Part shown: positions 1 through 64,000 of the stretch, one piece after another
How positions within the stretch are numbered: position 1 is the first letter of the stretch
How the letters are laid out: each line of letters starts with the position of its first letter
Source of the DNA: an uncultured Lachnospiraceae bacterium
GTDB lineage: Bacteria; Bacillota; Clostridia; Lachnospirales; Lachnospiraceae
NCBI GenBank assembly: GCA_910578335.1
Contig: CAJTPU010000005.1
Coordinates: 68,595 to 132,594 of the forward strand
Direction of reading: 5' to 3'
DNA: 64,000 nt
Program-made: the position numbers and the translations under genes
The notes under the pieces: model-generated
What the model was told of the DNA's origin: nothing
The model's input: only the letters and a program-made list of their open reading frames with translations
Database searches by the model: none

Positions 1-248
1 TCCGTCATATCAGCAGACCATCGGATTTCCCATTGGCCGTCTACCGCCTCAGCTATCGGGATGATAAAATGATTTGTTACATTGCCAATTCCGGGATAAT
101 ACTGCACAATCAGCTGATCCTCTGTTGCTGATGTCACGAACCCGGCTTTCCCTTCATTCCATGTGCGGTGCTTGCCCCAAAGCAGGTGCCCCCGCTCAAT
201 TTCGCCCAAGTCAAATACTGCTCTTGGATTTTCTGTCACCAGTGCCAT
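1..248 (-). CDS. Phage structural-module protein, N-terminal 82 codons only (the gene runs off the window start)
   Basis: ATG at 248 with GGAGG about 9 nt upstream. The frame is open to base 1. It is absent from the ORF track because there is no stop in the window. Confidence 0.55.
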   Translation of the reverse strand, partial: MALVTENPRAVFDLGEIERGHLLWGKHRTWNEGKAGFVTSATEDQLIVQYYPGIGNVTNHFIIPIAEAVDGQWEIRWSADMT

Positions 249-261
249 ATTGCTCTACCTC

Positions 262-717
262 CTATGTGTAAGGCTCACTGTAAATCCTCTGGATTTCTGG
301 TGTGGCCTCCTGCTTGATTTTCTCCACAAATGGCCTTGGAGCCATTCTGGACGTTCCATTTTCCAGGTGGACAGCATAGGACTCCTGGCTTTCTAATTCT
401 GCCAAAATAGCAATCCCTCCACCGGAAGAATTTTCGCTCTTTACCTGTCCGTTCCAGTGCATACGGAGATTTCCTGTACGTCTGGCCGGTGGCTCACCTG
501 GGGCTGATGCTGTATAGGTGGCTTTGCTGAAAGGCTTTCTGTAGACTCTTCCGCTACGCTGGCCTTTCAATACCTCCAGCTCTGCGTTTCGTATTGCGTT
601 GACTGCCCGGACTCCCCTCGAAACTACTTTCCGGTTGATGTTCGCTACCTGGTCCTTTACAGTTGCCCGGATAGCACTGCCTGCACTGCCTGCTTTTCCA
701 TCTACCCATAATTTCAC
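262..717 (-). CDS. HK97 gp10-family head-tail / tail-completion protein
   Basis: 151 aa, placed after the head-closure genes. gp10-like pattern (GEPPARRTGNLR ... ENGTSRMAPRPF). Confidence 0.6.
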   Translation of the reverse strand: MKLWVDGKAGSAGSAIRATVKDQVANINRKVVSRGVRAVNAIRNAELEVLKGQRSGRVYRKPFSKATYTASAPGEPPARRTGNLRMHWNGQVKSENSSGGGIAILAELESQESYAVHLENGTSRMAPRPFVEKIKQEATPEIQRIYSEPYT

Positions 718-1070
718 TTTACATCCCGCCTTTCTTCGGCATAGTATATCGTTGATATTCCAAGGGAGCCGGCATCATCAATATCAACAATATAAAACAC
801 ACGCTCTCCAAGCACCAGTTTATCGGTACGTTTTGCCTTCGGACTACCAGCCTGCACAATGGTATGGGTAACAATATGGTCTTTCTGGCTGTGGTTTGTC
901 CGATCCTCGTCAGATGCCTCTGCAAGACATCCTTTCAATGTCTTTGTCCCATCACCAGTATGGCAATTTGCCACCCTCCCTGTGCTTGTCACAACCTGCT
1001 TATTCCCTTCGATAATGAAGTCTTTGAACAGATTCCCCGGCCTTACATACATCATTCTCGTATTGTTCAT
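714..1070 (-). CDS. Head-closure / head-tail adaptor protein (tentative)
   Basis: 118 aa, translationally coupled (4-nt overlaps) between a connector-like gene and the gp10-like gene. Confidence 0.4.
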   Translation of the reverse strand: MNNTRMMYVRPGNLFKDFIIEGNKQVVTSTGRVANCHTGDGTKTLKGCLAEASDEDRTNHSQKDHIVTHTIVQAGSPKAKRTDKLVLGERVFYIVDIDDAGSLGISTIYYAEERRDVK

Positions 1071-1480
1071 CTGTTCCTCGCCCTCTCATTCTGCTGCATA
1101 CCGGCATAAAAATACGGAGGCTTATTATGCGCTCCGTTTCTGAACTGCGGTATGCTACAGGACTCTGCTGATACCTCCTTTTTCAATTTATCATAGTCCT
1201 CCCGCCACAGCTTTGCTCTTTCCTGCATATACAACTGCAAAGGCCCGGTCTTTGTGTCAACCTCATAGGCGAAACGACGGCATAAGCTCTCCAGCAAAAA
1301 GAGCTTTGCCCTCTTCCATGATTTCGGATATGACTCAATCGCCGCCTGGATTTCCTCGTCAGTCAGTGCCGTAGTATCAGAAAGACCTTCCACCATCGTA
1401 TCACCCAACTCAAACCTCATTCGGTCCTTGCCAAATTCTTTGAGCTTTCCCGGATCATACGTGTATGCACCTTTTGCCAT
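1067..1480 (-). CDS. Head-tail connector-like protein (tentative)
   Basis: 137 aa. Position and size are typical of gp6-like connectors. No motif was recognised. Confidence 0.3.
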   Translation of the reverse strand: MAKGAYTYDPGKLKEFGKDRMRFELGDTMVEGLSDTTALTDEEIQAAIESYPKSWKRAKLFLLESLCRRFAYEVDTKTGPLQLYMQERAKLWREDYDKLKKEVSAESCSIPQFRNGAHNKPPYFYAGMQQNERARNR

Positions 1481-2085
1481 TAAGCATCAACTCCCTCTGT
1501 ATCGGGGCCTGTGGTTTCGTTAACCTTGCTGGATTCGTTTGAAACTCCTTCGGTAGAGAATAATTTATCTACCTGCTCTTTTGCCGCATTTTTGACCGTT
1601 TTGCGGCTATCTGCAGCATGGAGAAGAATCAACACATTCTCACTTCTCACATCGGCAATCGCCCTGGCACCATCCTCAGCATTGAGCTGCATAATAGAGA
1701 ACACCTGCTGGATTTCCTCCGGAATTGCAGGAACCGCCGTATACTGCCCATCAGCGGTGCCTTTAACTGCAATCTGAATCGTGCCCTCGTATGCGCCCGG
1801 CTCTGTTTCCTCCAGTTCGGCAACGTGCTCCTGTAGCTCTGCCAGCTGATCCGCCCTTTTCTGTTCTGCCTCTTCTACTGCCTCTGCAATCATTGCTTCA
1901 ACCTGCTCCTGCGTGAAAAGGGCACCGGACTGACCGCCCGATACCCCTATACCTTCATTCACGATGGTAATTACCCCATACTTTTCCTGCAGCTTGACAT
2001 CTGCCACAAGATTTTCCGGTACTTCATCACCGATATAGAACTGCTGACCGCCAAAACTGCAAGGCTTTTTCGCAATCAGTCTCAT
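1480..2085 (-). CDS. Hypothetical phage head-module protein (acidic)
   Basis: 201 aa ORF directly downstream of the capsid gene. Its ATG overlaps the next gene. Confidence 0.5.
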   Translation of the reverse strand: MRLIAKKPCSFGGQQFYIGDEVPENLVADVKLQEKYGVITIVNEGIGVSGGQSGALFTQEQVEAMIAEAVEEAEQKRADQLAELQEHVAELEETEPGAYEGTIQIAVKGTADGQYTAVPAIPEEIQQVFSIMQLNAEDGARAIADVRSENVLILLHAADSRKTVKNAAKEQVDKLFSTEGVSNESSKVNETTGPDTEGVDA

Positions 2086-2097
2086 GGTGTCCCCTCC

Positions 2098-3126
2098 TTA
2101 CACTGCCTCTGCAAAGAACATAGCCAGATCATCCGCTGTCTTTTTCATATCAGCGGCCATAAGACCCTCGATGAACTCAGAATGAGTCCCAGGCTCTCCC
2201 GGATAGCTCAGAACCGGAAGGATATTGCCATTCCCCAGCATATCCCATGTGAAGATATAACCAGCAGAAGGCTCGTCAATGGACGGAGTATCTGTCGCAT
2301 AAGCAAGCAGGAAAGCATTGGGATCACCGATGTACTCCATCTTTGCGTCCTGCCCCAGCTGTGCCTTATTCATGATAGACCTCTGCACCGTAATTCTGTC
2401 AATCTCGAAAAGCTGTGCCAGCACATTCAGCGTAACAGATGCCGGATTCGCCGTAGAGCCGCCGTATTTCACCCTTTCCAGGATTGCCGGATGTCTCTTC
2501 AATGCGTTAAACACATTGACACCCAGCGCCAGTCTGTTCGGCATACGTCCGGTGGTTTCTTCCATTTCTGTTTTCTTATCATCCACAAAGGACACCGGAT
2601 CAGAATTGGCATTACTGAACTTGATGAACTGCTCGGATGTGGGATTGGTAGAGTCCACACCAGTATACTCCTGGTTCCACACACCCTTCTTGAAGAATTT
2701 TCTGGCAAACCATGCGTCCTGATGGATATTCGCCTGCCCAGCCATAGTCTTTGTTCTCTGCTGCTTCGGGTCTGCTACCCTGGGTCCCATTCTGCGGTTG
2801 AGGTCTGTCTGTCTGATCTGGTCGATACCCATAATCATCTGATCCACCACACAGGCATAGGTCTCTGTATGCTCGGAAAGCACTGCCGGATCAACCTTGC
2901 CGTATGCCGGCTTTCTGTGCCAGTTGTCACGTAGCAAATCCTCCTTGTCAAAAATATAGTAATTATCAGAGGACAGTGAAACCGGACAAATCGGGAAAAT
3001 CGTCTTTGCAAAGCTCTTTGCGTCACTCTGGTAGTACGCCAGCGCCATATTGGACAGCGCTGTATGCGGTCTGAAAGCACCCTTCGCAATATCTGCCTGG
3101 ATGCTTGCTGCTGTTCTTTTAGCCAT
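2098..3126 (-). CDS. Major capsid protein (lambda gpE / PBSX XkdG-like family)
   Basis: 342 aa. Follows the decoration-like and scaffold genes. Sequence character is that of E-like capsid proteins. Confidence 0.7.
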   Translation of the reverse strand: MAKRTAASIQADIAKGAFRPHTALSNMALAYYQSDAKSFAKTIFPICPVSLSSDNYYIFDKEDLLRDNWHRKPAYGKVDPAVLSEHTETYACVVDQMIMGIDQIRQTDLNRRMGPRVADPKQQRTKTMAGQANIHQDAWFARKFFKKGVWNQEYTGVDSTNPTSEQFIKFSNANSDPVSFVDDKKTEMEETTGRMPNRLALGVNVFNALKRHPAILERVKYGGSTANPASVTLNVLAQLFEIDRITVQRSIMNKAQLGQDAKMEYIGDPNAFLLAYATDTPSIDEPSAGYIFTWDMLGNGNILPVLSYPGEPGTHSEFIEGLMAADMKKTADDLAMFFAEAV

Positions 3127-3144
3127 TTTTCTTTACCTCCTGCT

Positions 3145-3564
3145 CTAAGCCTTATACTTGGCAATCTGCACTCTGCAGTATTCGTCTTTTGCTACCGCCG
3201 AAAGAGCGATTCCCACTACATAGTTACCGGCCTCGGCCTTGACGGCCAATCCGTCTGATGCAGTAACTTCATCACCTTTGGCAATTTCGCCACCGGCCAG
3301 AATGTAACCGATGTCCTTAATCTGGATGTCAACATCCTCACCGGTGCTTACTTTGCCAGACTCCACACCGGAAATATCATTGATTCCAGCCTCGATCAGC
3401 GCAACTCCTACCAGTACCTTGGAACCATCCGTAGCCAGGACAACATTGCCATCCGTATCGTATGTCATGATTCGGTTTCTTACGTCCGCAATGTCTGCCC
3501 CGGCCTGCTCCACAATAGTCACGCTCTGGTTAATCTGTACTCCGTTGAAATTTCTGTTTCCCAC
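3145..3564 (-). CDS. DUF2190-type head decoration-like protein
   Basis: 139 aa Gly/Val-rich beta-type protein immediately upstream of the capsid gene. Confidence 0.5.
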   Translation of the reverse strand: MGNRNFNGVQINQSVTIVEQAGADIADVRNRIMTYDTDGNVVLATDGSKVLVGVALIEAGINDISGVESGKVSTGEDVDIQIKDIGYILAGGEIAKGDEVTASDGLAVKAEAGNYVVGIALSAVAKDEYCRVQIAKYKA

Positions 3565-3581
3565 TTTCTTATCCTCCTTCC

Positions 3582-4844
3582 TTAGAATCCTGCCTCAGCC
3601 TCATATTCATCCATCAGCTCCGGATTATCTTCCCATGCCTTTGCCATTGCAGAGGCATAGTCCAGGGAAGAATCTTTCTCCATGTACCCCTTCGCAATAG
3701 CCTCTACTTTCGCCTCGGCTGCTCCTACTGTACCGGAACCATGGCCGGACTTGCCGATCTCAGAAAATGCACCAGACTTTTCAACTGTCGCTACAGCCTG
3801 GTCCAGTACGGCGATCATATCATTGTATGCAGTTCCTCCCGCCGCCCTGAGACTCTTGAACAAAGGAACCAGTTCATCCTCTTTCTTGCCGATGATTGCA
3901 TATTTCTTCGCCACCTCGGTAAGCTCCCTGGCCTCTGCATCCTCACGGAATTTCTTCAAACCTTCCAGCTCTGCCCTTACTGCAGGATGCAGGCCCTTGT
4001 AAATGCTGTCGGGTTCTTCTGTGGTCGCTGTGGCATCAGCTGCCGGCTGAGTCACGGACTTGGTAACTGTCGGTTCTGCAGGTGCAGGAGCCGGTGTTGT
4101 CTCTGTGCCGCTGGTCTCCGGAACGGTTTCATCATCCGTACCGTAACGCTTTTCGATGCTCTCCAGGAAAGCTCTCTCCGCATCTGTCAGTTTGCTCTTG
4201 TCAATTTTCATTTCCTCTTCGTCTCCTTTCGGGTTTTCATTATCGTCTGATTCATCTTCCTCAGACTCTTCCTCTGATTTAGCATCTTTGCTGGCCTTTT
4301 CGATTGACTCATTCAGCCTTGCCACTGCCGCTTTCATAATCTCCAGGTCTGCCTCCGATACCTCTTCATTCTTCCTTACAACGCTGGCTGCCTTGCCGCT
4401 GGACCACTTTGAAATGGACTCCTGCACTACTGCATAAAACTCGTCAAGGCTCTCCTGCATTGCTGTCGCTGTGCCGGTGCTGTCCATATCTTCATCGTTC
4501 AGAATCGAACAGAGGGAGGACTGCAATGCATAACAGACGTCCCACATTTCATCAGCTATCTTTCCGTTATTTACAGCATTGATTCTTTCCGTGAAACTCA
4601 TGGAAGAACCTTTCTGTATTTCGTCTATCGCACTGTCGATTTCACTCTGGTCCATACCAGCTGCTTTGCCGATAAAGCCGAACAGCCTTTTCAGTATGTT
4701 TCCAGATTCTTTCTTTTCATCCTCTTCTGTGGCCTGCCCCACCCCATCTTTTCGCTTTATCATTCCGATGTGGGCATCCGGATTAGCACCTTCATCTACA
4801 AAATCTACTTTCTTGATTCTGAGATTTTTAAGTTTTGTTGCCAC
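3582..4844 (-). CDS. Capsid scaffolding protein (acidic, coiled-coil)
   Basis: Strongly acidic, low-complexity middle (EEESEEDESDDNE). The likely start is GTG 4844 behind GGAAAGGAGG. The ORF track start at 4913 has no RBS. Confidence 0.5.
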   Translation of the reverse strand: MATKLKNLRIKKVDFVDEGANPDAHIGMIKRKDGVGQATEEDEKKESGNILKRLFGFIGKAAGMDQSEIDSAIDEIQKGSSMSFTERINAVNNGKIADEMWDVCYALQSSLCSILNDEDMDSTGTATAMQESLDEFYAVVQESISKWSSGKAASVVRKNEEVSEADLEIMKAAVARLNESIEKASKDAKSEEESEEDESDDNENPKGDEEEMKIDKSKLTDAERAFLESIEKRYGTDDETVPETSGTETTPAPAPAEPTVTKSVTQPAADATATTEEPDSIYKGLHPAVRAELEGLKKFREDAEARELTEVAKKYAIIGKKEDELVPLFKSLRAAGGTAYNDMIAVLDQAVATVEKSGAFSEIGKSGHGSGTVGAAEAKVEAIAKGYMEKDSSLDYASAMAKAWEDNPELMDEYEAEAGF

Positions 4845-4922
4845 TTTGCCGCCTCCTTTCCATGGATTTATAAAACAAATGGCACCCTTTCCGGATGCCG
4901 CTTGATTTATCAAAAATATGTG

Positions 4923-4955
4923 CTACCTATGCCCTTTTTACGGTTTCATAGGTAG
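4923..4955 (-). other. Hairpin between the XkdF-like and scaffold genes (CTACCTATG / CATAGGTAG, 15-nt loop)
   Basis: Read directly from the sequence. Confidence 0.5.
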
Positions 4956-4999
4956 GATTATAAGGTTTGAGCTACTGAAAAACGCAATACACCCCATTT

Positions 5000-5458
5000 C
5001 TATACGGTGTTTTCTTCCTCAACCTCCACTCTTTCCGCCTCTCCCTCAATAGAGAACATCGGGTAAGTGCCATCTTTTACCTTTTTCCATACATCTTCAT
5101 CAAGGACTTTGAACCCAATCCACCAACCAACCGGGAGAGTTCCTACCGGAATACCCATGACCTGCATTTTTTCTTCCGTAAAGACAACGCTCTCTATGAG
5201 GACAGCGACACCGCCTCTTTCGTGCATTTCTCCGCCATCTCCATACAACCTAACATATTCATAAGCTGCAGACTCCAGCTCTTCCGGTTCGATAATGTCA
5301 CCTTGCCAGTCCTCAATCAATTCTCCGTCAACTCTCATGGACACATTCGCCCATCCAAAGGCAAGCATTTTTTCATCATCAGATTTCATAATCTTAAACC
5401 GGCCCTTTATGACGTTATCTGAGATTGACTTCTCAATCAGTTCTGAAAACTTCTTCAT
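5000..5458 (-). CDS. XkdF-like protein (putative prohead protease-like domain)
   Basis: 152 aa between the head-morphogenesis and scaffold genes, as in PBSX. The similarity was judged by eye. Confidence 0.45.
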   Translation of the reverse strand: MKKFSELIEKSISDNVIKGRFKIMKSDDEKMLAFGWANVSMRVDGELIEDWQGDIIEPEELESAAYEYVRLYGDGGEMHERGGVAVLIESVVFTEEKMQVMGIPVGTLPVGWWIGFKVLDEDVWKKVKDGTYPMFSIEGEAERVEVEEENTV

Positions 5459-5462
5459 TCCC

Positions 5463-6428
5463 TCACTTCCTTCCGCTGTATGGTGTTTCCTCTATATACT
5501 CGATTGCACAGGCGCATTTGGGGTGTGCCGGTGGCAATAACTTATGCCCTCTGAAAAGCACTCTGCCCTTGAAGTCAAACTCTGCGTCCATATCAATCTC
5601 TGTCCCCTCCAGGGATGCACAGATTTCACAAACAGCATCATCGCCGGATGTACTCCACCTTTTTTTCACAATCCCCAGATATCCTTCTGCCTGGGCCTGC
5701 CGGATTCCTTCGTCAGCTCCCCGGTTATACGCAAAAGCGCTCTCGGTCTGGGCAATTGTGAAGGCTCTCTCCCTATGCTGCCTCTCCGCATATTTCATTG
5801 CCGCATCTCTTGCCTTTTTCCGGATGCTCTCAATCTTCATTCGGGGATGCTCTTTTCTGAGGTTAGCCACTATGTTGTCATAGTATCTTGCATTTGCCTT
5901 TGCCTGCCCTTCGGTAAGACCGATACAGGGACGAATCAGCCTCGCCAGTTCATCCACTGTATGCCCCTCTCTCATTTTCTTCGTAAGAAGAGCGGCAATA
6001 GCGTCCTGCTGCTCTTGGGTGCATACCGTGACAAAATTGGCGCCACGCTCTTTCAGCCAGTCGAATATACCGGGTGTCTGCGTATTAAACTCAAAAGCAA
6101 GGCCATCAAGGATTGGCTGTCCCTTTGGTCCTGCCTCTATTGCCTTCGTCCACATATTGTTCAGCCTATCGGCTACCAGTATGGAGTAATCCTGCCGCCA
6201 TAGTTCCAGAGTTTCAGTAGTAAGAGCGCCATCAAGCACCGCCTGTCTGAGTTCCTGGTAGGTAATTGCGTCCTGCTGATCCTTCCAGAATCCGCATAGG
6301 ATTTCAACCGGATCGTCGCACTCGCTTTCCAGATACGCTTCAAGCCTTCGTAGGACCTCTTGGCCGTTTTTTGTCTTTACCTTCCGTACACGTCTGGCCG
6401 GAACGATTCTTATTGACATGGACAGCAC
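5463..6428 (-). CDS. Phage head morphogenesis protein (SPP1 gp7 / Mu F family)
   Basis: 321 aa directly after the portal gene. C-terminal CEICASLEG...HPKCAC motif is typical of Mu-F-like proteins. Confidence 0.7.
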   Translation of the reverse strand: MLSMSIRIVPARRVRKVKTKNGQEVLRRLEAYLESECDDPVEILCGFWKDQQDAITYQELRQAVLDGALTTETLELWRQDYSILVADRLNNMWTKAIEAGPKGQPILDGLAFEFNTQTPGIFDWLKERGANFVTVCTQEQQDAIAALLTKKMREGHTVDELARLIRPCIGLTEGQAKANARYYDNIVANLRKEHPRMKIESIRKKARDAAMKYAERQHRERAFTIAQTESAFAYNRGADEGIRQAQAEGYLGIVKKRWSTSGDDAVCEICASLEGTEIDMDAEFDFKGRVLFRGHKLLPPAHPKCACAIEYIEETPYSGRK

Positions 6429-7821
6429 TCCTTCCTAGCCGCTTTTTGGCCTCTTCTGCTTTTTCCTCCGGGATTTCCTCGCCTTCCTCGCTTGATTCTG
6501 TGCCTGCGGCTGTTTCCGGCTCTGGCGGCTGGTTCTGTTCCTGCTGTTCCTGCCGTGTACGGTCAAGTTCCCTGGTATCGGAGGTCCTTTCCGGAAGATG
6601 CCCAACCTGCCGGATATAATCCTCCAGACCATCATCCGGCACCAAAACACCGATTCCTGTCATATCTTTGATGAATGCCGCAACCTTCGTGATGTCTGCA
6701 TCCTCAATGTCTCCATGCGTCATTTTGGGGTATTCCGTAATTCCGGCAAAATGCTGGCCGTTAATATCTATCAGCGATGGTATGCCCTGGCTATTGAACG
6801 TCTCACAAATAATATCCAGAAACGCTCCTATAGCAACTGCAAACAACTCCGTCTTGTCAGAACTCAGCGCCCAACTTCCTGTCTTGTCATGGCCCAGAAA
6901 AATAAAATCCGCTAATACCGTCATGGCAATTCTGGTATCGTAGCGGTTGATAATTGAATTAGTATCAAATTGTCTGGTTCCGCCAGAGCTAAGAAGTTCC
7001 AGCTTGTAACCAGCTGGAAGGACAACGCCCTCCATTTCATCCCTTCGGATGTTTCTGACTATGCTTTCCAATCCGGATACAATCTCAGCGTTCTCTGGAA
7101 TGTTTTTGTCCCATAGGTCTGTACCCTCTGGCCCATATATTACCGGAAGGCCAGCCAGGTCTCTCTCGATGCCTATTCCCTCAATCTCCTGGATTCTCCG
7201 TTTGAAGTACCAGGATCGGTACGCATTTCTCAGGATGCTCCTTCCCTCTGGATTGTTCTTGCGGCTTTTCGTCCGGAAGAGCAATGCCTTTTCCATGGGA
7301 ATCGTGAACGTCCCAAAGTCTGGAGGTGGCATCTGAGTCATTCCCAGCAAATTGTCCTCATTGTCATATTCCCACTGATAAAGAGTTTCCTGCGCCCTTA
7401 TCGGAAGTTTCTTCCATCCAATCAGACCATCGTTGAACTTGCTCTTTGTCCGTGAGTCTTTCGTATTCCCCATGCGCCGCTTATACACAATTTCGTGAAA
7501 GCTCCAGCCATAGGTGAGGAAAGACAGAATTTCCGATATGGTGTCAATCCATGTGTCCTGCATATCATTCATGCAGCTCTCCACAAATTCAGCAGCCTCT
7601 TTATCCTTTGCAGTATCTCCACCGGGTTCAATATTCCAGTCGCATTGCCTCACCAGCATTTCAATCGCAAAAAGGATAGCGCCCACTATATCGTCATTCT
7701 CAGACATTTCCCGGTAGACTTCTATCCCTCTTTTTCCTCTCAACTCATGCAGGAACTCTTCATAAATCGTCCCGCCATACCGCCGCTGTCCTATGCGCCC
7801 GATTTCTTTGCCACTAGCCAT
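6340..7821 (-). CDS. Portal protein (Mu gp29/DUF935-like)
   Basis: 493 aa between TerL and the Mu-F-like gene, with an acidic C-terminus. Confidence 0.75.
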   Translation of the reverse strand: MASGKEIGRIGQRRYGGTIYEEFLHELRGKRGIEVYREMSENDDIVGAILFAIEMLVRQCDWNIEPGGDTAKDKEAAEFVESCMNDMQDTWIDTISEILSFLTYGWSFHEIVYKRRMGNTKDSRTKSKFNDGLIGWKKLPIRAQETLYQWEYDNEDNLLGMTQMPPPDFGTFTIPMEKALLFRTKSRKNNPEGRSILRNAYRSWYFKRRIQEIEGIGIERDLAGLPVIYGPEGTDLWDKNIPENAEIVSGLESIVRNIRRDEMEGVVLPAGYKLELLSSGGTRQFDTNSIINRYDTRIAMTVLADFIFLGHDKTGSWALSSDKTELFAVAIGAFLDIICETFNSQGIPSLIDINGQHFAGITEYPKMTHGDIEDADITKVAAFIKDMTGIGVLVPDDGLEDYIRQVGHLPERTSDTRELDRTRQEQQEQNQPPEPETAAGTESSEEGEEIPEEKAEEAKKRLGRSAVHVNKNRSGQTCTEGKDKKRPRGPTKA

Positions 7822-7832
7822 CTGTTCTCACC

Positions 7833-9281
7833 TCACTTTCTCCAATAACTGCTCTTTCCTAAACTGCTTTCTACTGGCGGTGCCGAATATGTTGCCCCAC
7901 TCTCTATCTCATTGAATGCAGAACTGCTACCATCCACCATATCCTTGAATTTTGACTGCGGGAAATTCTCCATCTGATTGAAATACATTTCATTCCAGTC
8001 TGCAATCAGCACATCCACATTCCCTTTATCCATTCCTTCCAGACCGAGCCATTGTGCTGAAAGAGGCTCTGCCCTTGTAATCTTGTCGCCGGACTCTGGC
8101 AGTATCTTCACAGTAAATCCAGACAAAAGTTTCAAGTAACTTTGCGCCTGGTCCTTTCCTGCCTGGCCTGGGTCCTGGGGAAGTCTCGTTATTACTCTTC
8201 CATGCTTTGCCCTATCAGTTATGCAGGTCATTTTGATTAACTCCCTTACCTCTGCTGAATCACAGCGGCGATTGATAACATCGGCTATTATGTATCGGCC
8301 ATTCTTTCGCTTACCGATCAGCACACCCGCCGTATATGCAGGCTCACCGTCCTCGTCCTCTGAGGTTGCTGCCAAGTCCCAGCCTCTCGCCCAGAGGATC
8401 ACATCCGTAGGTAGTGCCTCCAGCATATTAACTTTGGTCTTCTTGAACATCAGTCCTGCCGCCGCTTTTATTTTCCAGTTTCCATACAGCAATCGCTCTC
8501 TTTCCACAAGGGCCAGGGCGAGCAGATTTGCCATGTAGCCGGGGTCGTTTTTCATCAAAATCTTATTATCCTGCAGTGTGCTGGCAATGAACGTAACACT
8601 CTTTGCCATAATCACGGCCTTTTCATAATCCATGCCGTTCTCTATCGCCGCATTAACGGCCTCTTCCTTAGTGCCAAACCAGTAGATTACCTCATTCAGA
8701 CGTACCATCCACCTTACTTTTCCGGATCGGTCTGCGATTGGATATCCTGTCTCCTGGTCTATCCACCACTTTATGAACTCAGCTACCCACGAATCAGCGT
8801 CCGGATTGCAGGTCGCCCTCACATACGGAGATATGCCGGAATCTGTCCGGTTTCTGGATAGCATATAGAAAAACTGATACTCGCTGAAATGTGTCAGCTC
8901 GTCAAACCCTATCATTGTTACCTGGGAGCCTTGCCATGAGAGGCAATCTTCATCACTTCCCAGGTGTGCAAAATTGACCGATGCACCACTCGGAAATATC
9001 CAGTGTAGTTTTGGTGTCTTTAACGGATAACAACCTTTCACGTAGCTGTAAATCTTTTTACTGCTGTCCCATAAACCACCTGGAGAAGTCACCTGGGTAT
9101 AATCCCTACGGAAGATAACCGCATTGAAATTCTTATTGTTCTTATGCCTCAGAGCCTCCAAAAGCAATCCGAAGGTTTTTCCCCCTCCGGCAGCTCCACC
9201 ATATATGCAAATATCTGCAGGTGTGGCAAGGAACATTTCTTGCGGGCCTTTCTGCGGCGCCAAAATGATTTTCGTACTCAT
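7833..9281 (-). CDS. terL: Terminase large subunit
   Basis: Walker A YGGAAGGGKTFG near the N-terminus. 482 aa. Overlaps the terS stop. Confidence 0.85.
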   Translation of the reverse strand: MSTKIILAPQKGPQEMFLATPADICIYGGAAGGGKTFGLLLEALRHKNNKNFNAVIFRRDYTQVTSPGGLWDSSKKIYSYVKGCYPLKTPKLHWIFPSGASVNFAHLGSDEDCLSWQGSQVTMIGFDELTHFSEYQFFYMLSRNRTDSGISPYVRATCNPDADSWVAEFIKWWIDQETGYPIADRSGKVRWMVRLNEVIYWFGTKEEAVNAAIENGMDYEKAVIMAKSVTFIASTLQDNKILMKNDPGYMANLLALALVERERLLYGNWKIKAAAGLMFKKTKVNMLEALPTDVILWARGWDLAATSEDEDGEPAYTAGVLIGKRKNGRYIIADVINRRCDSAEVRELIKMTCITDRAKHGRVITRLPQDPGQAGKDQAQSYLKLLSGFTVKILPESGDKITRAEPLSAQWLGLEGMDKGNVDVLIADWNEMYFNQMENFPQSKFKDMVDGSSSAFNEIESGATYSAPPVESSLGKSSYWRK

Positions 9282-9742
9282 TCATCATCCCTCCCGTTGT
9301 CCGGAAGATAAATCTGAACTTCCGTGTCACCATCGCCTCCAGACTGGATGTAATCCTGCGGTCTATCCTGCCAGCGCTCCCTCTGCCTGTTTTTCAACCA
9401 GAAACATTGAGCCGCCACACTTGGCTGGACGTGTTTCTTTGTAGTCTCTACTCTGACAGGCTTCACCTTACCGTCTTTGTCTACCTCGACAATTTTCTTT
9501 TCCTCGGTGTATTCGTAGCCGGTTGCCATCTTATACAGGCTCCGGATTACCTTTGCGTCCGAAACAGCTTTCCCTTCTGCCAGTGCCTTGCCAAATGATT
9601 CGTGGTCCTTGGCCCAGCGGAGAATGGTTCGTTTCGAGACACCCATTGCTTCGGCTATCTCTTCATTGGTGGCACCCATTGCGGCCATAGACCACGCCCA
9701 ATCATCGTGGTATAGGGCATTGTACTTCGGCTGTGCCGCCAT
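9278..9742 (-). CDS. terS: Terminase small subunit (HTH)
   Basis: 154 aa with the HTH EIAEAMGVSKRTILRWAK, immediately upstream of terL. Confidence 0.65.
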   Translation of the reverse strand: MAAQPKYNALYHDDWAWSMAAMGATNEEIAEAMGVSKRTILRWAKDHESFGKALAEGKAVSDAKVIRSLYKMATGYEYTEEKKIVEVDKDGKVKPVRVETTKKHVQPSVAAQCFWLKNRQRERWQDRPQDYIQSGGDGDTEVQIYLPDNGRDDE

Positions 9743-9750
9743 ACAATTTC

Positions 9751-10692
9751 TTATCTCCCGCTGATATAGTCAGCGCAAAGATACTCGATCAGCTGCCACC
9801 TGTTCTTGCTTGTCACTGTACCTTCTTTCTCCGCTTTCTTGATTGCCTGCTGGATAACCTTGGCGGACTCTCCGGGTACTGCACTGCTGCCGAATAGCTT
9901 TGCCAGATAGGTCCATTCCTCTTCCTCGTTGAATCCGACTTCATTCATGCGCTCGTTGGCGTTCTGTACCATGGAATGAATTGCCGCCCCAACATTCCGA
10001 ATGTCCGTGAACTTCTGGTATTTGCTGAGGGTTTCCACAAAGCTCTTGCACTGCTCGTATGGCGCTACACCGATGATTTCCGATGCTGTTGTTTCCAGGC
10101 TCTTTATGAGAGTGTCCATATCCTGTACCTGGTGCGGAAGGAACGAAAACGTCACATTCTTAAAATCAAACTGGATTGCAGGCGATAGCATCTTTTCGTA
10201 CTGCTCCAGAGGTTCCTCCATGATGTCCTTTCCCACAAAACTCTCGATCATATCATCCACATCAGTAATCATCTTCACGATTTCTCTCAGCGTGCTATCA
10301 TCATCAAAGCCGGAGATTGCATTGTGGGCCAGCTGCTTTGCGGCTATCTGGCTCCGTGTCAGACCGGACACATCGACAATCACAACAATCTCTTTCAAGC
10401 CTGCTGCTCTTGCGCTCTTAATCCGGTGATGTCCCGACACAATCTCCAGCTTTCCATCTTTCAGAACTAAAAAAGGCAGGCTCTCCATCTGCCCTCTTTT
10501 TGAGATATTGGCTGTCAGCTGATCCTGCATTTCATTCTTCATTACCCTGGCATTGATGTCCTGCTCCTTCACCTTATCAATCTGGACTTTGGCAATCACC
10601 AGGCCGGAACCCATATCATAAATTACTGAACATCCTTCGATTTGGATGCTTTCGCTCTGCTCTTTTGCCACTGTTTTTCCCTCCTTAGCCAT
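9751..10692 (-). CDS. ParB N-terminal (ParB-like nuclease) domain protein
   Basis: The motif VSGHHRIKSARAAGL matches the ParB/Srx fold. The start could instead be ATG 10614, which would remove the overlap with the upstream ORF. Confidence 0.7.
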   Translation of the reverse strand: MAKEGKTVAKEQSESIQIEGCSVIYDMGSGLVIAKVQIDKVKEQDINARVMKNEMQDQLTANISKRGQMESLPFLVLKDGKLEIVSGHHRIKSARAAGLKEIVVIVDVSGLTRSQIAAKQLAHNAISGFDDDSTLREIVKMITDVDDMIESFVGKDIMEEPLEQYEKMLSPAIQFDFKNVTFSFLPHQVQDMDTLIKSLETTASEIIGVAPYEQCKSFVETLSKYQKFTDIRNVGAAIHSMVQNANERMNEVGFNEEEEWTYLAKLFGSSAVPGESAKVIQQAIKKAEKEGTVTSKNRWQLIEYLCADYISGR

Positions 10693-10991
10693 TCGCTCAA
10701 TGTCTGCTGCTCTGTCCTTCCATCCACCAGCTCAGCTTCATACGTCAGCTTGTAACCGTTCTGCTTATCCTCCGCTCTGTTCACCAGTTTCATGATGCCT
10801 CGTACCTCTTTGTTTTCTGGGTACTTGGTAAGCATTGCAGTACGCATTTTCACAACCTTCTCCTGCTCAATGTTATCCAGCAGAGTATTCACAAACGCTC
10901 TGTTCTGAGCAAGCATATAGCATAGCCGGCCTATGCGGTACTTCTCATGAGGCACCTTCATCAATTCCCACACAGCAAGGGAAAAAGTCAA
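10623..10991 (-). CDS. Hypothetical phage protein
   Basis: 122 aa ORF (TTG start). An alternative ATG at 10961 is possible. Lies just downstream of the reconstructed methyltransferase stop. Confidence 0.4.
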   Translation of the reverse strand: MTFSLAVWELMKVPHEKYRIGRLCYMLAQNRAFVNTLLDNIEQEKVVKMRTAMLTKYPENKEVRGIMKLVNRAEDKQNGYKLTYEAELVDGRTEQQTLSEWLRREKQWQKSRAKASKSKDVQ

Positions 10992-11023
10992 GGAATATCG
11001 GCACTTTCATCCACCACATTTCA

Positions 11024-11050
11024 TTGTCTGGTACAAATCTGGTACAGAAT
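11024..11050 (+). repeat. Left-end repeat cluster: TTGTCTGGTACAAATCTGGTACAGAAT (two TCTGGTAC copies)
   Basis: Matches 18617-18640 in direct orientation (12/12, then imperfect) and 18757-18767 in inverted orientation (11/11). Confidence 0.8.
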
Positions 11051-11396
11051 GGAGAAAAAAGCACCCGCCCGCCCCTGCCCCGCCAGAATGACCGTATCCG
11101 CCATTTCCCGGCACAGCCTATCATTTCCCCACTCAACCGCATAAAAAGGTTTCCTGCCCCCGTATTGGCTCCACAAGCATATTATGACTGCTGCCACTCG
11201 CATATGTGAATATCCGGCATAAAGTGAGACACCCAATCTTGCGTATGTGAGCCTGCTGCCAAAAGGGGAGATACCCCCTATTTGCGTGTGCGAACTCTCT
11301 TTTAATTGCGAAAAACAAGGCATACTGCATTTATTGACAGCACCGCGCACCGAAAATTCACCGCATTTGAAATTCTCGTATTTGTGAATTTAATTC

Positions 11397-11425
11397 TTGA
11401 CATAGCTCGCATTTGAGTTTATTAT
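11397..11425 (+). promoter_or_regulatory. Sigma-A-type promoter of the nested element's left operon, with CTCGCA in the spacer
   Basis: TTGACA (11397-11402), a 17-nt spacer tagCTCGCAtttgagtt, and TATTAT (11420-11425). Lies 50 nt upstream of the 11475 gene. Confidence 0.6.
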
Positions 11426-11474
11426 ATTCCAAAAGGCACATAATAAACCACAACAAACGAAAGGAAACAGGGAT

Positions 11475-11681
11475 ATGACAGAGAGAACGAATGTTACACA
11501 GGTCATGGAATATGGGCGACTTATGGGAATATCTGAGCTTATGCGCTATACCTCGCTCGGACGGAATACAGCTATGGACCTCGGAAAAAATGCGAGCGCC
11601 ATTGTACGCATAGGAAAGCGTGTTCTGTATGACCGCCAGAAAATCGACAGTTACATTGACAGCCAGGCACAGGACAGGTAA
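11475..11681 (+). CDS. Excisionase-family / MerR-like HTH DNA-binding protein
   Basis: 68 aa. The pattern GISELMRYTSLGRNTAMDL...RIGKRVLYDRQKID is typical of Xis-type HTH_17 proteins. Confidence 0.55.
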   Translation: MTERTNVTQVMEYGRLMGISELMRYTSLGRNTAMDLGKNASAIVRIGKRVLYDRQKIDSYIDSQAQDR

Positions 11682-11708
11682 TGTGCTTTGGCCACAAGGA
11701 GGGATAGC

Positions 11709-12002
11709 ATGGCACGGAAAGGAGGATATGGAAAAGTGGATTGTAAAATTGTCAGAGACAGCACCCTCACACCAGAGTCCAGGCTAATCTATACGATTCT
11801 TGCCACATACAGCGATAAGAACCGGGAAAGCTACCCCAGCATTGACCAGCTCATAAGAGATACGGGCATGAGCAAAGACCGGTTCTACAGGCACATGAAA
11901 CCTCTGGAAGAAAAGGGAATTGTCAAAAAGCATTATATCAAGACCGGCCCCGGCAATTTTGACAGAAAGCTCATTTATCAGCTCTGCGATTTTAAGGATT
12001 AA
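11709..12002 (+). CDS. Winged-helix DNA-binding protein (HTH_36-like; possible replication or regulatory protein)
   Basis: ATG 11709 behind AAGGAGG. The pattern LTPESRLIYTILATYSD...SYPSIDQLIRDTGMSKDRFYRHMKPLEEKGIV is typical of wHTH proteins. Confidence 0.5.
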   Translation: MARKGGYGKVDCKIVRDSTLTPESRLIYTILATYSDKNRESYPSIDQLIRDTGMSKDRFYRHMKPLEEKGIVKKHYIKTGPGNFDRKLIYQLCDFKD

Positions 12003-12110
12003 GAGCATCAGGAAAGCCACGGCATCTTGATTTCAGTATTCCCGGCTTTCCAGATTCCTCAAAATAAGGAATCCCGAAAGTTCGGAATCCCTGCCCTAAG
12101 GAAAGGAACT

Positions 12111-12177
12111 AATACCAGATTAAACAATACCAGGGTAAACATATTGCTTTGAAAAGATAAGCAATACCAGTATTAAA
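12111..12177 (+). repeat. Three 15-bp iterons AATACCAGnnnTAAAC (12111-12125, 12126-12140, 12163-12177)
   Basis: Read directly from the sequence. Two are tandem and the third is 22 bp away. They share TACCAG with the element-end motif. Confidence 0.8.
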
Positions 12178-12180
12178 CAC

Positions 12181-12218
12181 ATGAGTTTTATATTCTGAAA
12201 AACGAATATAAAACTCAT
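12181..12218. repeat. Perfect palindrome with a 15-bp stem (ATGAGTTTTATATTC / GAATATAAAACTCAT) and an 8-nt loop
   Basis: Read directly from the sequence. There is no U-tract on either strand, so it is not a typical terminator. Confidence 0.85.
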
Positions 12219-12333
12219 TCCCTCCGGTCTGACCGCCTACGTCCGAATAAGGACACCTTGATTTTTTGGAGAAAGAATCTCCTGTAATGCCACTCGGCAG
12301 CAAAGAGCATCTTGACCGGGAAGGAATGAGAGC

Positions 12334-13218
12334 ATGGAATGGGATAATGAATCAATCGTAAAACAGATACAGACCGGGCAAGGGAACCGGCAAGAACTTC
12401 TGGAAAGGCTCTGGACTGACAACCTCGGCCTGATCCGGAAAATCATACACAGGCTCACGGGCCTGCAATATGGGTACCCGCCAGACAGGGAAGATTTTGA
12501 GGATTTGGAACAACAGGCATTTATCGGCATCATGGATTCCGTACAGCACTATGACAGCACAAGGGGAGAAAAATTCTTTACGTTTGCGTATTACTACATC
12601 AAGCTCAGTGTTTACAGGTATTATGATTTCTCCGGGCAAACGCTCCGCATCCCGGCCTATATGAGAAAACGCATCCGGGATTTTATCGGGGAAAGGGACC
12701 AGCTCCGGGAAAAAGGGCTACCCGCCACGGATGAAATGATACAGGAACGGCTCGGCCTGACAGACAGAGCGCTCCGGGAAACGCTCCTGGCAATCCGGAA
12801 ATTGGAACTGCAAAGGCTTGACAGCTATCTGAATGAGAGCGACAGCGAGTCCGGCACTGTCTTGGATATGATTGCCAGCACAGAGAATACCAGCGACACA
12901 GCAACGGAAAGCGTCCATGACCGGGAACTCCATGAACTGCTACGCTCTGCCCTCCAGGAACTTCCGGAACCGGAAAGGAATGTCCTCATTGCCCGGCATT
13001 ACCAGAGACACAGCGCAAAGCATATCGCAAACGAAATGAACTGCACCGCCCAGAATGTATCAAGGCTTACAAAATCAGCGTACCAGAGAATCCGCACCGG
13101 GAAATATGGCAAGGAACTGTCAACATTCCTCCCGGAACGTGCCATCCACCGGGCAGAAAAGCGCATCCAGGACGAATTTAAGGAACTGAGCGAACAGGAA
13201 AGGGATTTATTGATATGA
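12334..13218 (+). CDS. Sigma-70-family RNA polymerase sigma factor (regions 2, 3 and 4 present)
   Basis: Region-2-like DLEQQAFIGIMDSVQHYD...FFTFAYYYIK. Region-4 HTH ELPEPERNVLIARHYQRHSAKHIANEMNCTAQNVSRLTKSAYQRIR. Confidence 0.75.
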   Translation: MEWDNESIVKQIQTGQGNRQELLERLWTDNLGLIRKIIHRLTGLQYGYPPDREDFEDLEQQAFIGIMDSVQHYDSTRGEKFFTFAYYYIKLSVYRYYDFSGQTLRIPAYMRKRIRDFIGERDQLREKGLPATDEMIQERLGLTDRALRETLLAIRKLELQRLDSYLNESDSESGTVLDMIASTENTSDTATESVHDRELHELLRSALQELPEPERNVLIARHYQRHSAKHIANEMNCTAQNVSRLTKSAYQRIRTGKYGKELSTFLPERAIHRAEKRIQDEFKELSEQERDLLI

Positions 13219-13709
13219 GCGACAGCACACCGGGAATTATAGATTTGAGCGACAAAGGGCCAGACCGCAGGGAATGGCAAGCCTTAGAGCGATATGTCCG
13301 GGAATATGCCCGCCAGACTGTAAGGGAAATCATGGCATCAGAGAGCGCCCCTTCAGCACCGCCCCAGGATACAGGAAAGGGCAATCTGAAAACGCAGCGT
13401 GAGCGTGAGAGGGAAAGGGAACTGATCCGGCAAGGACTGGAACGGTACCGCACAGAGCCACCGGACAGCAATATCCGGAAAGGGATTGACTGGCTCCTGC
13501 AAAGGCACGCCCGATGGGAAAGGTTCATGCAAAGCGATCCCCTCTTCCGGAAAAGGCATAATGCCCTGGTCCTGGAATACATCATCAGCCACCACATGAC
13601 ACGCACAGCGATAGAAAAACGGCTTGAAATCAGCGACAACGGATATAAGAATCAGCTTGAAAAGGGCATAAATGAGCTTGTACAGATACTTTTCGGCTAC
13701 CGAGAGTAA
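13215..13709 (+). CDS. Hypothetical protein with a sigma-region-4/ArpU-like C-terminal HTH (tentative)
   Basis: 164 aa, with a 4-nt overlap with the sigma gene. C-terminus MTRTAIEKRLEISDNGYKNQLEKGINELVQIL. Confidence 0.45.
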   Translation: MSDSTPGIIDLSDKGPDRREWQALERYVREYARQTVREIMASESAPSAPPQDTGKGNLKTQRERERERELIRQGLERYRTEPPDSNIRKGIDWLLQRHARWERFMQSDPLFRKRHNALVLEYIISHHMTRTAIEKRLEISDNGYKNQLEKGINELVQILFGYRE

Positions 13710-13798
13710 GCCCCAGGACACAGGAAAGCCCCTCTATGACAGCCCCAGAACATCAGAAAATACGGCATCCCGCCCTCACAGGCACAGGCTCCGGCCTG

Positions 13799-13821
13799 AT
13801 ATGTCACCCCTAAAAAAGAGC
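13799..13821 (+). repeat. 23-mer ATATGTCACCCCTAAAAAAGAGC, copy 1 (inverted partner at 20712-20734)
   Basis: 22/23 identity to the reverse complement of 20712-20734. Confidence 0.9.
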
Positions 13822-13844
13822 AAGGGTAAGGAAAGGATAAGGGA

Positions 13845-14138
13845 ATGAAACAAGAAAGCAAGCCCAGGTATTACATAGGCAAACGGCAATATGTTCCGGA
13901 AGAATCGGATTTGTTATGTGCATCATCAAGCGACACCGCCAGTTTCGGCAGCACAGCGACAAGAAAGCTCTACCGCACAGGGAAAGGCTCCTATTTCCTT
14001 GTCAGCGAGAGCCAGGGAATGGAAACAAGGGTACAGCTCATGGACGAGAAACAGGCATTTAATTTCATGGACGAACACACGGCCTGCATCGATACGGAAA
14101 CCTATGATCGGATATTCGGGGAACCGGACAAGGCATAG
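13845..14138 (+). CDS. Hypothetical protein
   Basis: 97 aa ORF with an AAGGAAAGGA RBS region. Confidence 0.5.
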   Translation: MKQESKPRYYIGKRQYVPEESDLLCASSSDTASFGSTATRKLYRTGKGSYFLVSESQGMETRVQLMDEKQAFNFMDEHTACIDTETYDRIFGEPDKA

Positions 14139-14527
14139 CACCCGCCCACGCATACCGCCTGTATAGCGTTTTCGGCGCCATACCTTAAAGAGCCATCACC
14201 CACACTGGCAATGAGAGCCATGTGCGCCTGTATCAAAGCGTATGAGCATGGTATAACATCCACTCCCGGCAGCAGGGAAAGGACAGAGTTAAAATGCCCC
14301 GTATTTTGGATTTTTGGATTTTGCCCTAAGATTCCCCACAAAGTCACATTAAAACGCTCCATGAGCCTGTATCGGCTCCACAGGCATAAAAAACCGCCCC
14401 GGCAAAACCATTTTAGGATTCACCGGAACGGATTGCCCCTTGACAGAGCGACTCATGACCTGCAGAAAAATATAAGCCCCGCCCTGGCAAATGTCAAGAG
14501 CGACAGCGAGAAAGGGGGAAAATAGAA

Positions 14528-14659
14528 ATGAGCATAGAGAGCATACTTGCGCCTGTTAATCTGGTACTGCTTATGGTATTACTGGCACTCATGATCCGAA
14601 ACGGCAGAAAAAAAGTGATTCTGCAGGACAGAAACCCGACACCAGATATTGAGACATAG
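14528..14659 (+). CDS. Small hydrophobic peptide (43 aa, MSIESILAPVNLVLLMVLLALMIRNGRKKVILQDRNPTPDIET)
   Basis: ATG 14528 behind AAAGGGGGAA. One predicted TM helix followed by a basic stretch. Below the ORF-track size cutoff. Confidence 0.45.
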   Translation: MSIESILAPVNLVLLMVLLALMIRNGRKKVILQDRNPTPDIET

Positions 14660-14824
14660 AGAAAGCCCGCCCCCGGCAATCAGCATACCGGGAACGGACC
14701 TTTAAGCGTATGGATATTGTATCAGCATCAGTTATGATCTGTCAACGGGAACCTGCACCGCCCCCCAGGACAGCACCGGGCAAAGAGCCATTGTCAGAAA
14801 TCATAGCGTGAGCATATATTTTAT

Positions 14825-14850
14825 ATCTCTAATCTCTATCTCTTATCTCT
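14825..14850 (+). repeat. ATCTCT hexamer microsatellite-like run (4 copies)
   Basis: Copies at 14825, 14832, 14838 and 14845. Confidence 0.7.
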
Positions 14851-14869
14851 GGTAAAGAAACCTACCAGA
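14848..14869. repeat. Palindromic site TCTGGTA-aagaaacc-TACCAGA (7-bp arms, 8-bp spacer)
   Basis: Read directly from the sequence. The half-site is the same as the element-end motif. Confidence 0.8.
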
Positions 14870-15370
14870 AATCTTACAGGAAACCTCACACATGGACCAG
14901 CAAGGACAGAGAACGGCATCCGGCCAGACTGCAGATTTTAAGTTTTGCCATCGGCTCCAGCAACGGTATGGATTACCAAACGGCAACAGCCAGGGAAAAG
15001 GGCATCCGGGAAATCAGCGCTCCGGAATCCTACAGCCCCGCCCTATGACCGGACAGGAAAAGCACAGCCCGCCCAGCATCCTGCTATGGAAATATCCGGC
15101 CAGACCGATACCGGACAGGAAAAAGCGTCTGACAGCCCCACAGACAGCCCAGGAACCGCCACCATCATAAATCTACACCGGGGAACAAATAACCGCCCCC
15201 TGCCACTGTAAACGAACCACAGACCAGCGACAGCAACCGGAACTATGCCCCATGCGCCAGACAGGAAAAGAAATCCCGAAAGGACAAGCGCCCCTCCGGG
15301 AAAGATAAGGTTTAGGATTGTGACCGGCCCGATTCTGCAGCAAAAGGGTAAAGGCCAACTCTGGCACAGG

Positions 15371-15832
15371 CTATTGATTCAGCAATCGGGCTTTCTGTGC
15401 GTTATATTCGTCCTCAGTTATGGCTCCGGCATCCAACAAGGATTTGAATTTCAGCAATTCATCAGCCACCGACTGCACCGGTACCGACTGTGCCACATTC
15501 TCCACCCCGCCCTGCTCCCGGACATTGGAAAAGGCAATCTTCCATTCCTCCAGCTTGGTAAAGAAAAACCGGTATTCGGCATCCTGCGTCCGGATCACCA
15601 GCACTTTGCTCATGAGCCTTTTGGTTTCCTCAATGTCCGTAATGTCAGCTATGGGAATGTCAAAGTCAAAATCGCCCTTCGTGAGATTTACGAGAGCGCC
15701 CATCACCGCAATTTTGGCAAAGGAATGTTTTGAGTAAATGAACCTCTGGTTTGTCAGCATAGCGTGACCGTTCTCTACGAAAGCCCCTTTGATACGGTTA
15801 CATACACCCTGTAATATGATTGTTTCCTGCAT
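15371..15832 (-). CDS. PH/GRAM-like domain protein with a C-terminal SHOCT domain
   Basis: 153 aa. The C-terminal ADELLKFKSLLDAGAITEDEYNAQKARLL matches the SHOCT pattern. Confidence 0.55.
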   Translation of the reverse strand: MQETIILQGVCNRIKGAFVENGHAMLTNQRFIYSKHSFAKIAVMGALVNLTKGDFDFDIPIADITDIEETKRLMSKVLVIRTQDAEYRFFFTKLEEWKIAFSNVREQGGVENVAQSVPVQSVADELLKFKSLLDAGAITEDEYNAQKARLLNQ

Positions 15833-15834
15833 TG

Positions 15835-16098
15835 TCAGCCCTCCCCCTCCGGCTCCATTTCGTCCGCATCCTGCCTTACATCATCAATGGTCAAAGGAAA
15901 CACAATACCGTCCTTTGTTTTGACCGTTACCTCGCACTCCAGGTAATCAAAAATTTTGAGTAAATCATCAATCGAATAGGAACCACGAAATATTTTGTTT
16001 CTGACAGACTGCACCGAAATACCGAGACAATCGGCTAAATCTGCGGGCTTATGCCCTGTAACACTTAATATAGATTTTAGTTTGTTGGAAAACGACAT
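15835..16098 (-). CDS. Xre-type HTH transcriptional regulator
   Basis: 87 aa with the HTH ADLADCLGISVQSVRNKIFRG. Lies 3 nt upstream of the PH/SHOCT gene. Confidence 0.6.
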   Translation of the reverse strand: MSFSNKLKSILSVTGHKPADLADCLGISVQSVRNKIFRGSYSIDDLLKIFDYLECEVTVKTKDGIVFPLTIDDVRQDADEMEPEGEG

Positions 16099-16135
16099 AA
16101 AATGTACCTCCTGTTTTGATTTGTGTTATAGTGTG

Positions 16136-16164
16136 ATTATACTCAAAATCCTATAAAATGTCAA
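16136..16164 (-). promoter_or_regulatory. Consensus sigma-A promoter for the HTH and PH/SHOCT operon
   Basis: On the - strand: TTGACA, 17 nt, TATAAT. Confidence 0.65.
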
Positions 16165-16205
16165 CTAAAAACAACAAAATTTAATCAAAAACATTATAAA
16201 AACTA

Positions 16206-16234
16206 TTGACATACCACACGTTTCATAGTATAAT
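16206..16234 (+). promoter_or_regulatory. Consensus sigma-A promoter for the integrase-side operon
   Basis: TTGACA (16206-16211), 17 nt, TATAAT (16229-16234). Followed by a leader of about 180 nt. Confidence 0.65.
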
Positions 16235-16418
16235 ATACTCATAAACAAACAACAAATACTCACAAACCTACAAAACAGCAAGCGAAGATAGACAAAAGTA
16301 CCGCAAGGGAAACTAAGAATATCACATAACACTGGGACCGGATAAGAAACTGAGAGCGAGGGCAAGAGCCTAGAGATAAACTTAATGCCACCCAGGGCTT
16401 GCAAGAAAGGAAAAGCCA

Positions 16419-16643
16419 ATGTATAGAAATATCTGCATGTTAGCCAAAACAGAGAACGGAGAATTTAAGAACGTCCGAGCGCTTGTCAATGTGACAGAGT
16501 TTGAAAAATCAAAGTACACCAGCTTTTCCACTTTCGCCAGTGACTACGCAAAGGCAAACGGTTATCTGGAATGCACGGTAACAGGATTTGGGAAATGCCT
16601 CTCCGATACGGAAATCGGAAAGAGAAAAGTATATGCAATCTAA
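16419..16643 (+). CDS. Hypothetical protein
   Basis: 74 aa ORF with a GAAAGGAAAAG RBS region. Confidence 0.45.
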   Translation: MYRNICMLAKTENGEFKNVRALVNVTEFEKSKYTSFSTFASDYAKANGYLECTVTGFGKCLSDTEIGKRKVYAI

Positions 16644-16662
16644 GAAAGTGAGGGAATCAGCC

Positions 16663-16938
16663 ATGACAGAGAGACAGATTGAGAACAGGGTTAAGAAACT
16701 GAGAGAGATTGAGAGCCAGCGCAAGGCTCTGGAAGAAAAGGAAAAGGCTCTGAAGGAAGAAATCAAAAGGGATATGGAAAGCAAGGGCCTGGAAGAAATC
16801 CGGATAAAGAATTTCATTATCCGCTGGAAAGAGATCATCAGCAACACGCTTGACAGCAAGGCACTGAGAGCGACATTCCCGGATATCTGCGAACAATTCA
16901 CAAAACAGTCCGCAAGCAAACGGTTCACGATAGCATAG
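16663..16938 (+). CDS. Hypothetical coiled-coil protein
   Basis: ATG 16663 behind GAGGGAA. The longer track ORF (16588) overlaps the previous gene. Confidence 0.45.
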   Translation: MTERQIENRVKKLREIESQRKALEEKEKALKEEIKRDMESKGLEEIRIKNFIIRWKEIISNTLDSKALRATFPDICEQFTKQSASKRFTIA

Positions 16939-17045
16939 GCAAACGGCTCCGCCCGAAAGGGCGGGCCAGCACCCGGCACCGGGGGATTTGCCAGAGCGTG
17001 AGTCCTCCGCAGCGAAAGTATAGCGAGCAAAAGGAGGATTTCAGC

Positions 17046-17303
17046 ATGAGAAAGGCAATCAACGACACAGGGACAATCGAACAGCTCTTTGAGAGCTACA
17101 AGGCAAGGTACAACGAGGAAACGCCACTGAGTGAAGGACAGGACACGGCAATGAACGAACTGGAAAAGGCAACGCTTACCGGCACGGCATCCGGCCAGAC
17201 CGCATTTGACAAAGCGATAGCGTTATCCAGGGAATCCGAAAAGGCCGGCTTTATCCTCGGATTCAGAATGGCAATGAATTTAATGAGCGAGTGTCTGGGC
17301 TAA
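17046..17303 (+). CDS. Hypothetical protein
   Basis: ATG 17046 behind AAGGAGG. 85 aa. Confidence 0.45.
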   Translation: MRKAINDTGTIEQLFESYKARYNEETPLSEGQDTAMNELEKATLTGTASGQTAFDKAIALSRESEKAGFILGFRMAMNLMSECLG

Positions 17304-17334
17304 CAGCCCGGCACCGCCCGGAAAGGACAGGGCT

Positions 17335-18558
17335 ATGGCAGGGAAAAACAGAAAGGACCACCGGGGAAGAGTATTACCCCCGAATGTGAGCCAGAAATCA
17401 GATCAGCGCTATATCTGGAGGAAAATGATTGACGGGCATCAGTATGTGCTTACCGACAATGACCTGAACGAACTGAAAAAGAAAATCGTCCGCAAGGAAT
17501 CAGAGCTCCAGAACGGCATCTACAGCAACCCAACAAAGATAACGCTCAATGAATGGTTCTGCAAATGGATGGACTTATACAAGGGCAATCTGAAACTGAC
17601 AACCAGAGATCGGTACCAGAAGGAATGGGAATACTATGTACAGGACAGCCCGCTTGGGAAAATGCAGCTTTCCAAAATCAAGCGCATGCACATCATTGAG
17701 CTTTACAAGAAACTGAGCGAAGAAAACGGGCTTGCCACAGCCACGGTACATAATGTGCATATCATCATTTACGGCTCTCTTTCGGACGCTCAGAATGACG
17801 GACTGATAACGGAAAATCCTGCTATCAATGCGTTCCAGAAAATCGAGCACAAGGAACCTCAGCACCGCCAGGCATTGAGCGTCAGAGAACAGGAATTGTT
17901 TATTGACTTCCTCTCCAGCAATAAGAAATACAAGGTCTATCTGCCTATGTTCGCTTTCTTCCTGGGTACCGGCACCAGATTGGGAGAACTGACCGGGCTA
18001 ACCTGGAAAGACATTGATTTGAAAAGGAATGTCATAAGCATAAACCACATTATGAATTATTCCAGAGTGAACGGCAAAAGAGTGTTCCATGTCAGCACAC
18101 CGAAAACAAAAAGCGGAATTAGGGAAATCCCGATTCTCCCGGAACTGAAAAAGCAACTGCTACTGCAAAGGCAATATGATTTTATGACCGGCATACACGG
18201 AACGGCCACGATTGACGGATATACGGACTTTGTTTTCCACACTTCTGCAGGAACGCCCTATATGCAAACCGGACTAAATGCCATCATCACCAGGATTGTA
18301 AACGCCTACAACCGCCAGGAAACGGAACGGGCAAAGAGCGGGAAAAGGGAACCGGAATTACTCCCGGACTTCTCCCCGCACGTCCTCCGGCACACATTCT
18401 GTACCCGGTTCTGCGAGAATGAAAGCAATGTGAAAGTGATCCAGGCAATCATGGGCCACAAGGACATCAAGACCACCATGAATATCTATGCTCATGCCAC
18501 GGACGATAAGATACAGGAAACCATGAAAGACCTCAGCTCCAAAATCAAAATCTGTTAA
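17335..18558 (+). CDS. int: Tyrosine recombinase / integrase, Tn916 Int-like
   Basis: N-terminal arm-binding-like NRKDHRGRVLPPNVSQKSDQRYIWRK. Also TPKTKSGIREIPI, IDGYTDFVF and HVLRHTFCT...IMGHKDIKTTMNIYAHAT, giving the R-H-R-Y catalytic pattern. Confidence 0.85.
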   Translation: MAGKNRKDHRGRVLPPNVSQKSDQRYIWRKMIDGHQYVLTDNDLNELKKKIVRKESELQNGIYSNPTKITLNEWFCKWMDLYKGNLKLTTRDRYQKEWEYYVQDSPLGKMQLSKIKRMHIIELYKKLSEENGLATATVHNVHIIIYGSLSDAQNDGLITENPAINAFQKIEHKEPQHRQALSVREQELFIDFLSSNKKYKVYLPMFAFFLGTGTRLGELTGLTWKDIDLKRNVISINHIMNYSRVNGKRVFHVSTPKTKSGIREIPILPELKKQLLLQRQYDFMTGIHGTATIDGYTDFVFHTSAGTPYMQTGLNAIITRIVNAYNRQETERAKSGKREPELLPDFSPHVLRHTFCTRFCENESNVKVIQAIMGHKDIKTTMNIYAHATDDKIQETMKDLSSKIKIC

Positions 18559-18566
18559 AGCCAGAG

Positions 18567-19826
18567 TCAGCACCACCGCCATACAGGGCATTGGTACTGG
18601 CTCTTTTTGTGCAAATTCTGGTACAAATTCCGGTACGAATAAAGGATTGAAATAAACAAAGATAAAAGATAGACCATAAGGAAAGCCCTGTAAAATGCAC
18701 TATACGGAACGCAAAGGACAGGGATAAACCGTACATTTAGAAATTTCATCACGTACCAGACAAAGACGGAATCTGCTGCCATCTTGGATATACCGAATAC
18801 TCCGGCCACATATCCATCAATCAGCAACGCTCTGTTGTAGGTAGCTGAGGAACCGACAAAGTTATGTGTCCACAGTACACGGTAATACTGAGCCTGCGCC
18901 GCCTTAATCGGAATCACCTGCACTTTGCTGTCCTCTTTGATTTCATAGTCCCTCGGCAGCATACTGCAATCCAACGGCTCCAGTTTGCTTTCGGAAGGGC
19001 GCTTTATCTTCTTTCCATTGGCGAGTGCCGTTGCCTCTTCCTCTCGGTTCGTGGTGATGTATGCGTTCAAATCCGCCCTGGTGCCGGACCTGGCATATAT
19101 TGTATATCCTACTGCCTCGCCTACCCGCTTTTCCTGGTAACAGATAACCAGGGCCTTTGCCTCCATGCACATATCATAGAATTGCTGGTGCCCTGTCTCC
19201 GGATCGAACAGCTGATACTCCGGTTCCTTCCACGTCATTTTCCCCTGGGTGTCATAGAACTTCTCGTACCCAGAAAAGTAAGTCGGTGGATTGGCAATAA
19301 CCAGGGCATGGGGATCATCCAGAACCTCTTTCAAATGCACCCACATATCCAACGGCCTATAGCTCATACCGTGCAGAAGGTTCCGAATCACTTCTATCTG
19401 CCGGTTGATGCTCTCTATATGCTCCTGCTTTCTCAACCGCAAGTCCGTAAGCATCTGGTAGAAATAATCATTGCCTGCACTCTTTGATGTTCTGAGATAC
19501 AGCTGTGCATACAATGCTGTTGCCGGGTCAAGCAGTTCTTGATCGTCAAATCCTTGTGCATGTATTTCCAACGGTTCTAATGACTGCCCTGTAATGGCAT
19601 ACCCAAGCACCGTAGACATCATGTTTACATCACTGGTTTCGATTTGCTCTGGCTTGAACCCATTCTGTACTGCCAGGTTTGCCATAGCGAATGTACCCGC
19701 ACACGGCTCTACGAACCTGGTATATCCGGACTGCGCTGCCGTTTCAATCAGCTTCACAAGAAACTTCTGCTCTGAGGTGCCCAGGCACCCCAAAAACATT
19801 GCACCCGGATTCATGAAAAATGCCAT
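18567..19826 (-). CDS. N6-adenine DNA methyltransferase (orphan, D12/Dam-like motif order). The C-terminal 60 or so codons read into the nested element.
   Basis: Motif I FVEPCAGTF and motif IV ANPPTY. ATG 19826 behind GGAAGGAG. The tail from about 18742 downward is hydrophobic, low-complexity read-through. Confidence 0.7.
   Translation of the reverse strand: MAFFMNPGAMFLGCLGTSEQKFLVKLIETAAQSGYTRFVEPCAGTFAMANLAVQNGFKPEQIETSDVNMMSTVLGYAITGQSLEPLEIHAQGFDDQELLDPATALYAQLYLRTSKSAGNDYFYQMLTDLRLRKQEHIESINRQIEVIRNLLHGMSYRPLDMWVHLKEVLDDPHALVIANPPTYFSGYEKFYDTQGKMTWKEPEYQLFDPETGHQQFYDMCMEAKALVICYQEKRVGEAVGYTIYARSGTRADLNAYITTNREEEATALANGKKIKRPSESKLEPLDCSMLPRDYEIKEDSKVQVIPIKAAQAQYYRVLWTHNFVGSSATYNRALLIDGYVAGVFGISKMAADSVFVWYVMKFLNVRFIPVLCVPYSAFYRAFLMVYLLSLFISILYSYRNLYQNLHKKSQYQCPVWRWC
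18617..18640 (+). repeat. Right-arm repeat TCTGGTACAAATTCCGGTACGAAT (direct copy of 11027-11050)
   Basis: A 12-bp perfect match followed by an imperfect match. Candidate arm-type Int site or alternative att core. Confidence 0.75.
18743..18767 (+). repeat. Right junction: ATTTCAT (direct copy of 11018-11024) followed by GTACCAGACAA (inverted copy of 11024-11034)
   Basis: Read directly from the sequence. Confidence 0.75.
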
Positions 19827-20050
19827 TTGCCTGCCACTCCTTCCCTTGAATTGTGAAAACCATACAAAAAGCTGAGGTGGCTCCAGGTATAACCCCGGAG
19901 ATTTCTGATACCCACCCCAGCACATTGCACAAAATAAGGCACCGTACTCATTGAATACGATGCCGTTGTTGTTGGACCGGAATCCTGCAGTGAGCAGGAA
20001 CTCTCCCCTGGAAGGGGAACGTGATACTTTCACCAATTCCGGAAATTATG

Positions 20051-20548
20051 TTAAATCCCCGCCATGCCGAATATGCTCATTTGCTCATACCCGCTTTCCT
20101 CTTTAGCAGGAGCATTGACAGGTTTCTTGTTGTCTCTTTTCGCCTTACCCTTCGGCAGTGTCGGATCGGGCAGCTCTTCGATAATCTCTCCTGTTTTCTC
20201 TGCCCACCACTGAGCAAAGACTGTTCGGTGGCACCACTCACTCTCCACCCTCACATCTTCAAAACAGAGAAGAACCAATTCTTTACCTTCACTCCTTGCC
20301 CTTTCCTCCAGCTTGTTAACCATGCTGATGATACGCTCTGTTCCGATTCCCTCCAGTTTTCCGTAATATGCCTTCTTGAAATTCTCAATATCCATGTTCA
20401 GCATATACCCTTTGGGGGCCAGGGAGTAGCACTGCTCTCTCAACTCATACCCCAACCGGAACTTCGGCTGTCCTATACTGATTCCTACCGGGTAATAATT
20501 ACCATTTGGTAATTCCTTATTGCTGTACCTGCTGGTCCATATAGCCAT
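20051..20548 (-). CDS. DUF488-family protein
   Basis: 165 aa. The N-terminal pattern MAIWTSRYSN...LAPKG...FKKAYYGKL and the later CHRTVFAQWW match the DUF488 pattern as I recall it. Confidence 0.6.
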   Translation of the reverse strand: MAIWTSRYSNKELPNGNYYPVGISIGQPKFRLGYELREQCYSLAPKGYMLNMDIENFKKAYYGKLEGIGTERIISMVNKLEERARSEGKELVLLCFEDVRVESEWCHRTVFAQWWAEKTGEIIEELPDPTLPKGKAKRDNKKPVNAPAKEESGYEQMSIFGMAGI

Positions 20549-20711
20549 CTTACATCACTCCTTTTAGTCTGTTGTTGATATTATAATTATACTATACAGA
20601 CGGTTCTAAGTACACTGAAATAGCCTTATTTAACCGATTGTTTACAATTCCTCCGGACCCTTGCGGCAAGCCTTTCGACCTGCCGCCCGCATCCTGGAAG
20701 AAAAACAACTG

Positions 20712-20734
20712 GCTCCTTTTTAGGGGTGACATAT
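20712..20734 (-). repeat. 23-mer ATATGTCACCCCTAAAAAGGAGC, copy 2 (on the - strand)
   Basis: 22/23 identity to 13799-13821, in inverted orientation. Confidence 0.9.
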
Positions 20735-20744
20735 GGGTTATTGG

Positions 20745-20830
20745 CTGATTACCATATTACCACTTGGTAATTCGCTTGTAAACCTACTCTTTTTCTACTT
20801 GGCTTTCATATAGCCTCTGGCAGCGTTCAA
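20745..20830 (-). pseudogene. Degenerate duplicate of the 5' end of the DUF488 gene
   Basis: GGCTATATG (20807-20815 versus 20538-20546) and ATTACCA(C/T)TTGGTAATTC (20756-20773 versus 20499-20516; 17/18). Stops occur in all frames. Confidence 0.5.
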
Positions 20831-20832
20831 AA

Positions 20833-21408
20833 TCACATTCCGAGTAAGTAAACAGCGACAATTCCACAAGCTATCCCCAGGTCCTTATACACCGTCTTAT
20901 CACTTACTTTTTCTACCTGCGAAATTTCCTGTACCGTGTACTCTCTTTCCTCCAGATACATCATGCTAAGCTCCCTATAACGGCGCTTCGCCTCTTCACT
21001 TCCAGACTTCTCGCACTCTTCCCGGTACATTTCAGTCGCTTTTTCTATGCGGTAGATACAATATAAATCCTCCTGCCTCCTTTTCTCCCCATCCTGGATC
21101 ACCCTCTCTGACTTACTTACCGTCTCCCTGGCGCTCCCCATGAGGTCCTGTATGAATTTCCATCTAAGTTCAACCTTTTCTTCTTCTGTAAACTCTGCCT
21201 CGTCAGACAGCGTAGCCTTGATTCGCCGGTATGAGCTGAGCATCTTTTTGGTTTTCTTGACCTTATTCTCTTCCCTGGCCCGTTTCTTCTCAGCCTTGAC
21301 CTGCTCTGTTCTGAAAGTATGCACTGCCTCCTTGCCTGCTATAGCGGCTATCTGGTTAATCTGCTCCTGTGTCAGAACATACATGGGTATCTTGTTATCC
21401 GTTTCCAT
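20833..21408 (-). CDS. ArpU/RinA-like phage late transcriptional regulator (sigma-region-4-like C-terminus)
   Basis: ATG 21408 behind AAGGAGG. C-terminal HTH YTVQEISQVEKVSDKTVYKDLGIA. Sits upstream of the packaging genes. Confidence 0.5.
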   Translation of the reverse strand: METDNKIPMYVLTQEQINQIAAIAGKEAVHTFRTEQVKAEKKRAREENKVKKTKKMLSSYRRIKATLSDEAEFTEEEKVELRWKFIQDLMGSARETVSKSERVIQDGEKRRQEDLYCIYRIEKATEMYREECEKSGSEEAKRRYRELSMMYLEEREYTVQEISQVEKVSDKTVYKDLGIACGIVAVYLLGM

Positions 21409-21420
21409 AATGTCGCCTCC

Positions 21421-21449
21421 TTGACTTTCTCGCAAATGCGAGGTATAAT
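21421..21449 (+). promoter_or_regulatory. Orphan near-consensus sigma-A promoter antisense to the phage late genes, with a palindromic operator in the spacer
   Basis: TTGACT, a 17-nt spacer ttCTCGCAaaTGCGAGg, and TATAAT. Overlaps the ArpU-like gene's RBS region on the other strand. Confidence 0.55.
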
Positions 21450-21464
21450 CTTTTTAGGGTTTGA

Positions 21465-21494
21465 GTCGTCTCGCAAGGGGCGGCTTTTCTTTTT
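21465..21494 (+). terminator. Weak intrinsic-terminator-like hairpin with a U-tract downstream of the orphan promoter
   Basis: GUCGUC / GGCGGC stem (two G-U pairs), an 8-nt loop, then TTTTCTTTTT. It folds only on the + strand. Confidence 0.35.
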
Positions 21495-21750
21495 ACCTGC
21501 GCCGTGACTTGCAGGTGGCGAAGTGTGATATGTAGCCGATTCCTTCTGCCAGGTTACTGTCTACCCTATTGGCAGAAACAACTTCTCCGGCCTGGGTTAC
21601 GATCTTCTCTGTAGCCTTCTCCCCGGCCTCCGGCCTGCGGTAACTTACCATTTCTGGATTCACCGGCATATTCTTTCCTGCCTTTGTCTTAATCCACATG
21701 ACCTGTTTCTTACAATATGCACACGTTCCAAACGGATTACCTGACCTCAT
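21493..21750 (-). CDS. Hypothetical small Cys-containing phage protein
   Basis: 85 aa. CAYC...HFATC pattern. Confidence 0.45.
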   Translation of the reverse strand: MRSGNPFGTCAYCKKQVMWIKTKAGKNMPVNPEMVSYRRPEAGEKATEKIVTQAGEVVSANRVDSNLAEGIGYISHFATCKSRRR

Positions 21751-21756
21751 GCTCTC

Positions 21757-21939
21757 CTATCCCTCCTTTCTGGCCTCCTTTATTTCCTGTTCGAGTCTCC
21801 TTGTCTTATCATCTGCTCCGAAGTAAGCACCTATTCCATGGATTCCATTCAGCTGGTCCGCCTGCTCCGGAGTCAAATCAATATAGCCAGTCACTTCATG
21901 CGATTGCCATATTGCGAACTTCCTTGTACCTTCCATCAT
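21757..21939 (-). CDS. Hypothetical phage protein
   Basis: 60 aa, tightly packed in the operon. Confidence 0.4.
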   Translation of the reverse strand: MMEGTRKFAIWQSHEVTGYIDLTPEQADQLNGIHGIGAYFGADDKTRRLEQEIKEARKEG

Positions 21940-22239
21940 TTACCCCCCCAATTCAATTTTCTTTAGCTCTTCCATGGATACGAGCCGGCAGTCTGGCAGC
22001 ATTATTGTCGGTTCTCCCAGCACTACCTCTCTGCCCTCAATGCGCATCCTCGGATAGCTCACTATTACAGAACATTCTTGCGCTACCTGGTATGAGGAAT
22101 CAGATATGATTTTCCGGATGCGCTTTTGATCTGCGCCAGAAGTCTGCCTCCCATTTACCGGAATATTGGCAAACCGCCTCTTCATAGCATTGGCCTCTTT
22201 GTATATCCGCTCATACACATACATAAAATTCCTTGCCAT
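21940..22239 (-). CDS. Hypothetical phage protein
   Basis: 99 aa, abuts its neighbours. Confidence 0.45.
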   Translation of the reverse strand: MARNFMYVYERIYKEANAMKRRFANIPVNGRQTSGADQKRIRKIISDSSYQVAQECSVIVSYPRMRIEGREVVLGEPTIMLPDCRLVSMEELKKIELGG

Positions 22240-22242
22240 ACG

Positions 22243-22476
22243 TCATGCCTTCTTTCTCGGACACCAGGCTGGAGAAGTCTTGATTGGAACCTCTTCACTA
22301 TACCGCTTTCCGAATCCGATAAACCCCTCCGCCTTCGTTATGCGATGCTCCCGATAATATTTTCTGATATACTCATTGTCTGGATGCTCACATGTGAAGT
22401 TGCTCCTAGTATTCCCTATTGGCCTCGACTCTCTGCAATACTCACACTCTGAGCATTTGATAACTTTCTCTTCCAT
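22243..22476 (-). CDS. Hypothetical Cys-rich phage protein
   Basis: 77 aa. CSECEYC...CEH...WCP. Confidence 0.45.
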   Translation of the reverse strand: MEEKVIKCSECEYCRESRPIGNTRSNFTCEHPDNEYIRKYYREHRITKAEGFIGFGKRYSEEVPIKTSPAWCPRKKA

Positions 22477-22485
22477 TGCTACCTC

Positions 22486-23232
22486 CTATACTTTTTCACG
22501 CTCCAGCTGTTCATCAATCTCATGCAGGCTTTGCTTGAACGGATTGAATCTCGGATATGCCGCATACTCTGCATGATCTTCCAGGCTTACAAACTGTGCC
22601 CAGGTTCCCGGATAAATCCGCTTAATCTCCCGCTGCTCTGCCAGCTTTGCGTTAGGGCAGAACCAACACCCGCCCCTCTTTGAAAACTTATAACAAGGAC
22701 TGAGCAAATCATACTCTATGCACTTCTGCCTTGCCATTTCCTCGGTATAGCCATATTTTTCAAGCAGAGACACGCAACCTCGCTTTTTCCTCAATGCCTC
22801 CAACCGTTTCGGTTCATCTATACCTATCCCTATGTACTGAGTAACCGGTTCGGTAATCTGATTCTTATACTCTGTAATCGGCTTTACCTTCAAATCACGC
22901 TGGACATTGCACATTCCTAATCCTGGAAATCCATATTTCTTCCCTTTGTTCTCCATGTGCTTTGTCGGCCTTTCAATTATCCGGTTGAACAGATACAGGT
23001 AATCCATGCTTGACCGAAGGATTGTGACCTTATATCCCCAACTCTCAAATATCGGCTTTGCCACCTCTTTCACAAAATGAATGTGATGCGGATTCTCTCC
23101 GCTTATTCCGTGCTGGATGTCAAACATCACTTCACAGAATATTATTTCATCCAACGGCTCATGGTTCTCATGGGCCAGGATAATGCTTGCTGTACTATCT
23201 TTTCCACCGGACCAGCTTACCATAAAGCGCAT
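22486..23232 (-). CDS. PAPS-reductase-like / PP-loop ATP-pyrophosphatase family protein
   Basis: N-terminal PP-loop SWSGGKDS. C-terminal CWFCP cysteine pair. Confidence 0.7.
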   Translation of the reverse strand: MRFMVSWSGGKDSTASIILAHENHEPLDEIIFCEVMFDIQHGISGENPHHIHFVKEVAKPIFESWGYKVTILRSSMDYLYLFNRIIERPTKHMENKGKKYGFPGLGMCNVQRDLKVKPITEYKNQITEPVTQYIGIGIDEPKRLEALRKKRGCVSLLEKYGYTEEMARQKCIEYDLLSPCYKFSKRGGCWFCPNAKLAEQREIKRIYPGTWAQFVSLEDHAEYAAYPRFNPFKQSLHEIDEQLEREKV

Positions 23233-23343
23233 GAGGGATAGTGCCGAAACACATATCCGCTACCGCATGACTACCGTTAGGCCGCATCCGGCCCGCAAAG
23301 GCTTTGGTAATTACATTGGTCGCCGCTCGCCATCCCAATACGT

Positions 23344-23592
23344 CTAGGCGCTCAGCAATTCCCTCCTGCTCACTTTATTTTCCTGGAGTGCTTTTCTCCA
23401 GTAAGCTATTTCCGCTTTGTCCGATCTTCTGATAGATTCCTGCAGCATCATTTCACAATCTTCTATTGCGCTCTCGATTTCTTCCAGAGTTGCCTCGCTT
23501 TCTTGCCCGCAACACCCACAGAAATCGTCTCCGTAAAATGCAGAAACAAATTCCCGCTGATCCTGCAGAGTGACCTTATGTTTTTTCGCCAT
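23344..23592 (-). CDS. Hypothetical phage protein
   Basis: 82 aa ORF. Confidence 0.4.
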   Translation of the reverse strand: MAKKHKVTLQDQREFVSAFYGDDFCGCCGQESEATLEEIESAIEDCEMMLQESIRRSDKAEIAYWRKALQENKVSRRELLSA

Positions 23593-23594
23593 AC

Positions 23595-23906
23595 TCAGTA
23601 CCTATTCGCCTTTCTGACCTTTTCAATCTCCGTGAGGGAAGGGGCATTGACGCATTTCTTCATGCCCTCATACAGTTCCTTCGCTCCCGGATTGCCTTTC
23701 TCCACTTCATCCGCCAGGTGGCGCAGGACCAATACAATCAGTCCTGCGTCTGCCTTTGCGTATGGAGATATGGCATTGATGATCTTTTCAGAGTAGTGCT
23801 GCAGACCTCTTTCAACCAGTTTCATAGCCTCCGGCGTCTTTCCGTCAGCTATCAGCTTATTCCCACGGTCCACATAACTACTCATTCGCTCTTTCTTGAA
23901 TGCCAT
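23595..23906 (-). CDS. Hypothetical phage protein
   Basis: 103 aa ORF. Confidence 0.45.
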   Translation of the reverse strand: MAFKKERMSSYVDRGNKLIADGKTPEAMKLVERGLQHYSEKIINAISPYAKADAGLIVLVLRHLADEVEKGNPGAKELYEGMKKCVNAPSLTEIEKVRKANRY

Positions 23907-23915
23907 GACTTCCTC

Positions 23916-24551
23916 CTATTCTTCCGGATCGTCCTCCGGTTCCTCGTAACCATATCCGTCCCCAGGTTCTTCCGGCCCCAAAAGTTCATCCGTAATATCT
24001 TCCAGCTCTTCTTCTGGTTCCTCTTCTTCTGGAGCAGCCTCCGTTGACTCAACCTCTCTAAACTCTCCGTCAATTACCTCGCCCTCACTCGGTCCAGGGA
24101 GTCTCGGAACGCTCCCGCCCTCAACTGCAGAATCATCACTCTCTCCTTCCGGCTCACTGTCCTGCTGCTGGAAATCCGAATCAAAGATACTTCTCTGTGC
24201 CGTATTCGCAATCGGCACCAGCTTGAAAACTCCGGTATCTTCATCCATCACCAGCTCCATTTCATTGTTGAAGGAACCAGATTTCTCGTCATTGATTTTT
24301 ACGGCGGATGTCACCTTATGCTTAAACTGTGGTTTGCTGACCTCCCTCGATTCTCCCTTGACATCCGGATCGTAATTCGGTATGTACTCCTTTACCATCG
24401 TGACATCAATTTTCAATGTCATACTGCCCTCGTTGGTGCCTTTCTCCTGCATATTACCGATCAACCGCTGGAGAACAAAATTCATATCCTTTTTCATTTC
24501 TTCAAAGGTATCGCTGTCAAAATCCAGCCTCTTCTCAAAATCTCCACTCAT
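23916..24551 (-). CDS. Hypothetical phage protein with a highly acidic C-terminal tail
   Basis: 211 aa. C-terminus EEEEPEEELEDITDE...EEPEDDPEE. Confidence 0.5.
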   Translation of the reverse strand: MSGDFEKRLDFDSDTFEEMKKDMNFVLQRLIGNMQEKGTNEGSMTLKIDVTMVKEYIPNYDPDVKGESREVSKPQFKHKVTSAVKINDEKSGSFNNEMELVMDEDTGVFKLVPIANTAQRSIFDSDFQQQDSEPEGESDDSAVEGGSVPRLPGPSEGEVIDGEFREVESTEAAPEEEEPEEELEDITDELLGPEEPGDGYGYEEPEDDPEE

Positions 24552-25753
24552 GCCTTTATCCTCCCATACTCAATTCCATTGTCATTCATGAACTGAATCA
24601 ATTTCTCCAGCTGACCCCTGGTTCCTTTTGCATAGAATCTGGTCTTATACCGCTTTTCCTCGATTTTCGGCGCTTCTACCGCCTGCTGCTGAGTAAAAGG
24701 ATCAACTGCTGCCACAAAAGCCTGCCGTTCAATACTCTGAATGGTTTTCCCCATTTCAGAAACCGGCTCCGTTCCGCTTTCCCAGGGAAGTGTTCCGCTT
24801 TCTGCCCCACTTGATACGTTTTGAGGCGGTTCTGTTCCGTTTTCCTGGCCTTCGATTACGTTTTCTGGCTGTTCAGTAACGCTTTCTGGCTGTTTACTTG
24901 CAGATTCCTGCTCCGCTTTCAGCTGAGCCTCCCTCGCTTTCCTCTGCTCTTCTTCCAGTCTCGCTTTTTCCTCAGCCGCTTTCCGCCGTTCCTCAGCCAG
25001 ACGCTTTCTTTCAGCCTCTTCCTCGGCCTTGCGCCTCTTCTCGGCCTCCAGCTTTTCTTCCAGGTCAGACAGCCGCTTATTCTCTGCCAGAGCTTTGCTG
25101 AGGTCCAGCGTCTTGATATAGACATCCTTTGCGTTCAGCTTATACTTGCTCTCCAGGCTGTCGATTGTTTCCAGGTCAGTACGGACTTTTTCAACCTTTG
25201 CCTTTATATCTGCCTGGGCCGTAGCCAGCTTATAGGTCTGATTCAGATACCGATTGTCAAACACTTTCTCGAAGGGAAGAACCTGGGCCAAATCCCCGAT
25301 CACTTCATCATAAGCCTCCTGGATACTCTTCCTCTTGTCCTCTTTCTGCTGATTCTCAAATGCTTTTACTTGACCGTCAATTGTCGCCACCGTTTTCTGG
25401 ATAATGGAGCTGACATCTTTCAGCTCCTTCTCGAATATGTCGTAGGGTTCATTGACAATCTTCTTTACCATTTTCCGGCGCTCTTCGATAGCTTTAATGA
25501 GGCTATTCAGCTCCGCCCGATCTTCCTTGGCCTGTTTCATATTGTCCTCAGTGTAGACAACATTCTTATAGCTCGCTATTTTCTGTCTGACCGCCGCCTC
25601 CAGTTCTTCTTTGTTCCACTTAATCACCCGGAGAAAGCCATCCTCCGTAGGATTGATAAGTCGGAACTCCATCTTTGCAGGCTGTGCCACCATTACCTCA
25701 CTCACAACCTCAGCCTCCACCGTTTCCGGTGTTGTTTTCTTCCTTCCTGCCAT
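24548..25753 (-). CDS. DUF1351-family phage protein (coiled-coil)
   Basis: 401 aa. The N-terminal pattern and KRRKAEEEAERKRLAEERRKAAEE coiled coil match the DUF1351 pattern as I recall it, in a recombination-module context. Confidence 0.55.
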   Translation of the reverse strand: MAGRKKTTPETVEAEVVSEVMVAQPAKMEFRLINPTEDGFLRVIKWNKEELEAAVRQKIASYKNVVYTEDNMKQAKEDRAELNSLIKAIEERRKMVKKIVNEPYDIFEKELKDVSSIIQKTVATIDGQVKAFENQQKEDKRKSIQEAYDEVIGDLAQVLPFEKVFDNRYLNQTYKLATAQADIKAKVEKVRTDLETIDSLESKYKLNAKDVYIKTLDLSKALAENKRLSDLEEKLEAEKRRKAEEEAERKRLAEERRKAAEEKARLEEEQRKAREAQLKAEQESASKQPESVTEQPENVIEGQENGTEPPQNVSSGAESGTLPWESGTEPVSEMGKTIQSIERQAFVAAVDPFTQQQAVEAPKIEEKRYKTRFYAKGTRGQLEKLIQFMNDNGIEYGRIKA

Positions 25754-25764
25754 CTGTCTACCTC

Positions 25765-26229
25765 CTATATTTCATCTGGTCCTATTACCCGGATCATCAC
25801 ATCCACCCTGGGATTCTCAGAGTAGAACTTCCTCACCTGTGCATCCACAACCGCTGAATCATCACGATATGCCACTTTATTCAAACTATCGCACACAATT
25901 TTACCGATATTGTCCCAATCCGGCTTTTTAGTTGGCCGGAGCCTATGCTCCAGCATCGCCTTGCGCTTTTTCTTGCTAGTGGACTTCGGAATTTCATAAT
26001 ATGCAATAATCCTTACATCCAGCGCCGCATCTTCGCTGAACATTCTTCCTTTCGCTGCCTGCTGGTACATCAGCTTGACTAAATTCTCATAATTTACCGT
26101 TTTATCTGGAGTGTAGGTTTTCACATACTCTCCCGCTCTGGAGAACTTCGGCCTCTGCTTACCAAAAGGCGGGCCTGGTACCGTGAACTTAATCTGCCGC
26201 ATAACTTCATCCTCCACAATATTATCCAT
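25765..26229 (-). CDS. rusA: RusA-family Holliday junction resolvase
   Basis: FTVPGPPFGKQRPKF ... AYRDDSAVVD. Confidence 0.7.
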   Translation of the reverse strand: MDNIVEDEVMRQIKFTVPGPPFGKQRPKFSRAGEYVKTYTPDKTVNYENLVKLMYQQAAKGRMFSEDAALDVRIIAYYEIPKSTSKKKRKAMLEHRLRPTKKPDWDNIGKIVCDSLNKVAYRDDSAVVDAQVRKFYSENPRVDVMIRVIGPDEI

Positions 26230-26237
26230 GCCGCCTC

Positions 26238-26432
26238 CTATTCTCCACCAGCAGCATTGCCCGCCTCAGTGTCACGGTAGACTTTCAGATAATAGTCCAT
26301 CTGTTTCCCTGTCGGCGTTTTCTTTCTGACTCCCGGACCTACTGTGTAACCATTTTCCAGCAGAATTGCCGTAACCGCCTTTCTATCCTCCAGCTTATAA
26401 ATGCTGAGTTCTGTTACTTTTTCCATTGCCAT
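26238..26432 (-). CDS. Hypothetical phage protein
   Basis: ATG 26432 behind GGAGG, which avoids overlap with the upstream gene. Confidence 0.4.
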   Translation of the reverse strand: MAMEKVTELSIYKLEDRKAVTAILLENGYTVGPGVRKKTPTGKQMDYYLKVYRDTEAGNAAGGE

Positions 26433-26436
26433 AATT

Positions 26437-27249
26437 TCATCCCTCCAATATTCGTCTTGTCTCTGAAAATCTTGCTGCTGCCTCTTTTTTTCTCCACGAC
26501 ATTCCATCCACCTTTACCGGATAGCACATTTCAAATATCCTGTCGTATATCCGGTTATACCGAATATCATCACAGCTTTTCATCTGAGAAATCTCCAGAT
26601 TGGTCGTAAGAATGATTGGCTTGCCGGTTCTGTACCGACTGTCAATGATGTCATACACCTTTTCCAGAGAGAAATCCGTTCCCCTCTCGGCGCCAAGATC
26701 ATCAATTATCAGTAGCTTTGCCCGGTTCAGCTTTGCTATGTACTCGCTATCATCCCTCTCAAAATCACTCATTTCATCCAGCAATTTAATGAATGAGGTC
26801 ATGATTACAGAGTGCATTTGCCCCAACAGCTCATTCGCTATAGCGGCGGCTGTATAACTCTTTCCGGTTCCCACGTTGCCCCAAAATAGAATCCCCTGGC
26901 CTTTGGAGAACATTTCTCCGAAGTTTTCAACATACCTCTTTGCGATGCCGAATACCTTCCGGTTTTCCTCTGTCACCTTATAAGTGGCAAATCTTACTTC
27001 TTTCAGACGGGCATCCATGAGGCTCAGTTTTCGCAGATTGTCAATGGTGCGCTGCTCTTCCTCGAATCTCAATCTTCTCTCATGTGCCTCCTTCTCTTCT
27101 CTCTGGCATTTGCACACGCAATGCACCCTCATTTTCTTTTGTCCTCTGGAGCCATCCATGAGAGGCATACTGAGTTCTCTTTCAACTGCCTCGCCGCATA
27201 TAGAACAGTGGAGAAAACCATCAGCACCTAAAACTTCTTCTCTTTCCAT
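26437..27249 (-). CDS. DnaC/IstB-like AAA+ helicase loader
   Basis: Walker A GNVGTGKSY, Walker B LLIIDDLG, and an N-terminal zinc-finger-like CSICGE...C.C.C. Confidence 0.75.
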   Translation of the reverse strand: MEREEVLGADGFLHCSICGEAVERELSMPLMDGSRGQKKMRVHCVCKCQREEKEAHERRLRFEEEQRTIDNLRKLSLMDARLKEVRFATYKVTEENRKVFGIAKRYVENFGEMFSKGQGILFWGNVGTGKSYTAAAIANELLGQMHSVIMTSFIKLLDEMSDFERDDSEYIAKLNRAKLLIIDDLGAERGTDFSLEKVYDIIDSRYRTGKPIILTTNLEISQMKSCDDIRYNRIYDRIFEMCYPVKVDGMSWRKKEAAARFSETRRILEG

Positions 27250-27251
27250 GC

Positions 27252-28016
27252 CTACCTCCAGTCTCCATACGGATCATCTTCATCTACAGCTTTCGTGCCG
27301 GCCTGTGGAGCGTTTTTAGGCAGATAGTCCAGGAATGGGGTGGATTCTCCCAAAAATGTCTTGCCATGCTTGATGTACTTCTCTTCTGTTCTATCTCGCC
27401 TGCACTGCTCTGCATAATTCTTTGCTGCCTCCAACAGCTGTTCGTGAGAAAAACCATCCTCCAGCCTTGCCTTATACTTCTTGTATGCCTGGGCCTTATC
27501 CGCTTTCCGAGGATAGATGGACCAGAACTCTTCAAAATCTGTTGAGTAGTTACTGATAGCTTTTTTTGACTTCGGTTCCGGCTTTTCAGCCTCCGGTTCT
27601 GCAGGATTGTTTTCCCCTGCCTCTCCTAAAAGCGCCTTTTCATTCTTCACTCTGCTGTAATACTCTCTTTGCCTATCCGCCTCCGTTGAGGATTTTCCGA
27701 TATAGTTCTGAATATCCATCATGTAGATTGCACCGTTGTCAAGAACCTCTATCAGCTCCAATTTTCTGAAAACATCCAGCGCCTTTTCCACGGTTCCTAC
27801 CTGGTGGCCCACGAGAGTAGCCAATATCTCCGGTGTGTAGGGAATCACATTCCTATACATCAACCGGCCCTCGTTTCTCAGACTCCTAAGATAGAGTTTC
27901 AAGAGGATATTGCTGTATATGTAGCCGTCCTTCATGCTCTCCAGAATCTTGATTTCTTCCGACTCGAAAAACCCCTCCTTCAACTTTAGGTAGTAATACT
28001 TTCTGTTGTCTGCCAT
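27252..28016 (-). CDS. Phage replisome organizer / DnaD-domain protein
   Basis: N-terminus YYYLKLKEGFFESEEIK is typical of the replisome organizer N-domain. C-terminus has a DnaD-like FEEFWSIYPRK. Confidence 0.65.
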   Translation of the reverse strand: MADNRKYYYLKLKEGFFESEEIKILESMKDGYIYSNILLKLYLRSLRNEGRLMYRNVIPYTPEILATLVGHQVGTVEKALDVFRKLELIEVLDNGAIYMMDIQNYIGKSSTEADRQREYYSRVKNEKALLGEAGENNPAEPEAEKPEPKSKKAISNYSTDFEEFWSIYPRKADKAQAYKKYKARLEDGFSHEQLLEAAKNYAEQCRRDRTEEKYIKHGKTFLGESTPFLDYLPKNAPQAGTKAVDEDDPYGDWR

Positions 28017-28038
28017 ATATTCACCGCCAATCGTGCCA

Positions 28039-28836
28039 CTATATTCCGGCTGTCAAATCCATAATTGAAATTGGTCTTGTCAACACCCGGTTATGCCGGC
28101 AACAATCGCACAGCTCGCACCGATCCGGCTCTTCCTCACCACTCTTTACTCTGAGGATTCTCGGCATATTCGCCTCTACCACATGAAGAGCCTCCTGCAG
28201 ATAATTGTCTGTTACATGGATAATCCGAATGTCCGGCTCTTTCTCCTTCGTCGCACCTGCAATGTAAAACGGCAGCTTTTTTCCGGTATTCTGCCTAACA
28301 ATCTCCTGGTATACCGCTCCCTGGATGTCATAACCCCAGTAACGGACGAAATCCAGATAACCTAAATCCTTTACCCACTTCAAATCCGTAATGGATGCCA
28401 TGACTTTCAAGTCCACGATTGCCACATCCGGAATATAGCTGTCGATTTTGATCTTCCACTTTGCCCCGAACAGTTCCCCGGTCATAATAACCTGTTTCTG
28501 CCCAGACATATATTTCATGAAATACTGATCCCGCTCGATTCTTGCGATAATCTCATTGGCCTTCACATACTCTGCTTTCAGGCCCCCATCCTTTTTGAAG
28601 AGTGACGGATGTTCTATCTTGAACTTATCCAGGGTACCCTCAAAATACGAATCCACATAACTTCCTACCATCAGCGCCGTAGTTTCTTCCTCTTCCCAGC
28701 GTTCTTCCAGCTTTTCCATCGCCGTGAACTCACAGGGCAACTTCCCATATGTCCCCGCAAAATCCTTGAATTGGGAAACACTCATGTATTCCCGATTAGC
28801 CTCCTGGCTGTAATAATTCCCATCTGTCAGTTGCAT
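28039..28836 (-). CDS. PD-(D/E)xK exonuclease (RecE/Cas4-like partner of RecT)
   Basis: IVDLKV core motif and a C-terminal Cys cluster CELCDCC. Adjacent to recT. Confidence 0.6.
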   Translation of the reverse strand: MQLTDGNYYSQEANREYMSVSQFKDFAGTYGKLPCEFTAMEKLEERWEEEETTALMVGSYVDSYFEGTLDKFKIEHPSLFKKDGGLKAEYVKANEIIARIERDQYFMKYMSGQKQVIMTGELFGAKWKIKIDSYIPDVAIVDLKVMASITDLKWVKDLGYLDFVRYWGYDIQGAVYQEIVRQNTGKKLPFYIAGATKEKEPDIRIIHVTDNYLQEALHVVEANMPRILRVKSGEEEPDRCELCDCCRHNRVLTRPISIMDLTAGI

Positions 28837-28849
28837 TTCTTCCTGCCTC

Positions 28850-29767
28850 CTATTCTTCTACCTCTTCCAAATCCAAACCGCCTATCTGGTTACTATCTGG
28901 CTCCTGGACCACAAAAGCATCCTGGGCCTCCACAATATCCGGCTGGTTATCTCCATAGGTTCCATTCCCATCTTCGTCATAAATCTTTTGATCATCCTGG
29001 ATTGCCCTCTGCATATCTACAGACAAGATGCCCCATTTGCTGAGCAGCAGCTTGATTACTGTTTTCAATGCCATAGCCTCAAAATCTGTAGTCCACTTAC
29101 TTGACTTCTTTCCTTCCTTGATGTCATAGCGGTATGCCTGGGAATATTTCTTTGCATGGTTATCTACCGCCGCTGTTGACATGTATAATTCCTGACTGAA
29201 TCCAGTCTTTAATCGGAACCATGCGTAATAACCTACCACCTTGCTTTCATCCCCTGCATTTCTCTGAGTGCATTGAGAGAAGTCTGTCACAAACTCAATT
29301 TCCCCGGTAATCGGATTATACTTTACCAATTCGTCCTCATAGACAACTGCATAATTCATCTTCTCGTAATATCCAGAACGAATTGCCAGCTGTATAAAAC
29401 CTTTATACATCATCTGAAACTGTGCTTTTGGCACTTTATCCCACTGCCTTGTCTGAGGATTATAAATACTCTCGTTGTACGGAACGATTGCGCTGAACCC
29501 CAGATTACTGTCAATCGGAAGATCATATGTCGCCGCTACAAATGCCGCACTCATGATTGAATTTGCACTGCACTTTTTAAGCTGTGTGCTGCCGGCTACC
29601 GTGTTTGTGATAGATGCAAGAAACTGTGGCGCCTTCTGCCCCAAAACTTCGGCAAATTTCTTTTTGACTGCATCCGATGAAATGAGCTGCTTTACCTGTG
29701 TTGTCACGCTTACTCCAGTCTGCTGCTGGACTGCCGGCTGCTGCTTTGCTGTCTGTTGTCCTGCCAT
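28850..29767 (-). CDS. recT: RecT-family single-strand annealing protein
   Basis: ATG 29767 behind GAAGGAGG. RecT-like sequence character. Confidence 0.7.
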   Translation of the reverse strand: MAGQQTAKQQPAVQQQTGVSVTTQVKQLISSDAVKKKFAEVLGQKAPQFLASITNTVAGSTQLKKCSANSIMSAAFVAATYDLPIDSNLGFSAIVPYNESIYNPQTRQWDKVPKAQFQMMYKGFIQLAIRSGYYEKMNYAVVYEDELVKYNPITGEIEFVTDFSQCTQRNAGDESKVVGYYAWFRLKTGFSQELYMSTAAVDNHAKKYSQAYRYDIKEGKKSSKWTTDFEAMALKTVIKLLLSKWGILSVDMQRAIQDDQKIYDEDGNGTYGDNQPDIVEAQDAFVVQEPDSNQIGGLDLEEVEE

Positions 29768-29771
29768 ACTG

Positions 29772-29981
29772 TTATCCCTCCTTCTGTGCTGTGGCAAGTC
29801 TCTCTCCCACATATTCTAAATATTCGTTTGCTGTCATATCCGATAAACATTCCTCGCATATCGGACCTTCATCAGAATCCAGATACTCTTCGCCCTCTGT
29901 AATTCCTCCTGCGCATCTGCTACAGATTCTCACTACAGCCGGTTCTGATGCATTTGGGCATCTTGGGTGGCATGGAATCAT
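29772..29981 (-). CDS. Small Cys-rich (zinc-ribbon-like) phage protein
   Basis: ATGA start/stop overlap with the upstream gene. CHPRC...CSRC...CEEC. Confidence 0.4.
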   Translation of the reverse strand: MIPCHPRCPNASEPAVVRICSRCAGGITEGEEYLDSDEGPICEECLSDMTANEYLEYVGERLATAQKEG

Positions 29982-30232
29982 AAGACACATACTGCACATT
30001 CCCCACACTCCTTTCTTATCATTCGGGAAAGCGAAACCATATTTACTGCCATACGGAAACAATGATTTTTCAGTTCATCCGGCAACAGCAATTTCATGTA
30101 ATCCTCTGTCTGTCCTGTAATCTCTATCTTTCTTCTGCACAGTTTTATCACATCCGCTACCTCTTCATCGCTGATGTTACAAGTTGATTTCCGGAACTCA
30201 GACACAATTTCATCAATCTCCTTTTGACTCAT
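29978..30232 (-). CDS. Hypothetical phage protein
   Basis: ATG 30232 behind GGATGGAGG. Confidence 0.4.
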   Translation of the reverse strand: MSQKEIDEIVSEFRKSTCNISDEEVADVIKLCRRKIEITGQTEDYMKLLLPDELKNHCFRMAVNMVSLSRMIRKECGECAVCVL

Positions 30233-30446
30233 AATCATCCTCCATCCCAAACAGATACCGCACTGTGCCTCCTACATTCCTTACCGTTTCCACTATCATG
30301 AGGATCAATGGCAATGTCAGCCACTCACCGCCGTAAGCCACATAACCTCTTTCTGCATAGGCTACCTTCACAAAGACTTCGGTAAGGACCAGGCCGGCAA
30401 CAATCCATATCCAGTTCCTTGATATGTACCTCTTTATTCCTCTCAT
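30213..30446 (-). CDS. Small membrane protein
   Basis: 77 aa with two hydrophobic helices. Confidence 0.4.
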   Translation of the reverse strand: MRGIKRYISRNWIWIVAGLVLTEVFVKVAYAERGYVAYGGEWLTLPLILMIVETVRNVGGTVRYLFGMEDDYESKGD

Positions 30447-31099
30447 TCAGCCAGCTCCTTATCCGTATAGAAATAATGATTGCCGTACTGGAAAAGGAAG
30501 TGCAGGTTATTCTTGTGCCAATCCGATGCGCTTTCACTCTCAAAATACAAAGCACCTTGGCTTTCGTCCCAGCTCTCCAGCCGAACTAAATCCAAAGCCT
30601 CATAACACTCCTGGTCCGGCTCTACTCTGTCAAACCTTCCACTGCCAACCGGACTGAACTGACCTTGTTGAAAGATAACCTCCGAAACACTGTCCGGGAA
30701 TCTGTCACTCTGGACACGATTGAGAACCACTAGGATTACCAGTGCTTTTCCTTCCACACCCTCGCTTTCGGCCTCTGCCATGGCTATCTTTGCCAGCATA
30801 TATTCATCTTCCGGGTCATAACCGGCACTTTCGATGATTTCCTGGCACTCTTCCATGGCATCTTCACCTGCGCTTTCTATCGTCACTATTTCCTCCGGCT
30901 CTGCCGTGGCTGCTGCATCCAGTGTTGATGTAACATTTCTTTCAACTGTCCGTGCTACATACGCCTCTTTTTTCATTCCGGTACCGCTTCGTATATCTGC
31001 ATACAAATTATTGACACCGCCAACCATAAATACAGCAGCTCCGCTTATTGCCAGGACTTTTGCCCCGAACAATCGCTTTCGCCTGCTCTTTTTACTCAC
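30443..31099 (-). CDS. SleB/CwlJ-type cell wall hydrolase with an N-terminal signal anchor
   Basis: VVLNRVQSDRFPDSVSEVIFQQGQFSP matches the Hydrolase_2 core. N-terminus RRKRLFGAKVLAISGAAVFMVGG. Confidence 0.65.
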   Translation of the reverse strand: MSKKSRRKRLFGAKVLAISGAAVFMVGGVNNLYADIRSGTGMKKEAYVARTVERNVTSTLDAAATAEPEEIVTIESAGEDAMEECQEIIESAGYDPEDEYMLAKIAMAEAESEGVEGKALVILVVLNRVQSDRFPDSVSEVIFQQGQFSPVGSGRFDRVEPDQECYEALDLVRLESWDESQGALYFESESASDWHKNNLHFLFQYGNHYFYTDKELAE

Positions 31100-31131
31100 A
31101 CTCTGTTCTCCTTTCCGGTATTGCTCACGCT

Positions 31132-31626
31132 CTACACTCCTTTGATGTATTTCTCTCCAACAATTTTCATTTCACTAATGGTCTCTGCCATCTTATCCAG
31201 CCTCTCCAGGATTGCTTTCAGCCTGGGAACTTCATCATCGCTGATGATACCGTCCTCGGTTATATCAATCAGATCATCTTTCATGTGCTTTAGCTCTTCT
31301 TCGTTAAACCCTCTCAAAAGCCTCAGCGCAATGCCCTGTATACTTTTTTCTTCCGTAGCCAGTGGCAGAAAACCATGCACCGGGCACTCTCTCATGCAGT
31401 ATCCCGTAATCAACTCCGGGGAATTGTAAAGGTCGGCCATGAGAACCACTTTATCTACCGGAACAACTTTCGTATTTCCAAGCTCGTAATCTGCCAGCGT
31501 TGATACCGAAATTCCCAAAAGCTCTGCGGCTCCTTCACGGCTATATAGCCTCTCGTTGTATGCTGCTGCCTTTTTCCTCGCCTTAAAGTACACATTATTG
31601 TTCTCGTTTATAGGACCTTTTCCCAT
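31132..31626 (-). CDS. Xre-type HTH protein (Cro-side early regulator)
   Basis: HTH AAELLGISVSTLADYELGNTKV. Confidence 0.6.
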   Translation of the reverse strand: MGKGPINENNNVYFKARKKAAAYNERLYSREGAAELLGISVSTLADYELGNTKVVPVDKVVLMADLYNSPELITGYCMRECPVHGFLPLATEEKSIQGIALRLLRGFNEEELKHMKDDLIDITEDGIISDDEVPRLKAILERLDKMAETISEMKIVGEKYIKGV

Positions 31627-31636
31627 TTCATGTTAC

Positions 31637-32074
31637 CTACCCTTTCGCTATAATCTTATTATCACCAGAGGGTACAGCCGGTAAGGTGATGTTCAGCAGG
31701 CTTGCTACAGCATCCACGATTTCTTCATTCATCATCTTGCCGTTGATAACCAGTGACAGCCGATCCCTGGAGACATTCAGTTTCTCTGCCAGCTGATTGA
31801 CGCTCATTTTCTGTTTGACAAGCTCAATCTTCACACACTGACACCATTCATCTGATGGAGTATCAATTCGTTCCGGCAAACCCTCTGTGCCAAGCACCTT
31901 GTTAATCTTCTTTGCGATTGCCTGGTAGCTTGCGTTAGAATACCGCCCATTGATAACCGAGGAAACTGTCCCAACGCTGTAACCGATGCGCTCCGCCAGC
32001 TGCTTGAACGTCATATCTCTGTCGATCAAAGCCTTTCGGACATCCTTACTCCATTGTGATGTTTCCACTTTCAT
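31637..32074 (-). CDS. Tandem-HTH DNA-binding protein (first early gene, Cro/antirepressor-like)
   Basis: Two HTH units (FKQLAERIGYSVGTVSSVING; VNQLAEKLNVSRDRLSLVING). Confidence 0.55.
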   Translation of the reverse strand: MKVETSQWSKDVRKALIDRDMTFKQLAERIGYSVGTVSSVINGRYSNASYQAIAKKINKVLGTEGLPERIDTPSDEWCQCVKIELVKQKMSVNQLAEKLNVSRDRLSLVINGKMMNEEIVDAVASLLNITLPAVPSGDNKIIAKG

Positions 32075-32135
32075 TCACGTATCACTCCTTTCTCGCATTT
32101 GCTTGATATTTGTTATTTATTTTTGCGAATTTGCG

Positions 32136-32144
32136 TGCTATAAT
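32136..32144 (+). promoter_or_regulatory. Extended -10 element TGCTATAAT (candidate repressor-maintenance promoter)
   Basis: Matches TGnTATAAT. The -35 is poor. Flanked by TGCGAA/CTCGCA motifs. Confidence 0.35.
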
Positions 32145-32237
32145 AGAAGTAAATCTATTTACAGGCTCGCAAACGTGCATAGAAATACTCTTCGCTCTCA
32201 GCTCGCAACTTTGAATTGATTTGTATTTCATGTATAT

Positions 32238-32266
32238 ATTATACCACGTATCTGCGAGTTTGTAAA
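32238..32266 (-). promoter_or_regulatory. Prophage early (lytic) promoter with CTCGCA in the spacer
   Basis: On the - strand: TTTACA, a 17-nt spacer aaCTCGCAgatacgtgg, and TATAAT. Points into the 31637-32074 gene. Confidence 0.6.
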
Positions 32267-32312
32267 TGATTATATTCTCAAATGCGAATTTATTTTAGTG
32301 CGGAGGTATGAA

Positions 32313-32678
32313 ATGGAGATAATCGAAAGAATCTATCAACTGCTGGACGAGAAAGAGAAGCGGGCCTATGCCCTTTGCGAGAAATTGGACATCCGGACAT
32401 CTACAATGTCAACCTGGAAGGCTCGCACCAACGATCCGCCCGCCAAATACATGAAAACCATTGCTGACTTCCTTGGTGTATCACTGGACTATCTCATGAC
32501 CGGCCAGGAGGCACCAGTGCGCAAGACCACTACCACGGAAGAAGATGAACTGCTGGAACTGTTCCGTTCTCTTCCGGAACCAAAGAAATATGAATTTGTC
32601 GGGGAACTTAAAGGATTTCTGAAAGCCTATACGGAATCACAGAAATATCTTGACGAGGAAAAAAGATTATCAGTTTAG
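32313..32678 (+). CDS. CI-like Xre-family repressor
   Basis: ATG 32313 behind GGAGG. HTH LCEKLDIRTSTMSTWKARTN. Divergent from the early operon. Confidence 0.65.
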   Translation: MEIIERIYQLLDEKEKRAYALCEKLDIRTSTMSTWKARTNDPPAKYMKTIADFLGVSLDYLMTGQEAPVRKTTTTEEDELLELFRSLPEPKKYEFVGELKGFLKAYTESQKYLDEEKRLSV

Positions 32679-32724
32679 ATTGGTACCGGCGCTATGGCCG
32701 GTACTAAAGACAGGAGGATCGCCT

Positions 32725-33042
32725 ATGCCAAATGCCGCTCAATACTTCCAGCTGGCACGGACTGAGGAAAGAGCCGGGAATGAGTGCGCTGCCTTACTTC
32801 TATATCTCTCTTCTTTCTGTGACAGCTTTAATTCCAGCACCAGAGATTACCCATACGGAGCTGTTGCCAAAATCCGGAGTCTGCAGAACCGGCTTTCACT
32901 TTCCAATCTGCAGCTCATGGAGCTGGTACACTCTTATGGCCCTCTTACGGATGCTGAGTGCCAGGAACTTTTGTGCTATTCTATCCATGGCTGTCTGTCC
33001 GGAATCAATACCACTCTTTCCGGCTGTGCCTATGGATACTAA
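32725..33042 (+). CDS. Hypothetical protein
   Basis: ATG 32725 behind AGGAGG. 105 aa. Confidence 0.45.
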   Translation: MPNAAQYFQLARTEERAGNECAALLLYLSSFCDSFNSSTRDYPYGAVAKIRSLQNRLSLSNLQLMELVHSYGPLTDAECQELLCYSIHGCLSGINTTLSGCAYGY

Positions 33043-33358
33043 AAAATTCTCGGAACGTCTGTCCCACTGCATGAAACAATGCAAAGTAAACGGCGCTGAA
33101 TTGTCAGCATTATCTGGGGTAACTGCGGCCACAATCTCCCGATACCTTAATGGCCTACGGACACCCACAGTCGAAAACATCATCCTGCTTGCAAAGGCTC
33201 TCGATGTCTCTGTGGATTACCTTTTAGGCTTGCATGATGTCCCAGATGATAAAACCCTCACCGCTGCCTATTCAACCGCATCCAGCGCTGATAAGCGTGT
33301 GATTTGGACGCTCCTGGAAAGATATGGAGGTAAACATGGAACAACAACTGACAGGTAA
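33032..33358 (+). CDS. Xre-type HTH protein
   Basis: Internal ATG 33032 of the 208-aa track ORF. HTH LSALSGVTAATISRYLNGLRTP. Confidence 0.55.
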   Translation: MDTKKFSERLSHCMKQCKVNGAELSALSGVTAATISRYLNGLRTPTVENIILLAKALDVSVDYLLGLHDVPDDKTLTAAYSTASSADKRVIWTLLERYGGKHGTTTDR

Positions 33359-33906
33359 CGAGGAATTTACCCTACACGGTTCTAGTGCTGGTATATCCGT
33401 TAAGGACTTCTGGAGCTGGGCATATTCTGACCTGCTCAACAATACCCAGCGTGGGGTAATGGCAGAATTTCTCGTTTATTCATCACTCAAATCGGAGTAC
33501 CCCCCGCACGCAAATGCGAGTGAATTGGCTCCCATTTGACGTTACAAGCCCCTCCGGGAGACGCATCGAGGTAAAATCTGCCGCTTACCTGCAATCCTGG
33601 ACTACGGACTTTCCAGCTCAGATACAATACGACATTGCGCCTAAGCTGGCCTGGGATGGAAAGAGCTATGCTACAGAGGCAAAACGCAACTGCGACCTAT
33701 TTGTATTCTGCCTTTACACTGCCCTTACCCGTGACAAATCCATCCTCGATCTGGATTATTGGGAGTTTTACGTGCTGCCCACCTCTGTCCTTAATGACAA
33801 GATTCCCAACCAGAAAACCATCTCTTTATCTTCTCTCCTTAAATTGGAACCGATAAAGACGGACTATGCCGGACTCGGCTCAGCAATCGAGTCAATCAAA
33901 CTGTAA
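33336..33906 (+). pseudogene. PD-(D/E)xK nuclease-fold protein, split by a frameshift in a C6 run (33500-33505)
   Basis: Two overlapping ORFs (33324-33539 and 33514-33906). Removing one C joins ...AEFLVYSSLKSEYP to RTQMRVNWLPFDVTSPSGRRIEVKSAAYLQSW, which carries the D...EVK motif. Confidence 0.6.
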
Positions 33907-33919
33907 AGGAAGTGATACC

Positions 33920-35050
33920 ATGAAACTGCCAAACGGCTATGGGAGTGTAACTAAATTATCTGGAAACAGGCGCAAGCCTTACCTGGCCCGTGTCACCCTT
34001 GGGTGGATTACCGATGAGCAAACCGGGAAGTGCGTACAGAACCGTGTGCCCATAGGTACCTTCAAAACCAAAAAAGAGGCTCTGCAGGCATTGGCAGAAT
34101 ACGGTGCTAACCCTTACGACATCCAGAACAACAATCTCACCCTGGCTGAGCTTTACCAGAAATGGACAGAGGCATACTTCCCTACCTTGGAAAGCGAATC
34201 TTCCTCCAGAACCATCACTGCCGCATGGAGGTATTGCCATGCCATCCAAAGTATGCGTGTAAAGGACCTGCGGGCCAGGCATATCAAAGGCATTATGGAA
34301 GATGGCTATATCATTCCTTCTCGTGGCAAGAGTGCTGGCCAGAAAGTGCCGGCCTCTCCCGGCACAAAGGCCAGGATTAAATCCATGTTTAACCTCATGT
34401 TGGACTATGCTCTCGAATATGAGCTGGTAGACAAAAACTATGCCCGGACTTTTGACCTCTCCAATGACATCATCAAAGAGAAAGAGGCCGCAACCAGGGG
34501 GCATATTATATTCACAGATGCAGAAATGCAGACGCTATGGGATAATGTTGATTCCCTCCGCTTTGTGGACTGGATTCTTATACAGTGTTACATGGGATGG
34601 CGCCCACAGGAACTTGCCATATTGAAAATTGCTGATGTCAATCTCGATGAACAATACATCACTGGCGGGATGAAAACCTCTGCAGGCAAGAATCGAACTG
34701 TTCCAATCCACCCACGCATTAAGCACCTTATACAGCGGAACTACGACCAGGCAATCGAACTGGGCAGCAAAAATCTCTTTAATGATCCGCTTGCTGTAAA
34801 AGGCGGTATGTTGATAACTTATGACAAGTATGCCGGGCGCTTTGCCAAAATCATGACTGCTTTGAATTTCCGGGAGGACCACAGGCCGCACGATCCACGC
34901 AAGACTTTTATCACCATGGCAAAGAAAGCTAAGGTTGATGAATACGTGATAAAGAGGCTTATCGGTCACCGCATCACCGACATAACCGAGGGAACCTATA
35001 CAGAACGTGATGTAGAATGGCTCCGAACCGAATTAGAGAAAATGCCGTAA
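33920..35050 (+). CDS. int: Phage tyrosine integrase
   Basis: ATG 33920 behind AAGGAAG. N-terminal arm-binding pattern LPNGYGSVTKLSGNRRKPYLARV. C-terminal HDPRKTF ... GHRITDITEGTYTE. Confidence 0.85.
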   Translation: MKLPNGYGSVTKLSGNRRKPYLARVTLGWITDEQTGKCVQNRVPIGTFKTKKEALQALAEYGANPYDIQNNNLTLAELYQKWTEAYFPTLESESSSRTITAAWRYCHAIQSMRVKDLRARHIKGIMEDGYIIPSRGKSAGQKVPASPGTKARIKSMFNLMLDYALEYELVDKNYARTFDLSNDIIKEKEAATRGHIIFTDAEMQTLWDNVDSLRFVDWILIQCYMGWRPQELAILKIADVNLDEQYITGGMKTSAGKNRTVPIHPRIKHLIQRNYDQAIELGSKNLFNDPLAVKGGMLITYDKYAGRFAKIMTALNFREDHRPHDPRKTFITMAKKAKVDEYVIKRLIGHRITDITEGTYTERDVEWLRTELEKMP

Positions 35051-35072
35051 CCCTTGTGGCTGCGGCTTTTTT
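35044..35072 (+). terminator. Possible integrase terminator
   Basis: GCCG...CGGC stem extendable with A/T pairs, followed by TTTTTT. Confidence 0.3.
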
Positions 35073-35096
35073 CATGCCTTCTGTCCGCAAATTTTT

Positions 35097-35128
35097 GTTA
35101 CCTTTACCGTGTTACCTACTTGTTGCCT
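35097..35128 (+). repeat. Direct repeats GTTACCT, GTTACCT, GTTGCCT (candidate arm-type integrase sites in the att arm)
   Basis: Copies at 35097, 35111 and 35122, just downstream of int. Confidence 0.4.
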
Positions 35129-35204
35129 ACCGGTATCCTACTCACCAAATTTTGCCACATTCCAGGGCTTGCCACACCCAATTTCCATTTTCTCTTTTGA
35201 ACAT

Positions 35205-35242
35205 GAAAAAAGTACCGCAACCCCTTGAGATTACGGTACTTT
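35205..35242 (-). terminator. Intrinsic terminator of the host GGGtGRT operon
   Basis: AAAGTACCG / CGGTACTTT 9-bp stem followed by a U-run on the - strand. Confidence 0.65.
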
Positions 35243-35277
35243 CAAGCCTTCCGGCATTTTCAATTCACAAGGTATAT

Positions 35278-36288
35278 TTAGAACTTACCAGCCTCGGCAG
35301 CTTCCTCCACGGAAACGGCAACAGCAACGGTTGCGCCAACCATGGGGTTATTGCCCATACCGATAAGTCCCATCATCTCCACGTGAGCGGGTACGGAGGA
35401 AGAACCTGCGAACTGTGCATCGGAGTGCATACGTCCCAGCGTATCGGTAAAGCCATAAGAAGCAGGGCCTGCCGCCATATTGTCGGGATGCAGGGTACGT
35501 CCTGTGCCGCCGCCGGAAGCTACGGAGAAGTACTTCTTTCCTGCTTCGGTTCTTTCTTTCTTGTATGTACCTGCAACCGGATGCTGGAATCTGGTGGGAT
35601 TGGTGGAGTTGCCGGTGATGGATACATCCACGTTTTCCTTCCACATAATCGCAACGCCCTCCGGAACGGAGTTAGCGCCATAGCAGTTTACCTTTGCACG
35701 AAGTCCCTCTGAATAAGATTTGCGGAATACTTCCTCTACCTTGTTGGTGTACGGGTCATACTGGGTCTCTACATAGGTAAATCCGTTGATTCTGGAAATA
35801 ATCTGCGCCGCATCCTTGCCAAGCCCGTTCAGGATAACGCGTAAAGGCTTCTGGCGTACCTTATTTGCCTTTTCTGCAATACCGATAGCGCCTTCTGCCG
35901 CTGCAAAGGATTCATGTCCTGCAAGGAAACAGAAGCAGTCGGTTTCCTCCTCCAGCAACATTTTTCCTAAATTGCCATGTCCAAGACCAACCTTACGGGT
36001 ATCTGCCACGGAGCCGGGGATACAGAACGCCTGTAAGCCTTCGCCGATTGCTGCAGCAGCCTCGGCAGCCTTGCGGCAGCCCTTTTTGATAGCGATTGCC
36101 GCGCCTACCGTGTAAGCCCAGCATGCATTTTCAAAACAGATAGGCTGGATTTTCTTCACCTGCTCATATACGTCCAGTCCGGCATCCTTTGTGATTTTTT
36201 CAGCTTCCTCAATGGAAGAAATGCCGTAGCTGTTCAGTACATTGTTAATCTGACCAATACGTCTTTCATATGATTCAAATAAAGCCAT
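35278..36288 (-). CDS. GGGtGRT-family protein
   Basis: Contains the signature SGGGTGRT. Confidence 0.8.
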   Translation of the reverse strand: MALFESYERRIGQINNVLNSYGISSIEEAEKITKDAGLDVYEQVKKIQPICFENACWAYTVGAAIAIKKGCRKAAEAAAAIGEGLQAFCIPGSVADTRKVGLGHGNLGKMLLEEETDCFCFLAGHESFAAAEGAIGIAEKANKVRQKPLRVILNGLGKDAAQIISRINGFTYVETQYDPYTNKVEEVFRKSYSEGLRAKVNCYGANSVPEGVAIMWKENVDVSITGNSTNPTRFQHPVAGTYKKERTEAGKKYFSVASGGGTGRTLHPDNMAAGPASYGFTDTLGRMHSDAQFAGSSSVPAHVEMMGLIGMGNNPMVGATVAVAVSVEEAAEAGKF

Positions 36289-36309
36289 TTGTCTTTGCCT
36301 CCTCTTCTC

Positions 36310-37014
36310 TTATTTCACTTCTGCGTCAGTTCTGGGGTCGATAATCTTTACCGCATCCGCCACACGTCCGTACTGTCCGCATGCCTTCTCATACGCGGTA
36401 TTCGGGTCGTCGCCCTTCTTGATGAAGTCCGTCATCTTGCCAAGGCTTACAAACTTATAACCGATAATCTGGTTGTCCGCATCCAAAGCAATCCCTGTTA
36501 CATAGCCTTCCGCCATCTCAAGGTAACGGGGACCCTTTGCTTTCGTACCGTACATGGTTCCTACCTGACTTCTTAAGCCCTTGCCCAAATCCTCAAGACC
36601 TGCACCTACCGGCAGCCCTTCCTCGGAAAATGCACTCTGGGAACGTCCGTAAACAATCTGCAAAAACAACTCTCTCATTGCCGTATTGATGGCATCACAT
36701 ACGAGGTCCGTATTTAACGCTTCCATAACGGTAAGACCCGGCAGAATCTCTGCAGCCATAGCTGCGGAATGGGTCATACCGGAGCAGCCGATTGTCTCAA
36801 CCAGCGCCTCTTCAATAATTCCGTTCTTTACGTTTAAGGACAGCTTGCAGGCGCCCTGCTGCGGTGCACACCAGCCAACACCATGCGTAAAACCGGAAAT
36901 GTCTTCTACTTTTTTAGCCTGAACCCACTTTGCTTCTTCAGGAATCGGTGCACAGCCGTGATGAACACCCTGCGCTACGGGACACATTTCTTCAACTTCC
37001 TTTGAATAAATCAT
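36310..37014 (-). CDS. NifU/IscU-like partner protein of the GGGtGRT protein (tentative)
   Basis: 234 aa. Cys-containing GCSGMTHSAAMAAE. Conserved pairing with the GGGtGRT gene, from memory. Confidence 0.45.
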   Translation of the reverse strand: MIYSKEVEEMCPVAQGVHHGCAPIPEEAKWVQAKKVEDISGFTHGVGWCAPQQGACKLSLNVKNGIIEEALVETIGCSGMTHSAAMAAEILPGLTVMEALNTDLVCDAINTAMRELFLQIVYGRSQSAFSEEGLPVGAGLEDLGKGLRSQVGTMYGTKAKGPRYLEMAEGYVTGIALDADNQIIGYKFVSLGKMTDFIKKGDDPNTAYEKACGQYGRVADAVKIIDPRTDAEVK

Positions 37015-37132
37015 GTGAAATCTCCTTTCAAAAATAAATATGATATTTATTTATCATTTTCATCGTGTTCATTTTCTCATATTTATGGTAAAAAATCCAG
37101 TGATTTTTCAAAAATATGGGGAATTTACACGA

Positions 37133-37816
37133 TTACTGCCGCTTTAACACAATCTCGCCGTTCTTTTTAAAAATGGAATCCGAAGGCACAAAGCCCCGCA
37201 CACAGGATGTGGGGTAAATATTACTGTTTCTTCCTACGATAACACCCGGGTTTAATACAGAGTTACAACCCACCTCCACAAAATCGCCCAGCATGGCGCC
37301 CATCTTTTTCAGCCCCGTCGGCATACGTTCCTCTCCCGCCGCCACCGTTACAAGCGTTTTGTCGCTTTTGACATTGGAGGTAATGGAGCCTGCTCCCATA
37401 TGGGCGCGGTATCCCAGAATGCTGTCGCCCACATAGTTGTAGTGGGGCACCTGCACCCGATTAAAAAGCACCACGTTTTTCAGCTCCGTGGAGTTGCCTA
37501 CAACCGCTCCTTTTCCCACGATGGCACTGCCTCTGATATACGCACAATGTCTGATTTCTGCTTCCTCATCCACAATGAGCGGTCCGTTTAAACACGCTGT
37601 GGGCGCTATCCTTGCAGACTTTGCCACCCATATATTTTCGCCCCTCTTTTCAAAGCGTTCTTCCGGCAGGGAATTGCCCAGTTCTATGATAAAATCATGA
37701 ATTCTGCCAAGCACTTCCCAAGGATATGCAACTCCTGCAAACAAATCTGCCGCTATCGTTTCCTCCAGATTGTACAATTGCTTTACACTGACCGCTTCCA
37801 TAACCTGTCTCTCCAT
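37133..37816 (-). CDS. Left-handed beta-helix (hexapeptide-repeat) transferase family protein
   Basis: Repeated [LIV]G-x4 hexapeptides (IVGKGAVVGNSTELKNVVL...). Confidence 0.5.
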   Translation of the reverse strand: MERQVMEAVSVKQLYNLEETIAADLFAGVAYPWEVLGRIHDFIIELGNSLPEERFEKRGENIWVAKSARIAPTACLNGPLIVDEEAEIRHCAYIRGSAIVGKGAVVGNSTELKNVVLFNRVQVPHYNYVGDSILGYRAHMGAGSITSNVKSDKTLVTVAAGEERMPTGLKKMGAMLGDFVEVGCNSVLNPGVIVGRNSNIYPTSCVRGFVPSDSIFKKNGEIVLKRQ

Positions 37817-37822
37817 TCTGTC

Positions 37823-39907
37823 TTACTGCTTTTTATAGTTGACTGCCGCCTCGTTGAATTTTACGTATAGCTGTGTCTGGTTAAACTGCTGCTTTACGGC
37901 GTTGGTTCTTCGGGAAACAAAGCCATCCAGTTTTTCCATATATTCTGCCGCCGTGATACTGCCGTCCGCAACCATAGTAAGCCCTTTTTCCCAGCTTGCC
38001 GTGAGCGCCGGATTTAAAAGCGGGCGGATTGAGCCGTCCACCACGTCGTAAATCATTTCTCCCATCAGGGTAGGCGTCAGAATCTGGGTCTTCTTATTCA
38101 GCGCAAGGTATTCTATATTGACTAATTTCTTTAATATTTCCGCACGGGTTGCCGAAGTACCTATGCCGGAACCCTTTATCTGCGCCCGAAGCTCCTCGTC
38201 CTCAATAAGCTGCCCGGCATTTTCCATGGCTAGTATCATCGTGCCGGAATTGTATCTTTTGGGAGGCGACGTCTCTCCCTCTTTGATGGTAAGCTCTCTT
38301 AAAACAAGCGGCTCTCCCGCCTTCAGCTTCTGAAGCTGTTCCATAAAAGCGGCATCACATTTTGTTTCTTCCTCTTCCTCACTCTCCGCCGCCTCACGAC
38401 TCTCCTCTTTCTTTTTGAAGAAGGAAAACTGTGCAACGCGCAGATAGCCTTCCTGCCAAAGCACCTTAAAATTGGCAAAAAACCTTTCCCCCTTCACGTT
38501 CGCCACAAGGGACACCTTCTGGTAGACGGCTGGCGGGTAAAAAATGCTTAAAAACCGGCGCACAATAATCTCATAAACCTTCTGTGCCGTAGCATTCAGT
38601 CCGGTCAGCGCTCCCATGCCCTGTCCCGTGGGAATTACCGCATAATGGTCCGTTATCTGCTTGTCATTGACATAACGGGTCTTGGCAATGTTCTTGTGAC
38701 TTCCGTTTTTGAGGATTTCCTCTGCAAAAGCAGCCGCCTTATCATAGTTTTTCAGCCCCGCGATGTTTTTATGGATTTCTTTTGCAACCGCCGTGGAGAG
38801 CACTCTGGCATCCGTTCGCGGATAGGTCACAAGCTTTTTTTCATAGAGCTCCTGAATTATCTGCAGTGTCTGGTCGGGACTGATTTTAAAATATTTAGAG
38901 CAGTCGTTCTGCAGCTCCGCCAGATTATAAAGAAGCGGCGGATTTTTACTCTCCTTCTTCCGTTCTATGCTGTCCACCACCGGAATATGCGCCTGCGGCA
39001 TGCTGCCTGATACGGCTGACTGCTCTGTCTGCGGCATACCGTCCGCCTGACCAGCCTCCCAAACGGCGTCTGCAAGCGCCGCCTTAAGCGCTTCGGCATC
39101 TTTTTTTTCTTTAAAACCGTTTTCTTTGTACAAAAGCGGAGAAGCAAAATATTTTGAGCCTTCCACAGCGCGCCATTCGCCCTCAAAATTTTTGCCCGCA
39201 TAGGAAAATCCGCCCAAAAGGCGATAGAAAGGTGTCTTCACAAAAACGCGGATTTCCCGCTCCCTTTTTACCACCATGCCAAGCACGCAGGTCATAACGC
39301 GTCCGACGGAAATTACCGCTTTCTCCCGCTTTAAATAGCCTTTTACGGTATTGCCGTATTTTAACGTGAGCACCCGCGAAAAATTGATGCCCATCAGATA
39401 ATCCTCCTTGGCACGCAAATAAGCAGCATCTGCCAGAGAGTCATAGGCTGATAAATCCTTAGCCTCCCTGATGCCGCGCAAAATTTCCTCCTCCGTCTGG
39501 GAATCTATCCATACTCTTTTTCTGACTTTTCCTTTTACGCCCGCCATCTGCTCTACCAGACGGTATATGTACTCTCCTTCGCGTCCGGAGTCGGTGCAGA
39601 CATAAATCGTATCCACATCCTTCCGTGAAAGCAGGCCACTGACAATGGCAAACTGCTTTTTCACACTGTCAATGACCTCATATTTAAATTCCTTCGGGAT
39701 AAACGGAATTGTATCGTAGGACCACTTTTTGTATGCGGCATCGTACGCTTCCGGATAGCTCATAGTCACCAGATGTCCGACGCACCACGTTACAATTGCC
39801 TGCTCCGACTCCAGATAGCCGTCTTTTCCCGCCATATTCTGTTTCAGCGCCTTGGCAAATTCCCGCGCAACACTTGGTTTTTCTGCTATATATAAACTCT
39901 TTCCCAC
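37823..39907 (-). CDS. topB: DNA topoisomerase III
   Basis: Toprim N-terminus LYIAEKPSVAREFAKAL. 694 aa. Confidence 0.8.
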   Translation of the reverse strand: MGKSLYIAEKPSVAREFAKALKQNMAGKDGYLESEQAIVTWCVGHLVTMSYPEAYDAAYKKWSYDTIPFIPKEFKYEVIDSVKKQFAIVSGLLSRKDVDTIYVCTDSGREGEYIYRLVEQMAGVKGKVRKRVWIDSQTEEEILRGIREAKDLSAYDSLADAAYLRAKEDYLMGINFSRVLTLKYGNTVKGYLKREKAVISVGRVMTCVLGMVVKREREIRVFVKTPFYRLLGGFSYAGKNFEGEWRAVEGSKYFASPLLYKENGFKEKKDAEALKAALADAVWEAGQADGMPQTEQSAVSGSMPQAHIPVVDSIERKKESKNPPLLYNLAELQNDCSKYFKISPDQTLQIIQELYEKKLVTYPRTDARVLSTAVAKEIHKNIAGLKNYDKAAAFAEEILKNGSHKNIAKTRYVNDKQITDHYAVIPTGQGMGALTGLNATAQKVYEIIVRRFLSIFYPPAVYQKVSLVANVKGERFFANFKVLWQEGYLRVAQFSFFKKKEESREAAESEEEEETKCDAAFMEQLQKLKAGEPLVLRELTIKEGETSPPKRYNSGTMILAMENAGQLIEDEELRAQIKGSGIGTSATRAEILKKLVNIEYLALNKKTQILTPTLMGEMIYDVVDGSIRPLLNPALTASWEKGLTMVADGSITAAEYMEKLDGFVSRRTNAVKQQFNQTQLYVKFNEAAVNYKKQ

Positions 39908-39940
39908 CCATTCTCCTTACTTGCGGCACACGATTTTACA

Positions 39941-41662
39941 TTATAAAAGCCCTATCAGCATCTGTTCTATGTCGTCCGCAGGCACCGGTCTGCCAAGCAG
40001 GTATCCCTGAATGATATCGCAGCCAATCTGCTTCATATAATCAAACTGCTCCTCTGTCTCCACACCCTCCGCTACAGTCTCATAGCCGAGCTTGCTGACC
40101 ATCGAAACAATGGACTCGGTAATGATTTTCGTGGATTCATCCGTTATAACCCTGTCTACAAAGCTCTTATCTATCTTGAGCGTATCAATAGGCAGTCCGT
40201 TTAAATAGGATAAGGAAGAAAAGCCCGTTCCAAAATCGTCCAAAGATATCTTAACACCGTAGTCCCGCAGTGTCAGCAGCTTGTCCTTCACTTCCTCAAA
40301 GTCCTCGATTAAAATGCTTTCCGTAATCTCTAATTCGATTTCTCCCGGCTCCACATCGTATTTCTGGATAATCTCCAGAAGCTTTCCCACAAAATCCTTC
40401 CGTTTATACTGAATGGACGAAATATTGATGGACATGATAAGCGGATATCCGTATTTGCGCTTCCACTCCGCGTAATGCCTGATGCTCTCCTCCATCACCC
40501 AGCTTCCAATCGGGATAATCGCGCCGTTTTTCTCTGCAATCGGAATGAAAACAGACGGACTTATCATTTTGTTGTCCTCGTCCTTCCAACGTATCAGCGC
40601 CTCCACACCCCTGAGCCTCTTGGTATTGGTATAATACTGCGGCTGGAAATGCAGGCAGAAATTTTTATTGAAAATAGCCTCCTTCAGCTTATTTTCAATC
40701 TCCACCGTTTCCAGAAAATCATGCAGGATTACCGCATCAAAATACTGTATGGATGCTTTTCCGATTGCTTTCGCCTTAAACATAACAATCTCGGCACAGT
40801 TAATCAACTCAAGCGCCTGCTTCGAGGACTCCGGATATTCCGCAACACCGATGCTGACCGTAAGCCGGATTTCCATCCCGTTGCTCAACAGAAATCCCTG
40901 ATGAATCCTCTCCAGAATACACTTGTGTATATGTTCTACACTTCTGTTCCCACATGGGTCATAGATTGCCATACAATAGATATCGCTCGTCATATGACAG
41001 ACAATTACATTGTCATCGGAAAAAGAGCCCAGAAACTGCCCGTACTGCTGAACCACCTCATCACCTACCAGCAGTCCCATGCCATCGTTAATTTTCCTGA
41101 AATCGTCAATGTCAATAAACATGACGCTGACAATCCTATGCTCTTCCTCCGCCCTGCGGATAAATTCCCCCAGCCGCATAACAAAATAATTGCGGTTATA
41201 CAACCCCGTCAGAGAGTCGTAATAAGCCATATAACGAAGCTCATCATTCTGCGCCTTAAATTTTGTAATGTCTCTGATACAGATAATCTTGTCGATGGGA
41301 ACATTCTGCTCGTCATAATTCATTCTGACTTCAAATTCCAGCCATGTTTTGCCGTTTTTCATACAGCATTCCACAACGTCCCGCTCCCTGCCGGTTTTTT
41401 CAAGAAACAAAACTTCTCTCACCGGCAGAATATACTTTTCTTCCAGTTCGTCCAAAATCAAAGGAAGCTCCCTGTTTTCTTTGATTCTGAAAGAAAAATA
41501 TTCATCCCATTTGCCAAGCGTAATGACGTCGTTCTTTTCAAATACAATATAGAGAAAGGCATTGTTTGACGTGTCACAAACCAAACGGTACATTTTGTCC
41601 CGTCCGCTCAATTGTTGATTCATCGCCTTCAATAAATCTATCTGATACCTCAGCTCGTCCAT
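39941..41662 (-). CDS. Signalling protein with a degenerate GGDEF domain and an intact EAL domain
   Basis: EAL motifs VEALIRW, DDFGTGFSSLSYL and KIDKSF. The GGDEF position reads HMTSDIY. ATG 41662 behind GGAGG. Confidence 0.75.
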   Translation of the reverse strand: MDELRYQIDLLKAMNQQLSGRDKMYRLVCDTSNNAFLYIVFEKNDVITLGKWDEYFSFRIKENRELPLILDELEEKYILPVREVLFLEKTGRERDVVECCMKNGKTWLEFEVRMNYDEQNVPIDKIICIRDITKFKAQNDELRYMAYYDSLTGLYNRNYFVMRLGEFIRRAEEEHRIVSVMFIDIDDFRKINDGMGLLVGDEVVQQYGQFLGSFSDDNVIVCHMTSDIYCMAIYDPCGNRSVEHIHKCILERIHQGFLLSNGMEIRLTVSIGVAEYPESSKQALELINCAEIVMFKAKAIGKASIQYFDAVILHDFLETVEIENKLKEAIFNKNFCLHFQPQYYTNTKRLRGVEALIRWKDEDNKMISPSVFIPIAEKNGAIIPIGSWVMEESIRHYAEWKRKYGYPLIMSINISSIQYKRKDFVGKLLEIIQKYDVEPGEIELEITESILIEDFEEVKDKLLTLRDYGVKISLDDFGTGFSSLSYLNGLPIDTLKIDKSFVDRVITDESTKIITESIVSMVSKLGYETVAEGVETEEQFDYMKQIGCDIIQGYLLGRPVPADDIEQMLIGLL

Positions 41663-41763
41663 ATTGTTTCCTCCATTCAAACCCTTATTTCCCGGCAAAA
41701 CCATGTTTCACCCTCTTCTCCCCGCCTTTGTAACCTTTACCCCCTGCTGCTTTTCGCTCCCCG

Positions 41764-42849
41764 CTATTTTTTGCTTATATATCCCTGTGCCTTCAAAAGC
41801 TCCGCACACAGAACGGCTCCCCCCGCGGCTCCGCGGACCGTATTGTGTGACAGTCCCACAAACTTAAAATCATATACGGAATCCTCGCGGAGACGTCCTA
41901 CGCTGATTCCCATACCATTTTCATAATCTACATCAAGACTTACCTGCGGGCGGTTATCCTCCTCCATATACCGGATAAACTGCTTCGGTGCAGAAGGAAG
42001 CGAAAGCTCCTGCGGCACACCCTTGTAGCTCACAAGCTTTTCGATTAACTGCTCCTTTGTAGGTTTTTTCTTAAACCTGACAAACACTGCCGCCGTATGT
42101 CCGTTTAATACCGGTACCCTTATGCACTGACAGGTAATAACAGGCAACACTGCCGGAACAATCACACCGTCCTTTATCTCTCCCCAGATGCGCAGCGGCT
42201 CCTTCTCGGACTTTTCTTCCTCCCCGCCGATATACGGAATAATATTGCCTTCCATCTCAGGCCAGTCCTTAAAAGTCTTGCCGGCACCGGAGATTGCCTG
42301 ATAAGTAGTCGCTACTACCTCCTCCGGCTCAAACTCCTTCCAGGCTGTCAGTACAGGCGCATAACTCTGAATAGAACAATTCGGCTTTACCGCTACAAAT
42401 CCTCTCTTTGTTCCAAGGCGCTTCTTTTGGAAATCAATTACCTTCATATGCTCCGGATTAATCTCCGGCACTACCATAGGAACATCAGGCGTCCAGCGAT
42501 GCGCGCTGTTGTTGGATACCACCGGCGTTTCCGCCTTTGCATACGCTTCTTCAATCGCCTTGATTTCTTCCTTTGTCATATCCACGGCACTGAATACAAA
42601 ATCCACCTCTGCTGCGACTTTCTCCACTTCATTGACATTCATAACCACAATGTCTTTTACGTTTGCAGGCATAGGGGTCTGCATCTTCCATCTGCCGCCC
42701 ACTGCTTCTTCGTAAGTCTTACCTGCCGAGCGGGGGCTTGCCGCGATGGTAGTCACTTCAAACCAAGGATGATTCTCCAACAGGGAAATAAAACGCTGTC
42801 CTACCATCCCCGTTCCGCCTAATATGCCAACCTTTAATTTTTCACTCAT
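41764..42849 (-). CDS. asd: Aspartate-semialdehyde dehydrogenase
   Basis: GILGGTGMVGQRF NAD-binding fold. 361 aa. Confidence 0.8.
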   Translation of the reverse strand: MSEKLKVGILGGTGMVGQRFISLLENHPWFEVTTIAASPRSAGKTYEEAVGGRWKMQTPMPANVKDIVVMNVNEVEKVAAEVDFVFSAVDMTKEEIKAIEEAYAKAETPVVSNNSAHRWTPDVPMVVPEINPEHMKVIDFQKKRLGTKRGFVAVKPNCSIQSYAPVLTAWKEFEPEEVVATTYQAISGAGKTFKDWPEMEGNIIPYIGGEEEKSEKEPLRIWGEIKDGVIVPAVLPVITCQCIRVPVLNGHTAAVFVRFKKKPTKEQLIEKLVSYKGVPQELSLPSAPKQFIRYMEEDNRPQVSLDVDYENGMGISVGRLREDSVYDFKFVGLSHNTVRGAAGGAVLCAELLKAQGYISKK

Positions 42850-44248
42850 TTTTTTCTGTTCCTTTCTGCCAGTCTTCTTTTAAATATGCTTTATGTAAAC
42901 GGATGACTTCCCGCATTGCCTCCGGTCCCGGCGCACCAAGCGTAAGCCGCTTTTCTACGCAGGTCTTCAGGCTGACGGCATCGTAAATATCTGGCTCAAA
43001 CTTGTCGCTGACAGCCTTCAGTTCTTCCATGCTGAGCGCGTCGATTCCAACGCCTTTATCAATACAGTAAAGCACCAGCCTGCCGATAATGCCATGTGCA
43101 TCCCTGAAGGGAACGCCCTTGTTTACCAGATAGTCGGCTGCATCCGTAGCATTCGTAAAGCCGTTTACCGCGCTTTTTTCCATCGCTTCTTTGTTAAACT
43201 TCATCGTAGAAAGCATCTGTGTAAAAAGCGAAGTACAGACTTCCGCCGTATGCATCGCATCAAAGCTAAGCTCCTTATCCTCCTGCATATCCTTGTTATA
43301 AGCAAGCGGAAGCCCCTTCATGGTAGTAAGCAGCGACATAAGCGCGCCGTACACCCTTCCGGTTTTGCCTCTGATAAGCTCTGCAATATCAGGATTTTTC
43401 TTTTGCGGCATAATACTGCTTCCTGTAGAATAAGCATCGTCTATCTCTACAAAATGATATTCATTGGAATTCCATATGATAATTTCTTCACAAAGTCGGG
43501 AAAAATGCATCATCAGAATAGAAAGAGCCGCCAAATACTCTATCAAATAATCCCTGTCGGATACACAATCCATGCTGTTTAAACCGGGACCTTCAAAGCC
43601 AAGCAGGGAAGCCGTGTAATTTCTGTCCAGCGGATACGTAGTCCCTGCAAGCGCGCCTGCACCCAGCGGACAGTAATTCATGCGAAAATAGATATCCTTC
43701 AGCCGCTGTCTGTCCCTCTTAAACATTTCAAAATATGCGCCAAGATGATGCGCTAACGTGACCGGCTGCGCTTTCTGCAAGTGCGTAAAGCCCGGCATAT
43801 AGGTCTCCACATTTTCTTCCATTATAAGAAGAAGCGCCGCGAGAAGCTCTTTTAACAGACCATCCATCTCAAGCACATGCTTCCTTGTATACAGACGCAT
43901 GTCAAGCGCCACCTGGTCATTACGGCTCCGCCCCGTATGCAGCTTTTTGCCGGCTTCGCCAATCCGCTCCGTCAGTACTGCCTCCACGAAGCTGTGAATA
44001 TCCTCCTGCCGCTCGTCAATCGCAAGCCTGCCGCTCTCCACATCTTCCCTAATGCCCGCAAGCCCTTTTACAATGGCATCCTTTTCCTCTACAGTCAGAA
44101 TCCCCTGTTTGCCGAGCATCACTGCATGGGCGATGCTTCCTTCAATATCCTGTCCAAACAAATTTTTATCAAAACGGATGGACGCATTAAAGGCAAAAAC
44201 CTTATCATCCGTCTCTTTTGTAAAGCGTCCGCCCCATAGCTGCGCCAT
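42842..44248 (-). CDS. argH: Argininosuccinate lyase
   Basis: N-terminus MAQLWGGRFTKETD. GSSIMPQKKNPD signature. Confidence 0.9.
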   Translation of the reverse strand: MAQLWGGRFTKETDDKVFAFNASIRFDKNLFGQDIEGSIAHAVMLGKQGILTVEEKDAIVKGLAGIREDVESGRLAIDERQEDIHSFVEAVLTERIGEAGKKLHTGRSRNDQVALDMRLYTRKHVLEMDGLLKELLAALLLIMEENVETYMPGFTHLQKAQPVTLAHHLGAYFEMFKRDRQRLKDIYFRMNYCPLGAGALAGTTYPLDRNYTASLLGFEGPGLNSMDCVSDRDYLIEYLAALSILMMHFSRLCEEIIIWNSNEYHFVEIDDAYSTGSSIMPQKKNPDIAELIRGKTGRVYGALMSLLTTMKGLPLAYNKDMQEDKELSFDAMHTAEVCTSLFTQMLSTMKFNKEAMEKSAVNGFTNATDAADYLVNKGVPFRDAHGIIGRLVLYCIDKGVGIDALSMEELKAVSDKFEPDIYDAVSLKTCVEKRLTLGAPGPEAMREVIRLHKAYLKEDWQKGTEKNE

Positions 44249-44388
44249 AGTACTCCTCCATTATAAAGTAAAATCTAACCATGATAGTAGCATAAATTTT
44301 GCTTTAATGCAATACAGTGCAACAAATCTTTACACCAATCTTCTTCTTTTTCATAGAATAACAGTAAAAGGAAAAAAGGAAATGTATT

Positions 44389-45162
44389 ATGCCGGAACCT
44401 CTGCTGCAATTAAAAGATATCTGTTATTCCTACCACAGCCTTCAGATGGAAACTCCGGCACTTTCCCACGTATCCTTTCATATCGATACGGGAGAGTTTG
44501 TTGCCATCGTAGGACCAAGCGGCTGCGGAAAATCAACCCTGCTTTCCATTATTGCAGGCTTGCTTTTACCCGAAGAGGGAACCATTGTTTTTCATAATCC
44601 CGACGGCTCCCTCCACTATCCGAAAATTGGCTACATGCTGCAAAGAGACCATCTTCTCGAATGGCGTACCGTATATCAGAACGCCATCCTCGGGCTGGAA
44701 ATAAACAAGATGCTGACACAGAAAAATACTGACCGGGTGCTGCAGTTAATGAAAGACTACGACTTGTATAAATTCAAGGATAAAAAACCCAGCGAATTAT
44801 CCGGCGGTATGAAGCAGCGCGCAGCACTAATACGGACGCTTGCCTTAGACCCCGGTCTTCTGCTTTTAGACGAACCCTTCAGCGCGCTGGATTACCAGAC
44901 CCGCCTTACGGTTTCCTCCGATATTTGCCGGATTATCCGGAAAACAGGGAAGACCGCACTATTGATTACCCATGACTTGTCGGAAGCAATCAGCCTGGCT
45001 GACAGGATTATCATACTAAGCCGTCGTCCCGCTACGGTAAAATTTGAAGTTCCCATCGAGCTTTCCCTGCCTGACGATTCCCCGTTAGCCTCCAGAAACG
45101 CTCCGGAATTCCAATATTATTTCAATCTTCTATGGGAGGCGCTGTCCGATGAAAAAATATAA
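44389..45162 (+). CDS. ABC transporter ATP-binding protein (NitT/TauT-like)
   Basis: Walker A GPSGCGKST, signature LSGGMKQR, Walker B LLLLDEP. Confidence 0.85.
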   Translation: MPEPLLQLKDICYSYHSLQMETPALSHVSFHIDTGEFVAIVGPSGCGKSTLLSIIAGLLLPEEGTIVFHNPDGSLHYPKIGYMLQRDHLLEWRTVYQNAILGLEINKMLTQKNTDRVLQLMKDYDLYKFKDKKPSELSGGMKQRAALIRTLALDPGLLLLDEPFSALDYQTRLTVSSDICRIIRKTGKTALLITHDLSEAISLADRIIILSRRPATVKFEVPIELSLPDDSPLASRNAPEFQYYFNLLWEALSDEKI

Positions 45163-45967
45163 CAATGCCCCCGCAAAGGAACTGACGCGGCAGGAAGCCT
45201 TTGTCAGGGCGCACAAACATTACCACAACAAGATATCCCTCTGCCGCACTCTGATTTTTATCCTGTTTTTAGCCCTGTGGGAAACTGCCGCGGATTTAGG
45301 CTGGATAGATACCTTTTTTTTCTCCAGCCCTTCCAGAGTGCTCCTCTGCTTCTTTGAACTGGTAACAGGCAAAAACCTGTTCCTGCATATTGGCATCACG
45401 CTTGCTGAAACACTGATAAGCTTCTTTTTGGTTATCCTTATCGGCATGGCGGCGGCAACTCTGCTCTGGTATTCCTCCGGCATTTCGGAAGTCATGGAAC
45501 CATACCTTGTCATCTTAAACAGCCTGCCAAAGTCCGCGCTTGCGCCTCTTTTTATTGTATGGCTCGGCACCGGCACTCCCACGATTATCGTAGCCGGCGC
45601 TTCCGTTGCCATCTTTGGTTCCATTATCAGCCTCTATACCGGCTTCAGGCAGGTGGACAGCGAAAAAATCACCTTGATTTATACGCTGGGCGGCAGTAAA
45701 TGGAATGCTTTTTTTAAAGTTGTCCTGCCCGGCAGTATTCCTACCATTTTGAGCACAATGAAAGTAAATATCGGTCTTGCTCTCGTAGGCGTCATCATCG
45801 GCGAATTTCTCGCCGCACGAAGAGGGCTCGGATACCTGATTATCTACGGCTCACAGGTTTTCCAGATGCATATGGTGATTACCTCCATTATCCTTCTCTG
45901 TATCATTGCCATGGGACTCTATCAGATTATACAGTGGGTAGAGCATTACTATAAAAAAAGAATGTAA
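45149..45967 (+). CDS. ABC transporter permease
   Basis: Multi-TM protein overlapping the ATPase gene stop. Confidence 0.8.
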   Translation: MKKYNNAPAKELTRQEAFVRAHKHYHNKISLCRTLIFILFLALWETAADLGWIDTFFFSSPSRVLLCFFELVTGKNLFLHIGITLAETLISFFLVILIGMAAATLLWYSSGISEVMEPYLVILNSLPKSALAPLFIVWLGTGTPTIIVAGASVAIFGSIISLYTGFRQVDSEKITLIYTLGGSKWNAFFKVVLPGSIPTILSTMKVNIGLALVGVIIGEFLAARRGLGYLIIYGSQVFQMHMVITSIILLCIIAMGLYQIIQWVEHYYKKRM

Positions 45968-45989
45968 AAACGGCGCAGTTTCCTATAAA

Positions 45990-46023
45990 GAAAAAAACCG
46001 GACTCATAAATATATGAGCCCGG
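45990..46023 (-). terminator. Intrinsic terminator after the 804-aa gene
   Basis: On the - strand: CCGGGCTCAT...ATGAGTCCGG followed by T7. Confidence 0.6.
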
Positions 46024-46038
46024 CTACATAATCACAAA

Positions 46039-48453
46039 TTAGTTTGCCCATCCCTGCCATTCTACCCAGCCGTCGTCATAGGTAAAATGTTCAAGAGACA
46101 ATCCTCTTATTTCTCCCCACTGGTCCAGGTTGACCGCAAATACCACTACCTCTTCATAGTCATCCAGATTGGCATCGCAGAACCACGTATCCTGCACTTC
46201 ATAATCCCGCAGGGCTCTCCACTCACCGTTTTCCTTGCAGAAGCCAACATCCAGCCATGCATTGTTATAAGTGCCATCATACATATCGGAAGGGTCCTGT
46301 CCCGTATATTCGGCAAAGCTGGTATATTCGTTGTTTTCACCGCGGTACAGTTCCCACGCTGCATAACCCGGCTCTACAAAATACAGGTTCTTGTAATCCT
46401 CCAGCATCATACCAAGCGCCAGACCTCTGTTGGTAGCGTAAATATTCTCCGTCGTCTCACGTTCCTTATCCGCATAAGAAATAATCTGGCTGCCGTCCGC
46501 ATATACGATAAAGGAATGATTCAGGGAAACCTCTATACTGTCGCTGTCACAATAAAACATCAGGTCCGCATCCGTAAATTCCTCTCTATTGCCGTCATAC
46601 TCCGGAACGGTATAGTCTCCGCTTCCATCGCCATTATCACCATTTCCGCTTTCCGTTCCATCGTTCCATGACTGCCATTCTACCCAGACTTCATTATAGG
46701 AAAAATACTCGCAGGAAATACCGACAACCTCTCCCCATGTATTAAAATTAACGGCAAACACAATCACTTCTTCATAGTCGGACAAAGGTGCATCGCAGAA
46801 CCAGGTATCTCTGATTTCAACGTCTGTCAAGGCTCTCCACTCACCATTTTCCTTGCTAAAACCGATATCCAGCCATACATTGTTGTAATTTTCGTACATG
46901 GTTGCAGGGGACTGTCCTTCATACACTGCAAAGGTAGTATACTCATTGTTGTCACCACTGTACAATTCCCATGCGGAATAGCCGGGCTCCACTGTGTAGA
47001 GAGACAAATAATCCTCCAGAGAATCTCCAAGCTTTAATCCCCTGCTTGTCTCCAGCGCCCCATATTCTTCATAAGAACCGTCCACATAGGCGCTGCAGTA
47101 GCTGACACCTGACGAACGCACGATAAGCGCATGGTCACGTGTAACCGTAACCTCTTCGGAGTCATTATGGAACACCAAATCCGCATCCGAAAATCCTTCG
47201 TTATCCGCCGCGTTTAGCGCCTCCAATGCTTCCTCATATTCGCTGATTGCTTTTTTGATAGTCTTGCTCTTTGCATGGTCGTCAGCACCCTGCAGAATGG
47301 AAATGGCTTCTTCATAATTTCCATCCCTTGCATAGCGCTCAGCCCATTCAATATAGACTTTCGTCAGTCCGTCGATGGCTTCACTGTTCTCCGGATTTTT
47401 TTCCAATATTTCCAGATATGCATCGATTGCTTCCTCATAAGAACCGTCCGCCCTGAAATTGGCAGCTGTCTCAAGCTGATTCTGCAGCTTCTTTTCCTGT
47501 GAGCCTTTGTTGATAAACAGAAACGCAAGGGCTCCAATACCAATTACAAGCAGCGCAACGATAATGCCCACAACCACCTTCACGGCACCATTGCCTTTTT
47601 TCTGTGCCGGCTGTGCCGGAGGCACTGCAGCATAAGGCACAGGCGGTATCTGTCCACCCTGCATAGGCATCTGTCCCATCGGCGGCATCTGTCCGCCCTG
47701 CATAGGCGCCCGCCCCATGGGCGGTATCTGTCCGCCCTGCATAGAAGCCTGTCCCATCATAGGCGGTATCTGCCCGCCCTGCATAGGCGCTTGTCCCGCA
47801 GGCGGCATCTGTCCGCCCTGCATAGGCATCTGTCCCATAGGCGGCATCTGTCCGCCCTGCATGGGTGCCTGTCCCATGGGCGGTATCTGCCCGCCCTGCA
47901 CAGGCGCTTGTCCCGCAGGCGGTATCTGTCCGCCCTGCATGGGTGCCTGTCCCGCAGGCGGCATCTGTCCGCCCTGCGCAGGTGCCTGTCCCATAGGCGG
48001 CATCTGTCCCGTCTGCACGGGGGGTACGTTCTCCGCCGTCTGCTTAGGCTGTCCTCCCATCCACGACTGCTCCACAATCACAGGCTGATTTGCCATCCAA
48101 GGCTGCTCTGGTGCAGGCGGCTCCGCAGAAATCGGCTGCTCTGCAGTCACAGGCTGTTCTGTAACAATAGGCTGCTCTGTAGCCATGGGCTGCTCTGCGG
48201 CAATAGGCTGCTCTGGTGCAATGGGCTGCTCTGCGGCAACAGGCTGCTCCGCTGGTGCAGGCTGTTCTGCAGTCACAGGCTGCTCTGCGGTGACAGGCTG
48301 TTCTGCCATCCCGGACACAGCGCCTTGTTCGGCAGACGTGGATTCTACAGGCGTTTCCTGATTGACCGGCTCAGGCTGTTCCATCATTGCACCGCAATGA
48401 ATGCAGAATTTCACTCCCTCCGCGTTTTCTCTTCCACACTTTTTACAATACAT
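46039..48453 (-). CDS. Zinc-ribbon, repeat-rich single-pass membrane protein with a duplicated C-terminal domain
   Basis: N-terminus CKKCG...CIHCG. (A/T)EQP(V/I)x hexapeptide repeats. PPxGQxPxQGGQx 13-aa repeats. TM helix VVVGIIVALLVIGIGALAFLFI. Two modules of about 190 aa with high mutual identity. Confidence 0.75.
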   Translation of the reverse strand: MYCKKCGRENAEGVKFCIHCGAMMEQPEPVNQETPVESTSAEQGAVSGMAEQPVTAEQPVTAEQPAPAEQPVAAEQPIAPEQPIAAEQPMATEQPIVTEQPVTAEQPISAEPPAPEQPWMANQPVIVEQSWMGGQPKQTAENVPPVQTGQMPPMGQAPAQGGQMPPAGQAPMQGGQIPPAGQAPVQGGQIPPMGQAPMQGGQMPPMGQMPMQGGQMPPAGQAPMQGGQIPPMMGQASMQGGQIPPMGRAPMQGGQMPPMGQMPMQGGQIPPVPYAAVPPAQPAQKKGNGAVKVVVGIIVALLVIGIGALAFLFINKGSQEKKLQNQLETAANFRADGSYEEAIDAYLEILEKNPENSEAIDGLTKVYIEWAERYARDGNYEEAISILQGADDHAKSKTIKKAISEYEEALEALNAADNEGFSDADLVFHNDSEEVTVTRDHALIVRSSGVSYCSAYVDGSYEEYGALETSRGLKLGDSLEDYLSLYTVEPGYSAWELYSGDNNEYTTFAVYEGQSPATMYENYNNVWLDIGFSKENGEWRALTDVEIRDTWFCDAPLSDYEEVIVFAVNFNTWGEVVGISCEYFSYNEVWVEWQSWNDGTESGNGDNGDGSGDYTVPEYDGNREEFTDADLMFYCDSDSIEVSLNHSFIVYADGSQIISYADKERETTENIYATNRGLALGMMLEDYKNLYFVEPGYAAWELYRGENNEYTSFAEYTGQDPSDMYDGTYNNAWLDVGFCKENGEWRALRDYEVQDTWFCDANLDDYEEVVVFAVNLDQWGEIRGLSLEHFTYDDGWVEWQGWAN
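47640..48030 (-). repeat. About 10 tandem 39-bp coding repeats (PPxGQxPxQGGQx)
   Basis: Read directly from the DNA and the translation. Confidence 0.85.
48100..48310 (-). repeat. About 11 tandem 18-bp coding repeats (AEQPVx)
   Basis: Read directly from the DNA and the translation. Confidence 0.85.
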
Positions 48454-48518
48454 TCTTTTCCCTCCTATCCAAATTTTCTTATTCGGCTTAAATATACCAT
48501 GTACAGCCAGCGTATATT

Positions 48519-48554
48519 AAAAAAACCCGAAACACCGCGCTTACGGTTTTCGGG
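48519..48554 (-). terminator. Terminator downstream of tRNA-Thr
   Basis: CCCGAAA.../...TTTCGGG hairpin followed by a U-run on the - strand. Confidence 0.5.
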
Positions 48555-48566
48555 GAAATAAGAAAG

Positions 48567-48639
48567 AGCTGAAAAAGGGACTTGAACCCTCGACCCCTTC
48601 ATTACGAGTGAAGTGCTCTACCAACTGAGCTATTTCAGC
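48567..48639 (-). tRNA. tRNA-Thr (anticodon CGU)
   Basis: Hand-folded cloverleaf: acceptor GCTGAAA/TTTCAGC, D-arm GCTCAGTTGGTAGAGC, anticodon stem CTTCA/TGAAG with loop CTCGTAA, T-arm GAGGG TTCAAGT CCCTT. No encoded CCA. Confidence 0.85.
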
Positions 48640-48669
48640 ACGTGACTAACATCAGCCACAACATTTATT

Positions 48670-48698
48670 ATTATAATCGGTAACCCCCGAAAATGCAA
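48670..48698 (-). promoter_or_regulatory. Promoter of tRNA-Thr
   Basis: On the - strand: TTGCAT, 17 nt, TATAAT. About 30 nt upstream of the tRNA 5' end. Confidence 0.55.
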
Positions 48699-48716
48699 CT
48701 ATATTTTTTAAAATAT

Positions 48717-49529
48717 TCAAGAAAGCTTCTGATGAACATCCAACTGCGGAAAAGGAATCACAATTCCCGCCGCATCGAGCGCATATTTCGTCTCCTCAGT
48801 CAGTCTCCATTTGGTCTCCCAGTAATCCTCTTTGTTCACCCAACAGCGGATACCCAGCCTGATACAGGATTCGGCAAGCTCGTCCACAAACACTCGCAGC
48901 TCTTTATCCTTCAACGCAGCCTCGTCCGCCTTCAGCATGGCAACAAGCACCTCTCTCGCCTGCTTTATGGAGGAATCATAGGCAATTCCCACATAAATAT
49001 CCAGCCTCCTGACTGCAGCCTCCGTTACATTCGTCATACTGGTATTTGCCAGCGTGCCGTTTGGCAGTACGATAATGCGGTTGTCCGGCGTGGCAAGCTT
49101 TGTATAAAAAAGCTGTATTTCTACGACCGTCCCTTCATTTCCATTGCTGTCTTCTTTAATGTAATCTCCCACCTTGAAAGGCTTTAGCAAAAGAATCAGC
49201 ACGCCTCCCGCAAAATTGGAGAGACTTCCCTGAATGGCAAGCCCCACCGCCACACCGGCTGAGCCCAGCAATGCCACAATACTGGCTGCATCCACGCCAA
49301 AACCCGATGCTATCGTAAAAATCAAAACCACATACAGAACTGCCTTTAGCAGGGAATCCAGAAACTGAATCACGCCCACATCCGCTTTTGCACGCTGTAG
49401 CGACTTTTTGAAAAAGCGGCGGAAAAGCTTGATAACCTGTATGCCGATGAAAAACACCACTGCCGACAAAAGAATCCTGATTCCCAGATTCAATGCCTTT
49501 TCCGGCAGCCCTTGCAGAAATTCTTCCAT
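48717..49529 (-). CDS. Small-conductance mechanosensitive channel (MscS family)
   Basis: 270 aa. Three N-terminal TM helices followed by a beta-domain pattern (PFKVGDYI...GTVVEIQLFYTKL). Confidence 0.75.
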   Translation of the reverse strand: MEEFLQGLPEKALNLGIRILLSAVVFFIGIQVIKLFRRFFKKSLQRAKADVGVIQFLDSLLKAVLYVVLIFTIASGFGVDAASIVALLGSAGVAVGLAIQGSLSNFAGGVLILLLKPFKVGDYIKEDSNGNEGTVVEIQLFYTKLATPDNRIIVLPNGTLANTSMTNVTEAAVRRLDIYVGIAYDSSIKQAREVLVAMLKADEAALKDKELRVFVDELAESCIRLGIRCWVNKEDYWETKWRLTEETKYALDAAGIVIPFPQLDVHQKLS

Positions 49530-49556
49530 AATGACTCCTCTGCCGCTTATCTCAGC

Positions 49557-51842
49557 TTATGCCTTCGCTGTTTTCTTCTTTTTTGCGCCCTGTTTTGCCG
49601 AAGCCCCCTCTTTCCCGTCCGGTTTCTTCTTTGTCTCGTTGGCGGTCTCCGGTATATAAGATAATATGCTCACTGACAAAGGCGCCAGATTGATGTTGAT
49701 GGAATAAGGTTTGTCGTCCCATTCCTTTGCAGCAGCTTTTTTGACACGGCTGTTTACCACGCCTGTTCCGCCAAATTTTACGGCATCTGTATTCAGGATT
49801 TCTTTGTAGCTGCCGGCATAAGGCACACCAACCTGCAGCTTCATTGCCGCTCCGGAAAAATTCGCGGCAACCAAAAGCGCATTCTCGCGTTTCCTGCCTT
49901 TGCGCAGGAAGGTCAGATAGCATTCATTGGCGGCGATACAGTTGAGCCACTCAAACCCTTCAGGGCGGTTATCCAACTCATACAACGCCGGCTGCGCCCT
50001 GTAAAGGTGGTTCAATTCTTTTACAAGCGCTCTGACACCTTTATGTGCCGGATATTGCAGCAGCTCCCATTCCACCTGTCTGTTTTCGTTCCACTCGTCA
50101 AATTCCGCTATGTCCTGTCCCATAAACAATAGTTTTTTGCCCGGGTGCATCATCATATACGCATAGCTTAAGCGCAGTCCCGCAAATTTTTGTTCCGTCT
50201 CACCCGGCATTTTACCAATCATGGAAGCCTTGCCATGCACCACCTCGTCATGAGAAAACACCAGCATAAAGTTTTCACTGTAGGTATAAATCATGCTAAA
50301 AGTCAATTCACTGTGATGATGGCTTCTAAAATAAGGGTCAAAACGGATATAGCGCAGATAGTCGTTCATCCAGCCCATATTCCATTTCACATCAAAACCA
50401 AGCCCGCCTTTATCCAAATCTCCGGTAATCATGGGCCACGCCGTACTCTCCTCCGCGATGCTCAGCACGCCCGGATTCCGCTTCTTTAAAATGGAATTCA
50501 CATGCTTGATAAACTCAATCGCCTCCAGATTCTCATTGCCGCCGTAAATGTTGGCTATCCACTCCCCGTCATTTTTTCCATAATCCAGATAAAGCATGGA
50601 AGCCACTGCATCCATACGAAGCCCGTCCGCATGGAATTTTTCCACCCAGAACAAAGCATTGGCAATCAGATAGTTCTTTACCTCCGCACGCCCATAATTG
50701 TAAATCAGCGTGCCCCAGTGGGGATGCGCGCCCTGCCTCGGGTCAAAATGCTCGTACAGACAAGTACCATCAAAATTGGACAGACCGTAAGTATCTCTTG
50801 GAAAATGTGCAGGCACCCAGTCCAAAATCACGCCAATTCCCGCTTTGTGCAGTTCATTGACAAAATACATAAAGTCCGCAGGACTGCCATACCGCGCCGT
50901 AGGCGCATAGTACCCGATAACCTGATACCCCCATGAACCGTCAAAGGGATGCTCCATCACAGGCATAAGCTCCACATGGGTGTAGCCCATATCTTTTACA
51001 TACGCAATCACCTTTGGGGCAATTTCTCTGTAGTTGGCATATTCTCTGCCCTCGGACGGCTCCATAAAGCTGCCCAGGTAAAGCTCATAAACACTCATGG
51101 GCGCATCGGGCTTCTGACAGCTCTTTCTCGCTTTTATCCACCCTTCGTCCTCCCATGTAAACGCCCGCAAATCCGCAACCACGGAAGCCGTTTCCGGTCT
51201 TAGCTGCGCAGCGTTGCCGTACGGGTCCGCTTTTAAGTAAGTGAGCCCGCCCTTCAGTTTTAGCTCATATTTATAGTTATCTCCTATCTTTGCATCCGGA
51301 ATAAAAATTTCAAAAATGCCGGAGGGAAGCCTTCGCATCTGATGCATTCTTCCGTCCCAGTGATTAAAATCGCCCACCGTGCTGACCCTGACTGCACCGG
51401 GCGCCCAAACCGCAAAATATACTCCCTCCTCTCCGGAAAGCGTCATGGGATGTGCGCCCAGCTTTTCATAGATAGTATAATGCACGCCATGGGCAAATGC
51501 TTCTTCGTCCTCCGGCGTAATCAACGGCTTGTGCCGGTATGCATCCTGCCGGATTTCTACATTGCCGTCAGGCATGGTAACGATGTAGCGGTATCCGCCC
51601 GTCTTTTTGCCGGACAAAAGCAAGGCAAAAAAACCGTCCTCGTCCGCCATTTCCATGTCCTTCTCCGTCATATTTTCAACAAACTGTATCTGCACCTTCT
51701 GCGCCCCCGGAAAAAATGCCTGAAACAGGGTATTGTTCCCTACCGTGTGCGGTCCTAACAGGGCGTGTGGATTTGAGGCTTCTGAATATATAATTTCTTC
51801 AATCGCCGGCCAGTTCATCAACTTGTATAATTTGTTTGTCAT
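49557..51842 (-). CDS. glgB: 1,4-alpha-glucan branching enzyme with a Lys-rich C-terminal tail
   Basis: GH13 motifs GVILDWVPAHF, GLRMDAVASM and SHDEVVHGK. 761 aa. Confidence 0.9.
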   Translation of the reverse strand: MTNKLYKLMNWPAIEEIIYSEASNPHALLGPHTVGNNTLFQAFFPGAQKVQIQFVENMTEKDMEMADEDGFFALLLSGKKTGGYRYIVTMPDGNVEIRQDAYRHKPLITPEDEEAFAHGVHYTIYEKLGAHPMTLSGEEGVYFAVWAPGAVRVSTVGDFNHWDGRMHQMRRLPSGIFEIFIPDAKIGDNYKYELKLKGGLTYLKADPYGNAAQLRPETASVVADLRAFTWEDEGWIKARKSCQKPDAPMSVYELYLGSFMEPSEGREYANYREIAPKVIAYVKDMGYTHVELMPVMEHPFDGSWGYQVIGYYAPTARYGSPADFMYFVNELHKAGIGVILDWVPAHFPRDTYGLSNFDGTCLYEHFDPRQGAHPHWGTLIYNYGRAEVKNYLIANALFWVEKFHADGLRMDAVASMLYLDYGKNDGEWIANIYGGNENLEAIEFIKHVNSILKKRNPGVLSIAEESTAWPMITGDLDKGGLGFDVKWNMGWMNDYLRYIRFDPYFRSHHHSELTFSMIYTYSENFMLVFSHDEVVHGKASMIGKMPGETEQKFAGLRLSYAYMMMHPGKKLLFMGQDIAEFDEWNENRQVEWELLQYPAHKGVRALVKELNHLYRAQPALYELDNRPEGFEWLNCIAANECYLTFLRKGRKRENALLVAANFSGAAMKLQVGVPYAGSYKEILNTDAVKFGGTGVVNSRVKKAAAKEWDDKPYSININLAPLSVSILSYIPETANETKKKPDGKEGASAKQGAKKKKTAKA

Positions 51843-51912
51843 TTTTATACCTCTTTGCGTGCTTCGGCACGAACATCAATCTATATTTGAAAGTTTATTT
51901 TCTAACCGCTTC

Positions 51913-53172
51913 CTACTGCTGCATTTCTGCAATCTGCTTCAGACTGTGGATAAACAGTCCGCTCCTTAGTTTGGGCTCAAACCATGTGGATTTCGGCGGC
52001 ATCAGCAATCCGGCATCCGCCACGGCAAACAGTTCTTCAATGGAGGTCGGATACAGGGAAAATGCCACCGCCATATCTGTATGCACTCTCTTTTCCAGCT
52101 CCTCCAGCCCCCGAATGCCTCCCACAAAGTCTATTCTTTTATCCGTTTTCGGGTCGCTTATCCCCAGTATAGGAGCCAGCACACAATCCTGCAGCACGGA
52201 CACATCCAGATTTTTTACCACATCTGCACTTCTTACACTTTCTTTTGCCGTAAGCAAATACCATTTTTCTGCAAGGTACATGCCTATCTGCCCTTTTTTC
52301 CCCGGTCTGACAGGAGCGCAGCCTTTTTCTTCCACGTCAAAGCACGCCGAAAGCTTTTCCAGAAACTGCTCCTTTGTAAGTCCGTTCAGGTCTTTTACCA
52401 CCCTGTTATAATCCATAATCATCAGCTCGCTGTCCGAAAACAGCACGGAAAGAAAATAATTGAATTCCTCCTTCCCCGTGTATTCGGGATATTCTGCCCT
52501 GCGCTTCAATCCTACCTTTACGGCAGAAGCGCACCTGTGATGCCCATCCGCAATATAAATCTGCTGCATATCCCGAAATGCCGCCTCTATTTTTTCTATG
52601 TCCTTTTCCCGGTCGATGCGAAACACCCTGTGGCGGATTGCATCCTCCGAGACAAAATCATACAGTGGCGTACCCTTTTTATATGCTTCCACAATCTCGC
52701 CCAGCTCTTCCTTTTTGCGGTAAGCTAAAAAAATAGGTCCCGTCTGCGCATCCAGCACGTCCACATGCCGGATACGGTCTTTCTCTTTTTCCGCTCTGGT
52801 ATTTTCATGCTTTTTAATCACATTTTCCATATAATCGTCTATGGAAGCACAGCCGACAATTCCTGTCTGGCTCCTGCCGTCCATCACGAGTTCGTACAAG
52901 TAAAAGCAGGGCTTTTCTTCTGTAATAAACTCTCCTTCTGCCATCTGCCCGTAAAACAGCTCCTTCGCTTTCTGGTATACACGCTCGTCATACGTGTCCA
53001 CATCATCGGAAAGCTGCGTTTCTGCGCGGTCTATCCGCAAAAAAGAATGAGGAGCCTCCGCCACCGCCGCCTTCGCTTCCTTACGGCTGTACACATCATA
53101 CGGAAGCGCCGCTATACTGCTTTCCAAGCCTTTTACCGGTCTGATGGCACGAAAGGGTCTGATATCCGCCAT
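51913..53172 (-). CDS. DUF1015-family protein
   Basis: N-terminus MADIRPFRAIRP and IADGHHR. The ATG 53172 start is preferred. Confidence 0.7.
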   Translation of the reverse strand: MADIRPFRAIRPVKGLESSIAALPYDVYSRKEAKAAVAEAPHSFLRIDRAETQLSDDVDTYDERVYQKAKELFYGQMAEGEFITEEKPCFYLYELVMDGRSQTGIVGCASIDDYMENVIKKHENTRAEKEKDRIRHVDVLDAQTGPIFLAYRKKEELGEIVEAYKKGTPLYDFVSEDAIRHRVFRIDREKDIEKIEAAFRDMQQIYIADGHHRCASAVKVGLKRRAEYPEYTGKEEFNYFLSVLFSDSELMIMDYNRVVKDLNGLTKEQFLEKLSACFDVEEKGCAPVRPGKKGQIGMYLAEKWYLLTAKESVRSADVVKNLDVSVLQDCVLAPILGISDPKTDKRIDFVGGIRGLEELEKRVHTDMAVAFSLYPTSIEELFAVADAGLLMPPKSTWFEPKLRSGLFIHSLKQIAEMQQ

Positions 53173-53304
53173 ACCACATTTCCTCTTTTCCTGTGATTTT
53201 ACTTTCATTTTAACAAAAATTGCTATACATCACAAGCAAATGGTGATAAAATATCGAAGAATCTGATATTTTTGGTGGCAATAACTGAGGAAAGGAGTGG
53301 TATT

Positions 53305-53586
53305 GTGACAGCAGAAGACAGAAAAATGCTTGCCCGTATCAACAAATACGCTGAGGAAGCCCTTGCCGACATTGACCCGCAAAAAGTGCAGGTGGGCGCT
53401 CAGCTTGAAAAGCTGAAGCCCATCCTGCTAAAAATTGCCGGCGAGCAGGGCTCTTCCCTCGAGGATGTTTTTATCCGCTATATGGATTTGCAGAGCGAAG
53501 CAGCCTGCCTGACCGACAGCAAAATGCGGCAAGAGTTTCAGGACGAGCTGAACGAAAACGGCAGCCAGCCCTTTTTTTACCGCTGA
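53305..53586 (+). CDS. Hypothetical protein
   Basis: GTG 53305 behind AAAGGAG. The track ORF starts at 53272. Confidence 0.4.
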   Translation: MTAEDRKMLARINKYAEEALADIDPQKVQVGAQLEKLKPILLKIAGEQGSSLEDVFIRYMDLQSEAACLTDSKMRQEFQDELNENGSQPFFYR

Positions 53587-53593
53587 ACCGGAT

Positions 53594-56191
53594 TTAATCC
53601 GGTTCTTTTGTTGTCAGATAAATCACTCCCATCCAGTAATACCCATACAATTCTTCACCGCCTTCGAGCGACTCGTAAACGTCCTGCCCGATTCTGGAAA
53701 ATGTTTCGTCGTCCAGTCCATATTCCGTGCGCAAAAGCGCTGTCCCTTCTTCCTTAATCATTTCGGCAAGCTTCTCGCCGATTTCGTCGTAACCGTAGTA
53801 CATGCCGTTTAAGCGGTAGTATTCCCTGCGCCCATTGTCAGCCGCATAATTTCTCATACAGCTATCCAGCACATAATCACTGTTCTCGGTCAGGGTACGC
53901 CTTCCTGCCTCGTCAGGCAGATTGAGGAGCGCATTGGACAGAAACTCATTGTCATTGTTCGTGACGTCCAGAATCTCCCATTCCCCATCGATTCTCACCT
54001 TGTTCCACGCGTGTGCCAGATTGCCCTCCAGTGTGCCGGTCACCACGACGCATTCCAGTCCGGCGGCATCCGCCAGAATTTTGAAAGCTCCCGCATAGCC
54101 TGCGCAAACGCACTTTCCGTTGATAAGCGCACCGTATGCCGTAAAGGAATCGTTGAATTCTCTGTCCGTATACTTGAAATCATGCTGTTCGGCATTGGCA
54201 AGCGCTGCATCGTCATACTCGCAGGTATCGCAGAGATACTGGTTGATGGCAAGCTCTTTTTCCAGTTCCGTCATGCCCGGCATGATAATCTGCGCAATAA
54301 TCTGCTGCGTCTTCTCCTTGATTTCGCTCTGCTTTTTTGCATTTACCTCTGCCGTATCGTCATAAACCACCTTTACGGCAGTCCCCGCCACATTGGTGCA
54401 GTAACCGTTTATTCCTAAAATGAGCGGATTCTGATAGTATGCTTCCAAGAGGGAATCCGACAGGATATCGGGGTCTGCTGCCTCCGGAAACGCCGACACA
54501 TCTATGACCTCCACACCGGCAAGCATATTCATGGCAAGATATTCGGAAAGCGCACTGTTTGCCGTAATATCAAAGTCAACCTGTCTTACCTTCGTGGAAA
54601 CTTTTTCGTTCGCTTCAAACACCACGTTGCGGTTCAGCGCAATGTCTCCGGCACGTTTCCGAAGCATATCTTCTCTTTCTTCAATGTACTTTAAATCTGC
54701 TTCCAGCCTGCTTTCATCATAATCCACAACTTCTGCTACGCTCTCAAACGGAGTGCCTTCAATCCGGTAAGGAATCTTCAATACTTTGAGGTTTTTACCC
54801 TCTAAAAATTCTCCGTTTTCATCGGTATAGATGTATCTGTCCTCCACTATCATGGCATTTGCCGTATCGTAGTCTATCAGCTTCATAGCTGTCGTGCCGT
54901 CCGCCATCGTGACATAGCCGTAAGGCATTACATCTTCTATCCTTTCATACCCGATGCTGCTGTAGCCGTTTGCATTCCATGTATTCCATGCAATCGTAAC
55001 CGGTATATTCTTCTGCATATCCAGAATATCCACCGGGTTGCTCATCATGGAAGTCCCCTCTTTGCTCACTGCTATCACGTAGAAAAAGCTCCTGCTCTCC
55101 GTATTGCAGACGGCTGCGGGTTCCTCCCCATACTCTGCAACACGGCTTTCCCTGCGAATGGTATCATACCAGTCGTCCTCCGCCGCAATATAATTGGAAA
55201 AGGTAGTATTTAAGATAACGGAACCGTACTCCGGCGATTCCGATGTCCACTCTGTATCCGATGTCACAGCCAGTACGTTCATCGCACTGTTGTACCCGTA
55301 TTTTTCACTGAATTTCATATGGCAGACAAAGTATTCCTCTGCGCCGCTTACCTTGTTCCATGAAAACTGCACCCTTCCGTCATCCGTGTACGTACAGGTA
55401 AGAACCGGTGTCTCCAAAAGCTCCCCGACAAATGACACCACCTGTACCTTGGGCGTTTCCAGCTTTTCTCCTGTCTCCATATCAATATAGGAAGCAAGGT
55501 ACATGGTTCCCAGATTTCCCCAGTCCGTACCGGAATCCTGAGGAAAGAACTTGATGTCGTCATGTTCATACTTTCTTACCATATCTGTCTTAAGACCGCT
55601 TATATGAACCTGTCCCACCGGATAATTGGTCGGAGAGAGCACAATGGCGTTATTTTCCTTATCATAAGTCCATGCGCTTGGTCCGACTTCATACTTTAAC
55701 TCCGGGTCCGCATAGAGATTCAGGATTTCCGTCCAGTATTCTATATCCAGCGTACTCACATCAAAGCCCACGGGAACCACAATGCTGCTGTCCCTTGTAA
55801 GACCCGTTATGGCAGTACCATAGGTATAGCCGTACGGAGACTTGCTTCCCTCGTACTTATCCCGCGTCATTTCTGCAAGATAAGCGCTTGTCACATAAGA
55901 TTCTTCCAAAAACGCGTCGTCGTCCTGCAAAAAGCCCTGTACTCCGTCAGCAGCTTGGGAGGCATCTGCCGTATCGCCTGCTGTAGAAGGCTGTCCGGTC
56001 CCGTCGGTTTCTCCTTCTGCGCCGTCGCTCTCCACCGTCACATGCCCGCTTTGGGCGCCCGCTCTTCCGGCAAGCACGCCGCCGCCAAAAATACCTGCTG
56101 CGAGCACAAAACACAGTAGAATGGGAAGCAGGGCGCCTCCTCTTTTTTTCTTCTGTAACACCAGTAAAAACAAATTATTTTCTATCTTCAT
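53594..56191 (-). CDS. Large secreted/anchored transglutaminase-like (Cys-His-Asp) domain protein
   Basis: N-terminal TM segment. C-terminal core CVCAGYAGAF...AHAWNKV...EILDVTN. Confidence 0.65.
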   Translation of the reverse strand: MKIENNLFLLVLQKKKRGGALLPILLCFVLAAGIFGGGVLAGRAGAQSGHVTVESDGAEGETDGTGQPSTAGDTADASQAADGVQGFLQDDDAFLEESYVTSAYLAEMTRDKYEGSKSPYGYTYGTAITGLTRDSSIVVPVGFDVSTLDIEYWTEILNLYADPELKYEVGPSAWTYDKENNAIVLSPTNYPVGQVHISGLKTDMVRKYEHDDIKFFPQDSGTDWGNLGTMYLASYIDMETGEKLETPKVQVVSFVGELLETPVLTCTYTDDGRVQFSWNKVSGAEEYFVCHMKFSEKYGYNSAMNVLAVTSDTEWTSESPEYGSVILNTTFSNYIAAEDDWYDTIRRESRVAEYGEEPAAVCNTESRSFFYVIAVSKEGTSMMSNPVDILDMQKNIPVTIAWNTWNANGYSSIGYERIEDVMPYGYVTMADGTTAMKLIDYDTANAMIVEDRYIYTDENGEFLEGKNLKVLKIPYRIEGTPFESVAEVVDYDESRLEADLKYIEEREDMLRKRAGDIALNRNVVFEANEKVSTKVRQVDFDITANSALSEYLAMNMLAGVEVIDVSAFPEAADPDILSDSLLEAYYQNPLILGINGYCTNVAGTAVKVVYDDTAEVNAKKQSEIKEKTQQIIAQIIMPGMTELEKELAINQYLCDTCEYDDAALANAEQHDFKYTDREFNDSFTAYGALINGKCVCAGYAGAFKILADAAGLECVVVTGTLEGNLAHAWNKVRIDGEWEILDVTNNDNEFLSNALLNLPDEAGRRTLTENSDYVLDSCMRNYAADNGRREYYRLNGMYYGYDEIGEKLAEMIKEEGTALLRTEYGLDDETFSRIGQDVYESLEGGEELYGYYWMGVIYLTTKEPD

Positions 56192-56741
56192 ATAAATTCC
56201 CTCCATTTTGAAGCAGACGCCTTACTGCTTCCCTAAATCCGTCCAAATCCGTCGTCTTCATGCTGACTACCATATATCCGTTTTCCTCTGCATATGCCGC
56301 TATACAGGTACCGCCTTCCCGTACAAATTTTACCTGTATCCCTTCTAACTCCTCCGTCCATGCATCCTCCTTTAAAAATCCCATCGGCAGAACGGTTTTC
56401 TTCTGCAGCAGTATGACCTCCTCCAACTTTTCCGTCTCCTCTGCACTCTTTGGCGCTTCCCCGGTACTTCCCAGATAAGGCTGCACGGATTCCTGCCCTT
56501 TTTTCTCTGCTGTCCTGTTCCACATGGGGAAACAAAAAACAATCAGCATGACGGCGGCTGCCACAGCCGCAGGCAGATAAACACTTCTGTACCGCTTATG
56601 GCGTTTCTGCTTCTTTTCTTCTGCCGCCGCTCTTATCTTTGTACGCTCAATCAACTCGGCAGGCGCGTGTATGTCCGTCAATTCTTTTTTATAAGATTCA
56701 CGCATACTCCAAACGTCATCCGACTCTGTTTGCTGCTTCAT
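56175..56741 (-). CDS. Putative anti-sigma factor (single-pass membrane protein)
   Basis: Overlaps the ECF sigma gene stop. TM helix LPAAVAAAVMLIVFCF. Confidence 0.45.
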   Translation of the reverse strand: MKQQTESDDVWSMRESYKKELTDIHAPAELIERTKIRAAAEEKKQKRHKRYRSVYLPAAVAAAVMLIVFCFPMWNRTAEKKGQESVQPYLGSTGEAPKSAEETEKLEEVILLQKKTVLPMGFLKEDAWTEELEGIQVKFVREGGTCIAAYAEENGYMVVSMKTTDLDGFREAVRRLLQNGGNLYEDRK

Positions 56742-57244
56742 GACAGTTCTCCTTTCAGTCTTATTTTCAGTATATCCCGGGCTCTGTAGAGACGGGATTT
56801 TACCGTTGCCTCCTTTTCTCCCAAAACCCTTCCTATCTGTGCAATGCTCATCTCCTCATAGTAAAACAAATACACTACGCTGCTGTACTTTTCCGGCAGC
56901 TCTTTCACGGCACGTAAAACCGGAGAATCGGCATTCTCCACTGCTTCATAAGAGCGCTCTGCTTTTTTGTCCGGCTCCTCTTTTGCCGTCTCTTCCAGAA
57001 AAACCTTTTTCTTCCAAAAGCTCGCCTGATGCTTCTTCGCACAATTAATCGTCACTCTGATGAGCCATGCCTTTGCATGTTCTTCACCGGAAATTCTGTC
57101 ACGACAGCGAACCAGCCGCAGAAATACTTCTTGAAAAATATCCTGCGCTTCCTCCCTGCTCCCCGTCTGGTTTACCGCTATCCGGTAAACCATATCCGCA
57201 TACTTGTCTATAATCTCTTCTGTCTTAAGCTCCGGTGCACCCAT
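56738..57244 (-). CDS. ECF-type sigma-70 family factor
   Basis: 168 aa. Region 2 DIFQEVFLRL and a region-4 HTH MSIAQIGRVLGEKEATVKSRLYRAR. Confidence 0.8.
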   Translation of the reverse strand: MGAPELKTEEIIDKYADMVYRIAVNQTGSREEAQDIFQEVFLRLVRCRDRISGEEHAKAWLIRVTINCAKKHQASFWKKKVFLEETAKEEPDKKAERSYEAVENADSPVLRAVKELPEKYSSVVYLFYYEEMSIAQIGRVLGEKEATVKSRLYRARDILKIRLKGELS

Positions 57245-57369
57245 GTTTTTTCTCCGATAATCCGCCTTTATTTCCGCATACCTTCACGCATATTTGTTGA
57301 CGATTGCAACTGTCAAGTCCTTTTATGAACATTTTACCATATGCTTCGGAATCTTTCCAACTTTCTTCG

Positions 57370-58656
57370 TCACGGGTATGTTCTGCCATTTGCAAGAATA
57401 TTCTCTGCTACCGCCAGCGTTTCTTCGAATTTGTCAGGGACTGCCATCACAAAAACCACGGAAAAATAGTTTTCGTTTGTGATTAAAAACATTACGGCTT
57501 CCATTTCGCCTTCTTCACGCTCCGCTCTGAAGCTGCATTTCATCGCCTCCCCCATGCAGGTACTTCCGTAAGCCTCTATTTTCACATCCTCCACCGTATA
57601 TGCGGCACCTTCCGTAAAACCGGCAATGTACGCCTCCTGTGCCGCTTCACTCGAGAGACTTTCCGTAATGTCTATCCTGCCGGCTCCCATGTACTCTTGC
57701 GATATACTGATTGCGCAGCCTGCATCCGCCACAGAGCCGCCCGGGGCAAACGTATCTGTTTCATAGCCATAGCTGTAATCCGCCTCCCAGCCCTTCGGCA
57801 GTTCAAACAAAAGATAGCCTGTTGTTTCCCTTATGGTATCGGGAACACCTGCCGCCATAAAATTCTCCAGCTTTTTCTGCGCCTCTTTGGCATCCCATGC
57901 AATGTCAAATCCATAAAAAGCTTCCAGCTCCGCAAGTCTCTCTTCCATACCTTCCCTGACATCCATAAGGTTAATTTCCACTTCCACGAGCACCATCTCG
58001 TCTGCTGTCTGCGTCAGATAGTATGTGCAGTATACCGGCATAAAAGAGTCCGTCCACTTATCATAATAGCAGTACTTCACCACACCTTTTACGCCGTTTT
58101 CCATGGTTTCAATCTCTGACAGCTCCAAATCATATACGGCAATATTAAAAAACACATCATATTCCGCCTCTATATGGTTCTTTAACGTTTCTTCCAGCGT
58201 ATCGGCGTCATCCCCCAGCAAAAAGGGCGAAAGCGCCACTTTCAAATCCATGCCTCTGCTGTCTGCGTAACCAATGTTTTGGTTTACGCTGGTATATTCA
58301 CCAAAAGGAAGAAATATCTTTAACGTTTTCTCCTGTGTCCGTTCCCCGTATTCATCCGGCTTCAAAATCAGGGTTTCACACTGCAGATAGGCAAAACCGT
58401 CATACGCTTCATCAAAATCATCCCCCAGCTTAACGGCTGAAGCAGGTGGTTTTTCTTCTTTTTCCCCTTTTTCTTCCCCTTCTTCTGCTGTCCGGCTATT
58501 GCCGCCTTCCCGCCTGCTTTCCTTTTCCTCTTTTTTCTGTTCATCCGCCGCCTCAGACTGCTTGGGCACATCGTGCGCCGAAGACTTCTTTCCACAGGCA
58601 CCTGCAAAAAGCGCTGTCATGAAAATGAAAAGCAATAAAACAAATTTATTTTTCAA
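57370..58656 (-). CDS. Lipoprotein of unknown function
   Basis: Lipobox LFAGAC after the signal peptide. Acidic linker. Confidence 0.65.
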   Translation of the reverse strand: MKNKFVLLLFIFMTALFAGACGKKSSAHDVPKQSEAADEQKKEEKESRREGGNSRTAEEGEEKGEKEEKPPASAVKLGDDFDEAYDGFAYLQCETLILKPDEYGERTQEKTLKIFLPFGEYTSVNQNIGYADSRGMDLKVALSPFLLGDDADTLEETLKNHIEAEYDVFFNIAVYDLELSEIETMENGVKGVVKYCYYDKWTDSFMPVYCTYYLTQTADEMVLVEVEINLMDVREGMEERLAELEAFYGFDIAWDAKEAQKKLENFMAAGVPDTIRETTGYLLFELPKGWEADYSYGYETDTFAPGGSVADAGCAISISQEYMGAGRIDITESLSSEAAQEAYIAGFTEGAAYTVEDVKIEAYGSTCMGEAMKCSFRAEREEGEMEAVMFLITNENYFSVVFVMAVPDKFEETLAVAENILANGRTYP

Positions 58657-58762
58657 GTCCTCTCCTTTCTCCCGCGCAAAGGGCTTTGATATCTTACTAT
58701 AAGGAATACCCCCCGGCAGCAGAAAAAGTTGCAGAATTTTTCCTGTTTTGTAAATTTTTTTT

Positions 58763-58813
58763 AAAAAAGCACATACCGCGCACCGGCTCTTTCGCCAAAT
58801 ACGCAGTATGTGC
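58763..58813 (-). terminator. Terminator after serA
   Basis: GCACATAC / GTATGTGC stem flanked by T-runs on both strands. Confidence 0.5.
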
Positions 58814-58847
58814 TTTATTTTATCGTGATAAACTTTGTGCCCTAATG

Positions 58848-60011
58848 CTATTTTACAACTCTTACGCGGAAGACGCCGTCTATTGCACTCAGCTTTTCCA
58901 CAATGTCGGCTGTCGCCGGACTCTCTACATCCAGCATGGTATAAGCAACCTCTCCTCTGGACTTATTCATCATATCGCTGATATTAATACCGATTTCACC
59001 AAAACAGCCTGTAAATTTGGTAATCATATTGGCAATATTTTTGTGGAAAATGGCAATTCTGCCGACATTGGTGCAAACGCCCATATCGCAGCTCGGATAA
59101 TTCACACTATTCTTAATCGTGCCGTTCTCCAGATACTCCATCATTTCCTTTACTGCCATAGCCGCACAGTTGTCCTCAGATTCTTCCGTCGAAGCGCCCA
59201 GATGCGGAATCACGATACAGCCCTTTTTGCCTGCTGTCACCGGATTGGGGAAATCCGTTACATACTTGCGCACTTTTCCGGTATCCAAGGCTTCCAGAAC
59301 GTCTTTTTCATTGACAAGCAAATCTCTTGCAAAGTTTAGGATAACCACATCCTCCTTCATCATGTCGATTGCCGCCTTGTCAATCATACCTTTGGTGGAA
59401 TCCAAAAGCGGCACATGAATCGTAATATAGTCACAAGACTTGTAAATATCCTCCACATTGATTACATGCTTGACATCCCTGCTCAGATTCCACGCGGCGT
59501 CTACCGACAGATAAGGGTCGTAACCGTACACTTCCATCCCAAAATGCCTTGCGGCATTGGCAACCTTTACGCCGATTGCGCCAAGCCCGATGATACCCAG
59601 CTTCTTGCCGTTAAGCTCCGTGCCTGCAAAGTTCTTTTTTTCTTTCTCTGCCGTTTTGGCAATATTTTCATCGGAAGCATTTTCCTTCACCCATTCAATG
59701 CCGCCCGTCACATCTCTTGCCGCAAGCAGCATACCGGCTATCACCAGTTCTTTCACGCCGTTTGCATTTGCACCGGGCGTGTTAAATACCACAATCCCTT
59801 TTTCTGCGCAGCGCTCCAACGGTATATTGTTGACGCCGGCGCCGGCTCTTGCCACCGCCAAAAGGCTGTCTGGAAGCTCCACCTCATGCATGGACGCGCT
59901 TCTGACCAGCACTCCCTGCGCTTCTGCCATATTGTCGGTTTTCTGATACTCCTCCGTAAATTTTGATAATCCCACCTGTGAAATCGGATTCATGCAATAA
60001 TATTGAAACAT
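58848..60011 (-). CDS. serA: D-3-phosphoglycerate dehydrogenase (with a C-terminal ACT-like domain)
   Basis: NAD-binding fold GIIGLGAIGVKVA. 2-hydroxyacid dehydrogenase pattern. Adjacent to serC. Confidence 0.75.
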   Translation of the reverse strand: MFQYYCMNPISQVGLSKFTEEYQKTDNMAEAQGVLVRSASMHEVELPDSLLAVARAGAGVNNIPLERCAEKGIVVFNTPGANANGVKELVIAGMLLAARDVTGGIEWVKENASDENIAKTAEKEKKNFAGTELNGKKLGIIGLGAIGVKVANAARHFGMEVYGYDPYLSVDAAWNLSRDVKHVINVEDIYKSCDYITIHVPLLDSTKGMIDKAAIDMMKEDVVILNFARDLLVNEKDVLEALDTGKVRKYVTDFPNPVTAGKKGCIVIPHLGASTEESEDNCAAMAVKEMMEYLENGTIKNSVNYPSCDMGVCTNVGRIAIFHKNIANMITKFTGCFGEIGINISDMMNKSRGEVAYTMLDVESPATADIVEKLSAIDGVFRVRVVK

Positions 60012-60044
60012 TTGATGCCCCTTTCCTGCTGACGCAGATTTTAC

Positions 60045-61130
60045 TTACGCTTCCGTATGATTTTTCTCAAATTCCTTCATAAATGCAACCAGCTTCTCAA
60101 CACCTTCTATCGGCATTGCGTTGTAGATGCTGGCGCGCATACCGCCCACACTTCTGTGTCCCTTCAGGTTCACAAAGCCTGCCGCTGCCGCTTCCTTTAC
60201 AAATTCCGCATCCAGCTCTTCACTGCCTGTCACAAAAGGCACATTCATAAGAGAACGGTCTTCCTTCCTGACGGTTCCCCTGAAAAGACTGCTCTCATCC
60301 AGATAATCATAGAGAATCTTCGCCTTCTTTTCATTGTACTCCTTCATCGCCTCAAGTCCGCCCTGCTTTTTCAGCCACTTGAATACCTTGCCGCAGATAT
60401 AAATGCCGTATGCCGGCGGCGTATTGTACAAGGATTCATTGTCCGCGTGGATTTTATACCGAAACATGGTAGGCGTACCGGGAAGTACATCCTCCGTAAT
60501 CAAGTCCTCCCTGATAATCACAATCACCACGCCCGCAGGTCCGATATTCTTCTGTACACCGCCATAGATAAGACCGTATTTGCTCACGTCTACCGGCTCT
60601 GACAGGAAACAGGAGGAAACGTCCGCTACCAAGGTCTTGCCCTTTGTATTGGGAAGTGTTTTAAACTTGGTGCCGTAAATCGTATTATTTTCACAAATAT
60701 AAACATAATCCGCATCTTCACTGATGGGAAGGTCCGAACAGTCAGGTATGTAAGAAAAGGTCTCATCCTCGCTGCTTGCAATCTTATTTGCCTTGCCGTA
60801 GACTGCCGCCTCCTGATATGCCTTTTTTGCCCACTGTCCGGTCACAATGTAGTCGGCAACCTTATTTTTCATCAGATTCATGGGAATCATGGCAAACTGA
60901 GAACTTGCGCCGCCCTGTAAAAAAAGCACCTTATAATTGTCGGGAATTTGCATAAGCTCCCGCAAATCAGCTTCTGCTTCTTTGATAATCCTATCGTAGA
61001 CCTTAGAGCGGTGGCTCATCTCCATAACGGACATGCCGCTTCCCTGATAATCAAGCATTTCCGCTGCCGCTTCCTGTAATACCTCCTCAGGCAGCACTGC
61101 CGGACCTGCCGAAAAATTATAAACTCGCAC
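60045..61130 (-). CDS. serC: Phosphoserine aminotransferase
   Basis: N-terminus YNFSAGPAVLPEEVL, then GGASSQF. 361 aa. Confidence 0.85.
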   Translation of the reverse strand: MRVYNFSAGPAVLPEEVLQEAAAEMLDYQGSGMSVMEMSHRSKVYDRIIKEAEADLRELMQIPDNYKVLFLQGGASSQFAMIPMNLMKNKVADYIVTGQWAKKAYQEAAVYGKANKIASSEDETFSYIPDCSDLPISEDADYVYICENNTIYGTKFKTLPNTKGKTLVADVSSCFLSEPVDVSKYGLIYGGVQKNIGPAGVVIVIIREDLITEDVLPGTPTMFRYKIHADNESLYNTPPAYGIYICGKVFKWLKKQGGLEAMKEYNEKKAKILYDYLDESSLFRGTVRKEDRSLMNVPFVTGSEELDAEFVKEAAAAGFVNLKGHRSVGGMRASIYNAMPIEGVEKLVAFMKEFEKNHTEA

Positions 61131-61220
61131 GTTTATACCTCCTCATAATCGTATGCGCCCTCTTCTAAAGCAATAAAGCCGCGCTTACTGCTTTTTGATG
61201 TGGTTCGGGCATTTCTATTT

Positions 61221-61249
61221 ATTTTAAACTCTGATTTCGCTTTAGTCAA
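61221..61249 (-). promoter_or_regulatory. Candidate serC-serA promoter
   Basis: On the - strand: TTGACT, 17 nt, TAAAAT. Confidence 0.4.
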
Positions 61250-61392
61250 CTGCATTGTTAAATTTTTTTCAATCATGTACTAAAGTACTATATTGAGCCT
61301 CATTTTCATGGCGCAAAAGTCGCTTACACCTGTTCTTTTGTACAAATTGACAACCAACCTTTTCAGACAGGGCTTTTGACGCCCAAATCCTA

Positions 61393-62778
61393 TCAATAAA
61401 ACATAACGACCGGCACTCCGATTTCCAGCATATCGAACAGCTTCGTCATCACGGAAGGCGGCACGTTGATACAGCCGTGAGAGCCGTTCGTTTTATAAAT
61501 CTCTCCGCCAAAGCTCCCCCTCCAGGAAGCATCGTGAATCCCAATGCCGCGGTTAACCGGAGCCCAGTACTTTACAAAGGATTCATAATCCGGTCCCCGT
61601 AAAATACGGTCTCTCTGCATGGCGTAGACATAATTGACGCCGGAAGGCGTTTTATGCCCGCCTCTCACATTTCCGGTGACAACATCCGTTTCCAGCAAAA
61701 GCTCCCCGTCCTCATAATAATAAAGCTTCTGCTCCGTCATATCGACCTCCACGTAGGTATCGCCGATATCGTCCCTTCCCCGCACGCGCGCTTCCTCTTC
61801 ATACGCCGGAATATGCACCTCGTCCGCATGTTCCGCAAGCGCCTGCGTTAAATAGGCAATTTCCGCATCTCTGTCAATTTTATTGCCATAGGTACCGCCC
61901 TCCACCGTTATGATATCCCCTCTTGTGGACTGGAAAGACCTTGCACTCCCCAGAGTATCATATTCCTGACAGAGCGAATCTATGAAAGAAGCCACCGCCT
62001 CTTCGTCTGTCACAAGTTTTCCCGTCTCATCCAAAAGAAACCCGCCGTTCTCATCCAAAGCAATAAATTCACTGACAATCTCCGGCGTCAGGGATATGGT
62101 TTCATCCCCCATATCATAACAGATACGGCAGCTTTGGAACGCCTCCACCTTTTCCCACAAGGAAAGCGTCTCGTACATTTCCTCCGTATAGGGCAAATCC
62201 TCGTAACAGCCCGATATATCCACAAAGGTTTTCCCGCATAAAAGCGCGTCTGCAACCATGTCATAAACCAAATCAAGGTTTAACACATGCTCTCTGCCGT
62301 TAAAAAGCACATACCCTGCCGTCTTGCGGATTTCCACGATTTCACACGCCGACTCATCCGCCGGTGCAAGCTTATCCGCAAGCACATTTTTAAGCAGCGC
62401 CTCCTCAAAAGACACCTGCGGCGCAAGGGAAGTCTGCCCGCTTCCGAAAAGCGCCGTTATCCAAAGGAACGGATTCTGGCTGCCCTTTAGCTTCCTTAAT
62501 TGACCGGTATAGTCTATACTGACTGCAAGGTCTGTATAAGAAATTTCAAACTGTATTTCTGCACCGTCCTGCACCCATATGCTGTTGTGCGGATATATTC
62601 TCTTTAGTTCTTCATTTACCTCTTCTGCCGTTTTACCCGTACAGTATATACCGTTGATAAAAGTTCCCGGGGCAAACCGCCCGCGATAGCAGAACCCTAT
62701 CCCGATATACAAGGCAACCCCCAGACAAATCCCTGCCAGTACGAAAAAACGCACAATGGTCTTTATCTTTTTCCTCAT
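61393..62778 (-). CDS. L,D-transpeptidase (YkuD domain) with an N-terminal membrane anchor
   Basis: C-terminal catalytic SHGCINV. N-terminal TM helix. Confidence 0.75.
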   Translation of the reverse strand: MRKKIKTIVRFFVLAGICLGVALYIGIGFCYRGRFAPGTFINGIYCTGKTAEEVNEELKRIYPHNSIWVQDGAEIQFEISYTDLAVSIDYTGQLRKLKGSQNPFLWITALFGSGQTSLAPQVSFEEALLKNVLADKLAPADESACEIVEIRKTAGYVLFNGREHVLNLDLVYDMVADALLCGKTFVDISGCYEDLPYTEEMYETLSLWEKVEAFQSCRICYDMGDETISLTPEIVSEFIALDENGGFLLDETGKLVTDEEAVASFIDSLCQEYDTLGSARSFQSTRGDIITVEGGTYGNKIDRDAEIAYLTQALAEHADEVHIPAYEEEARVRGRDDIGDTYVEVDMTEQKLYYYEDGELLLETDVVTGNVRGGHKTPSGVNYVYAMQRDRILRGPDYESFVKYWAPVNRGIGIHDASWRGSFGGEIYKTNGSHGCINVPPSVMTKLFDMLEIGVPVVMFY

Positions 62779-62803
62779 AAGTCCTTATGCCGCTTTTGCC
62801 TTC

Positions 62804-64000
62804 TTAAGCCTTCTGCAAATCATCCTCGTCAAACGCTTCACTGATGGGCGCTCCTGCCGGCACCATCGGAAACACCTTATCATCCTCGGGAATCACACAT
62901 TCAATTACAACCGGAGCCTGCATTGCAATTGCCTTTTCCAGCGCAGGCGCAAATTCCTCTTTCTTTGTCACCCGTATCGCCGTACAGCCAAGCCCCTCCG
63001 ATACCTTACAGAAATCCACCTTGTCATTCAGGACGGTCTGTGAATACCGGTGGTCATAAAACAGCGTCTGCCACTGGCGAACCATACCCAGCACATGATT
63101 ATTGATAATAACCTGTATAATCGGGATGTTGTACCGGCTTGCCGTCGCAAGCTCGTTCATATTCATACGGAAGCACCCGTCCCCCGCAATATTGATACAG
63201 ATTTTATCCGGCTGTCCTACCTTTGCGCCGATACATGCGCCAAGCCCATATCCCATGGTGCCGAGCCCGCCGGAAGAAAGGAAGGTACGCGGCTTTGTAT
63301 ATTTGTAATACTGCGCCGCCCACATCTGATGCTGTCCGACATCCGTACTGATAACCGCCTCCCCCTTCGTCACCCTGTCAATTTCCTCAATGACAAACGG
63401 ACAGGAAAGCTGGTTTGTATTGTATTTGAGCGGATATTTTTCCTGCAATTCACCGATATGCGCCATCCACTCCTTATGCTCTTTCTTTGCAAGCCTTACA
63501 TTCAGCTCGCGCAGCACACATTTTAAGTCGCCTGTCACGCTGGCATACGCCGGAATGTTTTTGCCAATTTCCGCCGCGTCGATATCAATGTGAAGCACCT
63601 TTGCATTTTTTGCAAAGGTTTTGGGATTGCCGATAACACGGTCGGAAAACCGTGCGCCGAGCGCAATCAGCAAATCACATTCACTGACGCCAAAATTGGA
63701 GGTTTTGGTTCCGTGCATCCCAATCATGCCCGTATACCGGCTGCTATGCCCGTCAAACGCACCCTTTCCCATCAGCGTATCGCAGACCGGTGCGTCTATC
63801 TTTTCTGCAAACTCCGCCACTTCTTCTGACGCCTCTGAAATAATGGCACCGCCGCCCAGATAAATAAAAGGTCTCTCTGCCTTTTCAATCAGGGAAACTG
63901 CTTCCTCCAAATCACTTTCCGTGTACCGTTTCACTTTTTGTGCTTCTTCGGGAGAAACCGGCGTGTACTCGCAGGTATTGGCTGTCACATCCTTTGTGAT
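62804..64000 (-). CDS. ilvB: Acetolactate synthase large subunit, C-terminal about 400 codons (the gene continues past the window end)
   Basis: TPP-binding GGLGTMGYGLGACIGAK...NIAGDGCFRMN. The frame is open to base 64000. Confidence 0.85.
   Translation of the reverse strand: MTKDVTANTCEYTPVSPEEAQKVKRYTESDLEEAVSLIEKAERPFIYLGGGAIISEASEEVAEFAEKIDAPVCDTLMGKGAFDGHSSRYTGMIGMHGTKTSNFGVSECDLLIALGARFSDRVIGNPKTFAKNAKVLHIDIDAAEIGKNIPAYASVTGDLKCVLRELNVRLAKKEHKEWMAHIGELQEKYPLKYNTNQLSCPFVIEEIDRVTKGEAVISTDVGQHQMWAAQYYKYTKPRTFLSSGGLGTMGYGLGACIGAKVGQPDKICINIAGDGCFRMNMNELATASRYNIPIIQVIINNHVLGMVRQWQTLFYDHRYSQTVLNDKVDFCKVSEGLGCTAIRVTKKEEFAPALEKAIAMQAPVVIECVIPEDDKVFPMVPAGAPISEAFDEDDLQKA

What the first reader, a model, noticed from the sequence alone, without database searches (positions are those of the whole stretch)
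11361..11425. The nested element's main promoter carries the same operator-like motif, in the same position, as the prophage early promoter
Three near-consensus promoters share CTCGCA starting 2-3 nt after the -35 hexamer. The nested element has TTGACA-tagCTCGCAtttgagtt-TATTAT (11397-11425, + strand). The prophage early promoter has TTTACA-aaCTCGCAgatacgtgg-TATAAT (32238-32266, - strand). An orphan promoter has TTGACT-ttCTCGCAaaTGCGAGg-TATAAT (21421-21449, + strand). A related CGCATTTGA copy lies at 11361-11369. The immunity region holds six further CTCGCA/TGCGA(G/A) half-sites. A shared operator implies that the prophage repressor, or one of the Xre proteins, also silences the nested element. 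The element would then be derepressed together with the phage, which is the logic used by phage satellites. This is inference from motif position only.
Basis: inference. Interest (0 to 1): 0.7.

Follow-up and report, generated by a model that had tools for sequence, protein, structure and literature searches.

The report
Phage-embedded element copies its phage's operators
A 7.8-kb mobile element sitting inside a gut-bacterium prophage has a main promoter laid out like the phage's own early promoter, with the same repressor-binding sites in the same places, so it probably reads the phage's on/off switch directly; protein binding has not been tested.

Summary
All three promoters exist as described. 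The shared CTCGCA is half of a 14-bp palindrome-like operator, CTCGCA-WW-TGCGAG.

A scoring matrix built only from phage sites finds three further strong hits in the 64-kb window. All three lie in the element's 230-bp control region (11197, 11375, 11406).

The element promoter has the same layout as the phage early promoter: a 14-bp operator, 8 bp, the -35 hexamer, 2-3 bp, a second 14-bp operator, then the -10 hexamer. Both layouts are conserved, in element relatives with 66-98% identical sigma protein and in 52 phages whose CI repressor is 54-93% identical.

The element is truly mobile. It spans 10964-18744 with a 7-bp TTCATCA duplication. An otherwise 99.6-99.8% identical phage has the site empty, and public runs contain the circular form. 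Relatives insert in the early operon of phages of the same family.

The best binder candidate is the phage CI (32313-32678). Its recognition helix is invariant wherever the operator is kept. The element's own Xre protein is too variable to be the binder.

Binding, silencing and co-induction are inferred, not shown. I judge this a new variant of a known kind, the helper-embedded satellite-like element, that mimics its phage's operators. Interest is about 0.6.

The parts
10964..18744 (+). Nested mobile element, about 7.78 kb
   Evidence: Empty site in locus L011, an otherwise 99.6-99.8% identical phage. Circular junction 18744->10957 in public runs.
10957..10963 (.). Left copy of the 7-bp target duplication TTCATCA, inside the phage DAM-like/GNAT-phage-like gene
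18745..18751 (.). Right copy of TTCATCA
11397..11425 (+). Element main promoter: TTGACA, 17-nt spacer, TATTAT
   Evidence: 11 of 12 consensus matches. Hexamers conserved in L017, L018, L019, L022 and L023.
11406..11419 (.). Core operator CTCGCATTTGAGTT, in the promoter spacer
   Evidence: 12.0 bits with the phage-only matrix. In relatives it reads CTCGCAAATGAG, CTCGTATTTGAG, CTCGCATATGCG, TTCGTATTTGAG and CTCGCAAATGCGAC.
11375..11388 (.). Upstream operator CTCGTATTTGTGAA, 8 bp upstream of the -35 hexamer
   Evidence: 15.0 bits. Conserved in four of the five aligned relatives (L017, L018, L022, L023; degenerate in L019). Same position as phage site 32275-32288.
11197..11210 (.). Distal operator CTCGCATATGTGAA
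   Evidence: 17.1 bits. Conserved in relatives.
11238..11312 (.). Weaker possible sites: 11238 CTTGCGTATGTGAG, 11281 TTTGCGTGTGCGAA, 11299 CTTTTAATTGCGAA
   Evidence: 6-10 bits. Partly conserved.
11475..14138 (+). Main operon driven by that promoter: 68-aa DUF6462 small HTH protein, HTH_36 protein, 294-aa sigma-70-like factor, then 164-aa and 97-aa unknown proteins
15835..16098 (-). Element Xre-type HTH protein (87 aa), variable between elements. A SHOCT-domain gene lies downstream at 15371-15832.
   Evidence: This is the highest-depth part of the element in runs X6 and X7.
16136..16234 (.). Divergent 12/12 consensus promoters, one for the Xre gene and one for the integrase-side operon. No CTCGCA-type site here.
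17335..18558 (+). Element tyrosine integrase (407 aa)
32238..32266 (-). Phage early promoter: TTTACA, 17-nt spacer, TATAAT, with operator 32245-32258 in the spacer
   Evidence: Conserved in CI-family phages.
32275..32288 (.). Phage operator 8 bp upstream of the early -35 hexamer. On the - strand it reads TTCGCATTTGAGAA.
   Evidence: Shares the 11-mer TCGCATTTGAG with 11407-11417.
32092..32137 (.). Two more sites in the switch region: 32092 CTCGCATTTGCTTG and 32124 TGCGAATTTGCGTG. Single half-sites lie at 32166 and 32202.
32136..32144 (+). Conserved extended -10 element (TGcTATAAT). Likely the CI promoter, facing the early promoter.
   Evidence: Read from the sequence. TGnTATAAT is conserved in all the representative CI-family loci inspected. 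Its function is inferred.
32313..32678 (+). Phage CI-type repressor (121 aa), the candidate binder
   Evidence: Pfam PF07022, E = 4.6e-11. Helix TSTMSTWK invariant in the representative loci aligned; the scan that found the 52 loci used it as one of six search patterns.
21421..21495 (+). 'Orphan' promoter with the perfect palindrome at 21429-21442, followed directly by an intrinsic terminator (hairpin 21463-21486 plus T-run)
33507..33520 (.). Near-perfect site CACGCAAATGCGAG, inside a variably frameshifted gene

Best explanation
The 14-bp sites are operators of the resident phage's CI-type repressor (32313-32678).

The element's main promoter is a near-consensus sigma-70 promoter. One operator fills its spacer and a second sits 8 bp upstream of its -35 hexamer. 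This is the layout of the phage early promoter. More sites lie up to 200 bp upstream, as in the phage's own site array.

In a lysogen, CI bound at these sites would block RNA polymerase at both promoters. When CI is lost, because the phage is induced or the element enters a cell without the phage, both promoters would fire together. The element's main operon (small HTH protein, HTH_36 protein, sigma factor) would then turn on with the phage early genes.

Shown: the sites, their positions, their conservation and the element's mobility. Inferred: that CI is the binder, that binding represses, and that the element is induced together with the phage.
For: 1. A matrix trained only on phage sites picks three strong sites in the element's control region and none elsewhere in the window. 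In five element relatives, hits of 9 bits or more are confined to the control region, with one exception in L023.
2. The two promoters share one layout. Element: operator, 8 bp, TTGACA, 3 bp, operator, TATTAT. Phage: operator, 8 bp, TTTACA, 2 bp, operator, 1 bp, TATAAT.
3. In relatives, the operator arms stay the same while the central two bases and the flanking DNA change.
4. Across the 11 representative loci aligned, out of 52 phage loci with CI 54-93% identical, the same operator layout persists and the CI helix TSTMSTWK is invariant. The second HTH gene is missing from the 57% group, and the double-HTH early protein falls to 38% identity there.
5. The same sites are present in a phage that lacks the element (L011), so the phage must supply their binder.
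6. No element protein resembles any phage HTH protein.
7. A 17-nt spacer with near-consensus hexamers implies a strong promoter that needs a repressor. A site in the spacer occludes RNA polymerase (established knowledge).
Against: - No binding or expression data exist.
- The public RNA runs are metagenomic contigs. They show the circular element together with a related phage (about 84% identical) that is covered along its whole genome. This fits co-activity but cannot show repression.
- The right arm of the core operator is degenerate (TGAGTT instead of TGCGAG).
- The element's first gene encodes a small HTH protein that could autoregulate at the same sites.
- The early double-HTH protein (Cro-like by position) could bind the same sites and change the timing.
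- The integrase-side operon has separate promoters without these sites, so derepression of the main promoter does not by itself explain excision.
Confidence: 0.58

Rival explanations
1. An element-encoded protein binds the sites. The candidates are the first-gene product (68-aa DUF6462/HTH_17-like) or the HTH_36 protein. The operon would autoregulate, and because the phage carries the same sites, the element could also act on the phage early and 'orphan' promoters to interfere with its helper. This could coexist with CI binding.
For: A small HTH protein as the first gene of an operon is a common autoregulator layout. DUF6462 is 72-97% identical among the elements that keep the sites. Relatives L021 and L028 have a DUF6462 homologue only 35-40% identical and lack the motif.
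Against: The phage needs its own binder for the same sites, since they are present without the element. No element protein is similar to any phage protein. Two unrelated proteins evolving one specificity is less parsimonious.
Confidence: 0.2
2. The sites are bound mainly by the phage's early double-HTH protein (31637-32074, Cro-like by position). The element promoter would then fire briefly on induction and be shut off along with the phage early promoter.
For: In lambda-type switches the lytic regulator shares operators with CI (established knowledge). The gene is the first one transcribed from the early promoter.
Against: This protein drops to 38% identity in phages that keep the operator layout, whereas the CI helix is invariant.
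Confidence: 0.12
3. The similarity is a relic. The element once captured a piece of the phage switch region, and the sites no longer have a function.
For: Relatives insert about 640 bp downstream of the early promoter, so capture by recombination is plausible. The local alignment of 11370-11411 against 32291-32253 scores 31, against a null of 18.7 +/- 2.8.
Against: The homology is limited to the roughly 40-bp operator and promoter core. The sites are kept in relatives with 66-98% identical sigma protein, while neighbouring bases diverge.
Confidence: 0.06
4. The resemblance is chance or a composition effect.
For: The hexamer alone is not enriched in the window. The degenerate 14-mer search with up to 3 mismatches is only weakly above shuffles (14 found against 8.8 expected).
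Against: Clustering, promoter position, conservation and the phage-only matrix result all argue against it.
Confidence: 0.02

Closest known systems
Helper-embedded PICIs (HE-PICI; Tommasini, Mageeney & Williams 2023, PMC10111431)
   Same: A small integrase-bearing element without structural genes, inserted inside a gene of a prophage and interrupting it. It excises precisely. That paper also suspects the element senses induction through the helper's cI.
   Different: HE-PICIs are Gram-negative and belong to one integrase clade with AlpA. They target late genes and are co-oriented with them. Shared operators are not reported there. The element here is in Lachnospiraceae phages and has different genes (sigma factor, DUF6462, HTH_36). 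It targets a DAM-like/GNAT gene in antiparallel orientation, or an early HTH gene in parallel orientation.
SaPI/PICI induction through the Stl master repressor
   Same: The element is coupled to the helper phage's lytic cycle. Relative L021 has the PICI layout: integrase, divergent repressor, small HTH protein, small terminase.
   Different: In SaPIs the island's own repressor is removed by a helper protein (established knowledge). Here the main promoter has no divergent repressor gene and carries the phage's operators instead.
RS1 satellite and CTX phage of Vibrio cholerae (shared RstR operator; from my own knowledge, not checked here)
   Same: The satellite and its helper share one repressor specificity at their main promoters.
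   Different: RS1 is a partial copy of the helper genome and carries its own rstR. Here the element is unrelated to the phage outside a roughly 40-bp core and has no CI homologue.
P2/186-type immunity switches with face-to-face promoters (PMC1904263, PMC2995052)
   Same: A short HTH repressor without a protease domain (the Pfam family PF07022 is named for bacteriophage CI repressor HTH domains). A likely CI promoter faces the early promoter, with start sites about 80 bp apart.
   Different: The P2 C repressor binds direct repeats, whereas these sites are palindrome-like. The CI promoter here is inferred only from a conserved extended -10 element.

Membership tests
Operator set of the resident phage's CI-type repressor | Sequence matches a consensus derived from the phage's own switch-region sites | tested here: met
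   Phage-only matrix: 11197 scores 17.1, 11375 scores 15.0 and 11406 scores 12.0 bits. No other untrained hit in 64 kb.
Operator set of the resident phage's CI-type repressor | Sites overlap the core promoter in the same register as at the phage early promoter | tested here: met
   Operator, 8 bp, -35, 2-3 bp, operator, -10 at both promoters.
Operator set of the resident phage's CI-type repressor | Sites conserved in diverged relatives while flanking DNA changes | tested here: met
Operator set of the resident phage's CI-type repressor | Bound by the repressor, and promoter repressed by it | not testable with these tools
   Needs EMSA or footprinting and reporter assays.
Phage satellite (PICI-like or helper-embedded) | Integrase, defined ends, precise excision | tested here: met
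   TTCATCA duplication, empty site in L011, circular junction in runs X1, X3 and X6.
Phage satellite (PICI-like or helper-embedded) | No virion structural genes | tested here: met
   Pfam and PHROGs scans of the element's ORFs found none.
Phage satellite (PICI-like or helper-embedded) | Means of hijacking packaging (terS, cos or pac site, capsid remodelling) | tested here: inconclusive
   None found in the window's element. Relative L021 carries a small terminase (phrog_309, E = 7e-44), and L028 has a homologous stretch by tblastn.
Phage satellite (PICI-like or helper-embedded) | Helper-dependent induction and transfer in virions | not testable with these tools
   The circle co-occurs with a related phage in public runs, but packaging is not shown.
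HE-PICI integrase clade with AlpA (PMC10111431) | Membership of that Gram-negative integrase clade, with a neighbouring alpA gene | not tested
   No phylogeny was run. The gene content differs and the host is a Firmicute.
Tn916-type integrative or mobilizable element | Tn916-type integrase N-terminal domain plus relaxase or transfer genes | tested here: not met
   The Integrase_DNA hit is below threshold (19.3 bits against a cut-off of 27). No relaxase or transfer gene in any ORF.

The most novel reading that the evidence does not exclude
This would be a family of satellite-like elements living inside Lachnospiraceae phage genomes that has given up a master repressor at its main promoter. Instead it copies its helper's operator array. 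It would read the helper's lysis-lysogeny switch directly and turn on a sigma-factor operon at the same moment as the phage early genes. This 'operator mimicry' would be a third induction logic for phage parasites, alongside anti-repression (SaPI) and helper activators (P4, Gram-negative PICIs).
Probability: 0.4. Interest if true: 0.75.

Novelty: new variant of a known kind. Interest (0 to 1): 0.6.

Why it matters
If the phage repressor really controls the element, this is a compact and testable example of a parasite of a virus wiring itself into its host virus's decision circuit by copying DNA sites rather than by encoding a sensor protein.

It would extend helper-embedded satellites from enterobacteria to abundant gut Firmicutes. 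It would give a simple sequence signature for pairing such elements with their helpers in metagenomes: the same operators in the helper's switch region and in the element's promoter. It would also explain how an element inserted antiparallel to phage transcription can still follow the phage's state.

The sigma factor in the controlled operon suggests the element may in turn redirect transcription. That would be worth testing.

Tried and rejected
- Megablast of the phage region against GenBank phages and of the element against plasmids found no match.
- My first guess for the element ends, the CTGGTACAAAT repeats at 11029 and 18618, was wrong. The empty site puts the ends at 10964 and 18744. 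Those repeats may be integrase arm sites.
- The copy at 11362 (CGCATTTGA) is not conserved and does not score.
- RNA evidence for silencing did not work out. Runs found with the element hold the circle and a related phage, not a clean lysogen. Runs found with the immunity region have only scattered low coverage.
- Rfam has no family for the 'orphan' short transcript or anything else in the phage or element.
- The PDB has no close relative of CI or of the DUF6462 protein.
- PADLOC found no convincing defence system in the element. The weak Csa3 and MzaA hits reflect generic HTH and sigma similarity.
- Locus L037 looked like recombination between two operator sites, but it is just a deletion fusing the start of the early gene to the middle of the 191-aa gene.
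- An outward-facing promoter at 11210-11181 overlaps the distal operator, but its -10 hexamer is not conserved in relatives.
- A host global regulator such as LexA is unlikely. There are no strong sites in the 28 kb of host DNA in the window, and in L017 a degenerate 14-mer search (up to 3 mismatches) finds none in its host flank.

Full report
**1. The observation**

- 11397-11425 (+): TTGACA tag CTCGCATTTGAGTT TATTAT.
- 32266-32238 (-): TTTACA aa CTCGCAGATACGTG g TATAAT.
- 21421-21449 (+): TTGACT tt CTCGCAAATGCGAG g TATAAT.

Each has a 17-nt spacer and matches 11 of 12 consensus positions. The hexamer CTCGCA/TGCGAG is not enriched in the window, with 24 copies. It is clustered in the phage switch region, at the 21.4-kb promoter and upstream of the element's first gene.

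The functional unit is a 14-bp palindrome-like site, CTCGCA-WW-TGCGAG. It is perfect at 21429 and has one mismatch at 33507. The 10-mer CTCGCATTTG occurs four times, where my own estimate for chance is about 0.1. The 11-mer TCGCATTTGAG is shared by 11407-11417 and 32278-32288.

**2. A test that avoids circular reasoning**

I built a weight matrix from 16 phage sites only, taken from the window and from related phages, and scanned the window. Eight positions score 12 bits or more, against 2.06 expected per 64 kb. Five of these are training sites. The other three are 11197 (17.1 bits), 11375 (15.0) and 11406 (12.0). All three lie in 230 bp of the element's control region, and none lies elsewhere, including 28 kb of host DNA. 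In five element relatives, hits of 9 bits or more are also confined to the control region, with one exception in L023.

**3. What the nested element is**

A phage that is 99.6-99.8% identical over the aligned flanks but lacks the element (L011) fixes the ends. The element spans 10964-18744 and is flanked by a 7-bp duplication, TTCATCA. It is inserted in a phage DAM-like/GNAT-phage-like gene that is intact (471 aa) in L011.

Its genes are:
- a 68-aa DUF6462 small HTH protein;
- an HTH_36 protein;
- a 294-aa sigma-70-like factor;
- several unknown proteins;
- a SHOCT-domain gene and an 87-aa Xre gene on the other strand, next to two divergent 12/12 consensus promoters;
- three small genes and a tyrosine integrase.

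There are no structural, relaxase or defence genes. The identical sigma protein is indexed in 312 blocks of the assembly collection. All eight contexts shown have the same insertion, in related phages whose neighbouring early genes differ. The hosts are Acetatifactor and other Lachnospiraceae.

Close relatives (L017, L019, L020, L023, L026, L027) sit at a different site in phages of the same family. They lie inside the second early gene, about 640 bp downstream of the early promoter and co-directional with it. L022, from a Blautia MAG, is a circularly permuted 9.7-kb contig.

In public mouse-gut runs the window's element appears as a circle, with junction 18744->10957 and a 7-bp overlap. It is accompanied by a phage about 84% identical whose insertion site is empty in run X1. 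Other runs hold the integrated junction.

A more distant branch (L021, L028) differs. In L021 an integrase, a divergent 183-aa HTH repressor, a DUF6462-like gene and a small terminase (phrog_309, E = 7e-44) were confirmed; L028 shows homologous DUF6462-like and terminase-like stretches by tblastn. Neither has the CTCGCA motif.

**4. The operators are conserved in both partners**

In element relatives the spacer site reads CTCGCATTTGAG, CTCGCAAATGAG, CTCGTATTTGAG, CTCGCATATGCG, TTCGTATTTGAG and CTCGCAAATGCGAC. The arms are kept, while the central bases and flanks vary. The sites at 11375 and 11197 are kept too.

In the phage, the early-promoter spacer site and a second site 8 bp upstream of the -35 hexamer are kept in four close relatives. 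The 11 representative loci inspected, out of 52 IMG/VR loci whose CI is 54-93% identical, keep this layout.

The two promoters share one architecture.
- Element: operator, 8 bp, TTGACA, 3 bp, operator, TATTAT.
- Phage: operator, 8 bp, TTTACA, 2 bp, operator, 1 bp, TATAAT.

DNA similarity between them is limited to this roughly 40-bp core (score 31 against a null of 18.7 +/- 2.8).

**5. Who binds**

This part is inference.
- The sites exist in a phage without the element, so the phage must encode their binder.
- The CI recognition helix TSTMSTWK is invariant in the representative CI-family loci aligned; it was also one of the six peptide patterns the scan used to find those loci.
- The second HTH gene downstream of CI is absent from the 57% group, and the double-HTH early protein falls to 38% identity there. 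The operator layout persists in both cases.
- The element's Xre protein is only 47-57% identical among elements that share the operators, and its own promoters lack the site.
- No element protein resembles a phage HTH protein.

A site filling the 17-nt spacer of a near-consensus promoter is expected to repress. I therefore favour CI binding at both promoters, at confidence 0.58. Autoregulation by the element's first-gene product and binding by the Cro-like protein remain as rivals or additions.

**6. What is not shown**

Binding, silencing in lysogens and co-induction are not shown. The public RNA data are metagenomic contigs and cannot decide the matter. How derepression of the main operon would lead to excision is unknown, because the integrase-side operon has separate promoters.

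**7. Comparison with known systems**

The closest concept is the helper-embedded PICI of enterobacteria (PMC10111431). It shares the nesting and the gene interruption but not the gene content, host or orientation, and that paper reports no shared operators. SaPI-type satellites use their own repressor. Literature searches found no report of a satellite copying its helper's operators. From my own knowledge, the RS1/CTX-phage pair is a partial precedent.

**Verdict**

I class this as a new variant of a known kind.

Noticed in passing
window 21421-21495 (+); L001-L006 near locus coordinates 19050-19230: The 'orphan' promoter is followed after about 8 nt by a strong intrinsic terminator (10-bp hairpin, -16 kcal/mol, then a T-run). 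This gives a transcript of about 40 nt that runs against the phage operon. It lies just upstream of the ribosome-binding site of a 191-aa gene (phrog_1558) whose C-terminus looks like an HTH or sigma region 4. The promoter, palindrome and terminator are conserved in related phages, with palindrome variants. It may act as a repressor-controlled roadblock or timer for a late activator.
   Followed up: partly
L017, L019, L020, L023, L026, L027 (window-equivalent position about 31433-31440): Close relatives of the element insert in a different phage gene, the second early HTH gene. They lie co-directional with the early promoter and about 640 bp downstream of it. This family therefore targets at least two sites in one phage family.
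   Followed up: partly
window 10957-18751; runs X1, X3, X6 (circle); X15, X19 (integrated): The circular or tandem junction 18744->10957 is present in public mouse-gut runs. Alongside it is a phage about 84% identical whose insertion site is empty in run X1 (42,287-bp contig there). The runs labelled metatranscriptomic hold contigs of 42-55 kb, so they contain DNA or virion material.
   Followed up: partly
L022 (Blautia MAG, 9,681-bp contig): The contig is circularly permuted. It is an excised or plasmid-like form of a relative whose sigma protein is 66% identical, with a near-perfect palindrome (CTCGCAAATGCGAC) in its main promoter.
   Followed up: partly
L021 5713-9067; L028 8000-9600: A distant branch of the family. 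L021 has a PICI-like layout: integrase, divergent 183-aa HTH repressor, DUF6462-like gene and small terminase (phrog_309, E = 7e-44); L028 shows homologous DUF6462-like and terminase-like stretches. Neither has the CTCGCA operators.
   Followed up: partly
window 32136-32144 (+): A conserved extended -10 element (TGnTATAAT) points toward the CI gene from inside the early leader. This implies face-to-face CI and early promoters with start sites about 80 bp apart, as in P2/186-type switches.
   Followed up: partly
window 15835-16098 (-): The element's Xre protein is only 47-57% identical between elements that are otherwise 83-94% identical in DNA. This looks like diversification of an immunity-type regulator. 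Together with the SHOCT gene it is the most deeply covered part of the element in runs X6 and X7.
   Followed up: partly
window 33324-33906 (+): The gene between the second HTH gene and the phage integrase is split here into 71 aa and 130 aa. It is intact (191 aa, weak T4 endonuclease IV-like hit) in L011 and broken differently in other copies. It contains the near-perfect site at 33507.
   Followed up: partly
window 32732-33358 (+): The first 100 residues of the 208-aa ORF look non-protein-like. The real gene is probably about 108 aa, starting at the Met near 33032. That leaves about 350 nt unassigned after the CI gene.
   Followed up: no
window 19974-20043 (-): ARAGORN calls a tRNA-Gly(tcc) here, but Rfam's tRNA model does not reach threshold. 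The call overlaps the TTG-extended start of the DAM-like ORF.
   Followed up: partly
window 11125-11181 and 14332-14388: A 57-nt direct repeat (74% identical) occurs within the element, once just upstream of the distal operator and once in the middle of the element. Its function is unknown.
   Followed up: no
window 11028-11050 and 18617-18641: Repeated GGTACA(A)AT motifs lie near both ends of the element. They may be arm-type integrase binding sites.
   Followed up: no
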